From: Savitreella phatthalungensis | Lineage: Eukaryota | Length of the DNA: 64,000 nucleotides | Direction of reading: 5' to 3' | Assembly: GCA_051599415.1 (NCBI GenBank) | Contig: AP039703.1 | Coordinates: 186,001 to 250,000 of the forward strand | Shown here: positions 1 through 64,000 of the stretch, in pieces | Layout of the letters: every line of letters starts with the position of its first letter | Numbering within the stretch: the stretch's first letter is position 1 | The notes under the pieces: model-generated | What the model was told of the DNA's origin: nothing | Seen by the model: only the letters and a program-made list of their open reading frames with translations | Database searches by the model: none | Position numbers and translations under genes: made by a program

Positions 1-533
1 CCGCCATCATGAAATACCACGCCCTCAAAATGGACGAGATCAACAAACTGGTAGACGAGCTTTGGAAAGCCACCTACTGCGGCACAGACGTCGACACCAT
101 CCTCATCCGATCCGAAGGCGATACCCCACCGACCGCGGCAAACAGGTCGTACAACTACCGTGTGTGCATGGTGAAAGGTGACGCTGAGCTGGACATGCGT
201 GGTCGGTGCAGTGCAGGCCAGAAGGTGCTTGCATCGATCATCATCCGGCTAGCGCTCGCTGAGTGTTTTGGTGGAAGTTGTGGCATCCTAGCGCTCGATG
301 AACCCACAACCAACCTCGATCGCGATAACGTTCTCTCCCTAGCTCGCTCGTTATCCCACATCATCACCGCCAGGCGCCTTCAACCAAACTTCCAACTCGT
401 CGTCATCACCCACGACGAGGAATTCCTCAGAATGATGGGCTGCTCAGACTACACAGACTACTACTTCAGAGTCTCCAGAAACGAGTACCAGAAATCAATC
501 ATCGAGAGACAGCGCGTCTCTACAGTCCTTTAG
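1..533 (+). CDS. RAD50: DNA repair ATPase Rad50, C-terminal fragment (gene starts upstream of the window)
   Basis: ABC signature [19 protein letters not shown], Walker B/D-loop [11 protein letters not shown] and H-loop [17 protein letters not shown] is typical of eukaryotic Rad50. The Met at 9 is internal. Confidence 0.95.
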
Positions 534-590
534 CCCCTCCTTATGTATAAACGAACTTAATGACATGATGCATGCTTATCATTACAAAGG

Positions 591-3500
591 CTAGGCGAAT
601 AGTTGGAGTACTTGGTGACGTCGCTTTGTGTTGTTGGTTGAGGTGGGTTGGTCGTCGTTGTCGTTGTTGGTTGGTTTTTTAGGTTTCTTGGAGGTGGTGG
701 ATCGGTGTCTGAGTCTTGCCTGATTGGCGTGGTAGTTGACTGCTGACGATGCCATTCTCGATGCTAGATGTTTAGCTCCTCGCTGAACGACCACCTCCCC
801 AACAGTGTTGGTCGCCAGCAGTTGTCGAGCTCGGCCGAGTTGCCCGTACAGCGAGTCTCGGGAGAAACTAGACTCACGTGATAACCCTAAAGAATCCTGC
901 GAACCAGCAGTCGACGAGGCACGACGAACCAGTGAAGGCACGGTCGGTATAGATCGATCGTCGATCGCCAGTGTCGATCGCCTTCGTAGAGGTGGTGGAG
1001 CGACGTCGAGGTCGTTGTCGTCAAGGGGGTCGTCGTCCTGGGAGTCAGGAATGATGGAGCGAGAGGAAGAGAGTTCGTCGTTGTCGTTGAGGAATGAGAG
1101 GGCTTTGCGGATCTGTTCGCGAGAGTCGAGCTTGTTGGGTTTGGAGGTTGCCGGGAGGCGAGGACGCTTGAATGAGGCGTCGATCGTGGTGGCCGTTCCG
1201 GAGGAGTCCTGATGGTGGAGCAGGGGAAGTGAGGATGGTACTTGGACGTCCTCGTCGTCCACCTGGGTGTCCTCTCGAGGTAGTGTTGGCTCGAGGTCAG
1301 GGAATTCGAGATTGAGGGTGTCATCATCCTGCTGCGTGTCTTCCATAGATGCTTCGGGCTGATTTGGCTGCTGCAGCTGCTGGTCGTCTTCGTCATCGTC
1401 AATGTCGATAAAGGCAATAGGTTTGTCTTGGACGTCGTCCATGGCTGCAACAAAGGCTGCTGTTCGCGGGTTGTCTGCCAGGAGTGTTAGGTTTTGTGAC
1501 TCGAGCATGCGGGCACGCATCTGCTGCTTGCGGATCGCGTATCGACGTCGCTCGTCTTCTTCGTCGTCCGAGTTGTCGTCGTCTAGGAGACCTGCTGCTG
1601 CGGCTGTGCCACGTCGCCGCCGGAGTCCTCCGGACTCGAGGTCTTTCAGTAGTTCGGCAACCAGCTTTTCGTCCTTGTCGAGCTCTGCGCGAGCGATGAG
1701 TGCGCGGACGCGCTCACGCGTCGCGTCGTCGTCTCCATCGACTTCGTCCGCCTCGTCAATCATCGCTCTCAGCTCGGCGAGCTGGGTCGCGTCAGCCCCA
1801 GCATCGTCCTCCGAGTCAGAAGCCCCACCGAGACCAGCATACTCGTCGTCAGATTCCACTGCGCGATCATCGACAAGGGCCTCCCTGGCACGAGCGATCT
1901 CAGCCGCATCTCGCTCGTCTCGCTCCTGTCGCCACTTGCGTGACTGAGGTTTTGGAGGTTCTAGCGCAGAGGCAGCGGTGATTGCCGCGGTTGCTGCCGT
2001 AGCCTTGCGCAGACGATTCAGGGGACGGGTCTCGAGATCATCTGCAGGAGGCTGTAGTTCTGGTGTTGGTGACCGAGCAGTCTCCTCGGATTCCTCGAGC
2101 ATGTTGTCAGGGTCGATTTGTGTGGCCTGGGTGTATTGCGTTGGCATTGGAGCGTAGGCTGAGAGGGGTAGACCTGGTGATAGGGGGTCAAATTGGGTAG
2201 CGACGCTATCGTCACGGACGCGAATGAGCGATTGCGGGGAGAGCAGTTGACCAAGTGGGACGTCGTTAGCGGTGCTTGCGTTGACCGAGGTGGCGGCAGG
2301 GAGGGTGGAAATACCTGCTTCCGGTGGCATCATCTGACGAAGATTCAGACTCCCGGAGCTGACGTGGCGAACCAACGGGATCGCATTCTCCTTGTCGCCC
2401 TCGCCATGCTCGTCGTCCTCGTCATCGTCATCCGCCAGGAGGAAACGCGCTCTAGGTCGCCTGCGTCGATTGCCTTGCAGAATGAGCTGCTCGGATTCAG
2501 CCTCGAGATCCCTGTCACGGGCAAGCTGTTTCTCCTCATCGTCGCTGAGCGCACGCTCTGATAGAATGGACGTGGTCCGGCCTAGTCTTGTGCGCTGTGG
2601 TACGGGTGATGCCTGGTCGGCACGTGTTGTGTTTTCGTCGTTCTCGTCATCTTCTTCGTCCTCTTCCTCGCCATCGTTGTCATTGTCTATCGGTGCATCG
2701 TTCATATCGTCATCATCGTTCTCCTCGCCACTCGCGATGTCTTCATCGTTGTCAGAGTCGTCCCCTCGCCAGGACTCGTCGTCAGCTTCGTCTCCGGAAG
2801 CTTGCTCGTCGTTGACGCCATCTTCGATAGCTTTGCGACGTCGATCTTCACGCTGCTCGAGCTTTCGGATTTCCTCGGCTTGGCGCCGAGCCCGCTCCAC
2901 CAGATCTTCCACTTGAAGTGCTTGCCTCTGCCTCTCTTCGGTCGAGAGGATTTCGACGCCGGCCGCTCGGAGTGCAGCTTCACGAGCAGCACGATCGGCT
3001 TGTGCTTGCTTAGCGACGGCTGCTTTCAGGGCGGCGTCACGGATTTTCCGGTCGCGGGCTTCGAGCTTGGTTGGGGAATCAGGTCGGGCGAGCGAGATGA
3101 ATTTAGCAGCCTTCCGGTCTTCCTTGACTTGGGCAAAGTCGCGCTTGGAGAAGAGCGCTGCGTGTCTTGCATGGACAGGGTCCGCAGGCATGCGTGGCGA
3201 CTCATTGTCGGAGTCAGAGTCCAGCAAGACCTCGTTACCACGGGCCAGAGGCGGAATGATGTGGTAGGCCTTCTTTTGTGGCGTTATTGCCTTCGGAGCG
3301 ACGATCGGCTGGCTGAGGACTTGCTCGACCGTGGGCAGCTCGATCTCGTCATCATCCTCGAGCTCTGGGGCAAAAGCGTGGGATGTGGCGACTTGTGCGG
3401 ATATCGGCGAAGCCGTCTTGACGACCGATTCTGGTACTGGTTCTGTTTGGGGTGGTTGGGGTTCGGTAGCTGATTCTGGTGCGGGCGGCTGCGGTGAAGG

Positions 3501-4412
3501 CTCTTTTGCAGTCTTGTAGCCGACGCGAGCGAAGAAGTCGGTGAAGGAGAGTTTCTTCTTGACGACGATTTCGGGAGCGAGGTTCATGCCACGGGCAAGC
3601 CTTTCTGTCTCCCTGTGCATCTGGTCTAGGGCCTTCTTCGAGGCTGCTCTGGCGGTTGTGCCTCTGCCGAGAGGACCTTTCTTGCCTGAGGACATGCGTA
3701 ATTCAGCCTCGATATCCTCGTCGTCCGTAGACTGGTCTGCATTTGCCGTGGCAACTGGGTTCTGTGGTCTTCGTGGCGTGATGATGGACGCCTCGGCTTC
3801 CTGTGCAGCTTGGGCGCGGCGAGCTTCGGCAGCGAGCTCTAGCAACCGCGTGCGGGTATCATCGGCTGACTCTCTCGGTCGCTGGGGCTTCGGCGGTGAC
3901 ACTGGTAGTGGAGGCCGTGCAAAGGAACGCTTCAACCGCGCATACGCTTCTCCGTCGTCTTCATCATCATCGTCAGAGCGATCGCTTGCAGTAGAGCCTC
4001 TATCACGATCAACAGCTGCCTCGTCAAAGTCGGGAAGCACGGATGTATGCTCTTGGACCTGCAGGGTTCGCACTTGAGCATGGACGTCTGCATGAGCATT
4101 GTAGGGTTGCAGGGAATGCTGACGTTCATCCTCCTCCTCTTCTTCTTCTTCGTTGCCGTCGAATGCTGCAAGGAGTTTCTTGACGCGTGATCTCGGGGTC
4201 AGCGATAGATCTGGGTCTGTGGTGAGGGATGTGGGTGGTGTCAGCTCATCCTCGTCATCGAAATGAGCGGAGGAGTGGTTGTAGATGGGAGCTACATGCT
4301 CAGGCGTTGTGGAGAATGCAGCATGCGATAGATGATGATCTGTAGAGGGGGCTGCTGGGGCAGGCGGTGTCACTTCACGGTGCCTAGCTGCCCCGTACGT
4401 CCGCTTGATCAT
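591..4412 (-). CDS. MRC1: Replication checkpoint mediator Mrc1/Claspin
   Basis: 1273-aa acidic, low-complexity ORF with ASKKALDQMHRETERLAR, the MRC1-domain segment LVDDRAVESDDEYAGLGG, GGLRRRR and a TQ/SQ cluster (ATQFD...PTQYTQATQ). Confidence 0.85.
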   Translation of the reverse strand: MIKRTYGAARHREVTPPAPAAPSTDHHLSHAAFSTTPEHVAPIYNHSSAHFDDEDELTPPTSLTTDPDLSLTPRSRVKKLLAAFDGNEEEEEEEDERQHSLQPYNAHADVHAQVRTLQVQEHTSVLPDFDEAAVDRDRGSTASDRSDDDDEDDGEAYARLKRSFARPPLPVSPPKPQRPRESADDTRTRLLELAAEARRAQAAQEAEASIITPRRPQNPVATANADQSTDDEDIEAELRMSSGKKGPLGRGTTARAASKKALDQMHRETERLARGMNLAPEIVVKKKLSFTDFFARVGYKTAKEPSPQPPAPESATEPQPPQTEPVPESVVKTASPISAQVATSHAFAPELEDDDEIELPTVEQVLSQPIVAPKAITPQKKAYHIIPPLARGNEVLLDSDSDNESPRMPADPVHARHAALFSKRDFAQVKEDRKAAKFISLARPDSPTKLEARDRKIRDAALKAAVAKQAQADRAAREAALRAAGVEILSTEERQRQALQVEDLVERARRQAEEIRKLEQREDRRRKAIEDGVNDEQASGDEADDESWRGDDSDNDEDIASGEENDDDDMNDAPIDNDNDGEEEDEEDDENDENTTRADQASPVPQRTRLGRTTSILSERALSDDEEKQLARDRDLEAESEQLILQGNRRRRPRARFLLADDDDEDDEHGEGDKENAIPLVRHVSSGSLNLRQMMPPEAGISTLPAATSVNASTANDVPLGQLLSPQSLIRVRDDSVATQFDPLSPGLPLSAYAPMPTQYTQATQIDPDNMLEESEETARSPTPELQPPADDLETRPLNRLRKATAATAAITAASALEPPKPQSRKWRQERDERDAAEIARAREALVDDRAVESDDEYAGLGGASDSEDDAGADATQLAELRAMIDEADEVDGDDDATRERVRALIARAELDKDEKLVAELLKDLESGGLRRRRGTAAAAGLLDDDNSDDEEDERRRYAIRKQQMRARMLESQNLTLLADNPRTAAFVAAMDDVQDKPIAFIDIDDDEDDQQLQQPNQPEASMEDTQQDDDTLNLEFPDLEPTLPREDTQVDDEDVQVPSSLPLLHHQDSSGTATTIDASFKRPRLPATSKPNKLDSREQIRKALSFLNDNDELSSSRSIIPDSQDDDPLDDNDLDVAPPPLRRRSTLAIDDRSIPTVPSLVRRASSTAGSQDSLGLSRESSFSRDSLYGQLGRARQLLATNTVGEVVVQRGAKHLASRMASSAVNYHANQARLRHRSTTSKKPKKPTNNDNDDQPTSTNNTKRRHQVLQLFA

Positions 4413-4673
4413 GAGAGATGAGACAGATCAAGGGAAATCGGGGAATGGGTGGGAGAGATGGAGGAGAAGGCTCTCCGTTGCTTATGGATCCCACTTTTCG
4501 GGGGTTGGGGAGCGCAGGGATTAGGGAAACGCTGTAAGAGTAAGGCGAGCAGATCTGTGAGCGTGTACGTGAGATGATGGATCTAGTAGCTTCGCTGAGC
4601 CTTAGTAGTCTTGTGAGAAGAGGGTGATGAGGATGATGATGATGTGTTACGGGAGAAGAAGGCTGGTTTAAAG

Positions 4674-4698
4674 ACGCGTTTGAATGTTGAAGCGCGTC
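4674..4698. promoter_or_regulatory. MCB-like (MBF) cell-cycle elements in the divergent MRC1/KRR1 promoter
   Basis: ACGCGT at 4674-4679 and GCGCGTC at 4692-4698, about 260-290 bp upstream of the MRC1 ATG; mrc1 is an MBF target in yeasts. Confidence 0.55.
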
Positions 4699-4749
4699 AA
4701 TTTCGAGTGAATATAATAATATTGTTAGGGTGGTTGTTTCTAGACTTGA

Positions 4750-5910
<1,161 letters not shown>

Positions 5911-6132
5911 CTTCGTTTCTATATCCAATATCTTTCTCAGATTAGCTGTGTAAGGCTCCATGTAAATGCACTGTAGACATCATGACTTTCAGCTACGAAC
6001 GTACGTACTTTTGGAAAAGCGAGTGAAGTAAGGGTATACGATTGTGTTTGATGGTGGGTGTGGGTTGAAAGCCTAGGAAGTTTTTCTTGGGTGATGTCAT
6101 GGGGACAGAGTAAGTGCTTGATGTAGTTTGTA

Positions 6133-7629
6133 TCAAGCTTGAGAAGTGGGATCGACACCTTCGTCCAGGGTGAGGGTACGTTCGTCTCGCTTGAGGATGT
6201 CCATGACGGGTCCCAGGAGTCTGACGAAAGCGCGCTTGCCTAGGGTCGCGAGTTTGAGTTTGGAGGCTGCGACAATGGTCGCGTTTCTTGGAGCGTCGTT
6301 GATCAGTGCTGATTCTCCAAAGTAGTCTCCACTGGTAAGACGAGCAATGACGCCTTCGCCGACCTTGGATACTTCCGCTTCACCGCTCTCGATGATGAAG
6401 AATTGCTCACCCACGTCACCTTGCCGGATCACAGTCGCACCTTTCTCGTACACGCACGTGTCGAGCGAGTCTGCGACCTTCTGACGCTCTGCAGGTGAAA
6501 GACCTCGGAGGATTGGAACGGTCTCGAGCAGGGACTCGTACATTCGACGCTTTCGGGACGTGTTCTCCATCAGGATTCGACGGAAGGTGATTCGGTCGAG
6601 CGCCCACAGGACGGCGTTTGGCGTGCTTGAGATGACGGTTGCCGCACGAGGGGCATTGTACATGAGTGCCAATTCACCGAACGATCCGCCTTCTTGCGCC
6701 TCTGCCACTTTCTTACCGTATCCGCGTCCAGAGTCGTCCTGGTCGCTGGCGTTGCCGGTATCGATGAAGATGTCGAATCGACCAGACTCGACCACGTAGA
6801 AAAAGTCGCCGACGTCGCCTTGCTTGATGATGACAGAGCCTGCAGACGTCAATCGCTTTTCCGACATGGCGTTCAAGACGTCCTTGAGCTGTTCCTCGTC
6901 AAGATTTTTGAAGAGCAGGTTGCGTGAGATGGCACGGTCGATTCGAGCCATCTGGTCTGCCGACTTGGCCACCACCACGCGCTGGTACGTGTTGTCCTCA
7001 GACGGGAGCATCGACTCTGCGGAGACAGACGTGCGACGGTTGGCGTTGTACGTGGCAGGATACTGCTCTGGCGACTGCTGGCGAGGCGGGAGATTTGTCA
7101 CTGGTGCGGCTTCGCCACGGGCAATGTTGTGGAAGTGGGAGGTTGCATCGTCCGTCTCCGGGAAGGAGTATCCGCCGGCTGTTGCAATTGGGGCTGTGTG
7201 TGTGGCCGTTGATGCTAGTGCTGCCGATGACGGTGCTCCTGGATCCTCATCGTCAGGTCCTGGTGATGGCAGGTGCGTGCGAGCTGTCTGTGACGAGGTG
7301 TTGCCAAAGCCGCCGCTTCCGCTGCCGAAGCCTGCGCCTGTGAATAGTCCAGCATCGGCTCCTGCGCCTGCTGCTGCTGCACCACCTGGGAACGAGGACT
7401 TTGAGGAAGCTGTCTCCATATTGATGTCACGTGGGATGGCAGGAGAGGTTCCGGCGGAGGCTAGGCTTCCTGCGTGAGAGGTCGCGGGTGTTTGCCTGCG
7501 GCTCGATTGACGCTCTTCGTCGAGTTTCCTAAGGAAGAAGGCTGCGCAGAATTGGAGAACGTCGTCAGGCTGACGCTGTGAGACTTCCTTGTTGAGCTCG
7601 TTGAGAAGATCAGTGTAGCTCTTACTCAT
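6133..7629 (-). CDS. BCY1: cAMP-dependent protein kinase regulatory subunit
   Basis: N-terminal D/D domain (QPDDVLQFCAAFF), inhibitor site RRTSVSAES, two cNMP-binding domains (FGELALMYNAPRAAT; FGESALINDAPRNAT). Confidence 0.96.
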   Translation of the reverse strand: MSKSYTDLLNELNKEVSQRQPDDVLQFCAAFFLRKLDEERQSSRRQTPATSHAGSLASAGTSPAIPRDINMETASSKSSFPGGAAAAGAGADAGLFTGAGFGSGSGGFGNTSSQTARTHLPSPGPDDEDPGAPSSAALASTATHTAPIATAGGYSFPETDDATSHFHNIARGEAAPVTNLPPRQQSPEQYPATYNANRRTSVSAESMLPSEDNTYQRVVVAKSADQMARIDRAISRNLLFKNLDEEQLKDVLNAMSEKRLTSAGSVIIKQGDVGDFFYVVESGRFDIFIDTGNASDQDDSGRGYGKKVAEAQEGGSFGELALMYNAPRAATVISSTPNAVLWALDRITFRRILMENTSRKRRMYESLLETVPILRGLSPAERQKVADSLDTCVYEKGATVIRQGDVGEQFFIIESGEAEVSKVGEGVIARLTSGDYFGESALINDAPRNATIVAASKLKLATLGKRAFVRLLGPVMDILKRDERTLTLDEGVDPTSQA

Positions 7630-8118
7630 GATGCTGCCGAGGGAGAGAGAAGTAGCTGTGGATATGAGATGTTCGTCAGATGATCGTCGCTCGCGCCGCT
7701 CTCGGTGTATGTAGTTTGTCTATCAAGCGCGAGCTGCGACTTAAGGGGTTCGGCAGATGTGATGAGACGCTCACACAGGAATGATCGATGCAGACGCGGA
7801 AGCTGACGTCGATTGCTGATGTGGCAGAAGCGTCACGAAGCAACAACTGTAGATGCTGCCTATTGAGAAGGACAGCGTATCAGAAGCGAGCGCTGAAAGA
7901 GGTCAGCTTGATAGCTGTTCTAAATGTTGGGGCCGTGGATGACAACACACGCTTCAAGGTCTTTTGGCACTCGTCTCTGTCTTCTGGTCTGTGTCACAGC
8001 GACAATCGACCGGTCAGTCAATCAGGTATTGTGGAGATAGTGATTGAGGGTGTGAGTGAGTGCGCGGGTTTGGTGGTTGGTTTGGATGATAACTTCGTCA
8101 CGCCGTCAGACACTCAGA

Positions 8119-8165
8119 CAGTCAGTCAGTCAGTCAGTCAGTCAGTCAGTCAGTCAGTCAGTCAG
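8119..8165. repeat. (CAGT)n microsatellite, ~11-12 units
   Basis: Perfect tetranucleotide run read directly. Confidence 0.95.
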
Positions 8166-8595
8166 GCAATGTGTCACCCAAGCAGTCGATAGGATTCCGT
8201 CGATCGAAGTGGGTATGTGGTCAGTCACGGTGGAGTGGGTGATTGGAAGGTATGAAGCAGGAGCAGGAGTAGGAGCCGGAGAAGGAGCAGTAGCAGAATG
8301 GTGGAGCTAGCGAGGGTAGTGATTGTAGGTGTGAATGTGAGTATTGGACGTGGGTGTGGTTTCTGAGTGTGGATGTGGATGTGGTTGTAGACTTGGATGA
8401 GGATATTGATGAATTGAGCGGTTGGAAATTGAGCAGAGGAATTGACCGATGATTGATTAGAAGATCGGCAGAATCTTTTTTGTCAATCGTTGACAGGCTA
8501 GAATTTGGTAGATGCCCGGGGTTGACGTATTTAGAAGAACTTTGGAAGGAAGAAGATCGTTTCTGAGAATCAAGTAGCTGACGTCGGGTCTACTA

Positions 8596-8628
8596 CTGAA
8601 GCTGAAGCTGAAGCTGAAGCTGAAGCTG
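8596..8628. repeat. (CTGAAG)n microsatellite, ~5.5 units
   Basis: Read directly. Confidence 0.9.
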
Positions 8629-8834
8629 GCTAGTAGAGCGAACAAGCGATCCTGCTGAGTGAGTAGGTGAGAGAAGTGAGCAGAGTCAGTGTCAAGCTGG
8701 AAATCTACTTCACTAGCAGGAAGTTTGATCCGATATTAGCTGACAGAGAGAAATGATGAGGTGAGGATAATTTGCTTGACCCACCCTGCGGCACGGATTC
8801 CACCTTGACCCTTCGTAGCACCGCGAATATGGAC

Positions 8835-8866
8835 GAGGATGAGGATGAGGATGAGGATGAGGATGA
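8835..8866. repeat. (GAGGAT)n microsatellite, ~5 units
   Basis: Read directly. Confidence 0.9.
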
Positions 8867-9392
8867 CAGTTTGGAGGTGGATTTGATTAGTGAGTAATGT
8901 AGAAGGAATTCTGATTGGAATCAGATAGGATTCGAGATCCTGGAAGTAACTTTCTACTGGCGGGGGAATTCATTGAGCCAGCCACGTCCGCCGCATATGG
9001 AAGCCTGTCGTCTAAGCACAGCAATGCGGCAGACAGGAGTCCTTTAAGTGAGTGAATGGTAATAGAATTTCGAATTGACCTGACTCAGATTGCAACTATA
9101 GAACTATAACTAGTCACTTCCTCTCAGTATAGTAGAGGATCAAGTGAATTAACAATATACTATATATGGATCAATTGGATGCACAGACTGTCTCGCATCA
9201 CGTGTGTTTACACAGAAATATAGCTCCGTCGACCTATAGCTATAAATTTATATGCAGGATGGCGTCACAGGATTCGAGTCATTATAGCATGCATTGACTA
9301 CCACCACTTCTCATATCTCCTCGTATAATCAATCCCCTGGACGCTCTCCCTCATGATCTATCTTCTCATTCTCTCTTACCTCTGCTCTGCCA

Positions 9393-10775
9393 TTAGTTGG
9401 GTCGAGTAGTCGTGAGGTCTGGCGCAGTATGAGATTCTCTGACACCCGGTCTACCACCTCCACCTCCGTATCTCGTACTTCCGCCACCCGATCCATCGGT
9501 TGTGATCCCGTCCGATCTAGAAGGCGAAGGCGATGCAGAAGCAGAGGCAGATGCCCCTGCCGTGGCTGATGTGATCCCTAGAGATTTGAGATGGAGCTTG
9601 TTTGATTTCGGTGTGTCCCTCGCTGGTGGACTTGAGAGTGCTGGCTTGATCGGTGGTCTACGTGAGATTGCTTGTGGTGTGGCTGAGGAGGGATCCACTT
9701 TTCTGAAGCCCTGGGTGGATTTGGCCCACTTGGCTACGTCGACGCGCTGCTTCTTGGCTGCCGACACAAATTCAGAGTTCAGGAGTTCGCGCAGGGAAGC
9801 TCTCTCGCTCGGGTCCTTCTTCAGACATGCAGCCACCATCCCAACAAGCTCTGCAGGAAAGGTGGCCGGGGAAAGCGTCGGCGCAGGCTCTCTCACGATC
9901 AGCTGAAGCAGGTCCAGCACACCCATCGCTCGGTCACCAAAAGGAAATTGGCCAGTCGCCAGCTCCACAAGCATCAACCCGAGAGACCAGACATCACCCT
10001 TGACTGAATAGGCAGCTCCCTGGATCCGTTCTGGCGACATGTAGGTCGATGTGCCGACAAATGTGTTGGCGAGCGAGTTGATCAGTTCGCCAGAGACACC
10101 AAAATCACACAGCTTGATCTTGCCTGCAGAGTTGACGAGGACGTTGGAAGGTTTGACATCACGATGGATGATGCGGTGGACGTCGTACAGGTACGTCAGC
10201 CCTTCAACCACGCTATAACTCACCTTGCCCACAATCTCGATCGGTAGCTTTCCCTTTCTGGTGACAATGCCATCCAGAGAAAGACAGTCCATATGCTCCA
10301 TGCACACGTGAACATCGTTCTCGATCATGAATGCGCCGTGGAAGCCGATGATGAAGGGACTGTTGCAGTCCTGCATGATTTGAAGCTCTCTCAGAATCCG
10401 TTTCCGAGCTTCTGATTTCGCCTCAATCTTGATCACTTTCCGGGCCATGATAGTCCGAGTTGGAATATGCATCACTTTACTCACAGTTCCGCCGTTGCCG
10501 AATCCGAGCTCACTGATCACCTTGAGGTCTTCTGCTCGAATGTTGACCTTGAACTCAATTCCGATTTCGAGATTGTTGAAGCGCGTGGATAGGTTAGCAT
10601 CCTGCCGAGCGTCTGAAACGGCATCGATTGCGTACGAGCCATTCGAGGCGATTGAAGCAGTCGCTGTGCCATCGAGTGTTGTCGGCGTGCTGGTTGAGGA
10701 TGGCACTGTCGACTTGCCAGGCAGCGACAAGCCCTTCAGGTTCTTGCGCTTCATGGTGGTCGGTGTGGCAAGCAT
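9393..10775 (-). CDS. STE7: Pheromone-pathway MAP kinase kinase (Ste7/Byr1 type)
   Basis: N-terminal MAPK docking site KRKNLKGLSL, GFGNGGTV, HRDVKPSN, DFGVSGELINSLANTFVGTSTYMSPERIQG. Confidence 0.9.
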   Translation of the reverse strand: MLATPTTMKRKNLKGLSLPGKSTVPSSTSTPTTLDGTATASIASNGSYAIDAVSDARQDANLSTRFNNLEIGIEFKVNIRAEDLKVISELGFGNGGTVSKVMHIPTRTIMARKVIKIEAKSEARKRILRELQIMQDCNSPFIIGFHGAFMIENDVHVCMEHMDCLSLDGIVTRKGKLPIEIVGKVSYSVVEGLTYLYDVHRIIHRDVKPSNVLVNSAGKIKLCDFGVSGELINSLANTFVGTSTYMSPERIQGAAYSVKGDVWSLGLMLVELATGQFPFGDRAMGVLDLLQLIVREPAPTLSPATFPAELVGMVAACLKKDPSERASLRELLNSEFVSAAKKQRVDVAKWAKSTQGFRKVDPSSATPQAISRRPPIKPALSSPPARDTPKSNKLHLKSLGITSATAGASASASASPSPSRSDGITTDGSGGGSTRYGGGGGRPGVRESHTAPDLTTTRPN

Positions 10776-11392
10776 GATTAAAATAGACTAGATTTCGACA
10801 CCCAGAGTATTGACTCAGAGAAGAGATGCAAAGTGAGCTGGAAAAAAGGACTGTGCACTCACAGGAGGGTGGAGAATTGGCGCACAGATGCGCCGGTTGC
10901 TGGAAATTGCGCGCGGCTATTCATGCAAGTGTTGTGGACTTGTGTACTGACCTGCTCACCAGTCAGATCAAAAGCTGTACAACGAGGCGATTCTCCCGTC
11001 AGAAGATTAGGGTATGGACGTGTTGAAGATTTGCCGCTGCTGGAATGCTATTGTTTGGCTGTCACGAGGGAAGGAAGGTAGAGGAGGGTCGATTGAGAAG
11101 TGGTGAGCAATCGAGATGTCTAGTTCGAGTTGACTGTGGTAGGTGTTGGAAGTCAAGTGTTGATGATGTTGGATGGCTTGGTGGCTTGGCAAGGTTAGGC
11201 AGGGCTAGGCCAGACTGACTGACTGGATTGCTGTAATGTTGGTTGCCCGTGCTGAGACGTTTGTTTCAGATAGATGGATGTTGCAGCAGCAGCAGCAGCA
11301 CGTACGCGGATGTGAGTGTGAAGGTGAATATGGATGTTGATATGAATGTTGATGTGTGTATGTATACATGGGTATATGTGTTGATGTGCATG

Positions 11393-11421
11393 TGCATCTG
11401 CATCTGCATCTGCATCTGCAT
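11393..11421. repeat. (TGCATC)n microsatellite
   Basis: Read directly; lies in the MAPKK/SPT6 divergent intergenic region. Confidence 0.85.
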
Positions 11422-11863
11422 GTGCAGGTAGGTGGACGTGCTTAATTCTGTATGTGTGGATACCGATCGAGTACCACGCACATGCATCTATTTAATTGAG
11501 TATACAGCGTAGTGCCTAGTGTTCCTTCTAGGCATGCAGTGTATAGAGTACAGACTGGAGGTGGGGTGGTCACACGTGTTTGGAGACCCCTTCTGAATCA
11601 ATAGTATACACAGCATAAATGTCCAATTGACCATATATATGCATAGAACTGACGGTTTCAATTTCTGCAGCACTTCCGAGTGAGAACATCCACAGAAGAG
11701 AGATATTTTGGATTCATCAGTTTCATCAAGATGCACGAATTTCATGATGAACATACTCTCCTCTCTGAGATTTACCGTCTTAACACGTGATCCACGCAGA
11801 CACACAGAAACCAGACACAAATATATCTCAACCTGCCTTCACGCGCGCACACAGGCAGGCAAG

Positions 11864-11900
11864 CAAGCAGGCAAGCAAGCAGGCAAGCAAGCAAGCAGGC
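11864..11900. repeat. (GCAA/GCAG)n compound microsatellite upstream of SPT6
   Basis: Read directly. Confidence 0.85.
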
Positions 11901-12169
11901 AAACAACTTGATTCTCGGGGTCAGCAACCAAATCGACGCGGTCTGCCTCATCATCAGCGACCTCTGATTTCCCCTTGTCAGTCATCACCCTCTTGTCTTC
12001 TCAAAAGCCAATACTTCACCTGCATCATCAACCCAGGCTATCACTCCCACTGTGGTGCATACACTACAGCTGACTCCTTCACTGGACAACCAGTCATTAC
12101 CCTTCCCTACCTTCCCACTCCATTTTCTAATCTCTGCTACTCCGGACTTGAAGAGAGCTCAAATTCATC

Positions 12170-15100
12170 ATGTCAATTAGAGATCTCTTTGACGATCGCG
12201 CAATGCGTGATGACGACGATGAAGATGATGGCGACTACGACTCCGCAGACGATGCGCCTCGTCGAATTCGAAATGCAGATGCTGGCAGCGGCGGAGAGGA
12301 TGACGATGACGACGACGACGAAGACCCAGATAGTTCCGATGAGGACGAAGAGGATGACCCGGAAGAAGCCAGAAAGCTGAATGAGGGTTTCATCGACGAC
12401 GATGACGAGGACATGGGAGAGGCAGACGTCGATGCAGCTGCAGCTGACCGCAGGAGGAGGCGAAAGAAGAAGAGAAAGAGTAAGAAGCGCAAGCATCGCA
12501 CCGAGGATGGTGCCGATGGCGAAGCAGCAGACACCAACGGTAACAGCGGACGTGTACACGACGATGAAGAGCTCGACGAGGACGACCTCGACCTCGTCAT
12601 GGAGGCGACCGGCGAAGGTGGCAGACAACGTTTCAAGCGTTTGAAGCAGGCTGGTGCTGCAGCTACCCAGGATCTCACCAATATCTTCGACGAAGACGGC
12701 GAAGGTGAGAGTGACGACGAGGCTGCAGGTGCTGGAGAACGGCGTGCGGTAGGTGAGATGGACGACTTCATCGAGGATGACCTCTCCGAAGACGAATTTG
12801 ACCGTGCCGCCAAGCAGCAGCAGCGACGCAAGGCAGCAAAGGCAGGCAGAACAGCCACCTCTGTCGCCAACACAATCGGCATGGATGAGGATGCATACGA
12901 GCAGATTTATGAAGTATTCGGTGACGGTACAGAGTATCAAGACGCTCTCGACGCCGAGGCTGATGATTTGGCCGACAACGAAGCTGCAAACCGCGACCTT
13001 GCAGAAGTGTTTGAGCCAAGCGAACTCAAGGCTCGCATGGCCACAGACACGGATGAGATAATTCGGATAACAGACGAGCCTGAGCGCATGCAGATCTGGC
13101 GTGAGGCATACCGTGACAGACCCCTCGATGACACAGATTTCGACTGGCTGTGCTCCTGGATGCATGTCCAGCTCTGGGCTATTTTCGAGAAAGAGAAGCA
13201 GGAGGACTCGCGGCTACGAGCTCAGCAAAATAGCCGGCTGAAAGAGCTCCACAGAACCGCCGTCAGGCGCGTCCTCGAATTCTACACGCGTGAGCTGGTC
13301 GAGGTCCCTTACATCCGCGCACATCGCAGGGAGTACTTGCTGTGCAAGGACGAGGCCGCACAAGACATCGCAGAGGACAGGCGTGAGGACATCGAGCTTC
13401 TCCCTGTTGATCATCTCTGGCGCATGGTCAGACTTGAGGTGCGCTTTAGATCGATGCTGGACCGTCGCGATGCAGCCATCAAGATCTTCTCATCCCTTAG
13501 TATCGAGGACGATTCGTTTGCAGGCTTCATTTCCATGGATAAGCTTGAAACACTGCAAGATGCTGCTGACGTGCAGGAGTATCTTCACTTCCGCTACAGC
13601 GAGCGTATTCGTGACCTTCAGACAGTCGCATCCGGGCAGCGCAAGCGTGCAGGACGGTATCAGGTCTACGAGAAACTTCGCAAGAGCGATGTCTATAAGG
13701 TTGTCCTCGCATACGGTATCACGGCTGCGCAGTTCTCCATCAACATCAACGAAGGCCAGAAGCGCCACTATCCGGAAGATCCGGAGGAAATGCCGCTCGA
13801 CGTCGCCAAAGCCTATGTCGCGGATGACGCACTCAGCCCGCAGACGATGCTTGACCGCGCACGCGAGGGCTTTGTCGAAGAGCTTCTCCATGACCCAGCT
13901 ATGCGCAAGGCAATTCGTTACGTCTTTGCCAATATGGGTCAGCTCTTCATCAGGCCGACTGAAAAGGGCAAGAAGACAATCGACGACACCCACGAGTACT
14001 ATGCTTTCAAGTACGCCGATGAGCTCAGTGTTCTTGACCTCAACAACGCACCTGGAATGTTCCTGACAATCTGTCGTGCACAGGAGGAGGAGCTTGTCAC
14101 TGTCGATTTCAAACTGCGCGAAGAAGCTGCCATCATCACACAGTTCGCACTCAACATGCAGTCTGATGGTGTCTCAGATGTTGCAGAAGCTTGGAACAAG
14201 GAGCGCCATGCCGTTGTGCAGCTCATGATGGACAAATTCAAGCCGAGCATGTCTCGTCACGTGCTAGAGACGCTCCGCAGCGAATGCGAAGACAAGATTG
14301 CAGAACTCTGCCGGCACTCACTCTACCGCAGGCTTGATCAGCGTCGACCGTCGGGACGTAACAGCGGCAGAGTCCTTGCGGTATCCAATGGTGCCGGAGA
14401 GCAGCGGAAAGATGCAACAGTCCTCGTCGTCGTCGACGAGCGTGGTAAGGTTCAGCACACGACCAAGGTCGTCTCCATGCGCTTTGACGAGTCTCGTCTG
14501 AAATTACGCCAGCTCATCTCGGACCACCAGATCGGCGTCGTAGCGGTGTCGGGTTACTCTCCTGACGCGGCTCGTCTACTGAATGACATCGAGACTACGG
14601 CAATTGATATGTCTTCGTCCGAACGACCGGCTGTGCTGATGATCAACGACGAGGTCGCCCGCGTCTACCAAAGCTCCGCACGCGCTCAGTCGGAATACCC
14701 ACAATACAGTAGCCTCTACCGCTACTGTATCGCACTTGCGCATTACGTCCAATCACCCCTACACGAGTACGTCGCTCTTGAGCGAGACTCACTCATGGCA
14801 ATCAAGTTCCACCCACAGCAGGCACTTATCACGGCAGACAAGCTGTGGATGGCTCTGGAGTCCGCGATTGTGGACATGGTCAACCTGGTCGGCGTCGACA
14901 TCAATCGTGCGCAAGAATCCCTGTACGAGCGTAATCTGCTGCAGTATGTCTCCGGCCTTGGTCCAAGAAAGGCCGACCGGATGTTGACGCGGATAAGTCA
15001 CCAAGGTGGCTATCTTCGCTGCCGTACAGATATGGCTTCCCTGAAGTACGCGACTCGAAACGTCTTTGTCAACTGCGCCAGTTTCCTCCGAATCCCGTTC

Positions 15101-16426
15101 GACCGCACCTCGTTCACCGAAGCAACACAAGAGGAGCGCAAATTCATGGAGATTCTCGATGAGACGCGCGTTCACCCGGAGGACTACGAGCTCGCCAACA
15201 AGATGGCTGCAGATGCGGTCGAAATTGACGAAGAAGAGCTATCAGTCTTGCCTGGCGGTCCAGTACTCAAGATGCACGAAGACAACACGACGGACAAGAT
15301 TCAGGAGCTGATCTTGGAAGAGTACGCAGAAGAACTCCTGAGAGCCTTCAATCAGCCTAAACTGTGGACGTTGCGGCTTATTGCTCGTGAGCTCGAGCAT
15401 CCCTATGCAGAACTGCGCAGCGACTTCCGCCGTCTAACACCTGACCAGACCTTCACGATGCTGACGGGTGAATCGACGAATGCCCTCGACAAGGGCTCCA
15501 TTATTTCCGCAACTATCCGTCGCGTCCTACAACGTGGTGACATCATGGCTCGGACGTCGAGCGGCGTGGAGGTAGAGATCTCATCGTACGACTCGGGCGT
15601 GCCTGAAGGTGCAGACGTTGCGGCCGCCTTTAACGTCGATCAGGCGATCCAGATCGCCATCCTGAACCTGGACAAGGAGACATTCAAGGTTCAGGGATCG
15701 CTGCGGCCGTCTGACCTTGAGGCCGCGCGATCGCGGTCCTTGTCGGCAGCCATCGCTGCCCGCGGGCAGATGAAGTGGGGTGAGTTTGATGAGGAGCGTG
15801 ACAAGTCTCAAGCTCAAGCTGCTCAGGAAGCTCGTGAGCGTCAATCCCGTATCATCAAGCACCCGCTCTTCCGTCCGTTCACCGCCCGGCAGGCAGAGGA
15901 GTTCCTCGGTGGCATGCAGCGTGGCGATGTGGTGATCCGACCATCTGGCAAAGGTCCCGACCATATCGCAGTGACCTGGAAAGTCGCCGACGGCATCTTC
16001 CAACACATCGACGTGCTCGAGCTCGACAAGGACTCCACCCACAGCGTCGGCCGAGTGCTGCGTGTGGGCCAGCAAAAGTACTCTGACCTCGACGAGCTAG
16101 TGGTGTCGCACGTGAGAGCGATGTCCCGCAAGGTGGACGAGATCTCGACACACGACAAGTTCCAGCGAGGGTCTCGGGCAGACACTGAACAATACCTGTC
16201 CAAGTACTCGGAAGCGAACCCTCGAAGATCATGCTACGCATTCTGCTTCAACCGAACCCACCCAGGATACTTCGACCTCTGCTTCAAGGCAAACCCGAGA
16301 GCACCAGTCGGACACTGGCCCATCAAAGTCGTCCCTAACGCCTTCATGATGCGAGACAACCTCTACGCAGACATGCCTCAACTCTGCAACGGCTTCAAGA
16401 TGATGTTTGCCCAAGGTCGGTCCTAA
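12170..16426 (+). CDS. SPT6: Transcription elongation factor/histone chaperone Spt6
   Basis: Acidic N-terminus, FEPSEL, DEPERMQ, HhH (VSGLGPRKA), TRVHPEDY, S1 domain and tandem SH2 (RIIKHPLF...IRPSGKG...TWKVADGIFQHIDV). Confidence 0.96.
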   Translation: MSIRDLFDDRAMRDDDDEDDGDYDSADDAPRRIRNADAGSGGEDDDDDDDEDPDSSDEDEEDDPEEARKLNEGFIDDDDEDMGEADVDAAAADRRRRRKKKRKSKKRKHRTEDGADGEAADTNGNSGRVHDDEELDEDDLDLVMEATGEGGRQRFKRLKQAGAAATQDLTNIFDEDGEGESDDEAAGAGERRAVGEMDDFIEDDLSEDEFDRAAKQQQRRKAAKAGRTATSVANTIGMDEDAYEQIYEVFGDGTEYQDALDAEADDLADNEAANRDLAEVFEPSELKARMATDTDEIIRITDEPERMQIWREAYRDRPLDDTDFDWLCSWMHVQLWAIFEKEKQEDSRLRAQQNSRLKELHRTAVRRVLEFYTRELVEVPYIRAHRREYLLCKDEAAQDIAEDRREDIELLPVDHLWRMVRLEVRFRSMLDRRDAAIKIFSSLSIEDDSFAGFISMDKLETLQDAADVQEYLHFRYSERIRDLQTVASGQRKRAGRYQVYEKLRKSDVYKVVLAYGITAAQFSININEGQKRHYPEDPEEMPLDVAKAYVADDALSPQTMLDRAREGFVEELLHDPAMRKAIRYVFANMGQLFIRPTEKGKKTIDDTHEYYAFKYADELSVLDLNNAPGMFLTICRAQEEELVTVDFKLREEAAIITQFALNMQSDGVSDVAEAWNKERHAVVQLMMDKFKPSMSRHVLETLRSECEDKIAELCRHSLYRRLDQRRPSGRNSGRVLAVSNGAGEQRKDATVLVVVDERGKVQHTTKVVSMRFDESRLKLRQLISDHQIGVVAVSGYSPDAARLLNDIETTAIDMSSSERPAVLMINDEVARVYQSSARAQSEYPQYSSLYRYCIALAHYVQSPLHEYVALERDSLMAIKFHPQQALITADKLWMALESAIVDMVNLVGVDINRAQESLYERNLLQYVSGLGPRKADRMLTRISHQGGYLRCRTDMASLKYATRNVFVNCASFLRIPFDRTSFTEATQEERKFMEILDETRVHPEDYELANKMAADAVEIDEEELSVLPGGPVLKMHEDNTTDKIQELILEEYAEELLRAFNQPKLWTLRLIARELEHPYAELRSDFRRLTPDQTFTMLTGESTNALDKGSIISATIRRVLQRGDIMARTSSGVEVEISSYDSGVPEGADVAAAFNVDQAIQIAILNLDKETFKVQGSLRPSDLEAARSRSLSAAIAARGQMKWGEFDEERDKSQAQAAQEARERQSRIIKHPLFRPFTARQAEEFLGGMQRGDVVIRPSGKGPDHIAVTWKVADGIFQHIDVLELDKDSTHSVGRVLRVGQQKYSDLDELVVSHVRAMSRKVDEISTHDKFQRGSRADTEQYLSKYSEANPRRSCYAFCFNRTHPGYFDLCFKANPRAPVGHWPIKVVPNAFMMRDNLYADMPQLCNGFKMMFAQGRS

Positions 16427-16541
16427 ACCGAAAAAACAAAAATCCACCTCCACCACTGTACTTCCCACCCTGTGTAGAACGTATACATCCGCATTCCCGC
16501 ATGCCTTCATTGAATTTCATTCATCTACATCACCTCTCCCT

Positions 16542-18179
16542 CTACTCCCCGGCGCGCTGCCTATCCTGGAGTAGGTCGAATTGTTGAGCTTCCCTATCTA
16601 AGACGCGCCTTGCATCGGCTGCTGGTGCGGCATGAACGATCATCGTGAGGGCGCCGTTGATCTTGGCTGCGTTGTTGGCAGCCTGTAGTACGTCTGCGGT
16701 GCGATGGGCTAGCCTGTGGATGAGGGCGTCTGTGGTTGCTGAAGCTGCGAGTGCTGGTCCGTAGATGTCGAGGATACACATGGCCACATCCACGCACAGC
16801 TCTGTCATCCTAGGATCCCTTACACTCCGACACAACCACCTTAGCACACCCACCAGCCCCACATCATCACGATCGCTAAGCGCCTGGCGCAAGCCACTCC
16901 GACGTTTCAAATCGTGCAGCACAGCGTACACGGTCGCGGAACTCTGACGCTCCCCACCATCACGAGGAAGCACGAGATCGAGCGCGTCAGCATAGGCGTA
17001 CCGTCGCAGAGCTCTGTCCCAGGGATGTAGGGACTTGCCGTTGTCGGTGCGGTCGTCTGGGTTGATGATGGCGGATGCTGCGATGGTCTGATTTTGGTCG
17101 GTGGATGGGCGGTAGTCGTTGCCCCTGAGGAAGCGTTGTACGGTGAGTGATTTCGAGGAGGGAGGTTTTTTTGGAAGGGATTCGGGGGACTCGTCTTTGC
17201 GAGAGCGCGTGCGGATGCTCAGTGCGCCCGTGGACATGCCGACGACGAGGTGGCGGTCGTCCGGGGAGACGGCGACACTCATGACGGCAGATGGGTACCG
17301 GACACCGTGGACGACCTTGTAGTCCTGCGTATCGTAGATCTTTAGGTGGCCGTCGAGGCCGCCGGAGATGAGGCGCGTCCGCGTGCCGTTCAGTGCAAGC
17401 GAGGAGACACCCCGAGCGTGGTTCTGCAGGCTGCGCAACGGAATAGGTGACATCGCAACTAGATCCCACACGCGCGTCTCGAGGCCGCCAGCAGAAGCGA
17501 CCGTCGCCCCGGAACTCGCGATCGGCAGAACCTTCTCGACAGTCGCATCGTGGGAGAATCGAGCTACCTCGCTGCCTCGCTCCTGCACGCGGGAGTCCCA
17601 CACACGCACCGTGTTGTCGTATGCGCCTGACACGAACAGGTGGGCCGAATTTGGCATGCACGCGACCGAGCGGACATAGTCTTCGTGGCCGTTGAAGGTG
17701 TGAATGGCGTTGGAGGAGCCTAGATCCCAGACTCTGACGGTCTTGTCGTCTGATGCGGTCGCAAGTGTGGTCAGCGTATGTGGGGAGAAGGTGGCTGCAT
17801 GTGTTGGGAGCTTGTGAGCGTTGATCGTTTTGAGAATCGACCGTGATGCAGCATCGAATACTTGGACGAGTCCTGAGGCATCGCATGCTACGACCAGCTT
17901 CCCGTCTCTCCGGAATTCGGCCGTGTAGACCACATCCGTGAAACGGCTGATGGTGCGAGCAATGTGCCGCGTCCGGGCGCTGTATATCTGGACCCGGGTG
18001 GAGGAGGCTGCAAGAAAGTCGTGAGGTGCATTGTCACAGAAGTGGATGCCTGTGACTGCAGCGTACTCGTTGATCAGTAATGGCTTCTTGTACCGCCGCC
18101 AGAATCTAGCCTCTTTCGTTGGCGCAGAGATGCGAGCCGCAAAGTTGGTCTCTGCGAGCCGTGGCACGTCAGTAGCCAT
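16542..18179 (-). CDS. UTP15: U3 snoRNP-associated WD40 protein Utp15
   Basis: RFWRRYK N-terminus, FRRDGKLVVA, WD40 repeats (HEDYVRS, SGAYDNTVRVWD, SGGLDGHLKIYD) and a helical UTP15 C-terminal domain. Confidence 0.93.
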   Translation of the reverse strand: MATDVPRLAETNFAARISAPTKEARFWRRYKKPLLINEYAAVTGIHFCDNAPHDFLAASSTRVQIYSARTRHIARTISRFTDVVYTAEFRRDGKLVVACDASGLVQVFDAASRSILKTINAHKLPTHAATFSPHTLTTLATASDDKTVRVWDLGSSNAIHTFNGHEDYVRSVACMPNSAHLFVSGAYDNTVRVWDSRVQERGSEVARFSHDATVEKVLPIASSGATVASAGGLETRVWDLVAMSPIPLRSLQNHARGVSSLALNGTRTRLISGGLDGHLKIYDTQDYKVVHGVRYPSAVMSVAVSPDDRHLVVGMSTGALSIRTRSRKDESPESLPKKPPSSKSLTVQRFLRGNDYRPSTDQNQTIAASAIINPDDRTDNGKSLHPWDRALRRYAYADALDLVLPRDGGERQSSATVYAVLHDLKRRSGLRQALSDRDDVGLVGVLRWLCRSVRDPRMTELCVDVAMCILDIYGPALAASATTDALIHRLAHRTADVLQAANNAAKINGALTMIVHAAPAADARRVLDREAQQFDLLQDRQRAGE

Positions 18180-18584
18180 CTAAGCTGTCTCTTCCACGGC
18201 TGTTCTCGCGTACTGATTGATTTGATAAGATCTGAGCCTTAGGATGGACTGTAGTGCTGATTAACAGAGAGAGAGAGACTAGGTGTGATGCTTGTGCCAG
18301 GCACCCACCGTAATGTCATATGCTGCATTCATATGATTCTGTAATCCCAGTTATCAGCAGCCGTTCATCTTTCACGTGCAAATTTCTTCTGATGAGTGAA
18401 TGAATGCACAAACTCCAGAAAATTCATTTTCGATCGAGATCCAGCGATCGAATGCAGCGGCAGCCAGCTCACAAAGCAGCGTCCATGATAGCCACCAGTC
18501 TGATGGAGCAGCTTCTTCATCAGGAGTCAGACACACAGAGAGAGCATGCGTGTAACTCCGCTATCAGACGCAGGAGCCCAAGCT

Positions 18585-19520
18585 TCACCGTAAGTGTTCT
18601 TTTGAGTCGATATCATGGAGTCTGCGCCTGATTTGCCAGATACACGTGGTCTGAGTCTGCTGCTCTGCAAAGTCCTCGTAGCCCATCATCTGGCCGTGAT
18701 CTGTGATTTGCCATCCTGCAGCTCGTGCTTGCCTGTTGAACTGATCCACAATATCGTCGTTGCCGCGTCTGAGCGGGTACGCCACAAGTATCGCTGTGTG
18801 GTCGTGTGCGAGCGCATCGATTGCCGAGAGGAGCAGTGTTGGCTGATCGTGCGTATAGATGCAGTCGCTGGCGACGAGCAGGTCGAATTTGCCTTCAATG
18901 ACAGATCCTATTGGATCCTCCCAGTCAAGATGTGCCACCGTACAAGAGATTTGGTTGTGTGTGGCGTTGTGCCGAAGGTTGAGCAGGATCTCGTCTATAT
19001 AGTCTGTGAGGAGGATCGGTGTGGCGAGATTTGGGAAATACCTCGCGATTGCCATGCCCACGAGACCAGTACCGGCGCCGAGCTCGCAGATCCTCGTGTC
19101 CTCTCTGACATCACGCGAGCGGCTGAAGATCTCTGGCAGCTCGCGGGCAAGCAGGAACGATGTCAGCCAGGTCTTCAACCCAAGCGCATCCCCTTGCAGT
19201 CCTGGCTCTCGCAGCGTCAGAGATGCGCCGTTCGACAGAGCAAACGTGCGCGTGATACAGCCTACGGCAGTACGACCTGCGTTGCTGGCGAGCGCTGCAG
19301 ATGCAGCGTCACGGATGCTTTCAGCGGTGTCTGGTCCGGTCAGCCAGTCCAAAGGTGAAGCGACCACGCGTGTCAGCCACGAGATACTTCCAGCGTCCAG
19401 CGGCACAGGTGCAGGCTCTACAAACGTCGCCGCAGGTTTATGCAGCGATGCGATGGCAGTCAGAAGGACATCCTCCGTTGGATGAGCCTTCAAGACCGGC
19501 AGATCCAGCGGATCTATCAT
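18585..19520 (-). CDS. Family-16 protein-lysine methyltransferase (Efm2/Rrg1-like)
   Basis: LREPGLQGDALGLKTW, motif I ICELGAGTGLVG, LLTDY, LDW, FDLLVASDCIY; first in-frame ATG at 19520 (track uses GTG 19634). Confidence 0.8.
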   Translation of the reverse strand: MIDPLDLPVLKAHPTEDVLLTAIASLHKPAATFVEPAPVPLDAGSISWLTRVVASPLDWLTGPDTAESIRDAASAALASNAGRTAVGCITRTFALSNGASLTLREPGLQGDALGLKTWLTSFLLARELPEIFSRSRDVREDTRICELGAGTGLVGMAIARYFPNLATPILLTDYIDEILLNLRHNATHNQISCTVAHLDWEDPIGSVIEGKFDLLVASDCIYTHDQPTLLLSAIDALAHDHTAILVAYPLRRGNDDIVDQFNRQARAAGWQITDHGQMMGYEDFAEQQTQTTCIWQIRRRLHDIDSKEHLR

Positions 19521-19794
19521 TGGTGTTGGCCGCAGAGTGAAGGGTTGTAGGCGTTCATCGACGGGTATTTGTGCATCCGATGGTAATCGTGCATCCTTAT
19601 CAAGAATTCTGTCTCTTTGTCCGTGGCATTGCACACACTGGTTGGAAAGCAGACGTCAGATCTTGTATCGAGTGAGGGAGACCCTCTGGCTGAAGAGCAT
19701 CAAACGCTATCCTGGCACATACAAGCTTAATCACATCTGCTGGTTATGGGGCTTTGCACCGCTTGAAGAGGTCTGACCGACGGATACTTCCAGA

Positions 19795-21171
19795 ATGTCA
19801 GCACCACAGACGGCTGCGCCGAGCTACACATCCTTGGCCACCTTCCTCAGCTCGCTTGAGCGTGCGTTGTCTCGGCAGGAAGGACTGACCTTGGAACGAC
19901 TGCTATGTTTGAGTGACCGGGATAAGAATGCTGCGGTTTGGCGGCTGGCTGAGACGGGTGTGGTGTCTAGGGAGACTCTGGACGAGCATCTGTTGCGGGA
20001 ACAGGTGTGTCGGACGTCGCTGAGTGTGCACTGGCGGAGTGTTGCCGAGATGTTTTGGAAGGCAGCTGGATGTTTGGGCGATGCTTCTGGTGCGATTGAC
20101 GGGTTCGGGTACGTGTCTGCGATGGCAGGTGGGATATTGAAGGGGTTTGGCCAGGGAGGATGGGAGGCGTGGTTGCTGCCGGTGCTGTTCAGTGTCTGCA
20201 GGGATGTGAGAGTGGCTGGCGCGCGGGCGGATGCGTATGCGGCTTCGATGCACCTGGGAGACACCGCGCTCGGGACAACGGATGCACGCACGGCACTGCC
20301 AGGCAGTCGCGGACGAGAACACCTGGAAGAAGCTGCACGTATCATCAATCGCGCCTTCACGACCTGCATCACTGATAGAGCGTCGCTCGAATCTTCCCGC
20401 AAATGGGGCACATACTGCATTGTCGGTATCCTCTTTCGCACGTACTTTGCGCTTGACAAGTTGTCGCTTACAAGGAATGTGCTAAGGGCGATCGAGGTGA
20501 GCGAGCTGCCGCCGTTGCAGTATTTCCCGCGAGGTCATCAGCTCACTTGGCGTTACTACCTCGGTGTACTGGCGTTTATGCGGGAGGACTATGCTATCGC
20601 CGACAGAGAACTACAGACGGCACTCGACTTGAGCTCTACCGCAATCTCCCATCACAACGTCCAAATGATCTTGACGTATCTGATCCCAACACGCCTCATG
20701 ACCACACGGACACTGCCTTCTCTCGAGATCCTGCGTAAGTTTCCGAAGCTAGCAGGGCTGTACAGGCCGCTGGTGGCTGCCTTGAGGAGCGGCAACGTGG
20801 CAGCGTATGACAAGACACTCGTCAAGAATGAGCGCGAGCTCGTACGTCGCCGAGTCTACTTGACTTTTGAACGTACACGGATCTTATGCGTGCGGTCACT
20901 GGCACGGAAAGTGTGGCTCCTGAGAGGCCGCGAGACGCGACTGCCGGTGGATTGTTTCGTGGCAGCGCTCAACACAGGCAACCGTGAAAGTCCTGATGCA
21001 AGTCTCGTGGATGTAGACGAGGCTGAATGCGCAGTGGCCAACTTGATCTATGCAGGGCTTGTGAAGGGTTACATTTCGCGAGAGAAGCGGATGGTCGTCC
21101 TGTCTGCGAAAGACCCGTTCCCAAAGCTTGTGCGGGCGAGTCCAGGGGGAGCTCAGACGAGTACTGTGTAG
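19795..21171 (+). CDS. CSN12: PCI-domain protein Csn12 (Thp3-Csn12 complex)
   Basis: LEEAARIINRAFTTCITDR, SRKWG, LFRTYF, YYLG and C-terminal EAECAVANLIYAGLVKGYIS...VVLSAKDPFP. Confidence 0.88.
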   Translation: MSAPQTAAPSYTSLATFLSSLERALSRQEGLTLERLLCLSDRDKNAAVWRLAETGVVSRETLDEHLLREQVCRTSLSVHWRSVAEMFWKAAGCLGDASGAIDGFGYVSAMAGGILKGFGQGGWEAWLLPVLFSVCRDVRVAGARADAYAASMHLGDTALGTTDARTALPGSRGREHLEEAARIINRAFTTCITDRASLESSRKWGTYCIVGILFRTYFALDKLSLTRNVLRAIEVSELPPLQYFPRGHQLTWRYYLGVLAFMREDYAIADRELQTALDLSSTAISHHNVQMILTYLIPTRLMTTRTLPSLEILRKFPKLAGLYRPLVAALRSGNVAAYDKTLVKNERELVRRRVYLTFERTRILCVRSLARKVWLLRGRETRLPVDCFVAALNTGNRESPDASLVDVDEAECAVANLIYAGLVKGYISREKRMVVLSAKDPFPKLVRASPGGAQTSTV

Positions 21172-22910
21172 TAACTTGGCAGACAGAACTCGTCGTCGAC
21201 AAGTCTACGAAGGTGGGCAACGAGGAACTTTTCCACCTTCTCGGCGTCCTTCACCGTGTGTTTGGCACGCGCTCGCTTCCGTGCGAGCCTCGCAGCTTCA
21301 GCAGGATCTAGCGATGCATCGGTACTCTGAGCGACATCATCATTGTCGGCCATAAGCTTGGCTCCCCCTGCCTCGCCGCCAATAAAGGTTTCGACTTTGA
21401 GTGCGCGGATAGGGTGGCGGAGTGCCTCCGCTGCTGATCGATCCTGTTCCTCCGGTTCTGCTGACGCGGCTGCAGTCGAGGTTGCGCGAGGACGAGAAGG
21501 ACCGGTGCTAGTAGAAGCGCCATCATCTACGTCGTCGCTGATGGCTGATGCCTCACGCGACAGTCCTGTTCGCGGTGTAGGGTTAGCGCTGTCTAGACCG
21601 CCATAGTCAGGATCGTCCTCGTCCATGATTGCGAAATGAACGGCAGTGCCGTCTTCTCCGCCAATGTATGCTACCACTGCAGTAAAGTCGAGTGTAATGC
21701 TGGTGACGTCTAATCTGAGGGGCAAGCTGACAAAGCCTGGCGCAGGGTGATTGAGCGCGAGGTCAAGTGCAACAGAAAGCTTCAGTCGGCCATCGTAGCG
21801 AACGCGTACTTTCAGCTGGACGTCGCGGTCGCCTGGTCCGCGTTGCTCGGGGACTGGGTCATCGATCGGCAGAATCGGGGGTGGCTGGAACGGCGCACGT
21901 TGTGTTGAGGATGACTGGCGTCTTCGAGCACGCAAGAGACGCGGATCGCCACGGAGGTATTGTGCTGATGAAGATCGTCTGCGGTCTCGACGCGACATGA
22001 ATTGATTTTGTTGATGCTGGATCGACGGGTGAAAGAATGGATGTGGTGTTGTCAGTCCCGAGGCAGAGACGTAGCCACTGCCTTGACCAGGAGCACTACC
22101 GTCTGGAGAGTATAATGCAGAATGAAAGAATGGTACATTGAAGTTTTGCCAACCGGGCAGCTGTCTGGAGATGATGTCACCTGTGGCTGCGCTTGAGCCA
22201 GCGTGCTCTGCATACGGCGGCGGGTTGGGCGAAATGGCAGATGCGGTCTCAAAATCTTCGCTGCTTAAACCGGAAGTGTGGACGCTAGCATGGGTTGTTC
22301 GAGTAGGTGTGCCGGCGGCTGTGACGACGCCTGAGCGGAGCAATGCCCGACTGGCAAGACTACCTCTGGCATGCTGGTGGTGTTGCGGGCTTGTTCCCGG
22401 AGTGAAAGTTGGTCTGCGGGCAGCTGAATTCGATGGAGTACCCGCAAGGCCACGAGGTGTAGTGCCAGATTGCGAGCGTCGATTTGCGCTCGAAGCTCTC
22501 CGACTACGTGACGGCTGTGGAAAGTCATCCTCGTCCTCGTCCTCTACGACGGCGTGCTCATTGTGAAATGCACTGACATACTCGTAGTCTTGAACGAGAT
22601 CTTGGCTGTGCTCGTCACCGCTTAATCCGTTGGCGGATCCGCTTGTGATATCCGTTTCCTCGTCACCACTGCCACTACCGGAGTCGTCATCGTCGTCGTC
22701 GTCCGTATCATCCTCGTAGAAGAGCGGAAGTGGGTCTGTGACATCGAGAAGTTCAATCTCTGGTGGCGTTTCACCGATGGCGAGATCAAGGACTCGAAGA
22801 TTTCTGATGAATGCAGGCAATGGCGCTTCCTGAAGCTTGTCATTCAGGGCGGTTTGCACAGCACGAGCGATGTGTGCATCTAGCTTTGACCAGTCGAGAT
22901 CGATACTCAT
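21153..22910 (-). CDS. MDM12: ERMES subunit Mdm12 (SMP domain)
   Basis: MSIDLDWSKL, LPAFI, PPEIELLDVTDPLPLFYE, LNHPAPGFVSLPLRL, KVEKFL and C-terminal LPSYYTVLV; long disordered insertion. Confidence 0.92.
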   Translation of the reverse strand: MSIDLDWSKLDAHIARAVQTALNDKLQEAPLPAFIRNLRVLDLAIGETPPEIELLDVTDPLPLFYEDDTDDDDDDDSGSGSGDEETDITSGSANGLSGDEHSQDLVQDYEYVSAFHNEHAVVEDEDEDDFPQPSRSRRASSANRRSQSGTTPRGLAGTPSNSAARRPTFTPGTSPQHHQHARGSLASRALLRSGVVTAAGTPTRTTHASVHTSGLSSEDFETASAISPNPPPYAEHAGSSAATGDIISRQLPGWQNFNVPFFHSALYSPDGSAPGQGSGYVSASGLTTPHPFFHPSIQHQQNQFMSRRDRRRSSSAQYLRGDPRLLRARRRQSSSTQRAPFQPPPILPIDDPVPEQRGPGDRDVQLKVRVRYDGRLKLSVALDLALNHPAPGFVSLPLRLDVTSITLDFTAVVAYIGGEDGTAVHFAIMDEDDPDYGGLDSANPTPRTGLSREASAISDDVDDGASTSTGPSRPRATSTAAASAEPEEQDRSAAEALRHPIRALKVETFIGGEAGGAKLMADNDDVAQSTDASLDPAEAARLARKRARAKHTVKDAEKVEKFLVAHLRRLVDDEFCLPSYYTVLV

Positions 22911-23099
22911 CCGCGCGCAAGATCGACTCGAGTATCGAGGACTAGACCCTTAGCAAGCTGAAGTCACCACTCACGAGCATGGCTCACAGCAGATCCCAGA
23001 GCGGGAGTAACAACCAGTTGTCTATGTTCAGAGCGTTGTTGTGTAGAGTGATTTATGATGTAACGTGCATAGATGTTGTCTGTAGTCTGTGGTGATACA

Positions 23100-23143
23100 C
23101 ATGCACGAGTATATCCATGCACGAGTATATCCATGCACGAGTA
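23100..23143. repeat. 16-bp tandem repeat CATGCACGAGTATATC, ~2.7 copies
   Basis: Perfect copies at 23100 and 23116, partial copy at 23132. Confidence 0.85.
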
Positions 23144-24140
23144 CGTGCTCAATCATCACAAATGCACAATTAATAATCGCTACTCTAGACTGTCTGTTCA
23201 GAGTGATGGTGTTGAGGACCAAAGCATGTTCTGACCGACACTTGCTCACCGACAGTCTCTCGATCATGATGACTACCTAGCTGCTTGACTTGTCCCAGGA
23301 CTCTCACCTTCTTCTACGTCAATCGAGAGATCACCCTTCCGCCGATATTCACATATGTGCTGTACATCCTTCACCTTCAGTAGAGACTCTCATCTCTAGT
23401 TTACACTATTGCCAGCACTATGGTCAGCTCTCTTCAAGGGAAGCCCATAGCTCGCGAAGATCGCAGGAAGGGATATTGCTCGGGATCCTGAGTTAGATAC
23501 AGTACGGTGAGGTGGCTTGAGGCGGTGAAGATGATTTATAATTGGACGCCTCTCTATCACCACTGACGATATCCTAACTCCCAACTCATAAGATTGACGA
23601 AACAACTCCAGATGGTCATCCACATCCAGTCTCCGTACGATGAAAGCTATTGAGTGCTTGAGTGACAATGCAACTACCGAAAGGATGGAGAATCTCATGA
23701 GAGACAGACTCTGGAGAGCTATGTACAGATGGTATGACATATATCACTCATCCATCCAGAGATTGCCAGCCCCAAGTTGATCGACTTAAGACAGTCTATG
23801 GTCAACTGAACCGACCAACTCCTCTTCGATCCGATGGAGTCAATCCTTTGTCGCCGCCTCAGGCCACAATCTTCCGTATTGATCCCAGCTTGAATGAGGA
23901 ACAGCAGACCTTAGCTCACTCTGACCGTCCAGCGTTCACTTTAGCCGGTCTGATGCACATGTTCCAGCACAATTGACAACACTCTTCCACATGATGACAA
24001 ACCGATCTCTACACCATACTTTGGCCACCTATCTCCACACAAGGGCATATAACCATCAGGTCATCCATTGTGTCTTGACAATTACAAAGTCGATACTCTC
24101 TAGAATCTCGACTAGCTCTCCCGACTAGCACAAGCACAGA

Positions 24141-24944
24141 ATGAGCAAGGGAAACGTCTATGATTCTTTTAACGTGGCACTCGTCACTGGTGGCGCAGGA
24201 GGACTCGGCCGCGTCATTGCAGAGAACTTCATCAAGCACGGAAAGAAGGTGATTCTAGCTGGCAGAACATTGTCTAAGCTTGAAGCGACCGCTAAGGAGC
24301 TCGGCTCTGGCGTTGCCGGTGTGGTGGAGGTTGACACTGGCAAGCTTGACGCTCTTCCTCATTTCGTGAAGGATGTGACCTCCAAGTACCCTGAACTCGA
24401 CTGCTTCGTCAACAATGCCGGCATCATGCACAATCACGACCTCGCTGGAATGGGCGGCAAATCGCAGGAATACCGGAACGAGGTGAACATCAACATCACC
24501 GGTGTCGTCGAACTCTGCAACTTGTTCATCCCTTACCTTAAAACCAAATCGAGCGGTGCAATCATGAACGTCAGCTCTGGTCTCTCGATCGTACCGATCG
24601 CCATCACGCCCGTATACTGCGGAACGAAGGCATTCGTCAAGTTCTTCACGATGACGCTTCGTGCCCAGGTGGAGGCGAACAAGGATACTCGGCACATCCG
24701 CGTGATTGAGATTGTCCCACCGCTCGTCGACTCTGACCTCCACCGGAACTTCGACAACGGCCTGCCAGACAACATCGCCAAGAACGCGATTTCCCAGGAC
24801 ACCTTCATTGCTCACATCGAGGAAGGACTCCAGGCAGGCAAGGACCTCGTCGCCGCTGGCTCTGCGCGCGACCGCACGAAGCAATGGCAAGACACCTTTG
24901 GAGGCGCGTTCGAGATGATGAATCCGTCTCCCAAGGACGCATAA
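24141..24944 (+). CDS. Short-chain dehydrogenase/reductase (DltE-like)
   Basis: TGGAGGLG Rossmann motif, NNAG, NVSSGL, catalytic YCGTK, VIEIVPPLV. Confidence 0.9.
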   Translation: MSKGNVYDSFNVALVTGGAGGLGRVIAENFIKHGKKVILAGRTLSKLEATAKELGSGVAGVVEVDTGKLDALPHFVKDVTSKYPELDCFVNNAGIMHNHDLAGMGGKSQEYRNEVNINITGVVELCNLFIPYLKTKSSGAIMNVSSGLSIVPIAITPVYCGTKAFVKFFTMTLRAQVEANKDTRHIRVIEIVPPLVDSDLHRNFDNGLPDNIAKNAISQDTFIAHIEEGLQAGKDLVAAGSARDRTKQWQDTFGGAFEMMNPSPKDA

Positions 24945-25105
24945 CCTCTACACAGCTATAGTACCATAGAAATGATATCATGCACGATCACTATCTACAC
25001 TTCCTTCTAATTAACATATGTGCCTTCAACGGCCCCACACAGCCACACCCGCATTTATCTATACCAGCACCCATCTTCGCACAACGCCGACACCTCATAC
25101 CACCT

Positions 25106-25617
25106 ATGGCTCGCTCGACCGTCCTCTCGCCAGACGAGATCACCACACTCGGTGCTGCGACATTGGACGCTCGACGGCTGTCGTACTCGCCGTACTCGCG
25201 CTTCCGGGTGGGTGCTGTGGTGCTGGACAGTGCCGGTGGCGTGTACCGTGGCGCGAACGTCGAGAACGCTGCGTACAGCGGTATCTGCGCCGAGCGTGTA
25301 GCGTTGACCAAGTGCGTGACGGACGGGGACGTGGCGGAGAAGCTGGGATCGGAAGGCAGGAAATTGAAAGCGGTGGGGGTGGCGAGTGATGCTAAGACTT
25401 CTTGGACCACACCGTGCGGCTCGTGCAGGCAGTTCCTCAGAGAGTTCTCGGCCGGCGAGCTCGAAGGTAAGTGTTAAGGGGAAGGGAAAGGGGAGAGAGA
25501 GAGACTGACGAGAGGGCGGGTGTAGTGTATATGTTCAGGGGAGAAGGAGAGTATATGATGATGACGTTGGCCGAGTTGCTACCGGAGAGTTTTGGACCAG
25601 ACTCGCTCGGCATGTAG
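25106..25617 (+). CDS. CDD1: Cytidine deaminase, 2 exons (25106-25466, 25526-25617)
   Basis: SPYSRFRVGA, GANVENAAY, CAE and PCGSCRQFLREF zinc motifs; intron GTAAGT...CTGAC...TAG at 25467-25525 restores the conserved tail TLAELLPESFGP. Confidence 0.93.
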
Positions 25618-25712
25618 GCACAGGGAGATCTTTCTCGGCAGGCACACAAAGTGATGTATAAGGGAATCGATACGTACATGAGAATACAGAACGTCATGGT
25701 GTGCGTTCGTGC

Positions 25713-26960
25713 TCAAACGATGAGGAAGCCATCAGCGTCGGCATCGAGACCTGCTTGTCTGACGGCTTCGTCGATCAGGGTTTCTTTGCGGAGTCGCTCG
25801 TCAAGGAGGATGCGATTGGCCGCAGCGAGTTGGCGTTCAAGGTCTTTTGTGCGGTCTTGCGACCACTTGAGCCTGCGTTTGAGGATCTTGGCACGGCCGC
25901 GTGTGGATGTCTCTTGGTTTAGGAGGTCATCTTCCTCGTCGTCGTCGAGCAGGACATCCGCATCGTCATCGACGACACCCCTGGCCTGCGGCCGCTTCGC
26001 TAGTCCAAACAATTGTGCCAGCGTCAGACCGTGCCTGACGCGCTGCCGAGCTTCGCGCTCCTGCTGGATGAAGGCGGCGGAGCCTGCCGGTGGGCCTGGC
26101 TCTGAGCCAGGTTCGCCTGGGCCTTTGAGGGGGTCCATGTCGTGGTTGGTGCGCATGTGCTTCGCGAGAGCGTCTGATCTTGTGAATGAGCGATCACACT
26201 CCGGGAGCTTGCAGAAGAACGGCTTCTCGCCCGTGTGGGAGCGCATGTGGGCGACGAGGGCGAATCGCGACGTCTGGTTTGCGCCTTTCCGAGGACAGTC
26301 AGTCCACTCGCACGTGTACTTGGACCGGCGCGAACCGAGGTGCTCGTCATTCAAGTGCGTCACAAGACGATCGACGCTCCCGAGATCACGCCGGCATTCG
26401 GCACCACCAGCATCGTCCATCTGCCACCGGCACACCGTCACAGGCTCTTCCTCTTCACCAATTCCAAAATTACCGCTCCAAAGCTCAGCCGAGGTGAGCA
26501 CGAAGGACGTGTCTGTGTCAGACGACTCATACAGCGCGTCCTCGTCACCGCCTCTGCCATCAGCTTCTGAGCCACCGTCCTGTGCCATGTCACCATTACC
26601 GTTCCCGGCGACGTTGCCGTTGCCATTTCCATGACCAATGCCATTCGGATCTGCAGAGGAGTTACCAGCGATAACAAGCGTATTGGTCGGTGCAGGGGCT
26701 GCCGGATCTAGGGAGTGATTTGTGGAAGTCATGGCTAGGGTATCTCCCAACGGAGGATCTCTGTAGATGGTTGTGATCGGGGGCGGTGGTATCCGCGCGC
26801 CAGTAGTCTGATCTCGTAATTCGTTGTTGCTGTTGCTGATGCTGTTGCCGACGTCTCTGGTCACGCCAATGTCGCGCGCTGGATCGAATGCAGGTCTGCG
26901 TGGAGGTGATCCTGCAGATGCTGGCGCGCGTGATCCATGTGATTCATCTTCCTGCATCAT
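25713..26960 (-). CDS. iec1: C2H2 zinc-finger protein resembling INO80 subunit Iec1
   Basis: Three C2H2 fingers (CRW...HLNDEH; CEWTDC...[21 protein letters not shown]...[13 protein letters not shown]) plus a C-terminal coiled coil; first ATG at 26960. Confidence 0.75.
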
Positions 26961-27365
26961 TGACAGTCCGAGCACCCAGACTTAGATGTAATCACCAGGA
27001 GCTCTCTCCCAACAGCCTGGCTACCGCCTCCAGGCTTGCCTAGTCGACTGACTGACTGGCTGACTGACTGACTAGCGTAGACCTGTAGCGAAGAGGTACT
27101 GTCGTAGCTGGGCCGTGGTGGATTGTATACTGTACTATCACAATAGAGTACACTTGATCGAGTCAGTAAAGCGCTGCATGAGAGCGCAATTTCTAGATCT
27201 CCATAGAATCTATTGTTCAGATCAAATTCATCCTATAATATTCATAGCTGAGCATACGGACACTTGCTACCACACAGACACAAGAGCAGCTGAGCTACTT
27301 GCTGACTCACAACACTGCGCTCGATTCAGATAATCCCTTGTCCTCGAGCTGATCAGTAGTTGAGA

Positions 27366-27899
27366 ATGACGGACATCCTTGCGCCTGACTTTTCAAGGCA
27401 GAAGTTTGCATTTGACAGCTTCTTGAAGACGACATTGAACTACGGTGCAGATCGAAGCGCCCAAGATGCTGCTCAAAAGGCGATGCATCCAACAAACAGC
27501 CGACTGAACTCGATCGTGTGCAAACACTGGTTGCGTGGGCTGTGTAAGAAGGGAGATGGATGTGAGTTCCTTCACGAGTACAACCTGCGACGGATGCCTG
27601 AATGCAAGTTCTTCCAGCAGCACGGATGGTGCCAGCAGGGAGAAGAGTGTCTGTATGTTCACACAGATCCAGAGTCAAGGCAGGGAGTGTGTGAGTGGTA
27701 CAGACTCGGGTACTGTCCACTTGGGCCAGAGTGCAGGAAGAAGCATATCAGGAAGCAGATGTGCAAGCTCTATCTAACAGGATTCTGTCCACGTGGACCA
27801 CAGTGTCCAGACGCCCATCCAAAGTGGCAGATACCGTTCCACGGCCCACAACCGATTCGGAGAAGTACGCAGTTGCAGCAAGTCCAGCAGCAGGGATGA
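27366..27899 (+). CDS. YTH1: mRNA 3'-end processing factor Yth1/CPSF30
   Basis: [30 protein letters not shown] and three further CCCH fingers; ATG at 27366. Confidence 0.94.
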
Positions 27900-28002
27900 G
27901 TTTTGAAGAGTGAGGCTATGATGCGCTCGGATCTACCTATCATCTCTCAACTCCGCTTGATTGATCATGTACTTATGTACTATTAGCGCTCTAATACTTA
28001 GG

Positions 28003-28041
28003 GACAATGACAATGACAATGACAATGACAATGACAATGAC
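28003..28041. repeat. (GACAAT)n microsatellite, ~6.5 units
   Basis: Read directly, downstream of YTH1. Confidence 0.9.
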
Positions 28042-28921
28042 GAGTGAAGAATGACTCTCGTGCGTGCATGTACGGAGGGAGTTGTATGACTGTCGAACTC
28101 CCAAGTCAAAGACTTGCAGGTAGTTGTACGATGAGCAAAGTAGTAGCCATGACTAGCTGGGGTGATGGTGTATGTGCGCCCATCAAGTGCTCTCTGTTCA
28201 TATCAACCTGCTGGTAGAACTGTCTTGTGCATTCAGTAGAATTTTATATTGAGTCTACTCAAGTCACGTGCCTTTGATCTTATGCATTCAGAATCCCGCT
28301 CCAGTCTCCAGTCGAACTGTGCCTGTAGCGTTACACACTCCAGGTCACTCACTCCAGGTCACTCACACCTCCAATCTCTACTTCAGCAACCCTTTTCACA
28401 GCAGCGAGTCCTTGACCAAAATCTGTGATGCTCGTCTAAACAACGAGGTCACAGTGTGCGGCAGGACTCGTCGTGTTGCTCATTCGCGCCCTGAAGTTTC
28501 GGAATCTTTCCTTGCTTCGTCCGTGGCCGAGTTAGTGGAGCAATCGTTTCTCCGGAGACCTTTGCTTCCGAGCGTCTAACTTGCAGTCCGAGAGCATCAA
28601 GGCTCAGTGGGCATAGGCACCCTTTCTCTTCTCCTTTGGAAATAGATTGTTCCTGCCCGCGCCTGCACATCCAACGCTATCGAAGACTATCAATTTTATC
28701 CATCCATCATCCATCCCACCATCCGCAGTCCTCAATTATCATCATGATCATCATCATTCTCCTTGTCGTCATCCTCTTGCTTGCACTTGCGCTCAGTCAC
28801 TTAACATCCATGACCTGTCATCATCATTACTGTCATCATCAGTGTACGCCGTGTACGTTTGTGAGGAACCATGTATATCCACTCGCTGCGCTTTCCTCAT
28901 CCTCACGCGAGGGTGTCGATC

Positions 28922-29603
28922 TCAACGGTTCTGCAGCTCATGAACCTCCTGCTCGAGCACTGCATTCGCAACAGCAATCTCGATGTTGTCGCTCACCAAC
29001 TGCTTCCACTCGCTCTCGAGCTGAGCGAGCTCCTGACCTATGTGTTCCTGCTGATGCCGCTTGCGTGCACCGTTGACGGCATCCGTCCTTTTTCTGACCT
29101 TCCTGATATCTGCTTCAACAGCGGCGAGCGCGAGCTCATCTGCGTGGACAGCAGTCGCCCAAGCGTCCTGTCCCACCCGATCGAGCACAGCCAGATTGGC
29201 ATGCCGCGTCCGCATCGCCTCTGCAGCAACCGCGTGTCGGCGACCTGCAGCCACCCAAGCACCTTCGTCTTCGTCAGGTCCAGGCAAACGCATACTCTCA
29301 TACCGCGAAATGTCAACCCCGCCAACCATCCGCATGACACCGCCGCCGACCCGGCTGACTTCAGCCTCCATCATCACACTCAGTCGAGATGGTATCAGCG
29401 CAGGAATGTCAGCGTGCAGTGCTGTTTGTGTAGATTTGGTGAATGTGCTCTTAGCTAGCTCTGCCGCGATCAGAGCATCTGCCGCATCGAGCTCATCGTC
29501 TGTAGGCTGTCTGTCAAAATCTAGGAAGCGAGTCAGTAATTGTCACCGCGCAGGAACAAAACGGGCTCTTCTTACATGGTAGTGAGTCAATCACACTGGT
29601 CAT
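28922..29603 (-). CDS. SPF27: Prp19-complex splicing factor Spf27/Cwf7/BCAS2, 2 exons (29603-29576, 29520-28922)
   Basis: Splicing the intron at 29575-29521 (GTAAGA...TACTGAC...TAG) gives MTSVIDSLPYFD; also GGVDISRYE and VNGARKRHQ...LESEWKQLVSDNIEIAVA. Confidence 0.88.
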
Positions 29604-29807
29604 CGCGTATCTGTGAAGGCTGTAGCCTGATCGTACGATTGAAGCTGCTCGTATCGTAGATGTCGTTATTGTGACGGCCTTACTTTTGATTGCCTACCTA
29701 CCTTGGGCTAATGGAATCTTCAGGCCCCACAAATTAGACGCGTGCCTACGCCGTCACAAGGCCGCCTCAACACACATCTCTTGAGCTACGCATCTCCCGT
29801 TCAGGGA

Positions 29808-30629
29808 ATGTCGCAATTGACAGCGCCAGCAGATGGCGGCCTACAGCTATCCATTGCAAAAAGCGCGCCAGAACCAGCATCAATTGCATCACTAGATGCT
29901 GCAGCACGAGACGGTACGATAGAAGATTGGTCTACTGCATCGGGTGCTTGGCGACAACGTCTGCGTGAACTGGTGCAAAGGTGGTGTGGTAAGGACGGTG
30001 ATGTCCTTGGTCAGCAGCTAGACGAGTTCAAGGATGCGCCACCACACACGGTGCAGCGGCTTGCCGAGCTACTGGCCGACCCAGGCAGATGGTATGATGG
30101 CGCGCCCGACAAATTCTACAGGGCACTCGAGCGCGTCCTCACCGTCACCTCCACCACCGCAGACTTCCCAGTTGAGCCTGTCGGCCCAAGCGACGCAGTC
30201 GTCGGCGGACACCAGATTGCCCAAGACGCTCTCCTCATCCCAATCCCATGGCTTAAACATGACAGCGATGCAACACTTCCAGACACGGCACCATCGACAG
30301 CACAATCAGCAGATGTCATCCGGGCGAACGACGGTGAGGACAGTGGTCATGGGTCAGCTGGGGCAGGTGGTGTACGATCTGGGAACAGCGTGAATGGCAA
30401 CACAACCACGACGATGCCCAATGGTGTCAAGATCACCTACACCTCAGGTCCACTTGATGACATCGATGATGCCAGTAGCCAGAGTGCTGCAACACCAGCA
30501 GTAGGCTCTGCACCGATCGATGCAGCAGACGTAGGCGCTCAGCCTGCCGCCGTGCAGCAAATGCTAGCTGGAAGTGGCTCTATCAAAGCCACTGACGACA
30601 CGAAGGCTGGTGGCGTTCAAGAGGAGTGA
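29808..30629 (+). CDS. Protein phosphatase 4 regulatory subunit 2 (PPP4R2/Psy4-like)
   Basis: PPHTVQRLAELLADP...Y...KFYRALERVLTVTS, followed by LIPIPWL; ATG at 29808. Confidence 0.8.
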   Translation: MSQLTAPADGGLQLSIAKSAPEPASIASLDAAARDGTIEDWSTASGAWRQRLRELVQRWCGKDGDVLGQQLDEFKDAPPHTVQRLAELLADPGRWYDGAPDKFYRALERVLTVTSTTADFPVEPVGPSDAVVGGHQIAQDALLIPIPWLKHDSDATLPDTAPSTAQSADVIRANDGEDSGHGSAGAGGVRSGNSVNGNTTTTMPNGVKITYTSGPLDDIDDASSQSAATPAVGSAPIDAADVGAQPAAVQQMLAGSGSIKATDDTKAGGVQEE

Positions 30630-30653
30630 ACTGGATGCACTGCATTGGGTCAA

Positions 30654-31928
30654 TTAAGGGTGAGCTTCGTCTATAATGCTCTTGAGGACTCGTACAAAGT
30701 CGCGGGCTTCGTCGATCGAATTGTAATGGACGAGACTTATGCGGACGGCGTACTGATCGCCATCGTCTCCTCCCAGCAGGTGATCCATCATCCGCTTCGA
30801 GTACATGTGTCCATTTCGGAGACCGATCTTGGATCGTCGGTGAATGGCATCAACAATCTCGCTTGACTTGCGCCCCCGTACTCTGAAGCTAATCAGCGGC
30901 ACGCGCAACTTCGCATCCCCTGACGATCTACCGAAGATCTCAAAGACATCCGATTTCTCACGCATGTACGACAGGATCACCTCCGACAGGGTTTGCTCAT
31001 GTGCAGCAATCAAATCGAAGGCTTTCACCACATCCCGGTGAATACCTGCTGCATCATCATCGTCCGTCGGAGTACCCGTGGCAAGACCGCGAAGGTATGC
31101 GACGACCGATGGGACGGAAGCCTGGAGCTCGTACGCGCCGCCAGCCAGACCGAGCCGTGTGCCGAGGTCTGTTCCCGTGTGGAAGTAATGACCGAGGGTG
31201 TCAAGTCGTTCCTGAGCCGCACGCGACGCGTACAGCATTGCGATGTGCGCACCATACACCTTGTACCACGAGAAGCAGTAAAAGTCAGCCCCCAATGCGC
31301 GCACATCCACAGCACGGTGCGGTGCGAAAGCGACCCCGTCCACGCACACCTGAGCACCACTCGACTTGTGAACAAGCTCACACACACTCCGCACATCGTT
31401 GATCCCGCCGAGCATATTGGAGCAGTGAGTGAGGGTGACTAGCCGTGTGCGGTCGTTCAGCAAGGCCGCGAGGTCGTCGAGGTGTAGCTGCTGTGTATCC
31501 TTGCGGACTCGCCAAGGGTGCAGCTTGAGCCGACGCAAGGCTGCAAGCCTGTGCCAGGGTGAAATGTTGGCTTCATGGTCCATCTCCGACACCACAAGCT
31601 CGTCACCTTCCTCGCACCGGAGAGCCAGCGACAGGTTCGTGAACAGCTGCGTTGTAGAACTCCCAAACACGACCTCATCCCCGCCAGCACCACCCACATA
31701 CGCGGCACCCACAGCCGCTCCACGGCTCACAGCAGCAGAAGACGACCGCGATACACCATACAGCCCGCCCAGCTGAGCGTTCGTCGTATACAGATAGTTC
31801 GAGATGTACTCGACAACGCTCCCCAAGACCTGCGTACCGCCTGCATTGTCCGCGTATACCGTGTCAGTCTTGCTCAGAGCTGGGAACTGTGCCCGAACGG
31901 CATCGATATCCAGCGTATGCATTGGCAT
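30654..31928 (-). CDS. Class-V PLP-dependent enzyme, cysteine desulfurase-like family
   Basis: LDIDAVRAQFPAL, YADNAGGTQV, DHEANI, CVDGVAFAPH, PLP-Lys motif SWYKVYG, VRISLVHYN; ATG at 31928. Confidence 0.88.
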   Translation of the reverse strand: MPMHTLDIDAVRAQFPALSKTDTVYADNAGGTQVLGSVVEYISNYLYTTNAQLGGLYGVSRSSSAAVSRGAAVGAAYVGGAGGDEVVFGSSTTQLFTNLSLALRCEEGDELVVSEMDHEANISPWHRLAALRRLKLHPWRVRKDTQQLHLDDLAALLNDRTRLVTLTHCSNMLGGINDVRSVCELVHKSSGAQVCVDGVAFAPHRAVDVRALGADFYCFSWYKVYGAHIAMLYASRAAQERLDTLGHYFHTGTDLGTRLGLAGGAYELQASVPSVVAYLRGLATGTPTDDDDAAGIHRDVVKAFDLIAAHEQTLSEVILSYMREKSDVFEIFGRSSGDAKLRVPLISFRVRGRKSSEIVDAIHRRSKIGLRNGHMYSKRMMDHLLGGDDGDQYAVRISLVHYNSIDEARDFVRVLKSIIDEAHP

Positions 31929-32407
31929 GACGTTAGTTGATAAGATACACGGCCTAGATATATAGGAGTCGAAACAGGCCTGATGACCCACGGATGACAC
32001 GAGTCGTGAAGAAGGAGTGGGTGGGAGGATGTCGTACAGAAGATGTGGTGTGGAGGTCGGGTAATTGACCAATCAGCGTCGAGTCAGATGTTTACAGGTG
32101 TTTCCATCAATTTTGTACTATTATAAATAAAAATAGGAGTGTATCGATGAATGATCCAGACACCCACTAAAACACTCAAAGCTAAGCATTTCAATCGCGA
32201 CAACGTCACACACAACAGACCTCATCTTCTTCTATCTCGTCTGCATCACCTCTGTGAAAGTCTACAAGGACGTAGAGAATCGAAAAGGCTCAAAGTAGAC
32301 TTTGCTCTAAGCCATTTGACATGATCCTATAGATAGAGCTGCTCGAAAGATCTGTACAGAGAGTCTTCTAGCCTCGGGCCTAGATTGTAGGCATACACTG
32401 GCCAAGC

Positions 32408-35400
32408 ATGTCGACCATGCAAACACAGTTCAATACTCCTGGCCGTCAGCATTCTTCACAGCATCAGGGATCTCAGACACAGTCTCAGTCGCAGTCGCAA
32501 TCACAACTACATTTGCAGTCGCAGTCGCAGTCGCAGTCACAGTCACAGTCACAGTCACAGGCTCATGGAGGATCGCGTCCCCAGCAGCAACAACAACAAC
32601 AACAACAACCACAGCAACAGCAGACACAACAGCAGCATGGACAACAGTATGGGCAACTACGGCACGGCACACTGATATCTGCATCACAGTCGAAACCATC
32701 CCTACCTAATGACCCTTTCTTTGCGGCTCTCATGCTCGCCAACCAGGCAGTCAACGGCTTCATATCCTCAGACAAAGGTTGGCCTGAACTTGGAGACATC
32801 ATGGGCCAGGGCTCGTCAAATGAGTACGTTTGGCATGAACAACCAGCATGGAGACCCTTCCACCGCACACGCATTGTCAATATCCCCGACGCCATCTTCG
32901 AGCAATACAACTCGACAGAGTGCTTCACACAGATGGGTCTCTTTGGTGAGCTCGGAAGGGCTTGGATCACTGTTGATAATCGCCTCTATCTCTGGAACTA
33001 CGCCAATGGACAGGACTTCCAGGCATACGAAGAGCATCCACACACCATCACAGCCATCAAGCTCGTCAAGCCAAAGACCGGTGTCTTCGTTGACTCGATA
33101 AAACATCTCCTCGTTCTTGCGACGCCACATGACATTTTCCTGCTAGGTGTCGCTCCGTCCTCCAACAAGCAGGCGCCCGGCGAGCTGCAATTTTACGCGA
33201 CAAAAATGACGGCGCCTGTCGTGGGTATCGACGTCACCTGCATCGCCTCCACAGCCTCAGGTCGCATCTTCTTCACCGGCAAGGCAGATACGCACATCTA
33301 TGAACTTGTCTACCAGGCAGAAGAAGGCTGGTTCTCCCGCAGATGTAGCAAGATCAACCACACAGGCTCAGCCATCGACAATTTCCTACCCGCTGGACTT
33401 GCATCCAAGGCAAGCGAGTCCATCACGCAACTCATTGTTGACGACTCCCGCAACATCCTTTACACTCTGTCCAACAAGTCAACCATCCGTGCATATTCCA
33501 TCGTCGCTCCTGCCTCGCTCAACCACGCAGTCACTTACACGTATTCAAGCGCAGTCTCCCACGCCCAGATGCTGAACGCCGGCTCTCCTCTGCTTGACCC
33601 ACGCTCCACATCTCTCGTCTCCATACAATCAATTTCAATCCAAGAGTCAAAGCAGGTCCTCCTCGTTGCCACCACCAACACCGGTTGCAGGTTGTACATG
33701 CGCTCGACGCAAGGTGGCTACTATGCTCAACAATCGAGCGGCACAAGCGGCATCAGCTCGCTCCAGGTCTCACATGTCCGATTCCCTCCGTCACCTCCGG
33801 CACAGCAGACACAACAGCCACAGCCGCAGCACCTTCAGAACCAGCAAGCCTTTGGCCGGCCTGGACAACAGAATCCATTCTCATCACAAACGCCCAGCAA
33901 GCAACCGTTCGGATCACAGAATCAGCTCGTCAAATCGCCCGGACAAAATATACGTCCACAGCCACCACAGCAGCAGCAGCAGCAACAAGGTCAGCAGGCC
34001 CCGAGCTCCACCTTGGCCAACACCATCGGTGCACGTTCATTCGCACCTGGTCTTTTCCTCGCATTCAAGCGCAACGGTCAAGCCAGCGCTGGCGATGTTC
34101 TCTTCTCATCTGCTCCCGAGCTTAATCGCCTCGGTTTGCAGCTGGCGGCTGGCAATATGCGTCCACTGCTGATCGAGTCATGCTGCTATGTGCCGATCGA
34201 GGGTTTTGTCCAGGATATCTGCCTGGTCGGTGCTTCTGTCACTGGCCCTTTGGGCACCGAGCTCACGACGCAGTTCACTCGTCCGCCGTCCACATTCGCG
34301 GTGCTTACCAACACAGGCGTGCACATGCTCGTGAAGCGAAGGACGGTCGATGTGCTTGCGGCTGCACTCAGGTACGGCCCGTCTGCCACATCAGGCCTCG
34401 AAAGCGAGATGCGCCGGTTCTTCGAGAACATCGGCCGGGCAGAAGGCTGTGCTGCCTGTATCGGCGTCATCTGCGCATCTCTCGACGGCAGCGACATCGA
34501 GACGACCACGAACATCGCCGGCACGCCAGCACGGTCCGGCAAGCTGTCTGCGGCGGAGGTACAGGACACCGTCAGGCGCTATTTCATCGAATTTGGTGGG
34601 CGTGCGTACATCGACGAGTCTCAGAACCGGGTATTCGCAGCAGATGGGAGCGTCATGCCGCCCACCCTCGACATGGTCAAGCTTTCAGGCCGCCATGGCG
34701 GTATCGCGCTGTACATCGCTCGACTTGTCGCCTCATTCTACAAGATCCCAGTGGTCCGACAGGTGCCAGCAGCGCCACCGCGCAAAACCGACTACGTCAC
34801 CAGTTTGCCCGCGTCGCAAATGGCCGAAGTTCAGAGCAGGATGGTCGCCCTTCAGCAGTTCCTCGAGCAGAACCGGAGCACGATTGAGGGTCTCAGCGGA
34901 CCTGATCGCCTAATGAGCACCCAATCACGTCAGGAGGAAGTCGTCGTCCAGGCAGAGCACAGAGGCATGCATGCTCTGACAGTCCTGATCTCGCAGATCA
35001 TTGAGGGCATCTCCTTCCTCCAGGTCCTATCGGACACGCCAGATGGCAAGCTGACCGACCTCGTCCAGTCCCTACCCACGCCACAGGCCCAGCAGGACCT
35101 CACGAAACTCACGTTCGAAGAACTTTTCAGCTCAGAGCGGGGTCGTGAGCTCACCAAAGATCTCGTCGCCACAATTGTCAATAGCCGAATTGCTCAGGGT
35201 GGTACGGTCGAATCAGTGAGCGACAGTCTACAGAAACGGTGTGGAAGCTTCTGCTCTCCACAGGATGTCGTCCTTTACAAGGCAATCGAGAAGTTGAAGC
35301 ACGCGAAAGAGCAAACAGCGCAGCGCGATCGCGACACCACGCTGAACGAGTGCCTGCGGTTGTTCGAGCATGCCGCATCCTCACTCACCGTCCAAAACCT

Positions 35401-36805
35401 GCGCGAGACGGCCGATGAACTGAACGGACTCCGATTCTTCCACGGCAGCATTTCTCTAGCCTTCCAGGTTGCCCGAGTTTCCGACCCATACGACGTCGCC
35501 CTCGGCTTCTTCCTGGACGGAAAGCCCGAGTACGATGGCCGGTCCATTGCGTTTGAGAAACGCAACGAATGCTACTTGACCATCTTCACCACACTTGACA
35601 AGCTCGAGGGCGCATTTGCACAGCAACCTTCCCACTTGTCGCTCGAGCGGGATGAGTCATACCAGGCCATCACGGACTACGACGATCAACTGTTCCATCT
35701 GCTCTTCTACGACTGGTACATCGAACGCGGCCTCCAAGACCGTCTGCTCGACATCCAATCGCCCTATATCCAGTCGTACCTGGAGCGCAAATCTCGTGAC
35801 TCACTTGACATGGCCGATCTGCTGTGGCAATACCATGCGAAGCAGGGCGACTACCTACAGGCTGCTGAGCGGCTGTACGCGCTATCGCGGTCTGACTTCC
35901 AGCTCGGTCTTGACCGGCGGATCGAGTACCTATCGCAGGCTCGCAACTACTGTGCCTGCTGTCCCGGAGCGTCTGTGGTCGGGGGCGGGCTGCAGGGTGC
36001 GCGTGTCGCCCAACTAGACCTTCAACTCGCAGAGGAGCTCGACGTTGCCGCGATCCAAGACGATCTCCTCATCGCCGTCAAAAACGACGACCGTATTCGA
36101 CCACAGAAGAAACCATCCCTCATCGCAACCTTAGACGCCAAACTAATCCCACTCAACCAGCTATTCAACGACTTTGCCGACCCACTCAACTACGACGTCA
36201 TCTGTCTAGCTATCTTCCACGCAGCAGAGTACCGCGGTACCCAGGAGATCTACGCTCGTTGGGAACGTCTCATCAACCAGACGCACGATGAAGCTGAGGC
36301 CGAGGCCCACAAGGATACCGGCGTCAAGCCGTACGAGCGGGTGGCTTCGATTGTGAGTTCTTTGGGCCGACGGTTTAGGTTGAGTGAGGGTGTGTTTGGG
36401 CTGGGTATGGTGACTGGTTTGGTGATGCGGTACGCGCTGGGGAAGCAGCGTGGTCTTGGACCTAAAGGCTGGGTAGCAGATTGCCTGATGGATGCAGGAG
36501 CGTCTCCGATCGACGTCTTCACAAACATCGACCTCCTCCTCGACCAGCAGCCCTACAGGACCTCGAAAGTCTCTCAACTCCTCATCATCACCGACCTCGC
36601 ATACATCCTCAAATCCAAAATCCTCCTAACCCATCCATCCAAAATCCAAGCCAACACCATCGACCTTGCAATCCAAAAGTACGCAGCAATCCTAGCATCT
36701 CAAGCCAACTCAACTTCCACACCAGCAGCATCACAATCGCTAGCGGAGTTACGTGGCGAGTTGGCTAGCCTTCAACGCCGATTACGTGCTTCGGTGGATG
36801 TGTAA
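32408..36805 (+). CDS. NUP170: Inner-ring nucleoporin Nup170/Nup157/Nup155
   Basis: IPDAIFEQYN...MGLFGELGRAWITVDNRLYLWNY, GWFSRRCSKINHT, LSGRHGGIALYIARL, CGSFCS, LDRRIEYLSQA; Q/QS-rich N-terminus. Confidence 0.94.
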   Translation: MSTMQTQFNTPGRQHSSQHQGSQTQSQSQSQSQLHLQSQSQSQSQSQSQSQAHGGSRPQQQQQQQQQPQQQQTQQQHGQQYGQLRHGTLISASQSKPSLPNDPFFAALMLANQAVNGFISSDKGWPELGDIMGQGSSNEYVWHEQPAWRPFHRTRIVNIPDAIFEQYNSTECFTQMGLFGELGRAWITVDNRLYLWNYANGQDFQAYEEHPHTITAIKLVKPKTGVFVDSIKHLLVLATPHDIFLLGVAPSSNKQAPGELQFYATKMTAPVVGIDVTCIASTASGRIFFTGKADTHIYELVYQAEEGWFSRRCSKINHTGSAIDNFLPAGLASKASESITQLIVDDSRNILYTLSNKSTIRAYSIVAPASLNHAVTYTYSSAVSHAQMLNAGSPLLDPRSTSLVSIQSISIQESKQVLLVATTNTGCRLYMRSTQGGYYAQQSSGTSGISSLQVSHVRFPPSPPAQQTQQPQPQHLQNQQAFGRPGQQNPFSSQTPSKQPFGSQNQLVKSPGQNIRPQPPQQQQQQQGQQAPSSTLANTIGARSFAPGLFLAFKRNGQASAGDVLFSSAPELNRLGLQLAAGNMRPLLIESCCYVPIEGFVQDICLVGASVTGPLGTELTTQFTRPPSTFAVLTNTGVHMLVKRRTVDVLAAALRYGPSATSGLESEMRRFFENIGRAEGCAACIGVICASLDGSDIETTTNIAGTPARSGKLSAAEVQDTVRRYFIEFGGRAYIDESQNRVFAADGSVMPPTLDMVKLSGRHGGIALYIARLVASFYKIPVVRQVPAAPPRKTDYVTSLPASQMAEVQSRMVALQQFLEQNRSTIEGLSGPDRLMSTQSRQEEVVVQAEHRGMHALTVLISQIIEGISFLQVLSDTPDGKLTDLVQSLPTPQAQQDLTKLTFEELFSSERGRELTKDLVATIVNSRIAQGGTVESVSDSLQKRCGSFCSPQDVVLYKAIEKLKHAKEQTAQRDRDTTLNECLRLFEHAASSLTVQNLRETADELNGLRFFHGSISLAFQVARVSDPYDVALGFFLDGKPEYDGRSIAFEKRNECYLTIFTTLDKLEGAFAQQPSHLSLERDESYQAITDYDDQLFHLLFYDWYIERGLQDRLLDIQSPYIQSYLERKSRDSLDMADLLWQYHAKQGDYLQAAERLYALSRSDFQLGLDRRIEYLSQARNYCACCPGASVVGGGLQGARVAQLDLQLAEELDVAAIQDDLLIAVKNDDRIRPQKKPSLIATLDAKLIPLNQLFNDFADPLNYDVICLAIFHAAEYRGTQEIYARWERLINQTHDEAEAEAHKDTGVKPYERVASIVSSLGRRFRLSEGVFGLGMVTGLVMRYALGKQRGLGPKGWVADCLMDAGASPIDVFTNIDLLLDQQPYRTSKVSQLLIITDLAYILKSKILLTHPSKIQANTIDLAIQKYAAILASQANSTSTPAASQSLAELRGELASLQRRLRASVDV

Positions 36806-36821
36806 GCTAGTATTCAGGAAT

Positions 36822-37632
36822 GGGCGCATCTATGGACACGGCAGATTTTGTCACGGACACGGCATTTGGTGTATGTAGCAAATTCTTCTACAATCAAATT
36901 CAGATGCACAGTCAATTGCAAAGATTGAAGGACCATCTCAAGGATGATTTTATAAGGACATATAACAGATATTGACACTTTACGGTCCACCATCACTGAC
37001 ACCAACAAAGACAACATGGAAGGCCTACAATCAACCCTTTGGGACAGTCTCACAGAGCTGCATGTTCTGTATTTGCAAAGCTGCAAGTTTCCTCCTTGTG
37101 GTGCAAGACTCAAAGAAGGACAAGTACTCAAAATTGGCATGTGCTTGACATGGTTTGCCACAAAGACACTTGGAGAGAAGCAACATTGATACATTGCACT
37201 GCAGCAATAATAGTAGGGCTGATCAATGGTTGAGGTTGACACGTACAGTGTACCGCTACAAGACAGAAGCTCAGAAAGCATTCATGCTGAAAGCACAGCA
37301 TGACTTCAACATGCAATGCAGCCAGATGGCAACTTCAAGCAAAATGGCCACACATCCCAGAGGCCGGCCACGCCCCTCAAACTGTTGCCTGCCTGACAAA
37401 CATACTAGTTCAACTTCAGTCAGGCGCAATCCAAGCCATTTTGAACAGTGAAACCAATCCAGTCAGGTACTTCAGTCATGGAAAACATTCATCAGGATGA
37501 CTGACACACAATCGTCGGACGTTGGTGTTTTTATCAAAATACGTTATGCATAGTAATTTGCTATGATCTTTTGGTGAAAATAGAAAATCTGCCGTGCCCA
37601 TAGCAAATTATGCCGTATCCATAGATGCGCCC
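36822..37632. mobile_element. Non-autonomous Mutator-like (MULE) DNA transposon, 811 bp
   Basis: Left end GGGCGCATCTATGGACACGGCA; right end reverse-complemented GGGCGCATCTATGGATACGGCA (21/22 match, imperfect to ~43 bp); perfect 9-bp TSD TTCAGGAAT at 36813-36821 and 37633-37641. A 9-bp TSD with G-starting TIRs is characteristic of MULEs. Confidence 0.88.
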
Positions 37633-37662
37633 TTCAGGAATTAATTAAAGACTTTTTTTTCT

Positions 37663-39759
37663 TCATGCAGCTGCGGATGCTACTGCCGCTGCACCTTCCT
37701 GCTGCTCCCACATCCCGTAGTAAATGCCCTGGCGATCCAAGAGGTGTTGGTGAGTGCCTTGTTCAGCGACGATCCCGTCCTTGAGAACGACGATGAGATC
37801 TGCGTCCTGGATGGTTCTGAGCCTGTGAGCGATGAAGACTGAGGTCTTCTTGTTGTTGCCCACGGATGCGTTGATGGCCTTTAGGAGTGCGTGCTCAGTG
37901 GCGGTGTCGAGCGCGGAGGTGGCTTCGTCAAAGAACATGATCGGTGAGTTCTTGAGGATGGCCCTGGCAAGTGCCAGCCGTTGCTTCTCACCACCAGAGA
38001 TCATCATCCCGCGCTCACCAACCTGGGTCTCGTAACCCTCGGGCCAGCCCACTACACTCTCGTGGATCTGAGCAGCACGAGCGGCAGCATACACCTCATC
38101 GTCAGAAGCCGTCATCCGACCGTACCGCAGGTTGTGGAGGACCGTCGAGTTGAACATCGGTTGATCTTGAGGGACGACTGCCACGGATCTTCGCAGCGAG
38201 TCAAGCTGGACGTCGGTGATGTCTTGCCCGTCGATCTTGATCGTCCCGCGCTCGAGGTCGTAGAATCGATACAGGAGACGGAGGATTGTCGACTTGCCGC
38301 AGCCTGAAGGTCCAACAATCGCCACTTTCTTGCCTGCAGGGATGGTGAAGGTGACATCGCGCAGGATCGGTCGGTCAGGCAGGTAGCCGAATGTGACGTT
38401 GTTGAATTGGATCTCGCCGGCCGTGACGGCGAGCGCGCCTGCATCCGGTTTCTCCTTAACGGTCACATTCACCTTTTGCAGGTTGAAGAGGGTCTCCATG
38501 TCCAGCAGAGATTGCCTGAGCTCGCGGTAGACGCTGCCGAGGAAGTTTAGGGGCAGCGAGAGTTGGAAGACGAGCTGGTTGATGAGGACGAGGTCGCCGA
38601 CTGTCATGGTGCCAGCGGCGACGCCCTGGCAAGCCATGAACATCATTCCCGTCAGCGCCGAGGAGAAGATCAAGTTCTGGCCAGAGTTGAGGTAGGCGAG
38701 CGAGGTGGCGATTTTGATGCTCGCGTCCTCGTACTTCTGTAATGCCTTGTCGTATTGAGTTGCTTCGTAGTGCTCGTTGTTGAAGTACTTGACACTCTCG
38801 TAGTTGATTAGGGAGTCGATGGCGACTGTGGCGGCCTGATTGTCAGCTGCATTGGCCTGCTTTCGAAATTTCGTTCGCCATGCAGTCGTTTGGATGGTGA
38901 AGATGGCATACCCGACCATCGTCGCTGCCGTCACAGCTGCAAAGCTCGGACCGAACTTGTACGTGAGGATACCACACACGAGGGAGATCTCGAGTGCGGT
39001 TGGAAAGATATGAAAGACCATGCTGGAGAGGAGAAAACTGATTCCCTTTGTGCCGCGGTCGATTGCACGTGATAGGCCACCAGTCTGCCTTGCGAGGTGG
39101 AATTGCAAATCGAGTCTGAGCAGGTGCTCAAACACATTGGCAGCGACCTTGCGGATCGCCTTCTGGGCTACGTGGGCAAAGACGGCATTTCGAAGCTCTT
39201 GAGAGACGACAGAGAAGATGCGTGCCAGACCATATCCGACGATGACTGTGCCTGCAACTGTCCAAGCAGTTGTGCCGACGCCACCGTCGAATGGGATGTT
39301 CATTGAATCAACGATGTTCTTGAAGAAGAAGGGGACCTGGACGTTGAGGAGCTTGCCGGCGACGAGAAGCCCGAGAGATACAACGACACGAGTCTTAACG
39401 GACCGGTTGTTCTTTGGCCACAAGTAGCGGCTCATCTCACGAATGATTGCCCAGTCTGCTTGCCGCTGATCTGCCTTAGACTTACCGTCTGCACCGAGAG
39501 CGAGGTCGGCCTTCGCAATCTGCCTGGAGGGTGGTTCACTGGGTCTTTTGACTGTGGTTGCTGAAGATGCTTTTGAGTCTGTGGCAATGTCATGCTGACG
39601 TATCCGTGCACGTGTGAGCAGTGAATGCGGCCGGAGACATGTGCGAGGTCTATGCTGTTGTACAAGGTGTGAGAATAGGCGTACTCGTGGTGGCAGAGAG
39701 GTTGCGTATGTGATGTGAAAAGCACTGCCAATGCCAGATGAGATCCGTGGCATAATCAT
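37663..39759 (-). CDS. ATM1: Mitochondrial ABC half-transporter Atm1
   Basis: Arg-rich presequence, [44 protein letters not shown], Walker [28 protein letters not shown]. Confidence 0.97.
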
Positions 39760-42165
39760 CTTTCTGACCTTTGCCGATGAGCAATGTGTCTACTTTGGCT
39801 TTCGCTCCTGCTTTTGATGATGCTATAAGGGCATCGTAGACGTGTGGGAGGAAGATATCTGTGTTTGACAAGGGCTGAAGGAGTAAACTGTAGAGTGTAG
39901 GTGAGATGGAAGGGCCTTCAAGGTATTGCTCGGATGGCTCGTGTGATATGTGATGGCTTGAGTGATCTGTGTATCAGCCTGATAGATGAGTATCAGTGAC
40001 AGATTACACATCCACACACATGTCCTGTGGCTTGCATAGTAGCCGAGTAGCGGTAGTTGATGATAGGATGAACAGCCATATACCCGTATGGATATAATTT
40101 ACATTGATAGTGTGGATGATGGTTGACGTGCATGTGCAATCCAACTGAACCCGATTGTGAGGCTCTGATTGATCAAATATCAAATTTTGCAGGATTTTGA
40201 GAGCTGATTCCGTCATTCCAGTCAATCAAACAAAATCGATCAGGCTCATGCATTCAAGCAATCGGTTAGATTGCTTGCAAATGCAGATGCACGACTGATT
40301 CTGAGTGGGTGAGTCAGAGCAGGTAAGTCTGGCTCAGTAAGCAGAAGAAAGGGGTCCATTGAGTCTGTAGCGTTCTTGAATGTGCCATGCATCGCCAGAA
40401 CAGTCTGTACTGTGCGCATGAGCATGCCGTCGGAGATCCGCGCGAGTCAAGTACAATACAATTTCCAAGTGGCGAGTGCGTGTGAGTGATGCGCGTGGGT
40501 GTGTTGACCACTTGCGAGTAAATTCATCGCCATACCCAGGCTCACAAGCCTGAGACAACGGATGGTCTCTTATAGCGGATAAGAACCCAGTATAGGACAT
40601 TGTGTGTACATGTTGTAGAGCGTGATTGCAAGTGTTAGCGCAACTTGGGTCATGGGCTCAGGAAAGATATCCACAAGTGCGCTCGATGAGCTGATGAGAA
40701 GACATGTTGATCCACTTGGAGCGCTTGTATGGGATGATGAGAGAATGAAGCCATTGTATCAAATAGGGAGCCTGACTGGGAAGTTGACGAAATCTGGCGA
40801 GGGTGTATGTATACAAGGCAAAGTGGTTCAAGTAGATTGATGGTGGATCTTGCTTGCACGTGTACATTGTTCAGTCCTGTTGGAGCAGGTCAGGTGGATG
40901 AGTGAAGATGCAAGAGTTCGGCAAATTGAGAGGTATAAGGTGTGTTGTTGGAAACCCCGAAACCCCGAGTACGAAGGATTTGTGAGTGAGAGGATGAATG
41001 GAATTGCTTGCCACCCAGTCATCCATGCATTCAATCATTCATTCACCAGCTCACTTGATGACTCGACTCACTCGATCGTGCATCTGGGATTCTTGAACTA
41101 AATTCCATTCCTTCTTGCATTTGAAATTGGAAAGTTCATTCTTCATGCTGCCACGGCCACAACCCAGCTTGTTTCTTTTTCTTTTTCTCCCATTTTTTAA
41201 GTTCCGATCGAGTTGGAATGAGAGAGTGAGACTCTTATTTATTGATATTGTAATCTTCCGAGAGTATCAAATACTTACCGCTCAAAACCTCCCTCTTCAA
41301 AATCAATTTCGAAACATTTGAAACTTCAATTGGAACACCTATACGAATTCCGAGTTGCAGTTGGTACAGAATCTCCAGCCTTCACTAGATCTCAAATTGT
41401 CAATACCAATCTAATATACGACCAAACAAGAATATAAACATATCTCATGTCTTCCGAAGTAGAACCCAGTGCAGTCAAGTACAGTCTAGTGTAGCCTAGT
41501 GGGTGTAATACAGGCCAACTTAACACAGCCCAGTACAACGGGGATTAGTACAGCAGAGCCCAGTAGAGCAAAATACACAACAACACAAACATAGCGATAC
41601 ACAGTCAAAGCAGATATTAGATCATCTCTACCACAGTCTAAGATGGCCCAAACAGTAGATCAAGCCCCACCGAGTGACTGGCAAAGCTATCTCAAGACTA
41701 GGCTGAAGAAGGTGAACCCTACAAGTGTTTATGAATATCCACAGGTGTATACACACCCTGCGTAGCTATGGTTGAACGGACAGTAATTCCTGATGTTGTG
41801 TGTGGTGGAGGATGTTGGATGGAAGTCGATACAATGGCTGTAGACACTGTCTAGAGTTGATGCGCCCCTCCGGAATCTATTGAAAGGGTTGAACCAAAAT
41901 AGCGTATCCCTGTAGGACCACAGAACAATATACAGCAGAGTATACATACAGGATACAGTATACAGTTCACAGCATACAGTTGGGTAAAGTACAGTAGGGT
42001 GGAAACCAATCTTCCACCGCCAAACACAACCAAACGGCACCTATCCAACGATACACAACCTTTTCCCTATCTCTTTCTTCCTCTCTCTCTCATCCTCCCT
42101 CTACCTCTTCGTCTCGTGCCCTAGCTCTCCCTGTGTGTGTAGGTGTGTGAATGTGTGTGGTTGTA

Positions 42166-42188
42166 TGTGTGTGTGTGTGTGTGTGTGT
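42166..42188. repeat. (GT)n microsatellite
   Basis: Read directly. Confidence 0.85.
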
Positions 42189-43110
42189 CCGACTGTACTC
42201 TAACTCTGAGTTCCACGCTGTCTCTGACTCCATCGTCAGCGTCCTCGTCGCTCCGCAGGACAACCTGTTTGCTTACTCGTGCCTCTGTGGTAACCATACC
42301 AACAATCCTGAACCCTACATTATTAATATTGCTCCACTGAACCTTCATTCAAGGGACTCTTTACCTCGAAGTCTGTCCTTCAGGCAGTCACTCTCCTCCA
42401 TTCACCAGTCACTCTCTTGCGCACGCTCTCTACCAATCAGACCTCCAGCGCTCTCTACCCTACACTACAGCACCTATCCTTAGCAGTCTCTGGCAACCTC
42501 TGCTGCAGCTAAACACTTCCGGGATCTGCTCATCACTTGCATTTTGACAACACACACTCTCACACACTCTCTCCTACCAATCAACAAAGCATCGCAGGTC
42601 ACGAGCGAGTCAGTCTCCATTCCATCAACCACAGACAGCTCGACGCTCTCTCTTCCTGTTAGGGACACACTGTCAAATAAGTCCCCTTGGCCATTCCTTG
42701 TCACCCCTGGTAAGTAGTCGCATCTCGCAATCTATCTCAGGACCAACCGACTGCCTGCGACCTACAAGCGACAAAGACAAGATACGACAGGGATAAAACT
42801 TCTGACAACGTGGTCAATCACATTCCTTACACCGAAACAAAGACACTAGGCAGACTTGCCTTCACGCGTAGAAGTGTATCTCTATTCCTCTTCTGGCAGG
42901 CTAGACGACAGCGTAGAGCCTTCCTCAGCCTCATTACCCAGTCCTGAATTGTCATCTCGGCTTCAGGCGCCTTCCGTTCCCGGCAAACCTTCCTCTAAAC
43001 GACCGTTCCGTGTTCTTCGCGAGAAGTTGACCTGCACTCGAGCCAAAGCTACTCGACTCCAGCGCGACATCAAAACCCACCAGGTCTGCTAGCGCGATAC
43101 CTCAACTATC

Positions 43111-44433
43111 ATGAGTACAGATCCTCAGAACACAGACAGACGGAAGCGGAAAGGTCTGCTAGCATCGCTCTTCAGCTGCTGCATCGCACCGACAACTGAA
43201 GACTCCCGCGCATCCGCGTCTGCGCCAGTAGCGCCAAAGAGCACAACCACCGCGACACAGACAGCACCCGCTGCAAACGCTCCTGATGCGTCACTTCAGC
43301 CTGCAGGTCAGGCAGCAGCCAAAGCATCATCATCATCGGCACCTGCAGCAGCAACAGAGACCCCGATCGCACAAGCCGGTACACAGATCATCGACGCACG
43401 GCCAAAGGCGGCAGCACCCACCCCTGACGAGACCACCACGACCGCTCTTGGAACCGGAATCCGTATTCCTCCCGGTGCATCCGCTCCCGGACCCACAACC
43501 ACCAATGACGCACGGCATGTTTCGATCGCGCCGACGGAGGTCCCGCCGAGCAGCAGCAATCGGGATTTCTTCAGCCCGATGTCGTCCCCTGGAACGCAAA
43601 CCCCTCGGAGATCCGTGTCTGCGGCGAACGACAGCCTACCGCCGGCGACGGAGGAAGAGGCGGTTCACGAAGCACTCGAGATTGACGAGCCATTGACACC
43701 TTCAAGTGCTGTGATCCCGGTGACAGCGCCGATCCCAGACGCAGTTCCGGCACTTGGTGGCGCAGTCGTCGGCGCCGGCGGAAGCTCACACGACCTCACC
43801 ACCTTTTCACCCAACCACGACGACCCCTCCGGCGGAGTCTCACTTGCGGCAGGCCTCTACGGTGACTCTTCAGACCACTGGCTCCTACCACCTCCCTCGC
43901 CAGCGGTGAAAAAGGGAAAGCGGAAGTGTCTAGTACTCGACCTGGACGAGACGCTCGTCCACTCTTCCTTCAAGGTCATCCACGGTGCTGACTTTGTGGT
44001 TCCGGTGGAGATCGACTCACTCTACCACAACGTGTACGTGATCAAGCGTCCTGGCGTTGACGAGTTTATGCGCCGGTGTGGGGAGTTGTTTGAGGTTGTG
44101 GTGTTCACTGCGTCGCTGGCCAAATACGCTGACCCTGTGCTGGACATGCTCGACATTCACAAGGTCGTCCACCACCGGCTTTTCCGTGAATCGTGCTCGT
44201 ACCACATGGCAAACTACGTCAAGGACCTAGGTCAGCTTGGAAGACCCCTAAACGCAACCATCATCATCGACAACTCACCTGCATCCTACGTCTTCCACCC
44301 AGCTCACGCAGTTCCCATCTCATCCTGGTTCAACGACGTCCATGACACAGAACTCATCGATCTAGTCCCATTCCTCGAAGATCTAGCATCCGTAGATGAC
44401 GTCTCTAGAGTCCTTCAACTCGCTCTAGACTAA
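43111..44433 (+). CDS. PSR1: Plasma-membrane HAD phosphatase Psr1/Psr2 (SCP/FCP1-like)
   Basis: N-terminal LLASLFSCC (palmitoylation-type motif), [40 protein letters not shown]. Confidence 0.88.
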
Positions 44434-44521
44434 AAAGACCCCTCTACCTTTCTCTTCTCCCCTTAGCCTTAATGTTTATTTTTTTTCTCTCTCTCCGAGT
44501 TTGTGTAAAATCATACATATA

Positions 44522-46444
44522 TCATTCATCGTTTCCTCCAACCGGGTTCATCTGACCGAATTGGATCGGCGGCGCTAGACCTTTCGGTGTGCTGATGGAG
44601 AGGGTGTTGGTGTTGGTCAGGGTCACACTATTGGTAGTGGTGGTCGCGGGACCTATAGAGCCATCGTCTCTCACCAACACGCCGGAAGGCAAGGACCCTT
44701 CAGGTCGAGATACTTCTTTAAGCCATGACTGGAAATCGTTTCGGGGTTTTGACGTCGCAGATGCTGGTGGTGTGACAACATCCGAGTCGTGTGGTGGCGA
44801 TTGGGGGAGGTTAGGGGAGTCTTGTGGTGGAAGCGGGTCATCGTCAGCTTCTAGTTTCTCACGGGATGCACGGATTTTGGCAGCGTCCTGGAGATGGAGC
44901 TCGCTGAAGCGCCAGAGGTCGAGAGCGTTGTTGGCCAGTTTCCGCGCTTGACCGAGACGGTGCTTGTGTTCTTCTGGAGTCAGGCCGAATCGCGAAGGTT
45001 GAGAAACAAAGATCTTCGAGACGGGACCCTGGTGGGCACTCTCTGTCCAGTCTTGTGCAGCCTCCCATTCGGCTTCAGCGCGGTCGTGGTACTGGAGCGC
45101 CTGCTTGAGCAGGTGTCGCTCGTGGGCAAGCAGCCAGCTCCGTGAACCGGCTTCTGGAGTCGGTGTCGTCTGGTTCGGATCAGGCGGGCAAGTGAGTAGA
45201 GCTGCCTCAATGCATGCCAGCTGCCGTTCAACGGCCAGACGTTTACCCGTCACGTGTGCTGGGAGTGTCCGTGTCGACTGGACGGATCTCAGGCTGGCAG
45301 AGCGCTGTGAAGACATACTTGGGTGTCGGCGCGCCTTGGAGACTGCAGCAACTGAAGAGGACTGCCAGACCTGCGCTTGTACGGCGTATGCACGCTCAAA
45401 CTTGGCGCTCGTCACAGAAATGTTGGTGTGGGAGGAGTGTGCGGAGTGGGTGGTGGCCATAGTCCGTATGGACGAGAGGGACGATCTTCTGGATGTGGCT
45501 GCGGCTGATGGCATGTTGCAGACACTGAAGGCCGTGCTGTTGTTCTGCTGTGCGCGCGAGTACGGTGTTGCCGGTGGCGTCATGCTCAGCAGCACAGGAT
45601 CAACCTGAAGTCCGATTGATGCAGACACCGCAGGTGAAGGCGGGGCCGTAGCAGATGTAGTGAGCGGAACAAATGGAATGACGTCGGCACGCATTGTCAT
45701 ACTGGTGCGGGAAGAATTTGTCTTGACGCTTCGCACGCTGCTGGCAGACGTCAGTGTTGGCCTGGTCGGGCTCGGCACTGGCTGAGTCTGCTGCAATTGC
45801 TGCTGGACCGTCCGGTAGGAGAGTGGTTTTGGTGATAAAGCAGCCTGATTGATGGTTGCGACAGAAGGCAATGGATGTGGAAAGCTGGCAGCTTCGATGG
45901 CTGCGGCCATTGCTGCACTCTGCTGCGGTGAATATCTCCGAGGTGGTCGATACGGACGCTTGTTGGAGGTTGCCATCTTGGCTGCAAGTGCTGCACTCTG
46001 CCTGTCTGGGATGTTCAAACGGAGAAAGCTTGTGGACGGCAAGACGACCGGGAGCTCGACCTGTGGGTTGGCTGGCTGCAGGCCTAGACGCTGACGGATT
46101 AGAGCCGATGCGGACTGCGAGCTACCCGATGAGGAGACTGAGCGAGTGCTCGAGGTGGATGTGAGGTTAGGAGCTTTTGTGGTCGCAGAGATAGGTTTCT
46201 TTGCGCGGACTGCTACACCTGTCTGTCGTGAAGCGGGGACCGTCTCAGTCTGTGTCTCCGCAACGGACAAGTCTGAAGGTACGCTTCTGCGCCGAGATAG
46301 ATCGGCAGGAGGCGCAAGCTGTGACCTGAGCGGACTCCGTGCAGAAGGTCCGTTGTGTAGCGCAGAGACTCGAGAATGTGTAGAGTCCGAGCGAGGACTG
46401 CCGCCGCTCGTCAGCTGATCTTGCTGCGGCCGCGGAGAATCCAG
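44522..46444 (-). CDS. Hypothetical Ser/Pro/Thr-rich protein with a PAM2-like motif; start uncertain (first ATG 45976, candidate CTG 46444)
   Basis: Open frame 46477-44522, far longer than chance; helical segment near residues 340-470 of the track ORF; MRADVIPFVP resembles a PAM2 motif. Confidence 0.65.
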   Translation of the reverse strand: MDSPRPQQDQLTSGGSPRSDSTHSRVSALHNGPSARSPLRSQLAPPADLSRRRSVPSDLSVAETQTETVPASRQTGVAVRAKKPISATTKAPNLTSTSSTRSVSSSGSSQSASALIRQRLGLQPANPQVELPVVLPSTSFLRLNIPDRQSAALAAKMATSNKRPYRPPRRYSPQQSAAMAAAIEAASFPHPLPSVATINQAALSPKPLSYRTVQQQLQQTQPVPSPTRPTLTSASSVRSVKTNSSRTSMTMRADVIPFVPLTTSATAPPSPAVSASIGLQVDPVLLSMTPPATPYSRAQQNNSTAFSVCNMPSAAATSRRSSLSSIRTMATTHSAHSSHTNISVTSAKFERAYAVQAQVWQSSSVAAVSKARRHPSMSSQRSASLRSVQSTRTLPAHVTGKRLAVERQLACIEAALLTCPPDPNQTTPTPEAGSRSWLLAHERHLLKQALQYHDRAEAEWEAAQDWTESAHQGPVSKIFVSQPSRFGLTPEEHKHRLGQARKLANNALDLWRFSELHLQDAAKIRASREKLEADDDPLPPQDSPNLPQSPPHDSDVVTPPASATSKPRNDFQSWLKEVSRPEGSLPSGVLVRDDGSIGPATTTTNSVTLTNTNTLSISTPKGLAPPIQFGQMNPVGGNDE

Positions 46445-49126
46445 GATTGCGGGTCGATCAGGAAGCTGTTGAAGATGTCAAAGGTCGCGCGTGACTGAAT
46501 TTTGAGCAGCAGCTGATGTGCAAGAAGTGCGTGAGTGTCGCGATAGGGAGGATCGGGTGGGTAAGGATGATCAAGAAAGGGTGAAACAGGTGAAGGTTGT
46601 TGTTCGGCTTTTTGAGGTGTAGAGGTTGCGCTGGGTAGATATCTGATGATCCGGGCGAGTTGGTCAATTGGAAAATACTAGATGATGATGATGATGCGTC
46701 TCTGCGCGAGATTGAGATGGCTCTGAATGGCTCTGACTGGTTAGAGGGATGAGTGAGATGAGGATGAGAGGGATGGATGGATGATGATGTGTTTGTATGT
46801 ATGTATGTGAGTGAGATTGTACTTTGTGCTGTGTAGCCTGGTTAGTGAGTGAGTGAATGATGGATGATCTAGCTGGTCATGGTGGAGTTACAGCTCTCTG
46901 TTGGAAAGTAATTAAGCTAGACTGTAATGCTGTACAGTATATAATTAAGTATAGATACACTGTATGTGCAGTATGCAGGATGGATAAGGATTAATTAGTC
47001 TCTCTACTGGATAGATAGATCAAGTATACTACACGCAGTGAAGATCAAATGACAGTGACTAATTGATCTTTGCATGGTAGAATTCGAATGGTACTGCATA
47101 AGGTGGATGAATCACCAGTTTCTCTACTTTTCAATAAATCGGATCCGTTAAAGGACGGGATCAAAGCCAATTGCAAAGAAGATGTACTCCATAGACGAAT
47201 CCAGATAAGAAGATTCCTTTTCTGTCCTGCACCTGGAGTCGGCCATATATCGTTCAGCCCTGAATTCAATCCATGAAATTCAATCATAATTAATCCGGAG
47301 GAATTATAGTATAGATTCAGATCTGGCACGTAATCCTCAAGTATAGTATATGCAGTTCAGATTTAATTCAAAATTGGAATCCCTATGGAAATGTAGGTGA
47401 GTACGATTCGATCAAGAGCAGGCACTCTATGATCAAATCACTGATTCAGTTTCATACGAGTGATATGTGTGGTTCATTGTCATTGCAATAATTGACCGAA
47501 TCAGGTCATCCGTGCACATATATGTACGTGTATACATCATTTGCCCTGTAGAAGTCATTCATGCATGAGTATCCCATTGGCGGCGTAGATGTAGAGTACT
47601 GATCAACTCCAATACTGCATGGTAGCAGCTCAACCCACCACCTTCACAGCCCCGGACAGTCCAATTACGGAACCATGCCTATATGATGCCTCTTGTCCAC
47701 GCTGTTTTCCACGATTCCACGATTAAAGTCGATTGCTCAACTCTCATCAGATCGATCACTCCCTTATTCTTCGTGCTAATGGATCAAGCATTACAGTTCG
47801 TCTCCAGTAGAATGACCACAGCGTGCATACTCCGGATCAGACTCCTTGTACTGCAGCTGAGATGCGCTGATTGCGACATTCATCACGTGTCTAGCTTGTC
47901 CCTAGCTCTGCATCGACCCTTGCGAGTCCCTGATCATCGTGTCTCATTTGACCATTCTCCATTGTAGATTTCTCCCGGGGTGGACGTTTCATGTTTCATG
48001 TTGATGAGGGTGGCAAAAGAAGTTTCAGGTTGATTCCACAGAGCTGAAACACCACACTGCTGCGTCATCGCTTTGCCACCATGTTGACGACCACAGCCAT
48101 CATGACAAAATCCTCATTGTTGTCCAAGCGCATTCACACATTCTCCACGATCGTCCTCAACGACGATCGCCCGATCTGAAGTGGACTAGAGTCCATTCGC
48201 TAGCAATTGACTTCAGGTACCCAGGATCGATCTCTGTCACCATTCAACTGATTTACGTCAACCATTCTTCCGGTAATCGATCTGTGAGAGCACACGTGTG
48301 CTATCGTCGCTTCACGAAGGTCTAGGATTCTTTTGCCCGTGTATATGCTTTCACGCTTCCAGCTATCTCTTGGAGACTCCTTGCGCCAGCGGACCTATGA
48401 CATACTTGCTCACAGAGAATACGCTTACTGCAACAGCGATCGAGACTGCGATAATCCTGATCGTCTCCTCCAAGCGCTCTGGCAATGGCTGAATGCCGTG
48501 CAGCACATGCACTACTTTCGGTACCGAGTGAGACACTGCAATCGAGTCCATACTTTGAGCGACTTGAGCAGTCAACTGACTTGTCTAAAGAGAGGCTTGA
48601 CTTCTGACTTGACTTTTCCGCAGGTCTTAGCAAGCGCTTACCCCACGATCGACCGTAAGACGTCACTCTATTCCTGCTCCTGCCAATGCACAGATGTAAA
48701 CTCTCGCGCTGAATTTCAGATGTTCAGAGCTTGAGAACTGTGCAGCAAGAGCACCGTTGCTATGCGCGCCAAAATTCAACTGTTTTTTATTTGGTGGCTG
48801 GTATTGACAACCTGCTCCAGGACTGGGAGCACAGTCAAGCCCTCCGGTGCTCAAGCTCCAGTACCCAAGATCTGACAGACTGCCTCATCCACCTAAACGG
48901 GAACAATCATCAAAACACCTCATCCAGCTTATGCCGTTGGAGAGCTACATTGGCAATCGCATCCATGAGGAATGTAGGTGATGGTTCACCAGGACCATGA
49001 GCGATGACTGCGGGCCAGTCCAGGAGCAGTGGAAGCTCAGGGCTACGCATACGGCGGACCAACACCGTCCTCGTCATCGACAAGACAAATGATCATGTCT
49101 TCATCGCTCTCTAGAGAACGCTCTGC

Positions 49127-52100
49127 ATGTTCAACAATCACGCTTGGAACGAGCGGGCGTCATCGCCTGCTATTGTACAAGAGCCTGCGAGTAGACGTGG
49201 GTACGTGCCAGAAGTGGACTCGCCGAGATGCAACCTTTCGCGCTATGGCTTGGCACCTGAATCGCCGAGACCGAGCTCTATCAGGTCTTCTCACTCGCCG
49301 ACCAGGCCCATCTACACACCGCAGAGGCATAATACAGTCGAATCAGCCTTGCCCCGTCCTCCAGCGTTCCGATACACCCCAAAGCCATATGAGTCACCAA
49401 GACTGAACGTGAGTCGATTCGACTCGACACTTCCCCGACCGCTTCCTTCGCCTACCGCGAGCCGAACGAGTCTACATGATGTACAAATTCCAATATATGA
49501 CGACGCCTCCTCTGCTTATCAAGGCTATGATACAGTATCAATTGACGAGCAGACACTCGGCGGTCGTGAGTCTCCAGCATTGTCGAAGCTCGATTACTAT
49601 GCATCCACAGAAGAGCTCCCGCCGACAGCCTCAGAGGCTGGCACGGTCTCTGATGTCGAGCAAGCCTTTCTGCTCCGTCAGCAGCAGTCACTTCATCGAG
49701 GTGCGACCCGGAAAGTCAAACTCATCAACGGTGAGATCTTCTGCGCAGACTACGCAGTTCCTCAGCCTGTCGAGAACGCAGTCCAGCCAAAGTACAGAGA
49801 TCCAGAAGGCGGTTCACGCGAGTTTAGCCACCTCCGCTATACGCGCGCAACCTGCGATCCAAATGATTTCACCGTCCGAAACGGATACAACCTTCGTCCT
49901 GCCCTGTACGGCCGCCAGACTGAGCTGTTGATCGCAGTCACGTACTACAACGAGGACAAGGTCCTCACGGCGAGGACTTTGCACGGCATCATGGAAAACA
50001 TCAAAGACATCTGCAAAGATGTGCGATCGCAGTTCTGGAATCGGTCTGCACCTGCATGGCAGAACATCGTTGTTTGTCTCATCTTTGATGGAATCGAGCC
50101 GTGCGATAAGCAGACGCTTGATCTGCTTGCCACCATCGGAGTCTACCAGGACCAGGTCATGAAGGGCGAGCTCGACGGTCAACAGCCAACGGCCCACATC
50201 TTCGAGTACACCACTCAAGTGTCGATCAACGAGCGTATGCAGCTCGTGATCCCCTCACCGGACGACACCGATGCTTTGCCGCCCGTACAGTTCATTCTCT
50301 GCCTGAAACAGCGCAATGAGAAGAAGATCAATTCTCATCGATGGCTGTTCAATGCGTTTGGCAGAGTTCTCCAGCCGAACGTCGTCGTTCTCCTGGATGC
50401 CGGCACGAAACCGCGCAAGCGCTCAATCCTCCACCTCTGGCGAGCCTTCCACAATGACGCTGATCTCGGGGGCGCATGCGGAGAGATCCACGCGATGCTT
50501 GCGCGCGGCGGTCACAAGCTCCTGAATCCGCTTGTGGCGACGCAGAACTTCGAGTACAAGATGAGCAACATTCTGGACAAGCCACTGGAGAGCAGCTTTG
50601 GGTACGTCAGCGTATTACCGGGCGCCTTCAGTGCGTACCGCTACAGGGGTGTTCAGGGGAGACCGCTCGACCAGTACTTCCGCGGTGATCACTCGCTCGC
50701 AGGCAAGCTTGGCAACAAGGGCGTGGACGGTATGGGCATCTTCAAGAAGAATATGTTCCTTGCCGAGGATCGAATCCTGTGCTTCGAGCTTGTGGCCAAG
50801 GCTGGCGCGCGCTGGCGACTGACGTATGTCAAGGCTAGTCAGGCGGAGACGGACGTGCCCGAGGGTGCTGCAGAATTCATCTCGCAGCGTCGACGTTGGC
50901 TGAACGGCTCATTCGCAGCCTCTCTCTACAGCATGGTCCATTTCCCTCGAATGTACCGGTCATCTCACAACCCGCTTCGTATGCTGTTCTTTCACATCCA
51001 GCTCCTCTACAACCTGTTCTCGACCGTGTTCTCCTGGTTCGCGCTAGCAAATTTGTGGCTAACCTTCTCCGTCGTCATCTCCCTTACTGCGCAGCAGAGC
51101 CCATTCTTCGGAGCGAAGATGTGCAACAATGCGCACGAGCTCCAGCACGCGATGGGCAACGGCACAGTGCTCTGGGACGTCGCGACTGGAATCGTCACAG
51201 GACCGAGCACAGTGACACAGCTGGGTCACACGTACGCCAATCCTCTGCTCGGACAGTCCGTCAACGCTGTCTGCCCGACCGACATCCTCAACATGGCGCT
51301 CGAGTGGACCTATCTCGCCTTCCTCCTCGTCAGCTTCGTCCTCGCACTCGGTCAGCGCCCCAAGGGATCAGTCAAGACATACATGACCTCGTTCGCCGTC
51401 TTCGCCATCTGCCAGGTGTACCTGCTAGCTTGCAGTTTCTACCTGGCCGTTTCCGCACTCCTGAGACTGAAGGACTCGAGCTTCTCCAGCTTCCTGAGCC
51501 ACTTCTTCGCTCAGGGTCCTGGGCCTGCGAACGGGTTTGACCCATCTGCGGGTACCGGTGTGATTCTCGTGGCGCTATTCTCGACATTCGGTCTGTACAT
51601 ACTGGCGTCCGTGCTGTCAGCAGACGCCTGGCACATCCTCCACTCATTCCCACAGTACCTCCTCATCGCCCCTTCCTACATCAACATCCTCAACGTCTTC
51701 GCATTCTGCAACACCCACGACGTCTCCTGGGGCACCAAAGGCTCAGACGCAGACGCCGCGGCACACGCCATCGCAGCAGCGCTCCCATCACTCCACAAGG
51801 CCTCACCGACGGAGAAGTCCCAAGCAGCAGCATCAGAAATCGTCGAGGAACGCGCGAGGATTGACCAGGCTGAGATTGATGACGCGTTTGCAGCGACGGT
51901 GCGTCGCGCGCTTGGGACCTCGGGTGACCGACGTAAGGTCGATGGTCTGCGTGCGCCGGAAGATGGGTACAAGGCGTTCAGGACGCGGTTGATTGTGGCT
52001 TGGGTGTTCTCGAATCTGGCGGTGGTGCTGGCGTTTACAGACAATACGCTAGCTGCGACGCTCGGCTTTGTCGGCCTAGCCGCAGACGCCAGAGCCAGGG

Positions 52101-52240
52101 GTGGCGGCACCAGGACGCAGAGGTACTTCCAGGCTGTGCTCTGGGCAACAGCAGCGCTCTCTCTCGTCAGATTCCTAGGCTGTCTCTGGTTCCTAGGCAG
52201 GACAGCCGTTCGCAGGATCCCAGGTCTAGCAAGGCACTGA
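49127..52240 (+). CDS. Chitin synthase, class III-like (division 1)
   Basis: [75 protein letters not shown]...[26 protein letters not shown] matches the class III pattern. Confidence 0.93.
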
Positions 52241-52373
52241 AGACACATCACATGAAAATACCACCTAACATAGGTAAGCACTGAGGCTCGTTGAGTGATG
52301 TCATTAGAATTATTAGTCCGACAATTGCGCGGTGGATCATGCTAGAATGTGTGCTCTTTTACGCACAGGATGC

Positions 52374-53837
52374 TCAGGATAGAGCTGCGCTGTTGTCTGA
52401 TGACGGCTCGGCTGACGTAGCTGGTGTCTCGGGGGTTTCTTCGTCGTCTTCCGTGTCAGTTTGAGCTGCGGCTGGCCCGGTACTTGATTCGTGGTTGGAT
52501 TTTGCGCTGGCGGAAGCCCAAGGATGGTTGTATTCGAGGACAATTGCGTCGGTCAGGTCAGCTGCTTCAGTCAGATACGCCCGCGTATCCGGTGTGTCGC
52601 CATTGCTATTGAGAGTGGTGGTGAGGAGAGCCGCTCGCTCGCGAAGGAGGCTGACTAGTTGAGCGCGCGATCTGCCGTAGACGAGGAAGTTGACGACCTG
52701 TGGCGTGCTGTCGGGAAGTGCTGCAAGATCGGTTCCGTGATCGAGGTAGTTCTTGACAAGCGTGAGCTTCTCGCGATCGAGGCGTGCACGCTTGAGCCGT
52801 TGTAGGAGTGCTGCGATGTTGTCGACGTCGTCCTCATCTTCGTTATCAAGGCCATTGCGACGTCGTTCTTCCGCGGCAGCTTCGCCACGGAGGCCGCTAT
52901 TGATGCTCTGCGGGCCGGTTGGAGGCCCACGCAGGCTGGCAGAGAATGTGGTGGCATGATCGTCTGCGCGGGAAGTGTGAGATGTCTTGAGCGGCTTCCG
53001 ACGACGCTTCCGCAGCCACCGCCGCCGCCGCACAAATGAATGGTACCAGACGTGGTGACCATGCCAAGATCGAGACGAGAAGAGGATGCTGTATTCCCAT
53101 CCATTCTCGTCCTTGTCACCTGACATATCCACAAACCACTGTGGCCATGACCACTCCCACGTCGGGTCTGGTACCGTTGCATTGAAGATATTGACAGGTG
53201 AGTACTCCATATTGGCATGTGTCCAGGCGTGCGGGTCAGTAAACCACAAGGTATTACTCGAGAACAACGGAGCGCCGCACAGGAAGTTTCCGCGCTGATT
53301 CTCGTACAGGATGTCGACCACGACATCTGGCCCGTCTCGAAGCTTCCTGCGTGCGGTCCGGCGCTCTGTCTCAGATGGTGAGGTTCCGGCAGCACCTGAA
53401 GAGTCTGCGCCTGTCGCAATGACACTGCCCTCACGTGAGCCTGCTGCAGGCGGAATCGGCGTATTGCTCGCAGTGCGGGTGTGTTTGACGGTAGCCCCGT
53501 TTCCTGGCAACTGCGCGGGTGGAGGCACTCCCAGAATCTGATCTATCCGACGACTATCTGCGCTGTTGCGCAGATCAGGTGGAGAGGATGCTGTCGTCAC
53601 AGAAGCGCCCTTGCGCGCAGCCTGCTCGAATCGTCGCTGTCGCCTCCGTCTGCGCGCTGCCGCTGTCGATCGCCCTAATTCAGGATCTGATGATGAGCTA
53701 GAAGCATCATCAGACTCGTCATAATCCCCTTCGCTGTCGCTGCCGCCAATGCCACTGCCGCCTCGCCGTGTTCTGTCTTCGATCGTGATGACATGGCGGT
53801 CTAGACCTGTTTGCGTGCGCTGAAACGGCAAGCGCAT
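52374..53837 (-). CDS. Dysferlin/Pex24-domain sporulation protein Mug65/Spo73-like
   Basis: DILYENQRG...PLFS...DPHAWT, PDPTWEWSWPQWFVDM, DENGWEYS, FVRRRRWLRKR. Confidence 0.78.
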   Translation of the reverse strand: MRLPFQRTQTGLDRHVITIEDRTRRGGSGIGGSDSEGDYDESDDASSSSSDPELGRSTAAARRRRRQRRFEQAARKGASVTTASSPPDLRNSADSRRIDQILGVPPPAQLPGNGATVKHTRTASNTPIPPAAGSREGSVIATGADSSGAAGTSPSETERRTARRKLRDGPDVVVDILYENQRGNFLCGAPLFSSNTLWFTDPHAWTHANMEYSPVNIFNATVPDPTWEWSWPQWFVDMSGDKDENGWEYSILFSSRSWHGHHVWYHSFVRRRRWLRKRRRKPLKTSHTSRADDHATTFSASLRGPPTGPQSINSGLRGEAAAEERRRNGLDNEDEDDVDNIAALLQRLKRARLDREKLTLVKNYLDHGTDLAALPDSTPQVVNFLVYGRSRAQLVSLLRERAALLTTTLNSNGDTPDTRAYLTEAADLTDAIVLEYNHPWASASAKSNHESSTGPAAAQTDTEDDEETPETPATSAEPSSDNSAALS

Positions 53838-54209
53838 ACGGGAAGACCGTTTCTTTTCACTTGCAGATCCGTATGATTCACTTCATGGCTGCGTCTCAAG
53901 CAGTGACAGCTGTCTACCGGATCTTTTGAGAGAGTCAGATATGGGCTTTGACTGTTGAAAACCTCCTGATGTTGTGGTTGAGGATATGTGTATGAGAGTG
54001 TAACCGTTGCTTGTCACTGTTGCAAGAGCATGCATCATCGATCAAACTTAAAATATGCATCAGACATTTTTGTTCTGTCACGTGATTAGATGAATGACAT
54101 CGTATCTCATCCACTTCAACTCTACGACCCAACACACCTTCAAGACATCTACCTTATTCGAAGAAACAGTCGTGATAGAGTCAGTGAAACTCTCAGTGAG
54201 TCAAAAAGG

Positions 54210-54887
54210 ATGGCTTCGATGGGGAACACTGCAAAGCGCACGCTCACAGCTGCTGAACGCACACGATTATCACAGATGGTACGTGTGAATCAAGCTGGTG
54301 AGCTTGGCGCCAACCAAATCTACCGAGGACAGCACTTCATCCTCTCTCAAACGGATCCAGGAGTGAAGAAGACAATCGAGCACATGTGGTCACAAGAAGT
54401 TCGGCACTTGGATACATTCGACAAGCTGATCTCTCGCCATCAGGTCAGACCAACGGCAATGCGACCGTTGTGGGAAGCAGGGGCATTTATCATGGGCGCT
54501 GGCACGGCGTTGCTTGGGACGAAAGCTGCAATGGCATGCACGGAAGCAGTCGAGACTGTCATCGGCACACACTATAACGACCAGCTGAGAGAGCTCAGAG
54601 CTATGGCACAGGCACGGGGCATTGATCCTGCAGCGCCTGCAATCTCATCAACAGCAGCAGGAGCGGGGCAGGCCACACAGGATCCGAGTATTCGGATTGA
54701 GGAGGCCCTGGGGTCGGAAGTCGGTGCATTTGCAAGAACCGTCAGGGAGTTCCGAGACGACGAGCTCGAGCACTTGGATGAGGCAGTCGGTAATTGGGAC
54801 GCCAAAGGAGCACCGGCGTACCCTGTGCTCACACAAGTCATCAAGGGGATCTGTCGAGCGGCCATCAAAATCAGTGAGCGCGTTTGA
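54210..54887 (+). CDS. COQ7: 5-demethoxyubiquinone hydroxylase Coq7 (di-iron)
   Basis: [53 protein letters not shown]; start uncertain (an in-frame ATG also exists at 54090). Confidence 0.94.
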
Positions 54888-55062
54888 CGCCTCAAATCAT
54901 CTGCAACGTACATATCAAGAATATCAAGAGTATCAAGAGTAATGAAAGAGACATGTCATAAACAGCATCGAGTGTAAGGTGTAAAGGTGAAAGCGGAAAG
55001 AGGTCATTTCGTCATCGTTGGAGTGGTCGTGCGTGAGGGATGGCCAGCATACGTGAAGTTGG

Positions 55063-56244
55063 TCAATCGAACCTGAGCTTGAGTGCCTGCTTTGTACTGG
55101 ACAGGACCGGGCAGTAGGGACATTTGAGTTTGTGTGTGCCTCTGGCGAGCGAGTGCATGGCTTCTGCGCCGATGACGTGCCCACAAGCGAGCATGAATGC
55201 ATCCCCACCGACCTCCTTCGTCACCGGGCACACAAAGACAGAATGGAAGCGCAGATGAGAGGGAAGTGGGATGTCCAATCCAGGGCGTTCACCTGTGAAT
55301 TTGAGCGCAGAAAACTTGACGAGCGTCGGCAGCGCAATCACGGCAGCCTGAACAGTCGCAAGGAGTGGTGAAGTAGGCGTCATTCTCAACAGCCCTGTGA
55401 ACTCACTGATGAACTTGGTCTTGAGCTGCTGCTGCATCCGGCGCATGCTCGCAGGTGTGAACATCTGGCGGTACGGCGACGTGTCAATCGTGATTCGACC
55501 GCTTGTGGAGGAACCACTAAAGGCAAGAGAGCCCATCAGCTGAGCCACTTCCTTCGAGTGTCTACCAGCGAAGCGGGGGAAATTGTCGATCGCGTATTGC
55601 ATTGTGTCGAAGACATGGACAGTCCGGAACAGTCTGATGAACTGCTGTCGGTGAAGCTCGAACTCGAGGTTGGACTTCCGCTGAGCAAGCTCCTCTCGAT
55701 GCCGTTGCGCCCATGCAATCGCAGGTAGCAGATTCGCTTCTGGCCCGTCAAGCGCATTCACAATCTCATGAAGCTCTCTGAAAGCTGCAACAACCTGCGG
55801 ATCGACTTCTAGACCAGCTTCCTGAGAAAGCAAGTCTGCGAGGTCGAAGTGGCCTTGCCGAACAAATTCGACAGCGATTGCCTGGTTGATCTGATCGTGC
55901 ATCCCCTCGAAAGGCCGCGTACTGCTAGGGGAGGTCTCCGTTGCTGGAATCGCCGCGGCCGTCGCTAGATCTGGCGTTGTTTTGAAGCGCTTAGCGATCG
56001 CCTTGGAGTGCTTGAGCTGGACATTGTAGAGATCCTTCTGCTCATCAGCGACCCCGTTTTGAAATCGATCTATCAGAAAGCGAATGCGGTCGCTTGCATC
56101 TGAGCCATTGATCGCACCAGAAGCAACAAGCGACTGGATTTCGGCGATCCCCTGATCAAGCTTATCAACCAGGGAGAGTGTAGCGTTGCGCGCGTGACGA
56201 GATTCCAGCTTGGCTAACGTCGCAGCAACATCTGACAAGGACAT
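55063..56244 (-). CDS. RMD5: GID/CTLH complex RING ligase Rmd5/Gid2
   Basis: LisH/CTLH/CRA (AIAWA...SNLEFELHR) and degenerate RING FHSVFVCPVTKE...MLACGHVI...LKCPYCP. Confidence 0.9.
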   Translation of the reverse strand: MSLSDVAATLAKLESRHARNATLSLVDKLDQGIAEIQSLVASGAINGSDASDRIRFLIDRFQNGVADEQKDLYNVQLKHSKAIAKRFKTTPDLATAAAIPATETSPSSTRPFEGMHDQINQAIAVEFVRQGHFDLADLLSQEAGLEVDPQVVAAFRELHEIVNALDGPEANLLPAIAWAQRHREELAQRKSNLEFELHRQQFIRLFRTVHVFDTMQYAIDNFPRFAGRHSKEVAQLMGSLAFSGSSTSGRITIDTSPYRQMFTPASMRRMQQQLKTKFISEFTGLLRMTPTSPLLATVQAAVIALPTLVKFSALKFTGERPGLDIPLPSHLRFHSVFVCPVTKEVGGDAFMLACGHVIGAEAMHSLARGTHKLKCPYCPVLSSTKQALKLRFD

Positions 56245-56597
56245 GGCGAGCGCGCGTTGTCGCTGTCTGGACGTCGAATCGCCTTCTGCGCGACTGCCGC
56301 AGCACTCTCGACAGCCAACAATTCAAGGGAATATCCTGAAAGAGGAGATGTACTTGCTGGATGTTGGTCGAGGATGTTGGCCAGTTGTCTTGAGTGGAGG
56401 TTGCAATTAGTTTCATACACGTGAATTCACTACGTCAGGTAGAATTCACTTGATCATTCAAAGTGCAACGTCTACATCACACTACAAGACGAGTGTCAGT
56501 GCAAAGTAGACAGCAAGTCAAGTATTACATCACCTATCTATACCTTCTGTGACCCTACTCTCATCTTCAGAGTTTCCAGGCACTTTAGAGACATGCT

Positions 56598-59216
56598 ATG
56601 AGAGTTGCGCGCGCTACTTATCTGCTGATTACAGCAATAGTCGCTGCTGCAGCTTCAGCAGACAGCAACCTAGAGGATTCAATTACGCAGACGACACACA
56701 ATGCGGATGTTGATGTGGCATCTGAGAATCAAGCAAGGCTCTCACCGGATGCATCAGGGCAATCGATAGCTACCGCTGCATCGTCTGCGCTGGATGAGCT
56801 TCACAGCATCGAGCATCACGGATCATCAACACGTCACAAGCCGTCAAAGTTCCTCGGCTTTATACAAGCACTGTTACGGCGCTCCAAAGATCTTGATGAG
56901 AATAGTAATCACGGATCTCAGAGTAGAGGAACGGCGCACATCTCTAGTGGGAGCGCTCTAGTGCCAGTGCCAGACGAACTAGCTCGGCCAGTGGCAACTC
57001 TCAAGGAAGCATGCGAGGAGGACAACCCAGATGCGCTCTTCCTCATGGCCGACATGTCTTTCCATGGCAATTTTACATATCCGCGCTCTTTCGACGATGC
57101 ACTATTCTACTATGACCGGCTGGCTACGATAGACGGCAACGCGACCGCTCATTCTCAGCTTGCATTCCTGTACTCTACCGGATTGACGAGACATGGCGCA
57201 GATCAGGCGCTAGCAATGTTGCATCACGGCTTGGCAGCTAGCCAGGGATCGATGCGGTCCCAGATGGCGCTCGGATACAGACATCTGAATGGAATTGGCA
57301 CGTCGCCGAATTGCACACAGGCATGTGGATACTACGCACAAGCAGCAGCCCAGGCACTGCGCTGGATGCGATCAGGTCCACCAGGCGGCCTTTACTGGTC
57401 CAAACGAGGCTATCATTTCGACGAGGACTTTGGAGGTCTTTATGGAGCCACACCATCTCTGCCGCTCCATGGCGCAGTCGTGATCGATTCAGAAGACATG
57501 GACGATGTACTCGACTACCTGACCTATCTGGCAGAGAAGGGCGAAACATCCGCATGTTTCCAGCTTGCAAAGATCTACAACGAAGGCTCACGCACAGTGG
57601 CCGTAGACCCTGTCAAGTCGCTGTACTGGTTCCGACAGGTTGCAAAATCGTACTGGACAAAGGACGGCAAGACAGTCAAGAATGCAAAGGCCATGCGCTA
57701 CCATGCAAAGACTGCAGCCTACATTGGAACTGCGTACCTGCGCGGCGACGGCGTGAACCAGGACTTTGACAAGGCAAAAATGTGGTTCGGACGTGGAATC
57801 GGGCTTGGTGATCCGACCGCTCAGAACGGCCTCGGACTCATGCATCTCAATGGCTTGGGTCCAGCCAGTAAAAGTATCGTCAAAGCAGAGGAACTGTTCC
57901 GTGCTGCAGCCGATCAGGATCACAAATCGGCCCAGCTTAATCTTGCAAAGCTCCACGCTGCACGAGGCGACGTGCTGCTCGCCACACGCTTGTTCGAGAG
58001 TGCTGCTCGGGCTGGCCGTGTTGAGGCCTTCTACTATCTCGCGCAGTTCTCACAGCACGGTGTCGGCAGAGAGCCAAATTGTAATGTCGCGACATCCTAC
58101 TACAAACTCGTGGCCGAAGCAGCTGAGTCATTGCATTCGACGATCCTATACGGCAATGAAGCTTATCGCCGCGGCGACATTGACGACGCCTTGATGTCGA
58201 TGATGATAGCCGCAGAAAGTGGATACGAGGTCGGCCAGGTGAACGTGGCGTTCTTGCTTGACAAGCACAGGACACGGCTGGGTCTGCGGGAACGCTACGT
58301 GACTGGAGTCGATCGCGTCAGAAAAGCGTTGGGTCTCGGACCTCGGATGCGTGGGGCGAGCGGTGCATGGCAACTCGACAGGAATAGTGCCCTCCCACAA
58401 AATCTCCAAGACATGTCTGACGAGCTTGCCTTGCTTCACTACACTCGCGCAGCCGCACAGTCTAATTTCGAGGCACTTGCGAAAGCTGGCGACTACTACC
58501 TCGAAGGCCTTGGTACACCTGTGCCTTCACCAGACAAGGCCGTGAGTCTCTGGACGTCAGCATCCGACTCTCGTGCGGTACCTCTTGCTCTGTGGAATCT
58601 CGGTTGGGCTTACGAGAACGGAGTCGGCGTCGAGCAGGACTATCATCTCGCGAAACGGTACTACGATGCGTGTCTCGAGCAGGAGCCGAGAGCCTACTTG
58701 CCAGTGACACTCTCCCTTCTGAAGCTTCGCGCGCGATCAGCGTACAACACGATTGTTGGCGGAAAGGTCAACTCGATCAGAAGTGAGGCAGAAGATGATG
58801 ATGGCAACGTTGGAGCTCGACGTAATGCTCCGTTCACAATTACTTGGCAATCGCTGCGGCAAGGTCTGAAGCACTTCTGGAAGTCTCAATGGGAGCACAT
58901 TCAGGACGAAGAGGATACTGGCGTGGATGCAGGCATCAGAGGGTCTTCCTCGCGAGGCGGCAAGTCATCCGGACCGTCATCGACCAACTACATTGATGAC
59001 GACTACCCGGACTCCGAGAACGACCTATTCGAATCGCTTGTGATCCTCGCTATCTGTCTCACCGTCGGTATACTCTTGTTTCTCCGAGCCAACAGAACAG
59101 GTGCAGCAGGTAGAGCAGGCAATCGTGCACCAGATGCACACAGGGCTCCAGGACAATTTGACAACGATCCTCCAGACGTCCATATCGCTCAGTGGATCGG
59201 CGGCGCAGCCATCTGA
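56598..59216 (+). CDS. HRD3: ERAD adaptor Hrd3/SEL1L
   Basis: Signal peptide, many Sel1 repeats (MALGYRHLNGIG, ALWNLGWAYENGVGVEQDYHLAKRYYD) and a C-terminal TM helix. Confidence 0.92.
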   Translation: MRVARATYLLITAIVAAAASADSNLEDSITQTTHNADVDVASENQARLSPDASGQSIATAASSALDELHSIEHHGSSTRHKPSKFLGFIQALLRRSKDLDENSNHGSQSRGTAHISSGSALVPVPDELARPVATLKEACEEDNPDALFLMADMSFHGNFTYPRSFDDALFYYDRLATIDGNATAHSQLAFLYSTGLTRHGADQALAMLHHGLAASQGSMRSQMALGYRHLNGIGTSPNCTQACGYYAQAAAQALRWMRSGPPGGLYWSKRGYHFDEDFGGLYGATPSLPLHGAVVIDSEDMDDVLDYLTYLAEKGETSACFQLAKIYNEGSRTVAVDPVKSLYWFRQVAKSYWTKDGKTVKNAKAMRYHAKTAAYIGTAYLRGDGVNQDFDKAKMWFGRGIGLGDPTAQNGLGLMHLNGLGPASKSIVKAEELFRAAADQDHKSAQLNLAKLHAARGDVLLATRLFESAARAGRVEAFYYLAQFSQHGVGREPNCNVATSYYKLVAEAAESLHSTILYGNEAYRRGDIDDALMSMMIAAESGYEVGQVNVAFLLDKHRTRLGLRERYVTGVDRVRKALGLGPRMRGASGAWQLDRNSALPQNLQDMSDELALLHYTRAAAQSNFEALAKAGDYYLEGLGTPVPSPDKAVSLWTSASDSRAVPLALWNLGWAYENGVGVEQDYHLAKRYYDACLEQEPRAYLPVTLSLLKLRARSAYNTIVGGKVNSIRSEAEDDDGNVGARRNAPFTITWQSLRQGLKHFWKSQWEHIQDEEDTGVDAGIRGSSSRGGKSSGPSSTNYIDDDYPDSENDLFESLVILAICLTVGILLFLRANRTGAAGRAGNRAPDAHRAPGQFDNDPPDVHIAQWIGGAAI

Positions 59217-59522
59217 TGACATCTCAAAACACCCAAACACGAGATAAGAACCTGCCTGTGTAGACTTCAAGAGATAATGAGACATGAACTGCTGCTTAAA
59301 CCTAGGTGTAAGGTGACACTCAACGACCTTGACGTCGAACACCTCATAACGTACAGCGTTCGTGGCCCGCATTAATAGTACGCGAAGCAAAACATTCTAT
59401 TTTTGGCAATTCATATTGTCATCATAACCACTGTTAAATTGTACAGACTCCTACTTCGCGAGAAAGAGCAAGCACTGATCTAGCGTCCAGCGCATCCACC
59501 ATCGACGCTGTCGGACTGATCT

Positions 59523-60875
59523 ATGGACTCGCTGTACATTCTTGCGGCTAGCGATGGAGAAATCTTGATTGAGCATGATTGGCGAGGTCGATCGTTCCGT
59601 GACGTTGCAACTGGCTTCGCAGAGACGGTGCTGCGTCGTGGTGAGCTGGATTCCGTAACGTCTATTGAACGCTACACATGCTACAGCGTGCGTCGTGGCG
59701 ATCTGGTGTACCTGGGGGTGGGTGCGCGGGAGGTCGATGCGGTGGGCGCTCTGGACACGTTGTGTGCGGTCGACGATGCACTGCGCGCGTGTCTCCCGAC
59801 GACCGACGCGCAAGCCATCCGCACAGGCGCAGCAGCAGATTCCATCACAGAAGTCCTACACGCCTTCGCAGACGAAGCAATCCCACTCACAACCTACCCC
59901 GACCCGCTCAAAGACGTAGTCCTGCCCAAAACACTCCTCGATCGCCTCATCGGCGCGGCAGCAGGCTTGACGGGCAAGGACGGCGGCGTGCTTGCCAACG
60001 CTGTGACTGGAGCGACCGGCGGGGCTGGCGGTCTTGGAGGAGTCGGAACGGGGAAGGGGATGTCGGATGTGACGCCGTGGCGGCGGCAGGGTACGAAGTA
60101 CACTGCGAACGAGATCTTCGTGGACGTGGTGGAGGAGGTGCGATGTGTGGTGAATAAGGCTGGAAAGCTCGTGGCTTCGCAGATATCAGGCTCTGTCGAG
60201 TGTGTATCGCGGTTGTCCGGGATGCCCTCAGTAACACTCCAGCTCACACCTCCGACCGCACTCCAGTATGCTGCGGCACATCCGTCCGTCAACGCCAATG
60301 ACAAAGACGGTCTGCCACCCGCGCGTGACGGCAAAATCACATTCGTGCCGCCAGATGGCGCTTTCACCCTGCTCACCTACACGTCAGAACTGGCTACCAA
60401 CGCTGCCAATGTCCTGCCATTCAGCATGCAAAAGATGGCGCCGGCCAAAGGAGCCGCAGATGATACCATCACGATTGTACTCACCACGCGCAAGGGCTTG
60501 CCGGATTCTCTGGTTGTCGAGATCCCGCTGCCTGGCGATCTTGTGAAAGAGGCGCGCGTCCGGACGACGGCCGGAGACGCACAGCTGGAGACCGGTCTTG
60601 GTGAGGATGCGCCAGCAAAGGTCATCTGGCGGCTAGGTGAGCTTACGAAGGCCGGGACAGCAGCGGCCAAAGCAAGTCGGCACACATTGACCATCAGCGG
60701 CGTAAGCGAGGCGTCTGCAGCATTTTCTTATGCTCGCATCTCAACTGCGCCCGTGCAAGGGGCTACTGCGTCTGGTGTAAAGGTGGAATCCCTGAAGATG
60801 ACGCGAGTGGGCGACTGGAAACCGTTCAAGGGGGTCAAATACGTGACAAAGTACAAGGATACGGTATTCAGATGA
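59523..60875 (+). CDS. APM3: AP-3 adaptor complex mu subunit
   Basis: Longin N-terminus (ILIEHDWRG), PWRRQGTKYTANEIFVDVVE, FVPPDGAFTL and C-terminal KPFKGVKYVT typical of mu3. Confidence 0.85.
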   Translation: MDSLYILAASDGEILIEHDWRGRSFRDVATGFAETVLRRGELDSVTSIERYTCYSVRRGDLVYLGVGAREVDAVGALDTLCAVDDALRACLPTTDAQAIRTGAAADSITEVLHAFADEAIPLTTYPDPLKDVVLPKTLLDRLIGAAAGLTGKDGGVLANAVTGATGGAGGLGGVGTGKGMSDVTPWRRQGTKYTANEIFVDVVEEVRCVVNKAGKLVASQISGSVECVSRLSGMPSVTLQLTPPTALQYAAAHPSVNANDKDGLPPARDGKITFVPPDGAFTLLTYTSELATNAANVLPFSMQKMAPAKGAADDTITIVLTTRKGLPDSLVVEIPLPGDLVKEARVRTTAGDAQLETGLGEDAPAKVIWRLGELTKAGTAAAKASRHTLTISGVSEASAAFSYARISTAPVQGATASGVKVESLKMTRVGDWKPFKGVKYVTKYKDTVFR

Positions 60876-60913
60876 TGCTCGTCATACGTCTATCAGCCCT
60901 AGAGTGGCTGCAC

Positions 60914-61741
60914 TCATGGTACAGACTCCCCGTCAAACGTGGTCGCCACACTACCATCGGTGAAATCACCCTGGAACATCACTGCCGCCACCCAAGCACC
61001 ATCGATCTTGATCGCCTGCTCAATCCGACCGACGCGACGGTAGCCGTACTGATCCCAGAGCTTGATACTTGCGATCTATTGGTTGTCAAGTCAGCATTCA
61101 TGCGACAGAGGGAGGACAGCAGTAGTGGTCGGCCTTACGTTGGTCTCGAACACGAGGTTGTACACAGACGACCTGTATCCCAGGCGCGATGCGTAGTGCG
61201 GCATACTCCGGGCGAGCACTTTGCCATACTTTTGAGCCCGCTTGGTGATTGGTACGATGAACCCTGCGTTGCAGATGTGGGAGCAGTGTCCGATATAGTT
61301 AGGCTTGATCTGGACCGGTTGGCACCCGATGTCAGCTGCCGATCTGTTGAGAAGGCACGGAGAGTAAAGAGCGTCATACGTAGTAAGTGCCGAGCACATC
61401 AGCCTTCCAATCCCTGGAGTCGTCTAGCGAAGGACTCTCAGCGAGCATGACCACACCCGTGTATCCGAACCAGTATGCACCAAACTCCTCGTCATCCATA
61501 TGCGTGTCATGTGGGTCTATTCTTTCATCAGCTTATGAACCCACACAACTACTCAATCTTCCCAATCAAACGTACATGTGTTTTTTGCATCGACTTCAGC
61601 ACTAAAGCATTCTCGGAGGTATGTTACTAGTCCAGCTGGCGCCTCACCTTGCCGTACTGGTACCAGGTAAGCTCTGCCGGTAGTCGTCATGCAAGGTATC
61701 ACATGAAGCTTTGCCTGTGGCTTTATCGGTGATGCTCCCAT
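60914..61741 (-). CDS. GNAT N-acetyltransferase, Mpr1 (L-azetidine-2-carboxylate acetyltransferase)-like; 4 exons (61741-61576, 61516-61380, 61309-61139, 61075-60914)
   Basis: Splicing three GT-AG introns gives TYP...FGAYWF...VLGTYYIKPNYIGHCSHICNAGFIV...LGYRSSVYNLVFETNIASIKLWDQYGYRRVGRI, the Mpr1/Spt10-family pattern. Confidence 0.85.
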
Positions 61742-62224
61742 GATGAAGACCTTCTTCAGTTCGGCAAGTAAGAAGGTAACCTGGGTAGAGTCCTGCTAAA
61801 GGAGACGAAGGACGTGGGATGACATCTGTAAACTGTGTTTGTGCATCTTTCTGAAAGTTGTCGTTGTACGTCGACGTTGATTGTGGCGCCGCGCTGCATG
61901 AAGAGTTACATTTTGTGGCGAGTTTCACGTGATTCAGCTTACTCACTGAACTCAATCTAAAATATTGAATTTGTGCATTCAGTCTGATTTCATCCTAAAT
62001 TCATTCGGCAGAGGCAAGCAAGCAAGCAAGTTACAGTGAATCACTCCGATCGAGAGACACAGAATACACACACGGACAGAGAGAGAGAGCGCAAACTTCC
62101 AACACCAAGATCCAACCCGAGATCCACCGTCCAGGACAATCAGTTGAAAGAGAGCGTCGCCTTACATTAGTCAAGAAACCACATCCTCTTTTTCACTTCT
62201 CTACAGTCACCTCAAATCGCAATT

Positions 62225-62664
62225 ATGGGCGGCGGACACCAGGGCGGTTACAGTAAGTCCTATTCCTTCCGCGGCGCTAAGTCTTCTTCTGCCGACCGAG
62301 GTCTTTATTTATGAAGTGGACGTAGTTACTGACAGATTCTCCTTCAGTGGGTTGGTGGGGCTCCTTCCAGGGCGCTCGCCAGAAGGGCATCACGACGTAC
62401 TCTCTGTCGTCGTTCCAGCAGCGTGCGCTCGCTGGAGCTGCACACAACGCCGTCTTCAACACTTTCAGACGCGTCAAGAACCAGTTCCTCTACTTCGTTC
62501 CACCATTCATCGGCGCCTACTACATCTACACCTGGGCGAACGCAAAGTACGATCACCAATCCCCCTTTTTGACCAGAAGCAAGCGGCAGTACTGACATGA
62601 ACTTTTCAACAGGAATGAGTACTATAACTCAAAGGCTGGACACGCAGAACTTGCCGAACACTAG
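62225..62664 (+). CDS. QCR8: Cytochrome bc1 complex subunit 8; 3 exons (62225-62252, 62348-62546, 62613-62664)
   Basis: Spliced product GYMGWWGSFQGARQKGITTYSLSSFQQRALAGAAHNAVFNTFRRVKNQFLY...NEYYNSKAG; both introns contain TACTGAC branch sites. Confidence 0.95.
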
Positions 62665-62789
62665 AGAATGAGCGATTGAGCTGAAAGAAAGAAATGCATC
62701 ATATTGCGCTTGCTTGATACAACCTCAAGAGTCCCCTTGTCGCTTTCGTTCATCCAATCTTTTGTCCGCTTGTCCGCTCGTCCGCTCGT

Positions 62790-63995
62790 TTACAATACGC
62801 CAAAACCCTTGGGATTGAAGGATCAGGTCAGCTTCTTGCTCTGCGCGACTGCGAAAATGCTCGGTTGAACTTACCCCGAGACCTGCGCCGCCAAAGCCGC
62901 CGAGACCGCCGATGCCAGTATTGATGCAGTTGAGGCAGAGTGCCCCGATACAGGTTTGGCAAGATTGGACTCCAAGACCTCCCTATGTTTCGTGAAGCAG
63001 TTGTGTCAGTTCCTGATGTTCGAGGAGAGGCAGGCTGTTTTGTTTCCTTACAAATCCTGCACCGACGAGCGATCCACCTAACCCGAACCCGCCTCGAATG
63101 CCTGGGAAAAATCCACCGAGGCCGAGCCCAAGTCCAATACCTGAACCAAAAATGCCTAGCCCGCCGCCGAAAGGACTGAAACCGAAGCCTGCACCACCGA
63201 TCGGTAGACCTCCTAGCCCCTGTATGTGCCCACCACGTCAGTGATCGATACGAATGCGTGAGCAAGTGTGTGTGTATGGACTTACACCGAGTCCGAAGCC
63301 TAGAGGACCACCCAGACCGAGACCAAGCCCGCCTAGTCCACCAAATCCGCGGAGTCCAAATCCACCAAACCCACCAAATCCCTAGTCACCACGTCAGTCA
63401 CCATGTTCTTTTGGTGAACAGACGACTTACAAACCCGCCGAGACCTGCGGATAGGAGCAACCGTTTCTTGATACCAGTCCTTGACACTACTACTTCTGCG
63501 CTCCCAGATTTACTGGCTGGTGAAGCGTCTGGGGTGATGCAGTTGATGCACGTTGCTCCAAGACATTGTAGGCAGGATTGCCTGCCGATGCCACCTATCC
63601 CACCGCCGACGATGCCCTTGAACCCGGACACACCCCCTCCCTGCCAACGTGTCAGTGTCTGGGGTGTCTAGGTGTGGGGGAGGACGAACGATCGCTGTAG
63701 CCCTGAAGCTGAGATCAGCAGTATCGTTGGCTGCAAAGCGGGCGTTGAGAGTGGTGGTGTCGCATTGTGATGCTTGGTCGAACGACATGCCGCTCAGAAA
63801 GTGGTCAGGCAACGGATTTGCGAACACACGCTGGAAGTCTCGTGTCGTGACAGACTCGACCACAGACATCACTGCCTGGATGTCCTCAAGCCCAGAAACA
63901 TCGCCGGAGGCGGTGGTCGCGTTAGGCTGGGTGCTGGGTACTTGAGCTACGCACACGCAGGCAAGTAGAGAGAGCGTGATGGCAAAGATGAACAT
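62790..63995 (-). CDS. Secreted Gly-rich, Cys-motif precursor protein (301 aa); 6 exons (63995-63690, 63640-63431, 63381-63286, 63219-63052, 62982-62875, 62807-62790)
   Basis: Signal peptide MFIFAITLSLLACVCVA; five GT..CTGAC..AG introns, all phase 0, join into one stop-free frame with a KKR site, GLG/GFG repeats and two QSCxxCxGAxCxNCI motifs. The last intron has an AAG acceptor and is the least certain. Confidence 0.8.
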
Positions 63996-64000
63996 GGCTG

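Follow-up and report, generated by a model that had tools for sequence, protein, structure and literature searches.

A hidden six-exon gene of Savitreella phatthalungensis predicts a secreted glycine-rich precursor with a Kex2-type site and duplicated four-cysteine modules

Near one end of the window, the 64,000-nucleotide stretch of Savitreella phatthalungensis DNA analysed here (G000:C15:186001-250000, in a 12.7-Mb genome of 27 contigs), a first-pass annotation had proposed a hidden six-exon gene for a secreted, glycine-rich precursor of a family that it did not recognise. The locus raises three questions: whether the gene is real, what kind of protein it encodes, and what that protein might do.

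We spliced the window sequence on the minus strand, reproducing both the coordinates and the translation that had been proposed. The open reading frame has 906 nt (301 aa plus a stop) in six exons separated by five introns. In window positions, its parts are:

63690..63995, minus strand: exon 1, aa 1-102, with the signal peptide, an acidic Ser/Thr-rich pro-region, sequons N25 and N90 and the lone C78
63641..63689, minus strand: intron 1, 49 nt, GTTCGT donor, CAG acceptor, phase 0
63431..63640, minus strand: exon 2, aa 103-172, with a short Gly/Ile run, Cys module 1, a polar spacer, IKKR and the start of the Gly-rich peptide
63382..63430, minus strand: intron 2, 49 nt, GTAAGT donor, TAG acceptor, phase 0
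63286..63381, minus strand: exon 3, aa 173-204, Gly/Phe/Leu
63220..63285, minus strand: intron 3, 66 nt, with an in-frame stop on retention and an exact 12-nt repeat in common with intron 2
63052..63219, minus strand: exon 4, aa 205-260, Gly/Phe/Leu/Ile
62983..63051, minus strand: intron 4, 69 nt, likewise with an in-frame stop on retention
62875..62982, minus strand: exon 5, aa 261-296, containing Cys module 2 and another Gly run
62808..62874, minus strand: intron 5, 67 nt, GTAAGT donor, AAG acceptor; if it is retained, the frame stays open and yields a form of 345 aa whose tail is charged
62790..62807, minus strand: exon 6, aa 297-301 and the stop

All five introns start with GT and end with AG, in each case the first AG after a CTGAC branch site, and all fall between codons (phase 0). 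Retention of intron 2, 3 or 4 leads to a stop, and retention of intron 1 to a frameshift. Intron-like signals of 40-80 nt number five on the sense strand of the gene region and none on the antisense strand, compared with a window mean of 0.30 per 1206 nt (32 in the 64 kb, both strands counted). None of 2000 order-2 Markov simulations reached five such signals, and two reached four. The reading frame is marked by codons that start with GG, which number 17 in the model frame vs 8 and 2 in the other two frames for exon 2, 18 vs 2 and 1 for exon 3, 26 vs 5 and 0 for exon 4, and 13 vs 1 and 1 for exon 5; all four Gly codons are used (22/17/13/10). Enumerating 78 splice combinations gave seven frames longer than 301 aa. 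The longest of these, at 345 aa, keeps intron 5, and this intron has an AAG acceptor (found in 6 of the window's 32 intron-like signals); the last exon is therefore the least certain part of the model. Judged from the sequence, the hidden six-exon gene is real as first described and its predicted model exact. It is likely missing from public protein sets, as the exon queries did not retrieve it and its upstream neighbour is present there. Intron-rich, low-complexity secreted genes can be absent from such sets, and this Gly-rich gene would be an example.

The predicted protein reads as a secreted precursor with the following features:

63945..63995, minus strand: predicted signal peptide, aa 1-17 (by eye and hydropathy)
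63702..63713, minus strand: LxxR, aa 95-98, a candidate second Kex2 cut just ahead of module 1
63536..63580, minus strand: Cys module 1, aa 123-137, C-x2-C-[LI]-G-A-x-C-[LI]-N-C
63461..63472, minus strand: IKKR, a Kex2 site at aa 159-162 and the sole KR/RR of the protein
62923..62967, minus strand: Cys module 2, aa 266-280, identical to module 1 at 10 of 15 residues

The signal-peptide region is the most hydrophobic 19-mer of the protein in a hydropathy scan and looks typical by eye. The pro-region (aa 18-98) contains 10 D/E, 4 K/R and 18 S/T as well as the sequons N25 and N90. Outside the modules, Cys occurs at C13, C15 and C78. IKKR, with an aliphatic P4, Lys at P2 and Arg at P1, fits the preferred Kex2 motif, given in section 4 of PMC8528282 as aliphatic P4, basic P2 and Arg P1. 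A kexin is encoded in the same genome (L196; Peptidase_S8, E 5.7e-42, and P_proprotein, E 2e-27). Together with the signal-like N-terminus, these features bear out the proposal of a secreted precursor with a Kex2-type site, as a prediction. We added two LxxR sites (aa 83-86 and 95-98) that the first-pass annotation lacked; the motif definition in PMC8528282 includes expanded sites of this type. A cut after R98 would yield a 64-aa peptide with module 1, in which case each product would hold a Gly run and one Cys module.

The duplicated CxxCx4CxxC motifs were confirmed, with Cys at 125/128/133/136 and at 268/271/276/279. The two modules are duplicates at the DNA level as well (46 nt, 74% identity). 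Ten of their 12 nucleotide differences lie in five non-Cys codons, and the other two are synonymous. When differences were placed at random, all four Cys and at least 10/15 identity were kept in 0.35% of 200,000 trials, with the module limits set after inspection. That the differences spare the Cys codons to this degree therefore points to selection on the module's protein sequence, for limits chosen post hoc. The duplicated module DNA and the 12-nt repeat in introns 2 and 3 suggest that the gene may have grown by exon-intron duplication.

The chain that would be released after IKKR is 139 aa long, with 62 Gly, 25 Leu, 16 Phe, 7 Ile, two Arg and no Asp, Glu or Lys, and all the residue counts first reported for it hold. 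It also contains 4 Pro and 5 Ala; 51 residues (37%) are F/L/I/V. It is 45% Gly, with a GRAVY of 1.03 and a net charge of +2. A glycine zipper is recognised by an enriched GxxxG or GxxxGxxxG periodicity, and the chain had been called one. In 5000 shuffles, GxxxG was not enriched (23 vs 26.6 expected, z -1.2) and neither was GxxxGxxxG (12 vs 11.3, z 0.2), and we dropped the label. What is enriched over shuffles is Gly-hydrophobe-Gly (28 vs 10.1 expected, z 6.4; doubled form z 4.6), with adjacent hydrophobes (6 vs 18.3) and GGG (1 vs 11.9) both depleted. No segment past the signal peptide scores as a membrane helix in 19-residue windows, the best of which is unfavourable for insertion at +3.1 kcal/mol.

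The Gly fraction reaches 0.51 in an 80-aa window, vs the 0.25 used for silk-like structural proteins, which are delimited in the relevant part of PMC4944945 by a signal peptide and at least 25% Gly in an 80-aa window, a compositional class and no homology family. The index 2P+G is 0.50 for aa 163-301 and 0.56 for the core (aa 163-265). Both values miss the elastomer threshold of 0.60, below which elastin-like chains can form amyloid fibrils according to the account in PMC7061623 (Rauscher et al. 2006, as cited there and in PMC8786786). XGGZG-like motifs number 12 if F and I are allowed and two by the strict V/A/L rule. The Gly-hydrophobe syntax, the lack of an insertion-favourable window and a 2P+G below 0.60 therefore favour a self-assembling material over a lytic helix.

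Are there related genes in the same genome? Protein searches with exons 1, 2 and 4 returned the gene itself only. The first-pass annotation had suggested a motif search for paralogs; it yielded a third copy of the Cys motif, in the gene L011, and exon queries yielded no full paralog. The pattern C-x2-C-x-G has 17 matches in the genome. Among the 12 inspected, two belong to the Gly-rich gene, one to L011 and one to L013, and eight are off-frame or triplet runs (frames partly by eye); the remaining five look like triplet runs. A second motif search gave 11 matches, all of which were inspected. L013 (L013:2381-3982, plus strand, contig C16) encodes a C2H2 zinc-finger protein with a Cys/Asp/His-rich N-terminus, presumably resembling a zinc-sensing regulator.

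L011 (L011:2466-1045, minus strand, contig C11) encodes a secreted-type Lipase_3-like protein (E 5.9e-6) with Gly at the position where the lipase motif would have the catalytic Ser. Its Cys motif reads C-x2-C-I-G-x2-C-L-D-C and has a KR 27 residues downstream, compared with 26 in the Gly-rich gene, and in both proteins that KR has an aliphatic P4 and Leu at P1'. L011 has several KR sites and, by eye, a GPI-like end. Its open frame is 473 aa long; in the public model P0003 (423 aa), splicing removes the GPI-like end. Pairwise BLAST between the Gly-rich gene and L011 gave E 1e-4 for this one pair, which is not significant genome-wide. Hand-scaling from 6 matches per 596 billion bases, we would expect about 0.004 chance copies of the stricter pattern in this genome, a value to be read with the pattern having been chosen after L011 was seen and with eukaryotic zinc fingers raising the background. 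Whether the two genes are truly linked is, on this evidence, about a toss-up. Among 8000 scored candidates, the only relative of L011 was its own record. Another Lipase_3 protein, behind a membrane anchor, is encoded by L015 (G000:C6:359953-360423, minus strand), also with Gly at the expected position of the catalytic Ser.

A second secreted-type Gly/Leu/Phe protein is encoded by an intronless 259-aa open reading frame, L032 (L032:2946-2167, minus strand, contig C27). The predicted protein starts with a signal-like segment and has a KR at 40-41, two sequons and one Cys, which precedes a 105-aa run containing 57 Gly; its tail is charged. Its exact sequence was absent from the protein collection searched. 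L032 is the sole other Gly/Leu/Phe gene that we found, as none of 42 further sites of two Gly patterns was similar, a count that excludes one GGM cluster on contig C7 and two contig-end repeats. The Gly regions of the two proteins align with a score of 216, vs 179 +/- 13.5 for shuffles (p 0.007), and their N-terminal halves show no similarity (E 76). Given this modest score and the unrelated N-terminal halves, the two genes may be convergent.

We then looked beyond this genome, using single exons as queries, which lowers sensitivity. None of 438 candidates for exon 2 (proteins of 124-2000 aa) and none of 154 for mature exon 1 (152-2000 aa) was related. Against 1.84 billion representatives, exon 2 gave no relative among two matches, both long, repetitive and without the Cys motif. 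No Pfam or NCBIfam family scored above cut-off for the gene's exons, and PDB sequences gave no match for exons 2 and 5. The ESM Atlas returned no usable match for exon 2 or L032, a result that shows neither absence nor novelty. The strict Cys-motif pattern had no match in metagenomes; a relaxed pattern matched at least 120 stretches, and none of the 80 inspected had a Gly-rich context. In prokaryote genomes (six matches) and viral contigs (one), none of the seven had a similar context. The collections searched by pattern hold few fungal genomes, and Protomyces and Taphrina DNA lay outside the search. AlphaFold models of mature exon 1 and exon 2 were of low confidence (mean pLDDT 50; pTM 0.21 and 0.16) and were set aside. 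The gene thus appears to be an orphan in the sense of having no relative outside its own genome in the collections searched. The family that was not recognised at first likewise matched no known family in the Pfam, NCBIfam and PDB-sequence searches, and the exon-by-exon searches produced no strong match to a characterised one. Because no homologue was found outside the genome, conservation cannot confirm the frame or the motif.

How does the predicted protein compare with known systems? Hydrophobins have eight Cys, including two CC doublets, in one domain. Like them, the protein would be small and secreted, with eight Cys in its mature hydrophobic part and a proposed surface role. Unlike them, it has no CC doublet, its Cys form two separate CxxC-x4-CxxC blocks that cleavage would part, and no Pfam profile scored above cut-off with exons 1-5 scanned singly. 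The earlier judgement that this is not the 8-Cys hydrophobin pattern was therefore sound. A hydrophobin profile search of the genome gave no match, with controls equally silent, and the accessible parts of PMC4161775 and 10.1101/230532 yielded nothing on hydrophobins in Taphrinomycotina.

The Kex2-processed KEPs are also secreted, and here too related Cys modules, two in number, may land on separate peptides. The screen outlined in PMC6339444 requires at least four fragments after cuts at KR/RR or KK, vs two here from one KR and no RR; the kexin that it also requires in the organism is present (L196). Rep1 of Ustilago maydis is described in the part of PMC3133707 that bears on it as being cut by Kex2 into 10 peptides of 34-53 aa and one of 229 aa, hydrophobic products that form amyloid fibrils for attachment to hydrophobic surfaces. 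Our predicted protein resembles it as a prepro-protein with a Kex2 site and a hydrophobic product in a plant-surface fungus. It differs in having a 139-aa, 45%-Gly chain and 4-Cys modules, in a species without hyphae, and it has one KR where the Rep1 family, compared by description, requires about ten short Kex2 peptides.

Precursors of the candidalysin/Ece1 type contain several KR-flanked peptides, one of which is a cationic amphipathic helix. With one KR, 45% Gly, two basic residues and no favourable insertion window, the present chain does not belong to that type. Dikaritin-type RiPP precursors have repeated KR-flanked cores and a DUF3328 neighbour; we found no repeated cores, and no DUF3328 among the neighbour ORFs scanned. 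Silk-like structural proteins and the hydrophobic domains of elastin come closer, sharing a Gly-rich domain, Gly-Gly-hydrophobe and XGGZG-type words and, possibly, a separate cross-linking block; the N-terminus, signal-like by eye and in hydropathy, may be a further likeness. The resemblance is one of composition, and the present protein differs from them in being fungal, in lying below the elastomer threshold and in having a Kex2 pro-region. Animal silk and elastin chains use Val/Ala/Pro/Tyr where this one has Phe/Leu. Among fungi, the AGLs and Gly/Asn-rich GpRICs of Glomeromycotina, as PMC8786786 presents them in part, are Gly-rich surface proteins that annotation often misses, the GpRICs having KR sites. 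They are Pro/Ala/Gly- or Gly/Asn-rich, poor in hydrophobic residues, often zwitterionic and GPI-anchored, whereas the present chain is Leu/Phe-rich and nearly uncharged; with 4 Pro, 5 Ala and 51 F/L/I/V in 139 aa it is no AGL. In kind, we would place the predicted protein with self-assembling proteins that are secreted and rich in Gly, and with surface peptides released by Kex2. We did not find this combination described in the literature searched, which was largely without subscription journals.

We propose, at roughly an even chance of being right, that the gene encodes a lineage-restricted, Kex2-matured, self-assembling and disulfide-linked surface coat or adhesive of a leaf-surface yeast, working like Rep1 with an elastin/silk-like syntax. 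The precursor would enter the ER, where its charged, glycosylated N-terminal half would keep the sticky half soluble. Kexin in the late Golgi would then cut after KR162 and possibly after R98. The first cut would free a hydrophobic chain of 12.4 kDa and the second, if made, a peptide of 6.1 kDa, so that each product would have a single Cys module. Once secreted, the Gly-hydrophobe chains would aggregate, either as fibrils rich in beta structure or as a film, on the wall or at a wax or air interface, and disulfides formed by the Cys modules would link them with one another or with proteins of the wall, the lipase-like L011 perhaps among them. In favour of a coat, the second gene L032 has the same Gly-hydrophobe-Gly syntax (z 5.5). 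Kex2-released surface fibrils have a precedent in Rep1 (PMC3133707), and Cys motifs that join surface proteins have one in Aga1-Aga2 (PMC6023273, in the part concerned). Two proteins encoded elsewhere in this genome are identical to NCBI entries labelled S. phatthalungensis. The description in PMC8877625, as far as it covers these traits, places that species in the Taphrinales, isolated from leaves and causing no symptoms on the leaves tested, and budding without hyphae in ordinary cream-to-pink convex colonies. Because the species is described as budding without hyphae, a repellent-type role in aerial hyphae does not carry over. Of the three possibilities first raised for the chain, a surface-coating or amyloid-like one appears the most plausible, and a membrane-active one looks weak (+3.1 kcal/mol, two basic residues).

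If the coat reading holds, it would add a further route to a water-repellent or sticky fungal surface, besides hydrophobins and repellents: Gly-Leu-Phe chains of elastin/silk-like type, switched on by Kex2 and joined through a disulfide module. Such a protein could also be of use as a self-assembling biomaterial. Fungal adhesion molecules are poorly described beyond Candida and Saccharomyces, with Taphrinomycotina accounting for 1% of adhesion papers by the figures given in PMC6023273. A bolder version, which we regard as a long shot, is an independent fungal block-copolymer material, in which Kex2 would unmask the Gly/Leu/Phe chains, the mobile 4-Cys module would serve as a covalent staple to a wall-anchored, dead-lipase-like L011, and L032 would be a co-polymer. 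If true, this would be a new type of leaf-adhesion or water-proofing system in Taphrinomycotina yeasts, with an origin independent of elastin and hydrophobins.

Rather unlikely, in our estimate, is that the protein is instead integrated in the wall as a structural or spore/resting-cell protein, a disordered elastic filler or phase-separating matrix whose C-terminus may be a weak GPI signal. The core value of 2P+G (0.56) is close to the 0.60 threshold, and L011, with the same Cys module, has a GPI-like tail by eye. Disordered Gly-rich surface proteins of Glomeromycotina, described in the pertinent part of PMC8786786 as elastic or interchangeable and some with KR sites, would be a parallel, but the AGLs are poor in hydrophobic residues there, vs 37% F/L/I/V in the 139-aa chain. 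Moreover, Gly makes up half of the last 20 residues, a weakly hydrophobic segment and by eye a poor GPI tail.

Gly-rich hydrophobic antimicrobial peptides exist, and the prepro architecture and the hydrophobic, slightly positive released chain (GRAVY 1.03, net charge +2) would also suit a membrane-active antimicrobial or killer-type peptide, kept safe by its pro-region until Kex2 activates it for use against competitors on the leaf surface. Killer toxins are matured by Kex2, according to the section concerned of PMC8528282. We consider this reading improbable, as GxxxG is not enriched, no 19-mer favours helix insertion, two basic residues in 139 are few and lytic peptides tend to be shorter than this chain, and the ORFs scanned nearby include no immunity- or transporter-like neighbour.

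A poorer prospect still is a host-facing effector or elicitor, or a secreted metal-binding protein, with the 4-Cys module as the active part and the Gly-rich chain as its carrier. So hydrophobic a chain would serve badly as a carrier, and disulfides are favoured along the secretory path. In this genome, L025, L026 and L030, intracellular zinc-finger-like proteins, have the same C-x2-C-x4-C-x2-C spacing. Only the spacing is shared: the modules have no further flanking Cys/His ligands and the present protein has a predicted signal peptide; the structure models were too poor to judge. The protein fits the candidate-effector screen for Protomyces (80-333 aa, signal, at least four Cys; 10.1101/594028, in the part on selection), but the species was symptomless on tested leaves (PMC8877625, same description). 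Finally, that the gene is silent or spliced otherwise (intron 5 kept, or phase-0 cassettes skipped), with 301 aa not the main product, would agree with its absence from the public protein sets searched and with the open 345-aa frame and its charged tail, as in L032, but it is very improbable given five clean splice signals unmatched in 2000 simulations, an intact frame, the use of all four Gly codons and the conserved Cys.

On the left side of the gene, the window encodes a CTLH/RING protein, a Sel1-repeat protein, an adaptor mu subunit and UcrQ (Qcr8). Upstream on the same strand, past the window end, are two open reading frames without a family above cut-off, followed by Mbf1. The nearest neighbours are:

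Window 62171-62620, plus strand: Qcr8 (UcrQ), intron-containing and convergent with the Gly-rich gene, with about 170 nt between its end and the stop of that gene
L002:4223-4999, minus strand: ORF of 251 aa; a Myb-like match is weak and falls below cut-off
L002:5244-7316, minus strand: ORF of about 650-690 aa, matching no Pfam family, with Cys in two clusters

The Gly-rich gene and these two ORFs form a small island without assigned families between Qcr8 and Mbf1. Two further observations were made in passing. On contig C12, about 40 copies of a 4-base repeat (L012:2790-2960) lie upstream of a gene that is bHLH-like by eye. In the window itself, an intron-containing gene on the minus strand (60914-61800) looks GNAT acetyltransferase-like by eye, its 110-aa fragment having no Pfam match.
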